Both the position numbers and the translations under genes were made by a program. The notes below the pieces were generated by a model. The model saw nothing but the letters and a program-made list of their open reading frames with translations, was not told the origin of the DNA and ran no database searches. 17,172 nucleotides of DNA from Armatimonadota bacterium (GTDB taxonomy: Bacteria > Armatimonadota > Hebobacteria > CAIYQO01): the NCBI GenBank assembly GCA_038248345.1, contig JBBRXO010000058.1, positions 1-17,172 of the forward strand. Direction: 5' to 3'. Shown here piece by piece: positions 1 through 17,172 of the stretch. Positions within the stretch are counted from its first letter, which is position 1; each line of letters starts with the position of its first letter.

Positions 1-121
1 AGCCCATCCCGGCAACCAAAACCGATATTACCACACAAAATGGAAATCGTGTACGGGGATGTTGGGACAATTTTCGGGGATTTTGTTGTCGTTCCCTCCA
101 ACGCCATCCAACATATATTCA

Positions 122-3100
122 TCACTCAAACAGCGCGGCTACGTCGTCTCTGGTCAGCGATTTCATCAGGCCCCCTTCGGTGGATATTAACTGGTCTACC
201 AGCGCTTGTTTCTTCTCCTGCAACAGCAATATCTTCTCCTCTACCGTCTCCTCGGCGATGAATTTGTAGACCATCACCGGGCGCTCCTGCCCGATGCGGT
301 GGGTGCGGTCGGTGGCCTGGCGTTCTACCGCCGGGTTCCACCAGGGGTCGATGTGGATCACGTAGTCGGCGGCGGTAAGGTTTAGCCCGGTACCGCCCGC
401 TTTGAGGCTGATGAGGAAGAAGGGCACGCCGTCATCCTGCTGGAAGGTGTCCACCAAATTCTGCCTGTTCTTCGTCTTCCCGTCCAGATAAAGGTACGGC
501 CACTCACGCTCGTCCAACGAGGTACGCAACAGGGCCAGCATACTGGTGAATTGCGAGAAGATGAGCGCACGGTGGCCTTCCTCGCGCAACACCTCCAGCG
601 ACTCCAGGATAGCCTCGAACTTCGAGCTGGTACCGGTGTAGGATTTGTCGACCAACCGCGGGTCATTGGCCAGTTGCCGCAGACGTAGTAACCCCTCCAA
701 CACCTTGAAGCGCGCTTGTTGCAAGCCGCCGGAGTCGATCATCCCCAGCAATTCGGCACGGTATTTATCCCGTGTTTTCTGGTACAGCTTTTTCTGCGGG
801 GCAGTCATCACACAATAGATCAATCGCTCTGTGCGCGGCGGCAACTCCGGCGTCACCTGTTCCTTGGTACGCCGCAGGATGAAGGGGTGTACCAGTGCCC
901 GCAATGCTTTGGCCGCGTTCTCATCCTGGTTTCGCTGAATTGGCATGGCGAATTGCTCGCGGAAGGCCTCCTGCGAGCCCAGTTGCCCGGGGTTGAGGAA
1001 GGAGAAGAGCGACCAGAGCTCCTCGGTGGAGTTCTCCACCGGGGTACCTGTGAGCGCTAGCCGGTGCTCACAGCGCAACAAGCGGGCGGCGCGGGCGGAC
1101 TGCGAGACCGGGTTTTTGATCGCTTGCGCCTCATCGAGCACAACGTAATGGAAGGGATATTTTTTGAAGATATTCAGATCGCGCAGCATCACCCCATAGG
1201 TGGTGAGCACTAGGTGAATACCATCAAAGGTGGTGTGGTCATTGCTCCGGTCACCATCCGCGTGGATGAGCACCTTCAAATCCGGGGTAAAACGCGCGGC
1301 CTCCCGCGCCCAGTTCTCCAGCAGGGAGCGTGGCATGACGATGAGCGAGGCCGAGGCGGTATGCCCAGATTCGTAGAGGGACTGCAGGAATACCAGCGCT
1401 TGCACCGTCTTACCGATGCCCATGTCGTCCGCCAGACAACCACCGAAGCCGTAGTCATGCAGGAAATGCAGCCAGTCATAGCCCGCACGCTGATAGTGGC
1501 GCAATTCGCCACAGAATTTCGTCGGCAGTGGGCGATTCTCGATCCCGGAGAATTCGCGCAACCGCGTGATGCGCTGGGAATATTCTGCATCCACCGTGGC
1601 ATCCGTTCCCTGCAGCGTGAACTCAAGCAGCATCGCCTGCGTCTTCGACATTCGCACGCCTGTTTCGGTCTCTATTCCCATGGCGAAGATGTGACGATAT
1701 TGGGCGATGATCTCATCCGGCAAGATGCCCAGCGAACCGTCGGGGAGCTTCACGTATCCCTGACGTTTTTTGATCGCCTTCCGCACCTCCGAGATTGCCA
1801 CATCCAGCTCGCCATAACTCACAACTGCCATTACGTCGAACCAGTCGATGCCAGAGGAAACCTTCACACTGACTTTGGGCGCGTTGCGGTTGATCTTGGT
1901 GTTCTTTATCGCCTCTTCGCCATAGACTTCATAGCCGGCCTCCTGCAACTGCGGCACGTGACGCAGCAGGAAGTCGACTGGAGCGACCTTCATTTTAGTC
2001 ACGAAGCGGTTGCCATCGCGTTTAAGGCCGAAGCCGTTCAAGGCACGCCAGGCTACTTCCTCTGCCACAGGGTCGCGGTGTATCGAGATGAGCGTTTCGC
2101 GCTCGTCATCGTATTGCATCGCCGAATCTGGCCAGGTTAGTTCCAGCGGCAGTTCATAACTGTTATACGCATAGGCGACATCAGCAATGATATTCTCGCT
2201 GCCCTCACTCAAATATACCCGGCAAACCGGCGGCACGTCATGCAATTCCTCGCGTTGCCCGATAGCATCGCCGGAGATCTCCGCACTCTCGAGGAGCTTG
2301 GGGAGATAGCGCGCGAAAAATGTCTTCTTCTCCGTCGGGGGGATGACGATCTCCCGTGATTCCAGCAATCCCTGCAGCATGGTAGCGTCACCTTCCACGC
2401 GCAATAGTCGATCATCTACCAGTATCCATAAGGGGTCGGCATTGACGATCACTGTATCATCCTGGGTCAAAATGATCGAGTCATCGCCATCCGGTACCAT
2501 AGGCTGTATTGTGGTACCCGCCTCACCGTTTTTCATAGAAAGTTGCAGCTGGCGCGGTTCCGGATCTACTTCCAATATCGGAGCGGCGAAAGGGTCACCG
2601 TAATAATCGCCGTCGCCGCGGAAGAGCAACGCCTCATGCAGTTGCGGCAATACGAAGGAGAGTACGCTGCTGGACTGCTGATAGTTCGCCAGGCTCACCA
2701 TACGTGCCATAATCCCCAATTCCGCGGTGCCAAAGAGCGGATTGACCGGCGGTTGCCCGTAGTAGGGCATCTCCTTCACCTGATTATTCCGACCCATTTT
2801 TGTAATCGCCAGTTGGACAGCGGCGCGATCATCCAGAATGGAGGGATCGAGTAAAGATGTCGGCATGGTATAGGGGGTTAATTTCCACCCGCTGCCACGA
2901 TAACGCTCCTGCAGACTGAAAAGGATGATTGTCCGCGGTGGGGTGATCTTTTTTGTTGCTTTCGACCCGGAGAGCACGTGCGAAAGCTTATGTTCCCAGA
3001 GATTAGTGACTTTCTGCTGCCCTTGCGCCGCCGAGAGTCTGGCCTGCTGTAACAAGGTAAAAGCCGCCGCCGCCTGATGAGCACAGGGAGTAATTTGTCT

Positions 3101-4093
3101 TCGTGAAGGCGGGCAAGTGCAGGTCATATGGATGGAGAGTTGCTTACCTATTTGTTTCACAAATTGAACGTCGTAAATTTTTCCGTCAGTATCTCGCACA
3201 CTGAATTCAGCATGTTCCGGCGTCATGAATTGGATCAATACACGGCCAGTATTGGCCAGATTTGTCCCTTTATCCATCGTGCCATAGCCCGATTTGGGGA
3301 AGATGCCGGACAGATTATCCGCCTTGCTGAAGATATCCAACAGGCTATCTGACGCAGCAGTAACGTTAACAGCGGCCGGCGGGCGCGGCGAGATGGGGGT
3401 TTTCACCTTGGCCAGCAAGGCCGAGATATCATCACTATCGGCGGAATTGGGTATCAGGCGCGGGCCATCAACAGCCAGTACGGGCGGCGGGGCAATCTGC
3501 GGCTGCACTTCCTTAAGAAAGCGTAAGAGCACCGCTACTTTATGCTTGCACACCTCGCCATCATACGGGCAGGAGCAGGTCATCTTCAGGCCCTTGTTAT
3601 TCTCATATATCTCTACCGAATAATTGCCGTAGCTGCCGTTAACAGTGGCGGAGATGGAGCCCTCGGCTGCCGAAAACTCGATTATCTCTCCATTTCGCAA
3701 ATAGGTCTCACCCCGCTTGAAGATCGCGGAAGAGTCAGCGATCTTCATAACATCGGCGCGCGTCAACGTTTTGAAACGCGGCCCCCATGCGGGAGGATTT
3801 TCTGCGGCTGCGGTGGCGGACTTGGAGGCGGCGATCAGCGTCAGGTCATGGGCGAGGAAGCCCATCTTGCGCAGATCGATACCCTTGTGCCCCAGGTAGT
3901 TCACCTCCGCTGGCTTCATACTTAGCAAAGTGGCGGAATCCCAGGCGATGACGACATACTGCCCCTCCGCTCTATCCTTGGTCTCGACAACCAGCCCCTG
4001 CCAGCCGCCGACTTCAATACCCATGTACTGATCCATAACCCCGCGTTTGACGCTAACCTTATCGTTTACCGCAAATTTCTGCAATTTATACAT
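122..4093 (-). CDS. SNF2/SWI2-family helicase-like ATPase with two SWIM zinc fingers and a small N-terminal SH3-like domain
   Basis: Motifs: LADDMGIGKT (Walker A), VLDEAQAIKN, LALTGTPVEN, FLISLKAGGTGLNLTAADYV, DPWWNP, QATDRTHRIGQ. SWIM-type CSCPYDGEVCKH and CTCPPSRRQITPCAH. ATG at 4093 preferred over TTG at 4135; start uncertain. Confidence 0.95.
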   Translation of the reverse strand: MYKLQKFAVNDKVSVKRGVMDQYMGIEVGGWQGLVVETKDRAEGQYVVIAWDSATLLSMKPAEVNYLGHKGIDLRKMGFLAHDLTLIAASKSATAAAENPPAWGPRFKTLTRADVMKIADSSAIFKRGETYLRNGEIIEFSAAEGSISATVNGSYGNYSVEIYENNKGLKMTCSCPYDGEVCKHKVAVLLRFLKEVQPQIAPPPVLAVDGPRLIPNSADSDDISALLAKVKTPISPRPPAAVNVTAASDSLLDIFSKADNLSGIFPKSGYGTMDKGTNLANTGRVLIQFMTPEHAEFSVRDTDGKIYDVQFVKQIGKQLSIHMTCTCPPSRRQITPCAHQAAAAFTLLQQARLSAAQGQQKVTNLWEHKLSHVLSGSKATKKITPPRTIILFSLQERYRGSGWKLTPYTMPTSLLDPSILDDRAAVQLAITKMGRNNQVKEMPYYGQPPVNPLFGTAELGIMARMVSLANYQQSSSVLSFVLPQLHEALLFRGDGDYYGDPFAAPILEVDPEPRQLQLSMKNGEAGTTIQPMVPDGDDSIILTQDDTVIVNADPLWILVDDRLLRVEGDATMLQGLLESREIVIPPTEKKTFFARYLPKLLESAEISGDAIGQREELHDVPPVCRVYLSEGSENIIADVAYAYNSYELPLELTWPDSAMQYDDERETLISIHRDPVAEEVAWRALNGFGLKRDGNRFVTKMKVAPVDFLLRHVPQLQEAGYEVYGEEAIKNTKINRNAPKVSVKVSSGIDWFDVMAVVSYGELDVAISEVRKAIKKRQGYVKLPDGSLGILPDEIIAQYRHIFAMGIETETGVRMSKTQAMLLEFTLQGTDATVDAEYSQRITRLREFSGIENRPLPTKFCGELRHYQRAGYDWLHFLHDYGFGGCLADDMGIGKTVQALVFLQSLYESGHTASASLIVMPRSLLENWAREAARFTPDLKVLIHADGDRSNDHTTFDGIHLVLTTYGVMLRDLNIFKKYPFHYVVLDEAQAIKNPVSQSARAARLLRCEHRLALTGTPVENSTEELWSLFSFLNPGQLGSQEAFREQFAMPIQRNQDENAAKALRALVHPFILRRTKEQVTPELPPRTERLIYCVMTAPQKKLYQKTRDKYRAELLGMIDSGGLQQARFKVLEGLLRLRQLANDPRLVDKSYTGTSSKFEAILESLEVLREEGHRALIFSQFTSMLALLRTSLDEREWPYLYLDGKTKNRQNLVDTFQQDDGVPFFLISLKAGGTGLNLTAADYVIHIDPWWNPAVERQATDRTHRIGQERPVMVYKFIAEETVEEKILLLQEKKQALVDQLISTEGGLMKSLTRDDVAALFE

Positions 4094-4221
4094 CAGTACA
4101 TTGTCGCTGATTAAGCACTGGTGCGTCAACGGCAAAATACCCGGACTGAAATGTTAACGTCTTAGAAGTGCCCTGGAACCGGGGTTTTAATCTCAGCATG
4201 AAAGCGGTTTTGCAATTAGCT

Positions 4222-4740
4222 CTATAGTACATTCACCCGGAATTTACCTTCCAGTTTCACGTTGGTACAGGTAATATTCAGGTTAGTTGGCGTACCGATG
4301 GCATAGAGAGAAAATTGGGCGGTGGAGATAATCTGGCCCGCCTCCTGCGATAACGGCTGCCAGCCGCTATCATAATTCGATTCGCCAGCGGGGATGGTAA
4401 CAGTCATTAGTTTCTTCCCACTGGCGACCACCTGGGTGGAGGATAAGCCGCTGTTGCTGCTGACATAAATATCCGCCGTGACCTGTATGGTATCAGCATT
4501 GATCACGTGCATAGTGGCCTTGACTCCATCAAATCCGGCGATCTGCCCGAGATATTTGCTCCATTCATTATCCGCTTTCTGATTTATATCCCAATGCCAG
4601 AAGCCCGCCGGAGAGGCGGTGGCAGTAGAGAAATCAGAAACAGTGAAAGGTAGCTGAATAGGAAGCTGCAACAAAGTTCCGCCGCAACCGCCAAGGAGTA
4701 ACGTAGCAAATACTGCTATACAGGGCACCAGGTATCGCAT
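4222..4740 (-). CDS. Putative lipoprotein of unknown function (172 aa)
   Basis: Signal peptide with lipobox MRYLVPCIAVFATLLLGG-C. GAGAGGA RBS upstream. Mature part looks beta-rich. Confidence 0.8.
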   Translation of the reverse strand: MRYLVPCIAVFATLLLGGCGGTLLQLPIQLPFTVSDFSTATASPAGFWHWDINQKADNEWSKYLGQIAGFDGVKATMHVINADTIQVTADIYVSSNSGLSSTQVVASGKKLMTVTIPAGESNYDSGWQPLSQEAGQIISTAQFSLYAIGTPTNLNITCTNVKLEGKFRVNVL

Positions 4741-4813
4741 AGATTTAATTTCCTCTCATTGTACAATGGTTGTATTCTGGGTAAAAACTGGTAATCAGGA
4801 GTCTTCTTAAGGT

Positions 4814-4841
4814 ATTATATACTCCTGAATGGCCGTGTCAA
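4814..4841 (-). promoter_or_regulatory. Sigma70-type promoter for the lipoprotein gene
   Basis: Minus strand TTGACA (4841-4836), 16-nt spacer, TATAAT (4819-4814). Confidence 0.7.
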
Positions 4842-4880
4842 TAGCTTGGAGTCAGCCGTTCTATAATGTGGGAGTAAAAT

Positions 4881-5987
4881 TTGAAGATTCTGGACCGTTA
4901 TATATTGAGTTCCGTTGCCGCGACCTTCGCCTTCGGGCTGACCATGTTCATGGTGCTGCTGTTAGCAATGTTCCTGTTGAAGGATCTGATCGACTTGATC
5001 GCCACGCAGAATGTGCCGGTGCTCATCGCCCTGGCAATATTCGGCTGTAAAATCCCTGGCATGTTGGTATATGCCTTCCCCATGGCGGTGTTACTCGGAG
5101 TGCTACTGGTCTTCGGGCAAATGTCCGCCACCAGCGAGATGGTGGCGGTGCGCGCCGCCGGGGTGAGTTTTACTCGAGTTATCATCCCGGTGTTTATCTT
5201 CGCTATATTGGTCTCCGGTGTCACCTACTACTTATCTGATGTCGTCGCGAGTAACTTCAGCGACAAAGCGAAAATGCTAACCAAACTTGCGCTGATGCAA
5301 CGCGAAAATAAACCGATCTCCCTCTCTCATCAGGACGAGCAGGGACGCCTGGTCTACTCGTTGATGGCGGACAAGCTGGATGTCGGCGCGGGTGAGATGA
5401 CGAAATTGAGTTTCACCCTCTACAACGAAGGTATTCCCACCATCTTCATTTACGCCGAGAAAGCCACCTGGGACCTTGAGAAGGGACAATGGGTCTTCCA
5501 TGGGGGACGCGTCAATGCAGTGGATCCGCGTGCGGTGAACTTCACAGTGGCGCCGAATTCTCCCGATTCCAGTTTCTCCGTCGAGAGCGCCGCGCTCTCG
5601 CTTAAAGAAGATCCTTTTACCATGAATAATGCGCGAAAAAACCCCGAGGAACTCTCTTCGTTACAGATGAAAAGACTCATCAACGGTCTTACCGACCCAC
5701 TGGAGATAACGCGTTGGAATACCCGCCTGCAACAACGCTACGCTCTCCCCTTCTCCTGCCTTATCTTTGCCCTCATCGGCGCGCCGCTGGGACTGCGGAG
5801 CCACCGCAGCAGCTCGGCCGTCGGTCTGGGCGTCAGCCTGATGGTGATATTCTGCTATTACTTTGTGGCCATCTATCTGGCCACCTTCAGCGATAGCGGC
5901 CGGGTATCCCCTATGATGGCCGCCTGGACGCCCAACATCCTGGGCGGTGTCTTTGGAATCTATCTGCTCTGGCGGGCAAATCGGTAG
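4881..5987 (+). CDS. LptF/LptG (YjgP/YjgQ) family LPS export permease
   Basis: MKILDRYI N-terminus, 3 TM segments, SEMVAVRAAGVS motif, periplasmic domain, RYALPFSCLIFALIGAPLG, C-terminal AAWTPN. TTG start with GGGAG RBS; TATAAT at 4862-4867. Confidence 0.93.
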   Translation: MKILDRYILSSVAATFAFGLTMFMVLLLAMFLLKDLIDLIATQNVPVLIALAIFGCKIPGMLVYAFPMAVLLGVLLVFGQMSATSEMVAVRAAGVSFTRVIIPVFIFAILVSGVTYYLSDVVASNFSDKAKMLTKLALMQRENKPISLSHQDEQGRLVYSLMADKLDVGAGEMTKLSFTLYNEGIPTIFIYAEKATWDLEKGQWVFHGGRVNAVDPRAVNFTVAPNSPDSSFSVESAALSLKEDPFTMNNARKNPEELSSLQMKRLINGLTDPLEITRWNTRLQQRYALPFSCLIFALIGAPLGLRSHRSSSAVGLGVSLMVIFCYYFVAIYLATFSDSGRVSPMMAAWTPNILGGVFGIYLLWRANR

Positions 5988-6069
5988 GTTTTCTTCAATA
6001 TCCTGAAACTTTTCTGCCATACTGGTGTCAATAATAACGGGAGTAATCCCGAAAGTGAGGGTTGGGGAC

Positions 6070-7056
6070 GTGAAGTGCCCGCAGACTGACATAGATTGGC
6101 AAGGATATTCAGAAGCGGAAGATGTACGCATGAAGCAGCATCTGACCGGGTGTCACGCCTGCCGCGTGCGCGCCAGTGAATATGACGCGTTACACGCGTT
6201 ACTTGCCGCGTTGCCAACTGTTGCCGCTCCTGTCACAGCCGCCCCTGCAGCTGCCCCTGCTGGCGAGCTTACTTGCACCCAATTTCACGAACTGCTGGAA
6301 CAATGGCGCGAAGGTGAACTGGATACCACCAAAGCTTTCCTGATGGATGACCATATACTCTGGTGCGACCCGTGCGCCGCCGAAGTGGAACGAGCAGAAC
6401 GTCTGCAAATCCTATTAAACGATATGCCATCGCTGACAGTTCCGGCTATTGTCTCCGAGCGCATTGCCGCCGCCCAAGTGCCCTGGTGGGAACGTATCCT
6501 GCCCCCCGCACATGCGTGGCAGCGCGTCGGCTGGGCGACCGCCGCCGCTGCTCTACTGCTGGTAACCACACTGTCGCGCACCCCGCAAGTCGCAAACGTC
6601 GCGCGTGTACCGCAACAGCCACGGCCCACTTCAGCAACGGAAATGAGGCCAATAGTAGCACCGGTAACAGTACAACCTATTGCTGTATTGCCAACACCCG
6701 AAGTACATCCAGCGGTAACGATCCCCACGGTTAGAATGAAACCTGCAACGCCGCCATCTGCTACGCGCACAAAGAAATCAGAGGAAACCAACAACACTGT
6801 GGCTATTGTTTATAAGAATCCAACTGGTGCAAAGCCAGAAAAATTGCCTGTCAAAGTGGATAAAGCACCCGTAGATACAGCTCCGGTGAACATCGTAGTA
6901 CCCGAGCCAGTGGTTGTAATACCGACATATTATGATGTGGCAAAATCTGCGCTGGAGCATATCTCCGCTGAGTCGCGCTACGGAATGTCCGAAGAGGACG
7001 CCTCTAATGTGCCGGAGAATATCTCCATGCTACCTGGCGCGCGGCCAAATGGATAA
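6070..7056 (+). CDS. Anti-sigma-factor-like membrane protein with two zf-HC2 (ZAS) domains
   Basis: HLTGCHAC and HILWCDPC (HxxxCxxC), each preceded by an upstream Cys; one TM helix (WATAAAALLLVTTL); Pro/Thr/Val-rich tail. GTG 6070 (MKCPQ) preferred over 6025. Confidence 0.8.
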   Translation: MKCPQTDIDWQGYSEAEDVRMKQHLTGCHACRVRASEYDALHALLAALPTVAAPVTAAPAAAPAGELTCTQFHELLEQWREGELDTTKAFLMDDHILWCDPCAAEVERAERLQILLNDMPSLTVPAIVSERIAAAQVPWWERILPPAHAWQRVGWATAAAALLLVTTLSRTPQVANVARVPQQPRPTSATEMRPIVAPVTVQPIAVLPTPEVHPAVTIPTVRMKPATPPSATRTKKSEETNNTVAIVYKNPTGAKPEKLPVKVDKAPVDTAPVNIVVPEPVVVIPTYYDVAKSALEHISAESRYGMSEEDASNVPENISMLPGARPNG

Positions 7057-7128
7057 TAATTGGGCGAACAATCTTTGCTGAATGCCGATGACAAAGATCA
7101 TCGGCATTGTCATATCAAAGGAACTATC

Positions 7129-7986
7129 ATGATTTCAATCGTCATCCCCAGCTTCAATAAGCTCTTTTATACGCGCCGGTGTCTGGAAAGTCTGCTGCAT
7201 ACCACCGATATGGAGTATGAATTCATCATTGTCGACAACGGGTCGGCGGACGGTACGCCGGAGTACCTGCTGGCGTTCCGCAAAGTCGCCGCCGCGCAGG
7301 GAGTGGCCACCACCTTCATCCTCAACGACCACAACGTGGGTGCCTGCACCGCGCGCAACCAGGGGATAGCGGTGTGCCGTGGCAGCGAGGTAGCCTTCCT
7401 GGATAACGACATCGTGCTGCGTGACCGGGGGTGGCTGACTCGTATGCACACGGCACTGTATGCGGCGGATGACATAGCGGCGGTGATCCCCAAGCTGCTC
7501 TTCCCCTTCCCCCCTTTCGCCATCGAGCACGCGGGCATCGCCATCGCCCCCACCGGGCAGGTCGGCTACCTGGGGCGCGGGGTTGACCGCGAGGCTGCCG
7601 AGTTCAGTCAACCTTATGAGTTGCAGGGGGCGGCGAGCGCCTGCATATTAGTGCGCAAAGCGGCGCTGGACGAGGTGGGAGGCTTTGACGAGATTTTCAA
7701 CCCGGTGCAGTTCGAAGACCTGGACATTGAATACCGCATGAAAGCCGCCGGCTACCGCCTGCGTTACCAGCCAGAAGTGGAGATGTATCACTTCGAGAAC
7801 GTCACCACCGACGAAAGCCCACAGATCAACTTCAAATACCAGACCATCAAGAACGGCCTAGAGTTCAAACGCCGCTGGCGCCACGTCTTCGCCAGCGAAA
7901 ACGGCCCCGCCCCCGACACCCTCCAGTGGGCCGCCCTCCCCCGCACCCGCATCGAGGAGATCGGGGAATTGGCGGAGCGGGATTGA
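7129..7986 (+). CDS. Family 2 glycosyltransferase
   Basis: ISIVIPSFN, IIVDNGSADGT, ARNQG, FLDND (DxD), GGFDE, FEDLD. ATG 7129 follows an AAAGGA RBS. Confidence 0.93.
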   Translation: MISIVIPSFNKLFYTRRCLESLLHTTDMEYEFIIVDNGSADGTPEYLLAFRKVAAAQGVATTFILNDHNVGACTARNQGIAVCRGSEVAFLDNDIVLRDRGWLTRMHTALYAADDIAAVIPKLLFPFPPFAIEHAGIAIAPTGQVGYLGRGVDREAAEFSQPYELQGAASACILVRKAALDEVGGFDEIFNPVQFEDLDIEYRMKAAGYRLRYQPEVEMYHFENVTTDESPQINFKYQTIKNGLEFKRRWRHVFASENGPAPDTLQWAALPRTRIEEIGELAERD

Positions 7987-8105
7987 CGGTTTCTCTGTTA
8001 TTAGTAATGAAAAAAACCATGCATTAAAGCGGATAATGGTAACGAATCCGTCAATAAGTGAGAATTTCGACACTTTCCGGCATTTTTCAAGCCGATATCG
8101 CCAGG

Positions 8106-8473
8106 TCATTCGAACTGAATAACCTGGCTGGTGTTGTTGGACAGTATGCACGCTTCCATCAGTTTCATGACCCGCATGACTTCGGTATTCTGAATTTCCG
8201 GTTCGGCCTTGCCTGCAATGACCGCGATTACATTGCGGTAAAAATCGCGCACATCCGCTTTAACGCGAGGCAGGGGCTCTTCGGTGGCGGTGGTATCAAT
8301 GCGGGGCGCCATGGTCTTGGTTAAGCCAGCGCCTGCTACGATGGGTTTGGCGTCCATATCCTCGAATGACCGGAGTTTCATGATATTGCCGTTCAACGAC
8401 CAATCATCAATGAATGCTGATACCCCATGCCACCGAATCCCACGATGGCCACTCCTATCGATTTACTGTTCAT
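8106..8473 (-). pseudogene. Gfo/Idh/MocA oxidoreductase pseudogene with a large internal deletion and frame change
   Basis: ATG 8473 reads MNSKSIGVAIVGFGGMGYQHSLMIGR* (Rossmann GxGxxG). An overlapping different frame reads IDDWSLNGNIMK...AGLTKTMAPR...DFYRNV...VMRVMKLMEA, typical of the family C-terminus. Confidence 0.8.
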
Positions 8474-8538
8474 ATTTCTTCAACTCTGCCAAGTGTAGAA
8501 TTAGCTAATCTCCGGATCAGCCGTGTAGCATCACTAAC

Positions 8539-8568
8539 AGGATAGTAAGCTGCTACTAGTTGTGTCAA
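8539..8568 (-). promoter_or_regulatory. Possible sigma70 promoter for the oxidoreductase pseudogene
   Basis: Minus strand TTGACA (8568-8563), 18-nt spacer, TATCCT (8544-8539). Confidence 0.35.
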
Positions 8569-8605
8569 GCGGTCGGCAAGCGGGGGGAGGAGGGCGGTAA
8601 CACTC

Positions 8606-8704
8606 CGCGGCAGTTATCCGGAAATTCCGGATAACTGAGTCCAAAGGCAACTCTCCCTCGGCGAAGATGTTTTTGATGTGTTCACCAATTGTGCGCACAT
8701 CTTT
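8606..8704 (-). pseudogene. RhuM-family DNA-binding protein fragment
   Basis: KDVRTIGEHIKNIFAEGELPLDSVIRNFRITAA matches the RhuM-family N-terminal pattern (T-I-x-E-H-I-K-N-I-F-x-E-G-E-L...SVIRNFRITA). Similarity stops on both sides. Confidence 0.8.
8611..8637. repeat. Perfect inverted repeat (13-bp arms, 1-nt centre) inside the RhuM fragment
   Basis: CAGTTATCCGGAA-A-TTCCGGATAACTG. Confidence 0.95.
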
Positions 8705-8743
8705 ACCAGTTTCAATTATATCACAATGGTGGGTGACCCGATC
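8705..8743 (-). pseudogene. IS21-family IstB helper ATPase C-terminal fragment
   Basis: DRVTHHCDIIETG resembles the IstB motif DRLTHHCDIxETG; only 13 codons. Confidence 0.6.
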
Positions 8744-8896
8744 CGGCACCGCATAGCACTGAGACATTCACAAGGAAACGCGCCTTCTCGGTTTGCTGTG
8801 GGGCGAGTTCTGACAGAACAGTGAGCAAACAATAACATCCCGTCCCTGCCATCCCGTAATAGGATTTGGCAGTAACGTGGTGATCTTTATAATTTT

Positions 8897-8916
8897 TTGG
8901 TGCTACCTTGGTGCCA
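8897..8916. repeat. Direct repeats TTGGTGCTA / TTGGTGCCA, putative integrase arm-type sites
   Basis: Copies at 8897-8905 and 8908-8916, 11 bp apart; same motif recurs at 9027-9061. Confidence 0.6.
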
Positions 8917-8939
8917 GTAGCCTGAATTGAGGCTAAATA

Positions 8940-8984
8940 TGAATCCCCCTGACGGATTCGAACCGACGACCTGCGCATTACAAG
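8940..8984 (-). mobile_element. Attachment-site core: 3' half of tRNA-Thr(UGU), not an intact tRNA
   Basis: Minus strand CTTGTAA-TGCGC-AGGTC-GTCGG-TTCGAAT-CCGTC-AGGGGGA-T-TCA gives anticodon loop (UGU), variable loop, T-arm (one mismatch) and acceptor 3' strand. Upstream ACTGC cannot pair with TGCGC, and no D-arm or 5' acceptor strand is present. Confidence 0.85.
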
Positions 8985-9026
8985 GCAGTTGGGCGTCCGG
9001 CTGGTTTAGCCTCATATTTCGGCACT

Positions 9027-9061
9027 CTGGCACCATTTGGTGCCAGCCTTAGTGGCACCAA
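9027..9061. repeat. TGGCACCA/TGGTGCCA repeat cluster, putative integrase arm-type sites
   Basis: Inverted repeat CTGGCACCA-TT-TGGTGCCAG (9027-9046) plus TGGCACCAA (9053-9061). Confidence 0.65.
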
Positions 9062-9161
9062 TATAGCTACTTTATTATAATTACTACTCATTATCGTCAC
9101 CGTTTATCGAATACTAACGAGCAATTTTTCGTATTACAGGCTTGCAATAAATGCTAAAGCA

Positions 9162-9175
9162 CAAACATTTGTTCT
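9162..9175 (-). promoter_or_regulatory. Possible LexA (Cheo-type) box
   Basis: Minus strand AGAACAAATGTTTG fits the GAAC-RNRY-GTTY core. Confidence 0.4.
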
Positions 9176-9184
9176 ACTAATTCT

Positions 9185-9291
9185 GCAACTGCTACTCTCT
9201 TCGCTAACCACGGAAAAAGTGCACAATTGTACACACTTTGCGTATCTGCCCCTAATGCGGGCATCTCAGTGATGAGCAGTAGTTGCTCACA
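9185..9291 (-). ncRNA. Putative structured non-coding RNA
   Basis: Lies directly downstream of a strong promoter with no credible ORF. 9274-9286 pairs with 9185-9197 (11 Watson-Crick pairs, 1 G-U, 1 mismatch). Internal hairpins at 9247-9263 and 9216-9239. Confidence 0.4.
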
Positions 9292-9297
9292 AAGATA

Positions 9298-9326
9298 AAT
9301 ATACCACTTGATTGAATGGCTGTCAA
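9298..9326 (-). promoter_or_regulatory. Near-consensus sigma70 promoter with extended -10
   Basis: TTGACA (9326-9321), 17-nt spacer ending in TGG, TATATT (9303-9298). Confidence 0.75.
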
Positions 9327-9347
9327 CGGCATTGTGTCCGCAATCCC

Positions 9348-10508
9348 TCACATCCCCCGCAGTCCCATACGAAAACCTGGTGGCATGACTGGGGCTTCAC
9401 CGTCCTTATATTCTGACGCTCCCGCAGCTGTGCTTGTCACCTCTTCGCCCAGTTTGTCGCGCAGGGGTGTACTTATGAAGAGCGGCATTGATGTTCGCAG
9501 CACGGTGGCGAGGAGCTTGCGGGGATCCTGGGTTAGTTGCTCCTGCTTGTCATAGGGGCCGATCAATATCCGGTCGAATGTTTTGCTGGGTATTTTGATG
9601 GGTTCCGTGGGGACGAGCCAGAGCGAGCAGGTGGTTTGTTCATTCGCTAAACAGTTGAGCAGGGAATCCATCTGCTGCTGCGTGGTCACCTTCATGAGCA
9701 GTTCGACGTTGTCGGGCACCGATCGCAGGGATAAGACGTGCTGATATTGCCGGGACCAGAGCAGGAAGGTGCAGCCGGAGATGGATGAAAGGAAGTCGTG
9801 GAGTTTAGCGATGAGCTCTGGCTGTGGCGTCAGTATAAGATCGCTCAGCGGATTGACGAGGATCATTGGGTTGTCCAGCGGTAGATTGACCCACTGCGGT
9901 CGGGCGTTGTTGTTGAGCAGTTCCATTGGGTTGAACTTCAGCACCTGGGCACCATCAGCCGCCTGCTGATATACATCGAGACGGTAGGAGATGTAGGGAA
10001 AGGTGTCATCCGCGGTGAGGAACTGGCGAAAGTCGAGCATCTGCGCGGTGCGCATGGCCGCGACTGCCGCCTTTACAGTATCGGCCGTCAGAGGAGTTTT
10101 GGTATCCTGCTGCAGCTTCACCGCGCCCTCCCAGGCGCGCAACTGCAATTCTTCATTATGTAGGATCAACAATTGCCGCACCTGCGCTTCATTCTGCGGC
10201 AAATAACTGACGGGCAGATTCTCCGCCAATTGATGGTCGCACAGTCGCTGGTAGACTTTACTCACCTCGATTTTGATGAATGCGGTGTGGCGCGGCAACG
10301 CCCACCTCTTCTGGCAGTAGTCGGCGAAGCAGGTGTAATTGAAGATGGTTCCGCGAAACAGCCCTTGCTCTTTGATGGCCGCCAGCGCAGTGCCGACGCT
10401 GACGAAGTCACCCATGCTTGACGCCAGTATATCTTCACATTGCTCCAGCGTTTTTACCGCTGCAACTTCCGGCTCCATTACATCCTCACTAATGCTCTGC
10501 TCGATCAT
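9348..10508 (-). CDS. Paralogue C: HTH-like N-terminal domain plus degenerate DUF5131/Gp37Gp68-like domain
   Basis: N-terminal: FVSVGTALAAIKEQGLF...FADYCQKRW...PQNEAQVRQL...LTA. C-terminal: ILVNPLSDL...FLLWSR...PDNV...VTTQ...FDRILIG. ATGA overlap with the upstream stop at 10505-10508. Confidence 0.8.
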   Translation of the reverse strand: MIEQSISEDVMEPEVAAVKTLEQCEDILASSMGDFVSVGTALAAIKEQGLFRGTIFNYTCFADYCQKRWALPRHTAFIKIEVSKVYQRLCDHQLAENLPVSYLPQNEAQVRQLLILHNEELQLRAWEGAVKLQQDTKTPLTADTVKAAVAAMRTAQMLDFRQFLTADDTFPYISYRLDVYQQAADGAQVLKFNPMELLNNNARPQWVNLPLDNPMILVNPLSDLILTPQPELIAKLHDFLSSISGCTFLLWSRQYQHVLSLRSVPDNVELLMKVTTQQQMDSLLNCLANEQTTCSLWLVPTEPIKIPSKTFDRILIGPYDKQEQLTQDPRKLLATVLRTSMPLFISTPLRDKLGEEVTSTAAGASEYKDGEAPVMPPGFRMGLRGM

Positions 10509-11761
10509 TTGCGATTAGCCTCACTTATCATGTTCATCATTCGTTTCTTTCTGGCTCCTGCGTCTGTTGTTGGCGACGATACCCGATCGTGGATATTGGC
10601 TGCCGCCTGCTCAGCAGATATCACATCCAAAATAACTTGCGACACCGCTGCTTTCGCTTTTTTGGGCAATACCGTCGCCTCCCGGGCGAAGGTATTAGCG
10701 GCAAAATTACTTAGATGCAGCGGTACATCGGTATCCAGCAGCGATGCTACCAACTCGCGCAGTGCGCCGATATCATCGTCAGTCCGATCACTTTGCCAGC
10801 CAGGAGCGCCGATCAACACACGCGATAACTCGAGCTGCTTCGGTATCGTCAATCGCTCTTCCGGCACCACCCAGAGGGCGCATTGTGGTCTCAATATGCT
10901 GGTGTGCTTCCGCCAGTAGCTGGCAAATTCATCCACCTCCTGTTGTGTGGATACCAGAATCGCCAACTCCACACCTCTTGGCCAGATACCCCAGTTGTCT
11001 ATGCAGCGGAAATTCTTCGTCCAGAAGAGGAAACGATAGCTGGGTGTGCGCTGGCATAATTCATGAAGTTCACCGATGAAGGTATGCAAATTGTCGTCAA
11101 CCAACAGATCGTAGTCGGGATTGACGAGCACCAGCGGCAACACCGTGCCTGACGCGGGTGCCGCGATGGTTTCGGTGAATTGCTTGGGATCCAGCAGCAA
11201 CTCCGGTTTCCGGAAACCGAGAGGCGGTAGGCATACGTCCAGGCGATATCTGATCATGGAGAAGGACGAGTCCGCCGTGAGAAGCTGCCGGAACGAGGTG
11301 CTCCCCACTTTCCGCAGCTGAAGTACGGCTTTCCGCACCTCCGCGGCGGGCATCTTGCCGGTGCGGAATATATTGTTGGTCCATACCGCTACCGCGTTTT
11401 GCCAGGCCAGCAATTGCTCCGCAGGCTGGTGCAGAGCGAGCAGTTCGCGCACCTGCGTTTCACTGGTTGGCGACTCCAGCGTAGAGAAATCTGCATTTTG
11501 CAGACAGGCATCGAGCACATTCTTATAGGCGCGGTAGACTTTGATCTTCAGGAATGCGGTGCGCCCGGCCAACCCCCATTTCTGCTGGCAATAGTCTTTG
11601 AAGCAGGGGAAGCCGCAACTCTTATGCAGCTTCCGCTCTTTGATCTCGCTTAACGCTGCGCCGATGCTGACGAAGTCAGCCATGCCGCTCTTCAGCATCG
11701 CTTCATACCGCTTCAGTTCATTCGCCCGTTCTGTCCTCGCTGCCATGCTCATAGTCGGCAT
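10505..11761 (-). CDS. Paralogue B: HTH-like N-terminal domain plus degenerate DUF5131/Gp37Gp68-like domain
   Basis: FVSIGAALSEIKERKL...FKDYCQQKW...PTSETQVREL; VLVNPDYDLL...FLFWTKN...WPRGV...VSTQ...RVLIG. AAGGTGG RBS. Confidence 0.8.
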   Translation of the reverse strand: MPTMSMAARTERANELKRYEAMLKSGMADFVSIGAALSEIKERKLHKSCGFPCFKDYCQQKWGLAGRTAFLKIKVYRAYKNVLDACLQNADFSTLESPTSETQVRELLALHQPAEQLLAWQNAVAVWTNNIFRTGKMPAAEVRKAVLQLRKVGSTSFRQLLTADSSFSMIRYRLDVCLPPLGFRKPELLLDPKQFTETIAAPASGTVLPLVLVNPDYDLLVDDNLHTFIGELHELCQRTPSYRFLFWTKNFRCIDNWGIWPRGVELAILVSTQQEVDEFASYWRKHTSILRPQCALWVVPEERLTIPKQLELSRVLIGAPGWQSDRTDDDIGALRELVASLLDTDVPLHLSNFAANTFAREATVLPKKAKAAVSQVILDVISAEQAAANIHDRVSSPTTDAGARKKRMMNMISEANRK

Positions 11762-11773
11762 CCTTATTCCACC

Positions 11774-12865
11774 TTATTTGTACAAGAAGGGCAACAGCTC
11801 CGTGGCCACGTGTATAGCTAACCGCGGAGTGTGGGCCAGCGACTCCGTCAGCAGTTGACGAAAGGCCGCGATATCGTCGGTAGCATCTTCCGCCACCCAA
11901 CCGGAAGTCCCCACCAGCACACGCTTCACTGGCAGGTCAGCCGGCAAAGTAATCGTTTCATCTGGCAGCAACCACAGCGTATCCAACGGTATCCCCCCGT
12001 CCAGCAGCCCCTGGATTTGCTCAAAGTCCTGCTGCTGGGTGATACGCAGTACCATACTGATATGGCTGGGCCATTGTTCAATATCGCAGAAGGGGGTCAG
12101 GTCTTTCGCCCAGAGCAGATAATGCCAGGCGGGTTCCATAGCACAGAATTCGACCAGCTTCAGCAACTCGTTCGAGGAGAAATTACTGCTGGGGATATCT
12201 TTCTCCAGATCGATGAAAACAAATGGAGCTACGGTGGAAGTGCCGTCCTTGACGGCCTTCTCCGGCGCTTGATAGAGATCTAAGCCCATGAACTGATAGG
12301 TGACCTCTTCGGTTTCTTCATCGGTAATCCCCTCAATCATCAGTTCCCAGCGCTTGCGGATGCCTTGAAAGAGATGATCATCCTGCAGCTCTCCCGGCCA
12401 GGGATTATCGTCTGCCGCGGCTTTCACGAGTTTAACCTGTTGCGCCACCAGCTTCCCGGTCAGCTCAACATTATCAGCCACATAAATTTCGACGGCCTGT
12501 TGCCAGGCCGCCTGCTGTTGCTCCGCCGTTAACCCGAAGAGTTTGCGTACCTGGTTCACGTTAGTCGGATTGAACTGTGCACAATTGTGCACAACTTGAA
12601 ATACCTCATGCGACTGAATCTGCAGGTAGGCGTCGCGCTTGCTGAGATTGAACTTATCCCGACAATAGGCGATGAACCCACCCTCGATACCACGCGCAAG
12701 TTCCTTATCTTTGATGGTTTTCAGTGCCTCCCCCACCTTGAACGGCTCATTGACGGCGGCCAGAATGATATCCTCCTGCACCGCCAACTCGCGCTGCTCA
12801 TCATCGGTTAATGTGGGTGCCAGGTACATATTATATTGAATAATCGCATCGATTAATTCGTCCAT
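11774..12865 (-). CDS. Paralogue A: HTH-like N-terminal domain plus degenerate DUF5131/Gp37Gp68-like domain
   Basis: FKVGEALKTIKDKEL...FIAYCRDKF...PTNVNQVRKL...LTG; VFIDLEKDI...YLLWAKD...WPSHI...ITQQ...RVLVG. ATG 12865 with GGAGA RBS 5 nt upstream preferred over TTG 12877. Confidence 0.8.
   Translation of the reverse strand: MDELIDAIIQYNMYLAPTLTDDEQRELAVQEDIILAAVNEPFKVGEALKTIKDKELARGIEGGFIAYCRDKFNLSKRDAYLQIQSHEVFQVVHNCAQFNPTNVNQVRKLFGLTAEQQQAAWQQAVEIYVADNVELTGKLVAQQVKLVKAAADDNPWPGELQDDHLFQGIRKRWELMIEGITDEETEEVTYQFMGLDLYQAPEKAVKDGTSTVAPFVFIDLEKDIPSSNFSSNELLKLVEFCAMEPAWHYLLWAKDLTPFCDIEQWPSHISMVLRITQQQDFEQIQGLLDGGIPLDTLWLLPDETITLPADLPVKRVLVGTSGWVAEDATDDIAAFRQLLTESLAHTPRLAIHVATELLPFLYK
12576..12593. 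repeat. Perfect 18-bp palindrome inside paralogue A
   Basis: TGTGCACAATTGTGCACA, encoding VHNCAQ on the minus strand. Confidence 0.95.
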
Positions 12866-12883
12866 TTGTTTCTCCAATATATT

Positions 12884-12918
12884 TCCCCGCCGTCATCCGG
12901 ATTGAATGACGGCGGGGA
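12884..12918. repeat. Strong intergenic hairpin (13-bp stem, 9-nt loop) without a U-tract
   Basis: TCCCCGCCGTCAT...ATGACGGCGGGGA. Confidence 0.85.
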
Positions 12919-12927
12919 GGTTGCATC

Positions 12928-14757
12928 TTACCTGGTACGCACGATGACATTACGACCTTCATGTTGTTCAATCTGCGCTCCCGAAAGCGAATGAGAACGG
13001 ATTTCTTCTTCGCTCATGCCGGATTCTGCAATGATATCCTGCATACGACGTGCGATTGGCTCTGCCTCTGCTGATCTTCCACTATTTTCCAATGCATCCA
13101 CGACATTTTTTAGTGCTAGCGCAACATAGGGATGGTGCGCTCCAAGGCTTTCCTCAAAATGAGATAACACACTGCGATAGTACGGCTCCGCCTCCTGGTA
13201 CTGTTTTATGATACACAGATAATGCCCTACGTTCTGCATCGCCTCTGTTGTATTAGCCGTGCCCTCGCCCCAGGTGTCCTCGATGATCTGTACGGCGCTA
13301 CGAAGCACTTGTAGCGCCTCCGAGTATTGTCCGGCGTGATTAAGCAATACGGATATTTGTTTGGCCATATACGCAACAAAGTCGCGGTCTTCCTGCGTTG
13401 GAGCCCATTGTGTAAATGCAGCAAGATAGGCTTCCCCCATCTGTTGCTCTTCTCCCAGCCAGGCCCAATAACCGCGTACTTGCGAATAATCATTGGAGCC
13501 GGAAGAAAAATAGAAGCGATTGATATCCAGCAAGCAGGCGCGCAGCCGCTCGCGGTGCCCGGCCTGCTGCAGGGTCCAAAGGAGTTCATCGCAGGTGTGA
13601 CCAGATATCGGTCTTTCTACGAAATAATCCGCCAAATCCAGATAGGCTGCCTGGCGTGCGTCGGCATCAGGAACGAATAGCTCTTGTACCGCCTGACGCA
13701 GGCTACTATGCTCAATACTGAGGAGGCTATCGCACAGCAATATGTGTGGATCCAGCACCGGATCGACTGCGTTCCAGCATTCACAGGGTAATGGCGTGCC
13801 ATCCTCACCCAGCAGCATGATTAATTCTGCTGGGAGTAAACCATGGTGAGTGGCCCACAGGTGAGTGAGTGTACGGCGGAAGAGGTCGTGTGGCGCCGAC
13901 TGCTCCTGCGGTACATCCTGCTGCCAGTTGTTAATGAGACGCAGGAAAAGGTCGAGTGGATTATCGGCCTTCAGGTAGTGGTCAACGATGGGGTGCAGGT
14001 CTTTGCTGTTGCCCAGCCGCCGTAGCTCCTCCAGCATAGTGCGCAGGAAGAGCGGATTCTTCGTGCCAGCGGCGGTGACTAGCTGAGTTCGTATGTCGGC
14101 ATCAAGAGTCAAGTCAGCCAACTCGCAAAATAGGCTGATCATGGCATCAGTTTCATCCTCGGTAGCGAGGGGTAGCTTGTATTCGGCCCATTTCCACTTG
14201 CGCACTGCGTGGAGATCCGGCCCCGGAGTCACGGACGCGATCAGCGTGACACGCTCATGCAAGATACTCTTGATCCAATCCAGATTGGGCTCCGCGTCGC
14301 CATCCCGCAGCCGATCGAGGCCGTCCAGTACGATCACAATCTGCCCCCGTTCAGCCGCCTGCCCCAGCAACACCGGCACCATCTCGCACATCTTCGTCAT
14401 ATCAGTAGATACCTCACCGCGGAGGTTAAAATGGGTTTTCAAATCCTCCGCCAGTCGACGCAGGATGCTATACGGTGAAGCGCTATCCGGCGTGGTGCCG
14501 ATGTAGTGCTGAAAAATAAAGCCGCAGGCATGAAAATCCGCCCACTTGCGTGCCCAGGCCGCCAGCAGCGTCGTCTTCCCGCACCCACTCACCCCACTAA
14601 CCACAATCCCACGACCGCGTTCGTCCCCATCCTGCGCCACCAGTGCATCCAGCGCGGCCAGATGCACAGGACGGTCAATACCAGCAATCAGCCTACGCTG
14701 CGCATAAGCCGTCTGTTCGATCCCTTCACTCGGATCGTCGCAATAATCAATTATCAT
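12928..14757 (-). CDS. NACHT-like (NPHP3/TEP1-type) STAND NTPase with C-terminal TPRs and no N-terminal effector domain
   Basis: Walker A GVSGCGKTTLLA, Walker B IVIVLDGLD, NPLFLRTMLEEL, kinesin-light-chain-type TPRs (YQEAEPYYRSVL...LGAHHPYVA). AAGGAAG RBS. Confidence 0.88.
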   Translation of the reverse strand: MIIDYCDDPSEGIEQTAYAQRRLIAGIDRPVHLAALDALVAQDGDERGRGIVVSGVSGCGKTTLLAAWARKWADFHACGFIFQHYIGTTPDSASPYSILRRLAEDLKTHFNLRGEVSTDMTKMCEMVPVLLGQAAERGQIVIVLDGLDRLRDGDAEPNLDWIKSILHERVTLIASVTPGPDLHAVRKWKWAEYKLPLATEDETDAMISLFCELADLTLDADIRTQLVTAAGTKNPLFLRTMLEELRRLGNSKDLHPIVDHYLKADNPLDLFLRLINNWQQDVPQEQSAPHDLFRRTLTHLWATHHGLLPAELIMLLGEDGTPLPCECWNAVDPVLDPHILLCDSLLSIEHSSLRQAVQELFVPDADARQAAYLDLADYFVERPISGHTCDELLWTLQQAGHRERLRACLLDINRFYFSSGSNDYSQVRGYWAWLGEEQQMGEAYLAAFTQWAPTQEDRDFVAYMAKQISVLLNHAGQYSEALQVLRSAVQIIEDTWGEGTANTTEAMQNVGHYLCIIKQYQEAEPYYRSVLSHFEESLGAHHPYVALALKNVVDALENSGRSAEAEPIARRMQDIIAESGMSEEEIRSHSLSGAQIEQHEGRNVIVRTR

Positions 14758-14977
14758 AATGTCTTCCTTTCAACGGGACAGATAGGCCATGCCTTGTCAC
14801 CGTTTAATAAGGATAATCGATGCGATAGGACGTAAGCTGGCCTAGTGATTGGGGGAGGAAGATTATTTTTGAAGTTTTTTTTGGGGGGCGCAGGACAACG
14901 CAGTTGACTCATATAAATGTCCTCGTGTGTCATAATAGGACATAGTCACAGAGCAACACCCCAATGAATAAATCGTG

Positions 14978-15006
14978 TTTACATCGTCGCCTATATGCTA
15001 TATCAT
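14978..15006 (+). promoter_or_regulatory. Putative sigma70 promoter for the TIR-STAND gene
   Basis: TTTACA (14978-14983), 17-nt spacer, TATCAT (15001-15006). Confidence 0.5.
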
Positions 15007-15055
15007 TGTCACTAATTACCCGTTTGCCCGAGAAACTACTTTAAGGAGCGACTCA

Positions 15056-17172
15056 ATGCCATACGATTTATTCATTTCTTACTCGCGCCGGGACGATCGG
15101 CAGGGGCGGATTACCGAACTCGTCGAGCGCATCAAGGCGGACTTCGCCTCCTTTGCTGGCAACAATGGCCGAGAACTTGTTCCTTTCTTCGACAAAAAAG
15201 AAATCCATGGGATGCAGGATTGGCGGCAGCGCATCCTGCATGGACTGCGCGAATCGCGGATGTTGCTTGTATGCCTTTCTCCGACGTATCTCCAGAGCGA
15301 TAATTGCGAGTGGGAATTCATCGAATACCTTAAATACGAGATCGGCCACCTGCACGGCTTCAACGGCGTCGCGCCGATTTATTATGTCCAGGTTCCCGAT
15401 TGGAACGACAAAGACTTTGACCAGAACTGCGCCGCATGGGTAGCCGAACTGCGCAAGCGCCAGTACATTGATCTGCGTCTGTGGCATGACCAGGGCGAGG
15501 CCGCATTGCGCGAACCCGCAGTGAAGGAGCGCATGGGCAAGCTAACCCGCCAGATATCCGAAACCATCAAACGCGGCGAGCGCGCCGAGAAGAGTCTCGG
15601 CAATGTGGAGGCGCACAACCCGCACTTCATTGGCCGTACCGCCAATCTGCGGATGCTGCGCGAAAACTTCGTCAAGCCCGGCCACATCGGCGTGGTCACC
15701 GCCGTCAACGGCGTGGGCGGGTTGGGCAAGACCGCGCTGGCTATCGAATACGCCCACGCTTTTGCCCACGAATACGGCGGCGGACGCTGGCAAGTGCGCT
15801 GTGCGGGCAAGGACGACCTGAGCCTGGCCCTCGCCGAACTCGCCACGCCTATCGGCTTCGAATTCACCGACGACGAGAAGAAAAACGCCGACCTCCAGTT
15901 CGAGCGTACCCGCCGCGAGTTGAAGAAACTCTCCGATGCCCACGAACCGCACCGCTGCCTGCTCCTCCTCGACAACGTTGATCAGCCCGACCTGCTCGAC
16001 CCAGCGCAGGTCGCGCGGCTCAACGGCGGCGACTGGCTGCACGTCCTCGCCACCACGCGATTGGGGGGAAACGAACTGCACGGCGCGCACCACGACCGCT
16101 CGTTTCTGCCTGTTGACGAACTGCCGCCGGACGACGCCCTCGCACTCATCGAGAGCTACCAGCCCGACGGCTTTTTCCGCAGCGAGGGGGAACACGACGC
16201 GGCACGCGAGATTGTGCGGTTACTCGGTTGTTTCACCCTTGCCGTAGAATCCGCCGCTGTATATCTCGGCCATTTTGCTTACGATGTCACCTGCGCCGCT
16301 TTTCTCGTACGGTTGAAACAGGAAGGGCTGGAAGGACTCGATACCGCCGTTACTGATGAAAGGCTGACCGTGTTGCACGGGGAGAAGCGCCTGTGCGCGA
16401 CGCTCCAGCCGACGCTGGATAGTCTTGGTGCAGCGGAGATACTGACGCTGGAATATGCCGCTCTACTACCACCCGACCAAGTGCCTTTGCTGTGGCTACG
16501 CGCGCTGGTGGCAGAGACGTTTTCAGAAATGGAACGCGACAGCGAGCCGGGCTATACCGATCCATGGGCAAATGTTTGGCGGTGTCTCATCAGCCTGCGC
16601 TTATTTCAGACAGCGGATATCGATCCCACCACCCTATTCCCCCGCCTGGTGCGTATGCACCGCCTCATCGGTGAGATAGTACGCAAACGCGATGGCGAAA
16701 GCGTAGCGCACGCAGACAAATTACTTGATCATGCCTGGGCACGTGCCATTTTCTTACGAGATAACTGGTTACCCTGGGAGAACCGCTGGGAGCTGGAACC
16801 ACTACTGATAATGTCGCAGGCAAAGCTCGATAGCGACAACCCCAGGATAGCAACTATGCTATCAAATGTGAGCAGTGTCCTCAATAATCTGGCACGCTAT
16901 CGGGAATCTGAGCCATTGATGCGCCGCGCGCTGCAGATTGATGAGGAGAGCTATGGGGAGAACCATCCCCATGTCGCCACAAAACTGAACAACCTGGCGG
17001 CGTTGCTGCAGGCCACTAACCGGCTGGCGGAGGCGGAGCCATTGATGCGCCGCGCGCTGCAGATTACTGAGGAGAGCTATGGGGAGAACCATCCTGATGT
17101 CGCCAAACACCTGAACAACCTGGCGCTGTTGCTGCAGGCCACTAACCGGCTGGCGGAGGCGGAGCCAATGAT
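15056..17172 (+). CDS. TIR - NB-ARC - TPR NLR-like protein, 3'-truncated by the window edge and absent from the ORF track
   Basis: TAAGGAG RBS and ATG 15056. TIR: MPYDLFISYSRRD...LSPTYLQSDNCEWE. Walker A GVGGLGKT (15710-15733), Walker B LLLLDNVD, ATTR, MHRL, then TPRs. All in one frame with no stop before 17172. Confidence 0.93.
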   Translation, partial: MPYDLFISYSRRDDRQGRITELVERIKADFASFAGNNGRELVPFFDKKEIHGMQDWRQRILHGLRESRMLLVCLSPTYLQSDNCEWEFIEYLKYEIGHLHGFNGVAPIYYVQVPDWNDKDFDQNCAAWVAELRKRQYIDLRLWHDQGEAALREPAVKERMGKLTRQISETIKRGERAEKSLGNVEAHNPHFIGRTANLRMLRENFVKPGHIGVVTAVNGVGGLGKTALAIEYAHAFAHEYGGGRWQVRCAGKDDLSLALAELATPIGFEFTDDEKKNADLQFERTRRELKKLSDAHEPHRCLLLLDNVDQPDLLDPAQVARLNGGDWLHVLATTRLGGNELHGAHHDRSFLPVDELPPDDALALIESYQPDGFFRSEGEHDAAREIVRLLGCFTLAVESAAVYLGHFAYDVTCAAFLVRLKQEGLEGLDTAVTDERLTVLHGEKRLCATLQPTLDSLGAAEILTLEYAALLPPDQVPLLWLRALVAETFSEMERDSEPGYTDPWANVWRCLISLRLFQTADIDPTTLFPRLVRMHRLIGEIVRKRDGESVAHADKLLDHAWARAIFLRDNWLPWENRWELEPLLIMSQAKLDSDNPRIATMLSNVSSVLNNLARYRESEPLMRRALQIDEESYGENHPHVATKLNNLAALLQATNRLAEAEPLMRRALQITEESYGENHPDVAKHLNNLALLLQATNRLAEAEPM
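16910..17172 (+). repeat. 126-bp tandem repeats encoding 42-aa TPR units
   Basis: Units start at 16910, 17036 and 17162; units 1 and 2 differ at 9 of 126 nt. Confidence 0.95.

Follow-up and report, generated by a model that had tools for sequence, protein, structure and literature searches.

A likely DNA control element at the tRNA-Thr end of an Armatimonadota genomic island, with a copy of a palindrome found inside a ParB-like gene

A parS site lies inside spo0J. In general, ParB-parS and Noc-NBS systems use 16-bp palindromes which are read by a few residues in and after the helix-turn-helix (10.1101/724823). In a comparable arrangement, KorB and its operator OB (RK2) bring together a ParB-type helix-turn-helix on a mobile element, a palindromic operator and repression from outside the core promoter (PMC13768133 and PMC11790492); KorB itself is a sliding clamp that depends on CTP and has its CTPase domain at the N-terminus (PMC13768133). 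A further comparison is offered by the SOS-controlled mobile elements, which the locus described here resembles in having a LexA-type box near the recombination end of the island (PMC5397144).

The window (the whole stretch of DNA that was analysed, a complete contig of 17,172 nucleotides from an Armatimonadota bacterium) contains three paralogous genes, A, B and C, on the minus strand (12877-9348), and 360 bases lie between the end of this operon and 40 bases identical to part of tRNA-Thr(TGT). The arrangement would operate in the manner of KorB-OB or ParB-parS, yet it falls outside these systems, since the CTPase domain is missing: no Pfam match to an N-terminal CTPase domain was obtained in A, B, C or 17 aligned family members. 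Instead of the domain described for KorB (PMC13768133), A, B and C have a radical-SAM-like barrel; moreover, the gene itself also contains the site, the sequence of which differs between family members. Compared with ParB and Noc (10.1101/724823), not only is the CTPase domain absent, but no ParA was seen and at least a dozen site classes exist instead of two. Unlike the SOS-controlled elements (PMC5397144), no recombinase gene follows the box here and the promoter of the box is uncertain. What is new here is that the proteins are fused to a DUF5131-like domain, that the gene is triplicated and the in-gene site lost in the process, and that the site at att is accompanied by a LexA-type box. 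No report of self-encoded sites in this family was found, in a literature search outside which most subscription journals lay; papers naming DUF3102 concern other subjects, judging by titles and the first lines of abstracts, and none combining DUF5131 with palindromes was found.

Elements of the island end

The stretch between operon and tRNA half had been interpreted, in a sequence-only reading, as a strong promoter followed by a dedicated structured RNA. The features on which the present analysis is based are the following.

11774-12877, minus strand: paralogue A, with a ParB-like helical DNA-binding domain, the in-gene palindrome and a cysteine-less DUF5131-like barrel
12577-12592: perfect 16-bp palindrome inside A (18 bp with flanks), coding for the linker VHNCA(Q) directly after the helix-turn-helix
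10505-11761, minus strand: paralogue B, with the same layout as A
11490-11504: decayed in-gene palindrome of B
9348-10508, minus strand: paralogue C, with the same layout and without in-gene palindrome
9298-9326, minus strand: sigma-70-type promoter-like site with extended -10, 11 of 12 consensus positions plus TG, predicted start near 9291
9219-9234: intergenic copy of the palindrome of A, 15 of 16 positions matching, 63 bases past the -10
9185-9197 and 9274-9286: imperfect 13-bp inverted repeat, with an inner hairpin (9247-9263) and an alternative one (9273-9289), not conserved
9163-9174: LexA-type box with the pattern RAACR-N2-YGTTY, at a distance of 60 bases from where the palindrome starts (57 bases in the related locus L020)
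9027-9061: three TGGCACC-type repeats on the island side, putative integrase arm sites by their position
8945-8984, minus strand: att core, a 40-base exact match to the 3' half of the tRNA-Thr(TGT) of the genome
8928-8937 and 9005-9014: perfect 10-bp inverted repeat around the att core

The sequence elements of the proposed promoter are all present, and the att core towards which it was said to point is real. On the minus strand, TTGACA (9326-9321) is followed by a 17-nt spacer and by TG-G-TATATT ending at 9298, the -35 beginning 22 bases beyond the last stop codon of the operon (9350-9348), and the direction is outward from the island, towards att. A match of this quality is uncommon: the assembly contains 137 promoter-like sites with at least 11 of 12 positions, 26 of them with TG.

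The intergenic palindrome, which is followed by five T on the minus strand, forms the core of the central hairpin of the proposed RNA. This copy and the palindrome inside A, 3.36 kb apart, are the only sites with up to two mismatches in the 2.98-Mb assembly. A link between the region and the operon, as had been suggested, is supported, but it consists in the sharing of a DNA palindrome with the interior of gene A, a feature that the sequence-only reading overlooked; the DNA of the central hairpin is likely a docking site for the predicted DNA-binding proteins of the operon and not part of a dedicated RNA. As a separate observation, the spacer copies here and in L020 have an identical C-to-T change, resulting in a TACAAT hexamer (9226-9231 on the minus strand and 6279-6284, respectively); no -35 fits this hexamer, so that a second promoter is only a possibility.

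The box at 9163-9174, which we take to be of the Gram-positive type, is likely a LexA (DNA-damage control) site as judged by its pattern, which also occurs before lexA and recA of this genome, with 19 sites in the assembly overall. When spacers were shuffled 5000 times, the pattern turned up 31 to 48 times (31 in the case of the spacer here). The boxes of recA and lexA lie over the promoter, whereas at the island end no promoter-like site of at least 9 of 12 positions overlaps it, the nearest upstream ones being 118 bases (minus strand) and about 80 bases (plus strand) away.

Of 11 family genomes, 4 contain full-length family genes, and one metagenome locus does so too, while the rest of the 401 genomes searched contained no full-length gene, with N-domain matches in only 3. 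The related-locus scan retained 0 of 9 viral candidates and 3 of 45 from metagenomes (L086, a cut duplicate of L085, was left out). Among the contigs of three DNA sequencing runs, those of the second cover relatives of the genes but do not reach 9044-9391, which carries no weight either way. Of the 9 full-length loci, 7 have a tRNA or half of one no further than about 600 bases from their end. In three loci, ours included, the end is formed by the 3' half of a tRNA on the same strand; all three have both a palindrome copy and a LexA-type box, and a promoter-like site on the same strand precedes the copy by 63, 43 and 43 bases, the promoter matches of the two relatives being at chance level when taken alone (one found in each, 1.1 and 0.8 expected). 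None of the four loci facing a whole tRNA has a palindrome copy or an exact box, one of them showing a box with one mismatch.

Only the spacer of genome G005 (locus L020) can be aligned with ours (score 50 compared with 24.7 +/- 3.2, reached in 0 of 300 shuffles). The alignment runs from the palindrome to the arms, and the palindrome (14 of 16 positions, 6272-6287), the LexA-type box and the arm repeats are kept. A DNA search of 12 family genomes with 9100-9350 gave weak matches, the useful one being 22 bases in G005 (E 0.38). The only family gene of G005 has no in-gene palindrome, is not A-like and groups with B and C, which counts against a docking site for the operon's proteins: in this assembly of 320 contigs, 96% complete, nothing encoded in the gene matches the site. 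The spacer of genome G009 (L015) is not alignable with ours, 142 of 300 shuffles scoring as well; its box lies before the promoter, and its palindrome counterpart (5870-5887) has a centre longer by 2 bases, a form more fitting for a hairpin than for binding by a dimer. As to the gene neighbourhoods, in L013, L014, L015, L016 and L085 the family gene is immediately preceded by a gene that begins with an 'ANxxNAxxSTGP' motif, and is followed, before the arms, by a AAACAAAGCC-type word, neither of which is found in our operon.

The right end of the tRNA-Thr island is likely occupied by a DNA control element. More specifically, we hold with moderate confidence that the region contains an att-proximal docking site or operator for the predicted ParB-like proteins of the operon, set on an outward promoter-like site; binding is putative. 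This explanation starts from what is directly observed, namely the copy, its uniqueness in the assembly, the conservation of its sequence with box and arms in a relative and the covariation across the family described below. Dimers of A, perhaps with B or C, would bind the intergenic copy, located about 60 bases into the predicted outward transcript, as well as the in-gene site, and the bound protein would damp the outward promoter, either as a roadblock or by looping between the two sites over 3.36 kb. LexA, at its likely site 60 bases further, would add a damage-sensitive block, to be lifted by DNA damage. With both blocks lifted, transcription would cross the arm sites and att, and after excision the transcript would head toward whatever lies at the other end of the element. 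Positions +58 (palindrome) and +118 (box) are far downstream for classical repressors, which counts against an operator; downstream roadblocks and distant repression by ParB-family proteins are described (PMC13768133).

A wider proposal, which we consider speculative and rather doubtful, is that the family writes its own DNA address into the gene, with lock and key evolving in step in any reading frame; the island would have triplicated the gene and fused all copies to a dead radical-SAM barrel, two copies would have lost the address, and the address would have been exported to the att end, where it would form with LexA a two-key gate on a promoter firing across the recombination site, while the barrel may sense a ligand. 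If the predicted binding is true, nature would provide in these genes a collection of mutually orthogonal repressors with their operators, and islands would have a new means of controlling the att end.

The ParB-like family and its in-gene palindromes

The model of A (mean pLDDT 84.6) has nothing but helices before the helix-turn-helix. Its helical N-domain resembles Spo0J (Z 9.4, rmsd 3.1, 109 aligned) and the ParB-parS DNA-binding domain (Z 8.7, rmsd 6.1, 136 aligned), but Raf1 scores higher (Z 10.4) and SopB lower (Z 7.0); these scores are middling and all below the caution level for helical domains. Foldseek with the model of A gave nothing at E 0.001, and the HTH_ParB profile matched 1 of 17 members (E 0.27). 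The C-terminal partial barrel aligns with spore photoproduct lyase (Z 9.1 over residues 159-359), and PF07505 (DUF5131) is matched by 7 of 17 family members (best E 5e-07), A, B and C themselves not being matched; the CxxxCxxC iron-sulphur motif is absent from all 24 full-length proteins. DUF3102 is a language-model look-alike only (score 0.93, rank 16), since PF11300 matched 0 of 24 N-domain relatives at E 0.01 and 0 of 17 full-length proteins at E 1. No named family was obtained for A, B or C in PHROGs or NCBIfam, sequence searches of solved structures gave nothing meaningful, and tblastn of one N-domain relative against annotated phages gave no match. Gene A is matched at E 0.001 by 2134 clusters at 50% identity, and C falls in a clade with B and the single family gene of G005 in a quick tree.

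The in-gene palindrome is a trait of the protein family: a perfect 16-bp palindrome follows the helix-turn-helix in 9 of 14 genes fetched by protein similarity, with a sequence that differs between genes (24 viral genes, fetched by the palindrome pattern itself, were left out of this frequency). Copies outside the gene are not the rule. The pattern search of genome contigs gave 28 loci, one of them beside a family gene and adding no new locus, and none of 49 viral-contig loci and 5 phylum matches (401 genomes) lay within the flanks of a family gene. Among 24 viral loci with a family gene, several of them duplicates and with flanks of 8 kb, an outside copy is present in one, the Mu-like phage L108, where the in-gene palindrome recurs exactly (1049-1064 and 4123-4138), the outside copy lying between a repressor-like gene and early genes. 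The palindrome of B has no copies nearby. Apart from these, L074 has two GCGC-type palindromes with repeated flanks, 245 bases apart and outside long frames (1501-1520 and 1746-1765), with no family gene within 1.5 kb.

The relation between protein and palindrome was examined in 160 proteins, of which 155 were aligned and 111 classed by linker, 44 (B and C among them) being unclassed. Three positions, W+5, W+6 and W+9, change in step with the class of the palindrome (z 13.0, 11.3 and 15.6; next column 6.2, median 0.83 over 119 columns), with the caution that the linker classes were hand-drawn on the same data and that the permutation ignores kinship. These positions have the spacing i, i+1, i+4 on a ParB-like helix, and pairs of the same class are no closer than other pairs in the rest of the domain (0.435 and 0.432). 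By eye, they fall in the helix which holds R173-T179 of ParB, corresponding to 174, 175 and 178, and they are not the four switches described for ParB and Noc (10.1101/724823).

A cleaner test is offered by a second set, of genes with the DNA at hand. Here, genes with CC..GG palindromes have Arg at W+9 in 12 of 14 distinct cases, two of which read the palindrome in another frame, while those with GCGC-type palindromes have Gln in 7 of 8 and never Arg. Since Arg at W+9 goes with the CC..GG type even in another reading frame, the helix follows the DNA word and not the peptide. This frame-independent covariation, which is statistical, supports a specificity set by helix residues. A hydrophobic W+9 occurs in 6 of 11 VHNC-type proteins and in 5 of 99 others (A left out); against this, the four genes with this exact palindrome have Leu in two cases and Gln in two. 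The residue is Leu in A and B, Ile in C and, by eye, Leu in the G005 protein, for which the profile alignment has a gap. More than one paralogue may bind: A carries the site, but a hydrophobic residue like that of A is also present at the key helix position in B, C and the G005 protein. In this very large uncharacterised family, each gene spells out its predicted DNA target, for which three helix positions are predictive.

Competing readings of the spacer

It is unlikely that the spacer is only a scar, that is, a fragment of a family gene in AT-rich DNA of the island end, with promoter and boxes as leftovers without a present role. The copy does read in the frame of the gene with gene-like flanks (QSVYNCALFP here and ENVYNCAL in L020), the other side of att is decayed, 8 promoter-like sites occur in 2.5 kb where 2.5 are expected, and G005 has a site without in-gene partner. 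However, the palindrome and the LexA-type box are the best-kept stretches of a spacer the rest of which is barely alignable between genera, and the similarity ends at the flanks of the palindrome itself, with no trace of the helix or of the PxNE codons.

A dedicated small RNA of about 75-110 nt from 9291, the self-complementary hairpin of which would pair with the mRNA of A or act as a decoy for the proteins, is quite improbable. In its favour, a strong promoter-like site is present with no convincing gene behind it, the 102-112 nt span folds with z -3.5, the single change from the gene palindrome gives a U-G pair on the minus strand, the predicted duplex with the mRNA of A reaches -30.7 kcal/mol (a figure with no control run beside it), and in the G009 copy a hairpin of 7 bp is still possible, its loop being different (z -2.0). 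The stem of 13 positions (9286-9274 with 9197-9185) on which the sequence-only reading relied is indeed there, though not perfect: 11 positions form Watson-Crick pairs, one is a G-U pair and one is mismatched. When the region was shuffled 300 times, a stem as good appeared in 7 cases. Both inner hairpins (9263-9247 and 9239-9216) and the alternative one (9289-9273) can likewise be formed; the minimum-energy fold pairs 9234-9219 in the register of the palindrome, not AAAGTG with CACTTT.

The fold of the 112 nt (z -3.4 to -3.5) is real but not exceptional: longer transcripts (-1.5 to -1.8) and longer spans in general (-1.5 to -2.7) have weaker values, the opposite strand folds equally well (z -3.7), scrambling the 16-bp palindrome left a mean z of about -2.3 (8 trials, -1.1 to -3.8), and z -3.4 was reached by 22 of 609 GC-matched 112-nt genome windows, drawn from 5902. 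No known structured RNA family was matched, with no Rfam hit in the window at the gathering score and only three chance-level matches (E 1.5-5.9) by E-value in 8850-9400. Furthermore, a simple scan revealed no terminator after the stem. No conserved structure was found at the homologous locus that can be compared, an outcome which the sequence-only reading had itself named as refuting it: in the single alignable spacer, L020, the stem lacks its 3' arm, two changes disrupt the hairpin and the putative RNA folds with z +0.8; one homologue is too few for a covariation test, and a lineage-specific RNA would be compatible with it. The idea of a switchable leader for a gene joined at attP is not supported either. 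In all, the RNA reading is weak, and the RNA stems would be by-products of the palindrome plus one unconserved inverted repeat.

Two further candidates were considered for this stretch. The description of it as non-coding was nearly right, a frame of 36 codons being present at 9264-9154; this small peptide was rejected, with no ribosome-binding site by eye, a frame closed upstream and no counterpart start in L020. A MITE with 13-bp ends was also rejected, no target duplication being visible and the sequence being single-copy in the assembly.

That the palindrome hairpin with its five U terminates or attenuates transcription intrinsically, either of the operon or from 9291, we regard as very improbable: it scored as terminator-like (-7.1 to -11.7 kcal/mol) and lies 113 bases past the last stop of the operon, but the stem is weak, it is broken in L020, there is no U run in L015, and the identity with the in-gene palindrome is left unexplained. 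Least probable of all, and compatible with an operator, is a site for recombination or inheritance, accessory at the edge of the att arms or a parS-like anchor for the excised circle, for which the 7 of 9 loci ending near a tRNA or half, the combination of a 16-bp palindrome with a ParB-like domain and the distance of about 160 bases to the arm repeats can be cited, and against which stand the 0 of 4 copies at loci facing a whole tRNA, the missing CTPase domain, the lack of ParA among the 16 window frames scanned and the failure to find the integrase.

Surroundings of the att site

Arm-like TGGCACC-type repeats are present on both sides of the att core, as in an attP-like junction, and similar repeats exist in L016 and L020. 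Beyond the core there are gene fragments only, and the junction is read as the right end of one island placed against the decayed left end of another. The integrase of the element was not found in an assembly search, the two PF00589 matches being located elsewhere. At the arm repeats, a plus-strand promoter-like site (9052-9081, 10 of 12) converges on the 9326 promoter beside att; another one (8866-8893, plus strand, 11 of 12) also converges on it, making two such sites across or beside att.

The sequence flanking att (window 8803-8984) recurs on three other contigs of the same assembly (G000 C19:1-263, C28:4401-4525 and C63:607-677). At the end of C19, seven arm-like repeats lie next to a whole tRNA-Thr, and the copy in C28 adjoins a serine-recombinase prophage-like stretch. 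Further out, a perfect palindrome with 13-bp arms (8611-8637) lies inside a chimeric frame of 77 codons (8534-8767, minus strand), which we take to resemble an IS21 istB tail joined to a rhuM piece and which had no named match in Pfam, PHROGs or NCBIfam. Only the C-terminal part of a Gfo/Idh/MocA oxidoreductase is present at 8106-8396 (minus strand), suggesting a deletion at the island edge.

On the other side of the operon, an NACHT-TPR gene (12928-14757, minus strand) and a TIR-like/NTPase/TPR gene (14972-17172, plus strand, cut by the contig end) are likely defence cargo of the island. The longest hairpin of the window, GC-rich, with 14 pairs and no T run, lies between the NACHT-TPR gene and the start of A (12884-12918) and is a possible attenuator.

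Follow-up and report, generated by a model that had tools for sequence, protein, structure and literature searches.

Cysteine-less DUF5131-like paralogues as candidate palindrome-binding proteins at the end of a tRNA-integrated island

What role could three adjacent genes have when each joins a DNA-binding domain to an enzyme fold stripped of its cysteine cluster? Genes A (11774-12865, 363 aa from an ATG with GGAG upstream), B (10505-11761, 418 aa) and C (9348-10508, 386 aa) lie on the minus strand of a 17,172-nucleotide stretch of Armatimonadota DNA, hereafter the window, and share one architecture, a predicted ParB/Noc-type helix-turn-helix (HTH) domain followed by a cysteine-less DUF5131-like barrel. 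The first-pass annotation described three co-directional, intact and strongly diverged paralogues, and this holds. The gap between A and B is 12 bp, B and C meet in an ATGA overlap, no ORF has an internal stop, and pairwise BLASTP identities are 34% for B and C (357 aa, E 1e-54), 26% for A and B (E 2e-34) and 24% for A and C (E 7e-18). The DNA said to be common to B and C, GCCGAYGCTGACGAAGTCA, is part of a repeat family, D2 (10367-10448 / 11635-11716, 71% over 82 nt). Comparison with a variant strain gave a pN/pS of 0.27, rather than a ratio near 1, from 40 of 170 differences (21 synonymous, 19 non-synonymous, p 5e-5), and the trio is apparently under purifying selection. No further copies were found by tblastn across the 2.98-Mb genome. 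Local triplication is ruled out by the grouping of B with P0006/P0007 (98/95) and by B and C forming one clade (100/99) with A outside it.

The relationship of the barrel to DUF5131 is visible to profile comparison and predicted fold, though invisible to Pfam. The trio has counterparts of FVxSMxDLF, FxxLTK, WPxNxW and WxIxG in order, a predicted partial barrel and a mobile-element setting, but unlike DUF5131 it lacks the cysteine triad, falls below the Pfam cut-off, carries its barrel behind an HTH domain and has no adjoining TcmP-like partner. A, B and C gave no Pfam match to DUF5131 (PF07505) at E<=1; its gathering cut-off of 28.9 bits is narrowly exceeded by the relatives P0018 (29.9) and P0023 (31.0). 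Comparing 25 family C-domains with four intact DUF5131 proteins, hhalign returned 97.2% probability (E 3.8e-11, 162 columns), with the barrel motifs downstream of the cysteine region in DUF5131 order, and the family profile recovered the genome's own DUF5131 (E 6e-5). The C-x(2-7)-C-x2-C motif is absent from A, B and C and from all 25 family C-domains (one a fragment without that region) and present in 4/4 intact controls. These results bear out the earlier view of ordered DUF5131 motifs without a Cys cluster. The strand ahead of the cysteines, with the W of WNP, survives as F-x-G-I-x-x-R-W/L, and the cysteine loop alone is replaced. In radical SAM enzymes this triad ligates the essential 4Fe-4S cluster, and since it is absent the barrel very probably performs no radical chemistry. 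To our knowledge, radical SAM domains without cysteines have rarely been described. In a C-domain tree that retains the motif columns and in which long branches meet, a branch with SH-aLRT 95 has the cysteine-less rows all to one side, a pattern compatible with a single loss. Repeated independent cysteine losses are unsupported, as one change suffices on this tree.

Predicted structure agrees with the profiles. In the gene B model (pLDDT 87.7), residues 154-352 form a radical-SAM partial barrel whose top fold match is spore photoproduct lyase (Z 8.8, rmsd 4.3, 181 aligned). Viperin follows at Z 8.0, against 7.3 or lower for unrelated TIM barrels. Such Z scores, near 8-9, are moderate, and Foldseek by itself found no match in the PDB at E<=0.001. 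The Atlas gave 0.91, with DUF5131 making up 27 of 30 matches. The family almost always keeps D218, the aspartate that follows strand 2 and matches the D of SMSDLF; few barrel residues are invariant, and loops at the active-site face vary freely in the alignment. The accessible text of PMC9477430 places DUF5131/Gp37Gp68 in radical SAM megacluster 5-2, beside spore photoproduct lyase. The literature searched reports no known function for DUF5131.

The N-terminal domain resembles the DNA-binding part of ParB-like proteins. Residues 13-153 of the gene B model match the Noc DNA-binding domain (Z 9.6, rmsd 3.0, 114 aligned) and Spo0J (Z 8.7); the Raf1 alpha domain scores higher than Noc (Z 10.8). 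The N-terminal CTPase (ParBc) part is absent, the chains of A, B and C beginning at the DNA-binding domain. Pfam, NCBIfam and PHROGs gave no ParB match for any of the three, and these databases and PADLOC yielded nothing significant beyond weak, unnamed PHROGs on the N-domain; the intact fusion P0160 does match ParB. Measured against the domain layout in the accessible text of bioRxiv 10.1101/2025.10.10.680097, the trio resembles ParB/Spo0J/Noc proteins acting at parS or NBS in its HTH fold, a 16-bp palindromic site in or near the gene and predicted C-terminal dimerisation. It differs in that no parA occurs among the window's main ORFs and the predicted dimerising part is a dead enzyme barrel, and because the CTPase domain is missing it should not form a sliding clamp. 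Phage ParB-fused or ParB-assisted DNA-modifying enzymes, as presented in the accessible parts of PMC13229309 and the same preprint, likewise combine a ParB-related module with an enzyme on mobile DNA, but use the CTPase fold and active enzymes, whereas the trio keeps the HTH part only, followed by a dead enzyme. Elsewhere, the trio-type N-domain is fused to Dam, MT-A70 and N6/N4 methyltransferases and to intact DUF5131, in line with the first-pass proposal of a DNA-binding domain of the kind found on phage methyltransferases.

If the barrel is no longer an enzyme, it may serve as a pairing surface. A B-C model scored 0.73, against 0.00 for the best of three controls; among solved complexes 116 of 157 attain the mark, among mismatched pairs 2 of 215. 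Contacts agree between runs to 93% or more, and partner pLDDT is 77 or higher. The predicted dimer is symmetric, with an interface built from N-terminal helices and the final helix of the barrel, and R314, R335, L342 and H348, among the best-kept C-terminal residues, lie within it. The model thus lends support to the heteromer suggested earlier, but it is blind to any preference for hetero- over homodimers because the paralogues share the interface surface.

A candidate DNA target is written into gene A. A perfect 16-bp palindrome, GTGCACAATTGTGCAC, lies at 12577..12592, directly behind the HTH-coding part, in codons for V-H-N-C-A-Q. It is perfect in 6/6 A-type genes with DNA, whose three versions show paired changes on both arms, and codon use gives a chance of 0.001-0.012 per gene. 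The intact fusion P0008 carries a palindrome at the same codon position; B and C have no internal site. A second, non-coding copy, GTGCACAATTGTACAC, lies at 9219..9234, 114 bp past the C stop and 235 bp before the att core, amid codons that resemble a scrap of an A-type gene. A T5 run comes after it on the minus strand, which gives it a weak terminator score as well, and it may end an 80-nt RNA. At locus L019 a non-coding copy likewise lies downstream of a B/C-type gene. The pattern occurs exactly twice in the 2.98-Mb genome, both times at the trio locus. Across five family-bearing genomes all five zero-mismatch matches fall at family loci, and five genomes without the family hold none. We infer that the HTH domain likely reads the palindrome as its binding site. 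Such palindromes are a trait of the wider HTH family (45/97 peptides can encode one versus 8/97 shuffled), so autoregulation handed down from that family, with no part to play at island level, may explain the internal copy. The exact site also occurs in 37 viral contigs (30 distinct contexts), in 10 of them inside a gene of the same HTH family, with two duplicate pairs among the 10 and one further weak match; several of these genes encode an RRTAYQ-like recognition helix. In 596 Gb of genomes the exact site has 55 matches, fewer than the 139 expected by chance; three of the 55 lie within HTH-family genes and are not taken as independent support.

The second palindrome sits beside an attachment site. 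The att core (8945..8984, minus strand) is a 40-bp exact duplicate of the 3' part of tRNA-Thr(TGT), as found at element ends, and the full tRNA copy lies near the end of contig C19. Repeats of TGGCACCA flank the core at 9028..9045, with more at about 8895-8915, and are presumably arm-type integrase sites. A sigma-70 promoter-like site at 9298..9326 on the minus strand (TTGACA-17-TATATT, 11/12, extended TG), a consensus match of which the genome holds 85, faces the second palindrome and the att site. A downstream promoter match this strong occurs at the window locus only, with a weaker one in 1/8 other downstream regions. The window's contig carries no integrase, the assembly's three tyrosine-recombinase matches are unlinked to it, and no excision joint was seen among the contigs of two DNA runs. 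Rfam gave no match in the window or at five loci. A tRNA gene or 3' fragment lies within 600 bp ahead of a family gene at 7/9 loci (four of the nine are from one genome); the gene faces a whole tRNA at four loci and a fragment at three, and L014 and L015 have neither. Whole tRNA genes alone (4/9) compare with 24 of 1987 ORFs in the own genome. The count of nine leaves out L042, which is intact, and L083 and L084, long ParB-type cysteine-less fusions without a tRNA feature; the intact fusions P0160 and P0164 are found close to tRNA/integrase features. The attachment-site position and the gene-internal palindrome are recurring features absent from the first-pass annotation. On our reading of these sequences, the position at 7/9 loci and the perfect palindrome in 6/6 A-type genes are new here.

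Full-length members of the cysteine-less family were found solely in the bacterial family to which the window belongs. In about 20 of them, diverged from one another, the barrel is complete and the predicted dimer face retained; word-based homologue searches recovered just 3-4 proteins. A locus scan returned family alignments on no viral contig and no genome contig, and on three overlapping metagenome contigs that represent one locus. A-, B- and C-types recur together on one 76.5-kb contig in another genome (P0019, P0006, P0014), but the trio is not an obligatory unit, because 7 of 8 other loci with DNA show one family gene on the contig. Family genes appear often to be lost, since breakage is seen in several relatives: the L016 gene is interrupted by a stop, L021 is reduced to a remnant, and beside L015 lies a shortened neighbour. 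Intact HTH- or ParB-DUF5131 fusions, in the same domain order as the trio, occur in same-family genomes (P0008, P0160, P0164) and elsewhere (P0054), and unlike the trio keep WNP-x-x-GC-x3-C-x-YCYA. The cysteine-less family did not appear in the literature searched, which took in few subscription papers and no supplements; those of the ParB-fusion preprint could list these fusions.

We tentatively propose that A, B and C are non-catalytic, site-specific dimeric DNA binders that control the end of a tRNA-integrated island. Cysteine loss, both palindromes, the att core and the recurrence of site and position in relatives are read directly from the DNA. Paired through the predicted barrel surface, the proteins would bind as dimers to the palindrome within gene A and to its copy beside the attachment site. 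There, in a step put forward with similar reserve, a bound dimer could repress its own gene and/or the outward promoter, or shape the att site. B and C, having no internal site, might act with A or with each other on the two remaining sites. The outward promoter would face an integrase after excision, as Pcirc does in ICEclc. According to the accessible text of PMC5812530, Pcirc is a strong outward promoter at the element end across att, and that text describes no operator or dedicated repressor for it. The trio locus shares this placement, but its promoter is a consensus match and, because its contig holds no integrase, the Pcirc-like geometry is a candidate only.

The first-pass annotation instead suggested that the trio may form a sensor or regulator tied to the neighbouring STAND genes, one NACHT/NPHP3-like with TPRs (12928..14757, minus) and one TIR-STAND(NB-ARC)-TPR (15056..17172, plus, truncated at the contig end). 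The NACHT-TPR gene runs in the direction of A, lies 51-63 bp upstream of it and lacks an N-terminal effector domain of its own, and a variant-strain contig bridges it and gene A. Between them, however, stands a strong stem-loop (12885..12917; 12 bp, G+C-rich, without a T run). Neither STAND protein has a match at 15 loci tested, including 8 other family loci on short contigs (4-18 kb), and the NACHT-TPR protein was not found at E<=1e-10 in five relatives with fragmented genomes, a search without a positive control. Cargo differs at every family locus seen, so that coupling is very improbable and both genes look like island cargo rather than conserved partners. A one-component sensor, in which the barrel reads SAM, a modified or damaged base or a nucleotide signal and switches HTH binding, would suit the likeness to a DNA-lesion enzyme and the near-invariance of D218. 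We find it decidedly improbable, given the freely varying active-site loops and the placement of the remaining conserved polar residues in the predicted dimer interface.

Interference with phages is also unlikely, though the same site lies in viral genes. Here, whether by sitting on the palindrome in incoming phage DNA or by pairing with HTH proteins of the phage, the dead fusions would keep its DNA-modifying or regulatory proteins from loading, to the benefit of the island's restriction and STAND cargo. The 10/37 viral contigs with the site in a same-family HTH gene, the methyltransferase and DUF5131 fusions of the N-domain, the defence-like cargo beside family genes (DrmD-like helicase, AlbA_2, TIR-STAND) and a partner range that three diverged paralogues would broaden all fit this view. 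Against it, none of the 10 viral genes carries a DUF5131-kind enzyme domain, and Pfam-passing intact DUF5131 shows no clear link with the family (3/5 family-bearing genomes, 2/7 others). A role in cis is a better fit to the location beside att and to the two sites that the island itself carries. PADLOC 2.0.0, which models described anti-phage systems, gave 0 matches for A, B and C at E<=0.1. The genes might simply be relics, phage-type HTH-enzyme genes that lost catalysis and persist as self-repressing passengers without island-level function, their paralogues stacked by insertion at att. Broken copies at 2-3 of 8 other loci, the scarcity of invariant barrel residues, the scrap-like downstream site and the family-wide gene-internal sites favour this, but the retained barrels and dimer faces, the pN/pS and the recurrence of all three types on one contig make it distinctly unlikely.

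In this family an enzyme barrel appears to have been turned into a dimerisation module, a clean example in which the candidate DNA target can be read off the gene itself. The fixed att-site position of the family suggests that tRNA-integrated defence islands hold a control element not yet described, and island-phage cross-talk can be tested directly through the site that phage HTH genes share with the family. In a bolder and improbable version, a self-docking DNA-modifying enzyme of phage type was taken up by defence islands, lost its catalysis there and was copied into a set of dimerising decoys for the palindromes that phages carry in their own HTH genes; if true, this would be a new anti-phage or satellite-like strategy, in which dead barrels pair and jam site-specific phage protein loading. 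The trio also gives a handle on the very large, unnamed HTH family around its N-domain (10,451 clusters matched).

Genes A (11774-12865, 363 aa), B (10505-11761, 418 aa) and C (9348-10508, 386 aa), all on the minus strand, have the lengths, 12-bp gap, ATGA overlap and shared 19-mer given in the first-pass annotation. Their products are 24–34% identical to one another across almost their full length, matched no curated family, and have no further copy that we could find in the 2.98-Mb assembly. A structure model of B (28-row alignment, pLDDT 87.7) combines a helical N-domain with a beta/alpha C-domain. In this predicted model, the N-domain (13–153) resembles the Raf1 alpha domain (Z 10.8), the Noc DNA-binding domain (Z 9.6, rmsd 3.0, 114 aligned) and Spo0J (Z 8.7). 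The C-domain (154–352) best matches spore photoproduct lyase (Z 8.8, rmsd 4.3, 181 aligned), followed by viperin, DesII and SuiB, all radical SAM proteins, with unrelated barrels below; Foldseek alone gave no significant match to the model in the PDB. DUF5131 itself is assigned to the radical SAM superfamily, where it is listed next to spore photoproduct lyase (PMC9477430).

A profile of 25 family C-domains matched four intact DUF5131 domains (97.2%, E 3.8e-11), and an Atlas search likewise yielded DUF5131. The strand ahead of the cysteines is kept, the cysteine loop is substituted, and the cysteine triad occurs in none of the 25. The proposed architecture, an HTH fused to a cysteine-less DUF5131-like domain, is supported by profile comparison and by the predicted fold of B. 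Lacking the triad, such proteins are not expected to perform 4Fe-4S radical chemistry.

A three-protein profile matched 10,451 clusters. Of the 150 top-ranked ones listed, about 20 matched at full length and nearly all others by the N-domain only. Several of 144 scanned relatives carry this N-domain on Dam, MT-A70 or N6/N4 methyltransferases or on intact DUF5131. Genomes of the bacterium's own family encode an intact HTH-DUF5131 protein (P0008), ParB-DUF5131 fusions (P0160, P0164) and longer cysteine-less fusions (P0162, P0163). The short cysteine-less fusion was found in 4 of 11 own-family genomes searched and in 0 of 389 others of the phylum, three of which gave N-domain matches alone; the trio's nearest named homologue is a protein from an Armatimonadota bacterium. 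A-, B- and C-type proteins occur together on one 76.5-kb contig elsewhere (locus tags _10555, _10560, _10580), a B-type and a C-like protein apparently share a 4007-bp contig, and a single family gene was seen at 7 of 8 other loci with DNA. In a tree of the family, A, B and C represent long-separated subtypes, and local triplication is rejected as their origin. Another genome, G002, carries two longer fusions of a degenerate ParB-like N-part to cysteine-less DUF5131 on recombinase-bearing islands (L083:6282-7808, L084:9582-11219), one near putative Thoeris/TIR-like genes, a label from ORF reading. The window bacterium's genome (G000) has a stand-alone intact DUF5131 gene (C72:6219-7699, Pfam E 3e-98); the apparently split gene upstream is presumably a TcmP-type partner.

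The B–C complex model scored 0.73 (best of three controls, 0.00). The score mark for pairing is passed by 116 of 157 solved complexes, as against 2 of 215 mismatched pairs. Runs shared no fewer than 93% of their contacts, with partner pLDDT of at least 77. The modelled interface is symmetric and includes the most conserved C-terminal residues; this suggests retention of the cysteine-less barrel for dimerisation, replacing ParB's C-terminal domain. Of the heteromer proposed earlier, B–C binding is supported by the model, while preference between hetero- and homodimers lies outside its reach. A 589-aa relative, P0023, has a single HTH and then two tandem cysteine-less barrels, in line with barrel–barrel pairing.

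Directly after its HTH-coding part, gene A contains a perfect palindrome, GTGCACAATTGTGCAC (12577-12592), which would fit a symmetric dimer of the modelled kind. The same position carries a perfect palindrome in all six A-type genes for which DNA was available, in three versions with both arms altered together (chance from codon use, 0.001–0.012 per gene); four B/C-type genes have none behind the HTH code. Non-coding copies lie downstream in the window (9219-9234) and at another family locus, L019, and the site pattern occurs twice in the entire genome, both times at the trio locus. Of 114 N-domain relatives, 97 were examined, and 45 can encode a palindrome at this place (shuffles, 8 of 97); 10 of 37 viral contigs with the exact site have it within a gene of the same HTH family. 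These counts indicate that the palindrome is a general trait of the HTH family. Gene C is separated from the downstream copy, which also scores as a weak terminator, by a match to the promoter consensus (11/12) directed at the att core (8945-8984). Palindromes with a TTCCGGAA-like core also occur within gene B (CGGTTTCCGGAAACCG, a perfect 16-mer, 11204-11219) and past att (GTTATCCGGAATTTCCGGATAAC, about 8614-8636). The roughly 80 nt from the consensus promoter to a T run (9213-9292, minus strand) have three predicted hairpins (−28.8 kcal/mol for an 87-nt stretch, a figure without shuffle control) and no Rfam match; their transcript could be a small RNA.

An exact 40-bp duplicate of the 3' part of tRNA-Thr(TGT), flanked by TGGCACCA repeats, lies 364 bp beyond gene C; a complete tRNA-Thr(TGT) is directed off the end of contig C19. 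By its sequence, the duplicate marks an island boundary. Seven of nine short-family loci, four of the nine belonging to one genome, end 170–600 bp before a whole tRNA (L016 and L021, Thr; L017 and L039, Leu) or a tRNA 3' fragment (window, Thr; L018, Leu; L019, Lys); for whole tRNAs alone, the background in the window bacterium's genome amounts to 24 of 1987 ORFs. At L014 a tyrosine integrase follows after 1.6 kb, and L015 showed neither feature. Copies of the att-flanking sequences occur in G000 at C19:1-220, after the whole tRNA-Thr, at C28:4400-4520, where a phage-like element that includes a serine-recombinase-like gene ends, and at C63:607-677, adjoining another tRNA-like fragment; several sites are used by related elements. 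Just beyond att lies a Gfo/Idh/MocA oxidoreductase pseudogene (8106-8472, minus strand) with both ends kept and the middle gone; the chromosomal side also holds a 1337-aa SWIM zinc finger SNF2 helicase with an additional N-terminal part (122-4135, minus strand).

At all five A-type loci with a single family gene, that gene is immediately preceded by an unnamed gene of about 200 aa (L014:3529-4200, L016:3219-3854, L017:1155-1772, L018:10372-10962, L039:1897-2499). Its N-terminus resembles NRxNAKxSTGPxT..GK..V..NAxKHGL; it matched nothing in Pfam, NCBIfam or PHROGs, is absent from the window bacterium's genome, and is represented by homologues in 19 of 201 genomes of the phylum. These five loci and the remnant L021 share, downstream of the family gene, the motif AAAC(A/G)AAGCCA (L014:5594, L016:1960, L017:2979, L018:9120, L021:7284, L039:3612), possibly a site of the 200-aa protein. 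The window, L015 and L019 lack the motif, which has four copies in the window bacterium's genome.

We tentatively propose, at somewhat under even chances, that dimers would occupy both the palindrome within gene A and its att-proximal copy, and from there would repress the trio genes, the outward promoter or both, or else shape the att end. In ICEclc, excision puts an outward promoter ahead of the integrase (PMC5812530, in part); the window contig has no integrase. Viral genes of the same HTH family bear the exact site, and interference with phage proteins that use it is an unlikely but sizeable alternative. Slightly less probable is that the genes are self-repressing relics. Some family copies at other loci are broken; for the trio, contigs of a variant strain from a second sample of the same study span parts of A, B and C and give a pN/pS of 0.27 rather than near 1 (p 5e-5; 21 synonymous and 19 non-synonymous, 40 listed of 170 differences), which on this partial sample argues against decay. 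Ligand sensing by the barrel, whose conserved polar residues, D218 apart, fall in the modelled interface, is a little more doubtful again. Least credible is the suggested partnership with the adjacent STAND proteins (NACHT-TPR, 12928-14757, minus strand; TIR-STAND-TPR, 15056-17172, plus strand): neither was matched at any of 15 loci tested, the NACHT protein had no match in five relatives at E ≤ 1e-10, and cargo beside family genes varies from locus to locus.

ParB fusions to DNA-modifying enzymes are already known (bioRxiv 10.1101/2025.10.10.680097; PMC13229309, each in part), and the portion of the bioRxiv main text consulted mentions neither DUF5131 nor radical SAM. In the main texts searched, we found no published description of the trio family. 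By the features that define DUF5131, radical SAM enzymes and ParB, the family belongs to none of the three. It descends from a ParB-HTH/DUF5131 fusion and probably works like a CTP-independent site binder of the ParB/Noc type.

Follow-up and report, generated by a model that had tools for sequence, protein, structure and literature searches.

An in-gene palindrome that covaries with predicted DNA-reading residues in a family of ParB-like proteins from phages and genomic islands

Why should the gene of a putative DNA-binding protein carry a palindrome within its own codons, and does each of three adjacent paralogues carry one of its own? The question is raised by an operon in the window, that is, the whole stretch of 17,172 nucleotides analysed (contig JBBRXO010000058.1, assembly GCA_038248345.1, Armatimonadota bacterium). 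A sequence-only reading of the window had placed a different palindrome in each paralogue, at the same codon position of the linker between the helix-turn-helix (HTH) and a QVR motif, and had proposed that selection acts there on DNA symmetry. The explanation favoured here, with a probability of about 0.72, is that each protein binds the palindrome in its own gene and that the site probably serves as a self-limiting roadblock.

11774..12877, minus strand: gene A, first of the three-paralogue operon; ParB-DBD-like N-terminal domain and DUF5131-like barrel without the radical-SAM cysteine motif
10505..11761, minus strand: gene B, paralogue in a clade without in-gene site; helix residues predict the site of A
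9348..10508, minus strand: gene C, a further paralogue in the site-less clade of B; overlaps the stop of B
12576..12593, no strand assigned: palindrome of A, perfect, 18 bp, in the codons for VHNCAQ, a loop peptide that follows the recognition helix; predicted target of protein A
11490..11504, no strand assigned: B string of the sequence-only reading, odd-centred, chance-level, judged no family site
10223..10236, no strand assigned: C string of the same reading, paired at 5 of 7 positions, with its centre at a codon boundary, chance-level

The palindrome of gene A was confirmed as perfect, and a 9 + 9 palindrome was found in 0.03% of 20,000 random 60-nt genome windows. The proposal of selection on DNA symmetry held for the family at large. 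Just after the HTH, 131 of 162 non-redundant relatives had an 18-bp palindrome with at least 8 of its 9 pairs, compared with 5 of 798 control windows; 90 of the 162 had one when two fixed registers alone were considered. When dyad symmetry was compared with synonymous recoding, the check suggested by that reading, 65 of 86 genes beat their recoded versions at p ≤ 0.05, and within the 131 sites, themselves chosen on pairing, 736 of 748 synonymously free positions were paired against 251 expected. These sites comprised 90 different half-sites and 71 specificity combinations, in two coexisting reading phases (105 and 26 sites), while 31 of the 162 relatives were without a good site yet kept ordinary helices. 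Judged by sequence, this is a family of predicted DNA-binding proteins from phages and genomic islands with a palindrome inside their own gene, and amounts to 10,470 clusters at 50% identity. Its odd linker peptides (VRNCAQ, LSPIGD, VSTIVD) are explained as by-products of the DNA symmetry.

Pairing was observed in 123–131 of the 131 sites at distances 2–9 from the centre and dropped to 43–52 at distances 10–13. The palindrome could also be an RNA or single-stranded-DNA hairpin, active in pausing, processing or recombination, with covariation as mere hitch-hiking. The segment of A has a folding energy of −11.8 kcal/mol (z −2.8), conservation is lowest at the innermost pair (109 of 131), and the mismatch of a second copy at 9218, described below, is a U-G pair on the operon strand, followed by five T. 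However, distances 2 and 3, which would lie in or close a hairpin loop, were paired in 129 and 131 of the 131 sites, G-T pairs were rare (0–4 per position), and hitch-hiking cannot yield one-residue-one-base rules with null cross controls; the hairpin is thus considered highly improbable.

Such rules were found: each of four residues covaries with one of four half-site bases, and this covariation survived phylogenetic and cross-position controls. The corresponding codons of gene A are:

12623..12640, minus strand: recognition-helix codons K, R, Y and L, covarying with half-site bases 2, 4, 3 and 6, respectively
12554..12556, minus strand: Asn codon before QVR, aligned to ParB G201 and covarying with half-site base 8

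The top four mutual-information pairs outside the linker were column 58 with base 4 (Arg with G, 36/37), column 62 with base 6 (Arg with C, 56/60; Glu with G, 10/10), column 61 with base 3 (Tyr, Phe or His with T, 68/69) and column 87 with base 8 (Arg with C, 35/35; Ser, Ala or Gly with A, 80/80). In independent pairs taken from a tree built without the code columns, just 4–9 of them on supported branches, the four main rules were never reversed (median p 0.008–0.03) and 12 cross controls were null (all median p ≥ 0.375); four secondary rules did not reach p < 0.05. At the counterpart of ParB position 173, where Arg goes with G and Gln with A, Arg or Lys accompanied G in 104 of 109 cases, with an independent-pair p of 0.125, and Gln accompanied T, not A, in 4 of 5. 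When a code trained on 59 viral loci was applied to 72 others, the locus's own palindrome came first among 64 in 23 of them and in the top three in 40. In the profile alignment column 87 falls on the G of GHAR in ParB. Its rule, combining Arg with C and a small residue with A, occupies the position of ParB G201/Noc R201 and agrees with the published switch, in which, according to Jalal et al. 2020 (PMC7383237), R201 reads C6 where G201 has A.

Since the letters of the palindrome change with the DNA-reading residues, the most probable reading is that every protein binds within its own gene, and such binding is held to be very probable for the family as a whole; that a gene carries its own binding site, one of two options of the sequence-only reading, is backed by the code, from which we infer the binding itself. 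A dimer, likewise a presumed one, would read the 18-bp palindrome in the codons of a free loop after the recognition helix; the helix would supply the residues that read half-site bases 2, 3, 4 and 6, and base 8 would be read by the residue preceding Q-x-R, as it is by G201/R201 in ParB/Noc.

Only A, among the three copies in the window, still keeps its palindrome. The three strings do lie where they had been reported, in the linker before P-x-x-x-x-QVR, and the one in A alone is a real site; nor do they share a codon position, their centres, as worked out from the coordinates, being 83, 96.5 and 90 nt after a conserved Tyr codon and 31, 41.5 and 45 nt ahead of QVR (A, B and C). Offsets within the family vary between 73 and 109 nt, and B and C are therefore not excluded by position alone. 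The first nine bases from the left of the B string follow the family shape, and the hairpin of this string was more stable than 194 of 200 shuffled versions (z −2.3, for a region picked after the fact). These points are what could be said for A, B and C each carrying and reading a different palindrome. However, the B string consists of 6-bp arms and a 3-nt spacer, and both it and the C string, scored as even-centred 18-mers, reach just 4–5 of 9 pairs; equally good motifs occur in 5.5% (B) and 16.6% (C) of random windows, which is chance level. Gene B has four better-scoring palindrome rows at two other places, and the C string is absent from the top 12 rows of gene C. An odd centre or a codon-boundary phase was seen in none of the 131 family sites. 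The residues of B, used as a matrix, predict the site of A rather than the B string, and among about 17,000 18-mers of the window the B string ranked 1,989 or worse and the C string 857 under their own matrices. The nearest relatives of B and C have different peptides at these positions. B and C fall in a clade (support 100) without the site: none of its 4 genes with DNA carries one and none of 9 peptides is able to encode a family-shaped site better than 7/9, while all 11 scored A-type peptides could do so at 8–9/9 (one A-type protein was unscored). Three different self-read palindromes are therefore very unlikely, and on the favoured reading A keeps its site and heads the operon, and B and C would be older duplicates that lost theirs. 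Beyond these three, no family members were found in the host genome (2.98 Mb searched).

All determinants, reader and site, lie within about 90 bp and are thus inherited together. The other option of the sequence-only reading, a specificity cassette in which recombination between elements exchanges the whole segment from HTH to palindrome, agrees with this compactness, with the two phases and with the 28–38 changes that each of the four main traits needs on a tree of 131 flanking sequences, counts that are inflated since this tree is poorly resolved. It is weakened by the mutual independence of the code positions, as expected for stepwise change, and by the many combinations among the 131 sites, and is regarded as improbable. 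On the self-binding explanation, specificity would instead shift in single-position steps, each combining an altered residue with a symmetric base-pair change that the loop peptide tolerates.

The N-terminal 140 or so residues are modelled as a ParB/KorB-type DNA-binding domain without CTPase. In the fold search, 109–118 residues were covered, with Z 9.1 for Spo0J 1vz0 (rmsd 3.0, 109 aligned) and Z 8.7 for ParB-parS 6s6h; values under about 13 are not decisive for helical domains, and Raf1, a Rubisco chaperone, outscored ParB at Z 10.3. Foldseek returned no match at E ≤ 0.001, and the profile match to ParB had 59% probability (E 9e-5) in a local alignment that misregisters the HTH. The structural model begins with the helices of the DNA-binding domain, and a ParB Pfam match for the CTPase domain was absent at E ≤ 1 from A, B and C and at E ≤ 1e-4 from 124 relatives. 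Pfam, PHROGs and NCBIfam gave no named family for the three proteins, the best match being the unnamed phrog_15077 (E 2e-4); a word-based protein search recovered the query protein itself as sole match, and a PDB sequence search returned nothing relevant. The C-terminal 144 columns align with DUF5131 (Gp37-Gp68, PF07505) at 97% probability, and 6 of 19 subfamily members match that model at E ≤ 0.1, which the window proteins miss. The partial barrel is homologous, with spore photoproduct lyase as nearest enzyme fold (Z 8.3), but the three-cysteine iron-sulfur motif, present in an intact control member (L159), is absent from all 19 proteins, and the barrel is probably no longer a radical-SAM enzyme.

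Further sites were found beyond the end of the operon:

9218..9235, no strand assigned: second palindrome copy, non-coding, 113 nt past the stop of C and followed by five T on the minus strand
9298..9326, minus strand: near-consensus sigma-70-like promoter (11/12 with extended -10), pointing through the 9218 site towards the element end; consensus match only
9028..9058, no strand assigned: short TGGCACCA repeats, also beside other tRNA-Thr-linked element ends of the host genome
8927..8984, minus strand: duplicate of the 3' part of tRNA-Thr(TGT), 54/58 identical; intact gene on contig C19

The tRNA-Thr duplicate is an attachment-site scar marking the end of an integrated element that carries the operon, and the TGGCACCA repeats are read as arm-like repeats of element ends. 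A palindrome at 9028, third under the weak matrix of C, was at first a candidate target of B or C but was set aside, the same repeats being present at other element ends. The copy at 9218, which the sequence-only reading had missed, lies outside all three genes and holds the 16-bp core of the palindrome of A with 1 mismatch; with up to 3 mismatches in 18 allowed, it and 12576 are the sole occurrences in the 2.98-Mb genome. Its flanks are unrelated to gene A, and a decayed gene fragment was rejected. When the genome was ranked by a matrix from the residues of A, whose training rows include close relatives of A, the palindrome of A came first and 9218–9235 second; the nearly uninformative matrix of C also put 12576 first. 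Read as an intrinsic terminator, the copy would have a 6-bp stem and five T (z −1.8), with 5 such sites found against 3.6 by chance; a weak terminator-like role is possible. The promoter scan at a looser threshold gave 5 against 3.3 by chance. Protein A, and perhaps B, would also bind this copy, which lies downstream of a promoter that faces outwards at the end of the element. Two DNA runs, in which contigs were checked, contained a related strain and no joints. The host has its own parS-type palindrome, with its own ParB, on contig C15.

Additional cognate sites were rejected as a family rule. A second copy within 1 mismatch (14 positions) was found at 4 of 131 loci, with no excess at 2–3 mismatches. 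A search of 65 other loci for the 16-bp core, with 2 mismatches allowed, found none. In the related genomes G204 and G258 the A-type site occurs once, in the gene; two other one-mismatch matches lie in unrelated genes. With second copies so rare, operators at promoters are not the general pattern, and the purpose of the site is a guess. The likeliest one, with about even chances once binding is granted, is that the site acts as a self-limiting roadblock to transcription of the gene and of any cargo fused to it or lying downstream, and that elements sharing a host each keep this control to themselves.

The site might instead be a cis anchor rather than a brake, tethering the protein, together with the domain fused to it (adenine methylase, MT-A70 or DUF5131), to the element DNA for marking, positioning or partition. 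The ParB-type fold, the copy at the element end and the position of A's site about 290 nt inside the gene, far from a promoter, are in keeping with this, as are the Pfam domains found in 42 of 124 scanned full-length members (Dam 27, DUF5131 5, DUF4326 4, MT-A70 3, N6_N4 methylase 3). On the other hand, the remaining 82 of 124 have no recognised fusion, a ParA-like neighbour was present at 1 of 32 genome loci, for which two genes on either side were covered, and none beside the operon of the window, the barrel here is devoid of radical-SAM cysteines, and without a CTPase domain no ParB-style spreading is expected. Anchoring is therefore held to be possible but unlikely.

The family stands nearest to ParB/Spo0J-parS and Noc-NBS, with which it shares the DNA-binding fold, possibly an Arg at the start of the recognition helix with an outer G and, 28 codons on from this Arg, a small residue with A or an Arg with C, a conserved Arg following three residues later. 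It differs in its 18-bp rather than 16-bp site, with half-sites one base longer than those of parS, fixed in the loop after the HTH and usually in single copy; in the lack of a CTPase domain and, as a rule, of a ParA partner; in the fusion of the domain to methylases or DUF5131; and in the number of specificity combinations, 71 among 131 loci where ParB/Noc have two. A parS inside spo0J of B. subtilis is a precedent for an in-gene site. KorB, SopB and VirB carry CTPase domains and have their sites outside their own HTH codons. They are of the same fold class (1r71, 3mkw and 3vwb; Z 6.2, 7.1 and 5.2) and are likewise mobile-element proteins binding palindromes; KorB is reported to silence genes (PMC11790492). 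In the literature, covered thinly for subscription papers, no description was found of an in-gene palindrome read by its own protein in this family. Protein-binding sites in coding sequence are known from ori-lambda in phage lambda O, there in the protein's own gene, and from lac O2 in lacZ; the former is an iteron array with a replication role, the latter an auxiliary operator in another gene, and neither is known to have a per-member residue-base code.

We lean slightly towards regarding the family as a natural library of self-addressed DNA-binding proteins, with a nearly modular four-residue code reprogrammed stepwise as one arm is copied onto the other. Cognate protein-DNA pairs can rarely be read from sequence, and thousands are readable here because the site lies in the gene; the two-state ParB/Noc switch is extended to dozens of states, and how specificity changes without non-functional intermediates becomes directly testable on a natural series. 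If true, the family would provide a predictable, programmable recognition scaffold derived from ParB, with many orthogonal, CTP-independent ParB-like protein-site pairs, and would represent a new way for elements to keep their regulation private.

Selection in the family of proteins that share the ParB-DBD-like N-terminal domain of gene A acts on the DNA. Loci were gathered by Y-C motif patterns, independently of the linker. They comprised the best 80 of 231 on viral contigs, the best 80 of 183 in genomes, 2 in metagenomes and 12 stretches of related genomes, and 179 domains minus 16 near-duplicates and one unanchored row gave 162 family rows. In 131 of 162 rows (87 perfect) a 48-nt window after the HTH contained an 18-mer that pairs at 8 or all 9 of its positions, against 5 of 798 control windows (0 perfect). 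The idea of selected dyad symmetry in this linker, put forward in the sequence-only reading, holds family-wide. Symmetry ended abruptly at 9 pairs and the pairing was Watson–Crick, not wobble. The 131 sites occupied two reading phases (105 and 26; 0 in the codon-boundary phase) and encoded 113 different peptides, which places the constraint on the DNA, as that reading had proposed.

Protein residues and half-site bases covary. Among alignment columns outside the linker, four column/base pairs stood out, 58/4, 62/6, 61/3 and 87/8, each with one half-site base (0.87–1.04 bits; next best 0.59). The pairings agree with known chemistry, in which the partner of Arg is G, that of Gln is A, that of Glu is C and that of Tyr is T. 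Leave-one-out prediction from the single residue was correct in 109/128, 103/129, 110/130 and 124/129 cases, respectively, compared with majority-base baselines of 71, 54, 57 and 89. On a tree built without columns 55–90, the main traits changed 28–38 times, and residue and base shifted together in independent pairs; in this test four secondary rules fell short of significance and 12 cross controls were null. With training restricted to viral loci, the code was applied to 72 others: the locus's own site came first of 64 in 23 of them, and its median rank was 2. Template switching in near-palindromes may be a source of such symmetric base changes.

At E ≤ 0.001, the family delimited by this domain comprises 10,470 clusters. 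The predicted model of A (residues 20–160, pLDDT 96.8) matched Raf1 (Z 10.3), Spo0J (9.1), ParB–parS (8.7), SopB (7.1) and KorB (6.2); for a helical domain, such scores are moderate. Raf1 is a Rubisco chaperone, and the top score, to its N-terminal domain, is a hint from the model that Raf1 may share ancestry with ParB-type DNA-binding domains. The profile of the 162 rows aligned with 23 chromosomal ParBs (those of 30 loci matching the extraction pattern), E-x-Q-x-R to E-G-H-A-R (59%, E 9e-5). According to a ParB/Noc study (PMC7383237), ParB G201 goes with A6, Noc R201 reads C6, R204 is conserved and R173 reads the outer G. Family column 87, which aligns with position 201, follows the rule for that position; in gene A, columns 57 and 87 are 28 codons apart, the same spacing as between 173 and 201. 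The pairing of Gln with A at position 173 was not recovered in the family, and the half-site is one base longer than that of parS. ParB already provides precedents for the fold, for two of the contacts and for placing a site in the binder's own gene. The literature searched gave no description of a site fixed in the loop whose specificities number in the dozens and follow a code that can be read.

In the window, the operon of genes A, B and C occupies the terminal part of an integrated element, with the following features.

Features of the operon and its surroundings
8927–8984: duplicated 3' portion of tRNA-Thr, attachment (att) scar of the integrated element
9218–9235: second copy of A's palindrome
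9348–10508, minus strand: gene C, tandem paralogue
10505–11761, minus strand: gene B, tandem paralogue
11774–12877, minus strand: gene A, tandem paralogue
12885–12917: strong inverted repeat, rich in G+C, that separates the stop of the NACHT-TPR gene from the start of gene A; probable terminator or REP-like element
12928–14757, minus strand: NACHT-TPR gene, adjoining the operon on the side away from the tRNA scar
14975–17170, plus strand: TIR-NB-ARC-TPR gene, divergent from the NACHT-TPR gene

The last two encode defence-like STAND proteins. The intact tRNA-Thr gene is on contig C19 of the same genome. Short repeats flank the duplicate on both sides (8800–9060), similar ones border related element ends on contigs C19 and C28, and the stretch 8960–9030 is matched on contig C63, which suggests several related elements at tRNA-Thr. 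Left of the scar (8106–8780) are gene fragments: an oxidoreductase C-terminal piece and two short pieces that by eye resemble IstB and RhuM remnants and have other copies.

Paralogues B and C are 25–27% identical to A. All three strings described in the sequence-only reading are present, but only that of A (12576–12593) exceeds chance, its like occurring in 0.03% of random 60-nt windows, versus 5.5% for B and 16.6% for C. The supposed common codon position was not upheld: measured from the conserved Tyr codon, the centres of A, B and C lie at 83, 96.5 and 90 nt. In a quick tree (n = 22), B and C belong to a clade of 9 proteins (support 100) separate from the A-type; the in-gene site was found in 6/6 A-type genes and in 0/4 genes of this clade with DNA. 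In related genomes, stops or a frameshift interrupt two A-type orthologues, each of which nevertheless retains a perfect palindrome.

The copy at 9218–9235 is the sole other genome-wide match to A's palindrome at ≤ 3 mismatches. Its flanks are unrelated to gene A, and it lies about 60–75 nt downstream of a promoter-like site (11/12) pointing at the element end. Among genomic 18-mers passing a two-base pre-filter, matrices from the residues of A or B ranked 12576 first and 9218 second, a ranking that partly reflects family shape because the training set included close relatives of A and the matrix for C consists largely of background. The B and C strings scored strongly negative. A family-shaped palindrome on contig C135 ranked second for C's matrix and dropped out for A and B. 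A perfect 18-bp palindrome at C135:4797–4814 is immediately upstream of a toxin-antitoxin-chaperone-like operon, and is probably the operator of that antitoxin, unrelated to the family.

Neighbours of family genes are mostly prophage or island genes (32 loci; integrase at 5, ParA-like at 1). In two cyanobacterial genera (L136 and L145, about 9950–10760) the family gene stands alone between transaldolase and glucose-6-phosphate dehydrogenase; L145 has a decayed linker duplicate upstream, its palindrome still perfect. The family gene of L180 has a 5' extension in which its cognate palindrome occurs once more, in frame (L180:9933).

The analysis shows selection on the DNA, covariation and the fold, and from there it is inferred that a family protein binds, in dimeric form, to its own gene. 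What the in-gene site is for is the weakest step of the explanation. The main rival is a cis anchor for a fused enzyme. Among 124 relatives scanned out of 159, fusions were to Dam (27), DUF5131 (5), DUF4326 (4), MT-A70 (3) and N6/N4 methylases (3), and 82 had the domain without a recognised partner; the C-terminal part of protein A is a DUF5131-like, radical-SAM-type barrel in which the cysteine triad of that type is absent. A self-limiting roadblock is favoured because most loci have one site, located within the transcribed unit, and such extra copies as exist lie 276–1535 nt upstream or, in the window, downstream of the promoter-like site; given binding, the chances that the in-gene site serves the family in this way are about even (0.5).
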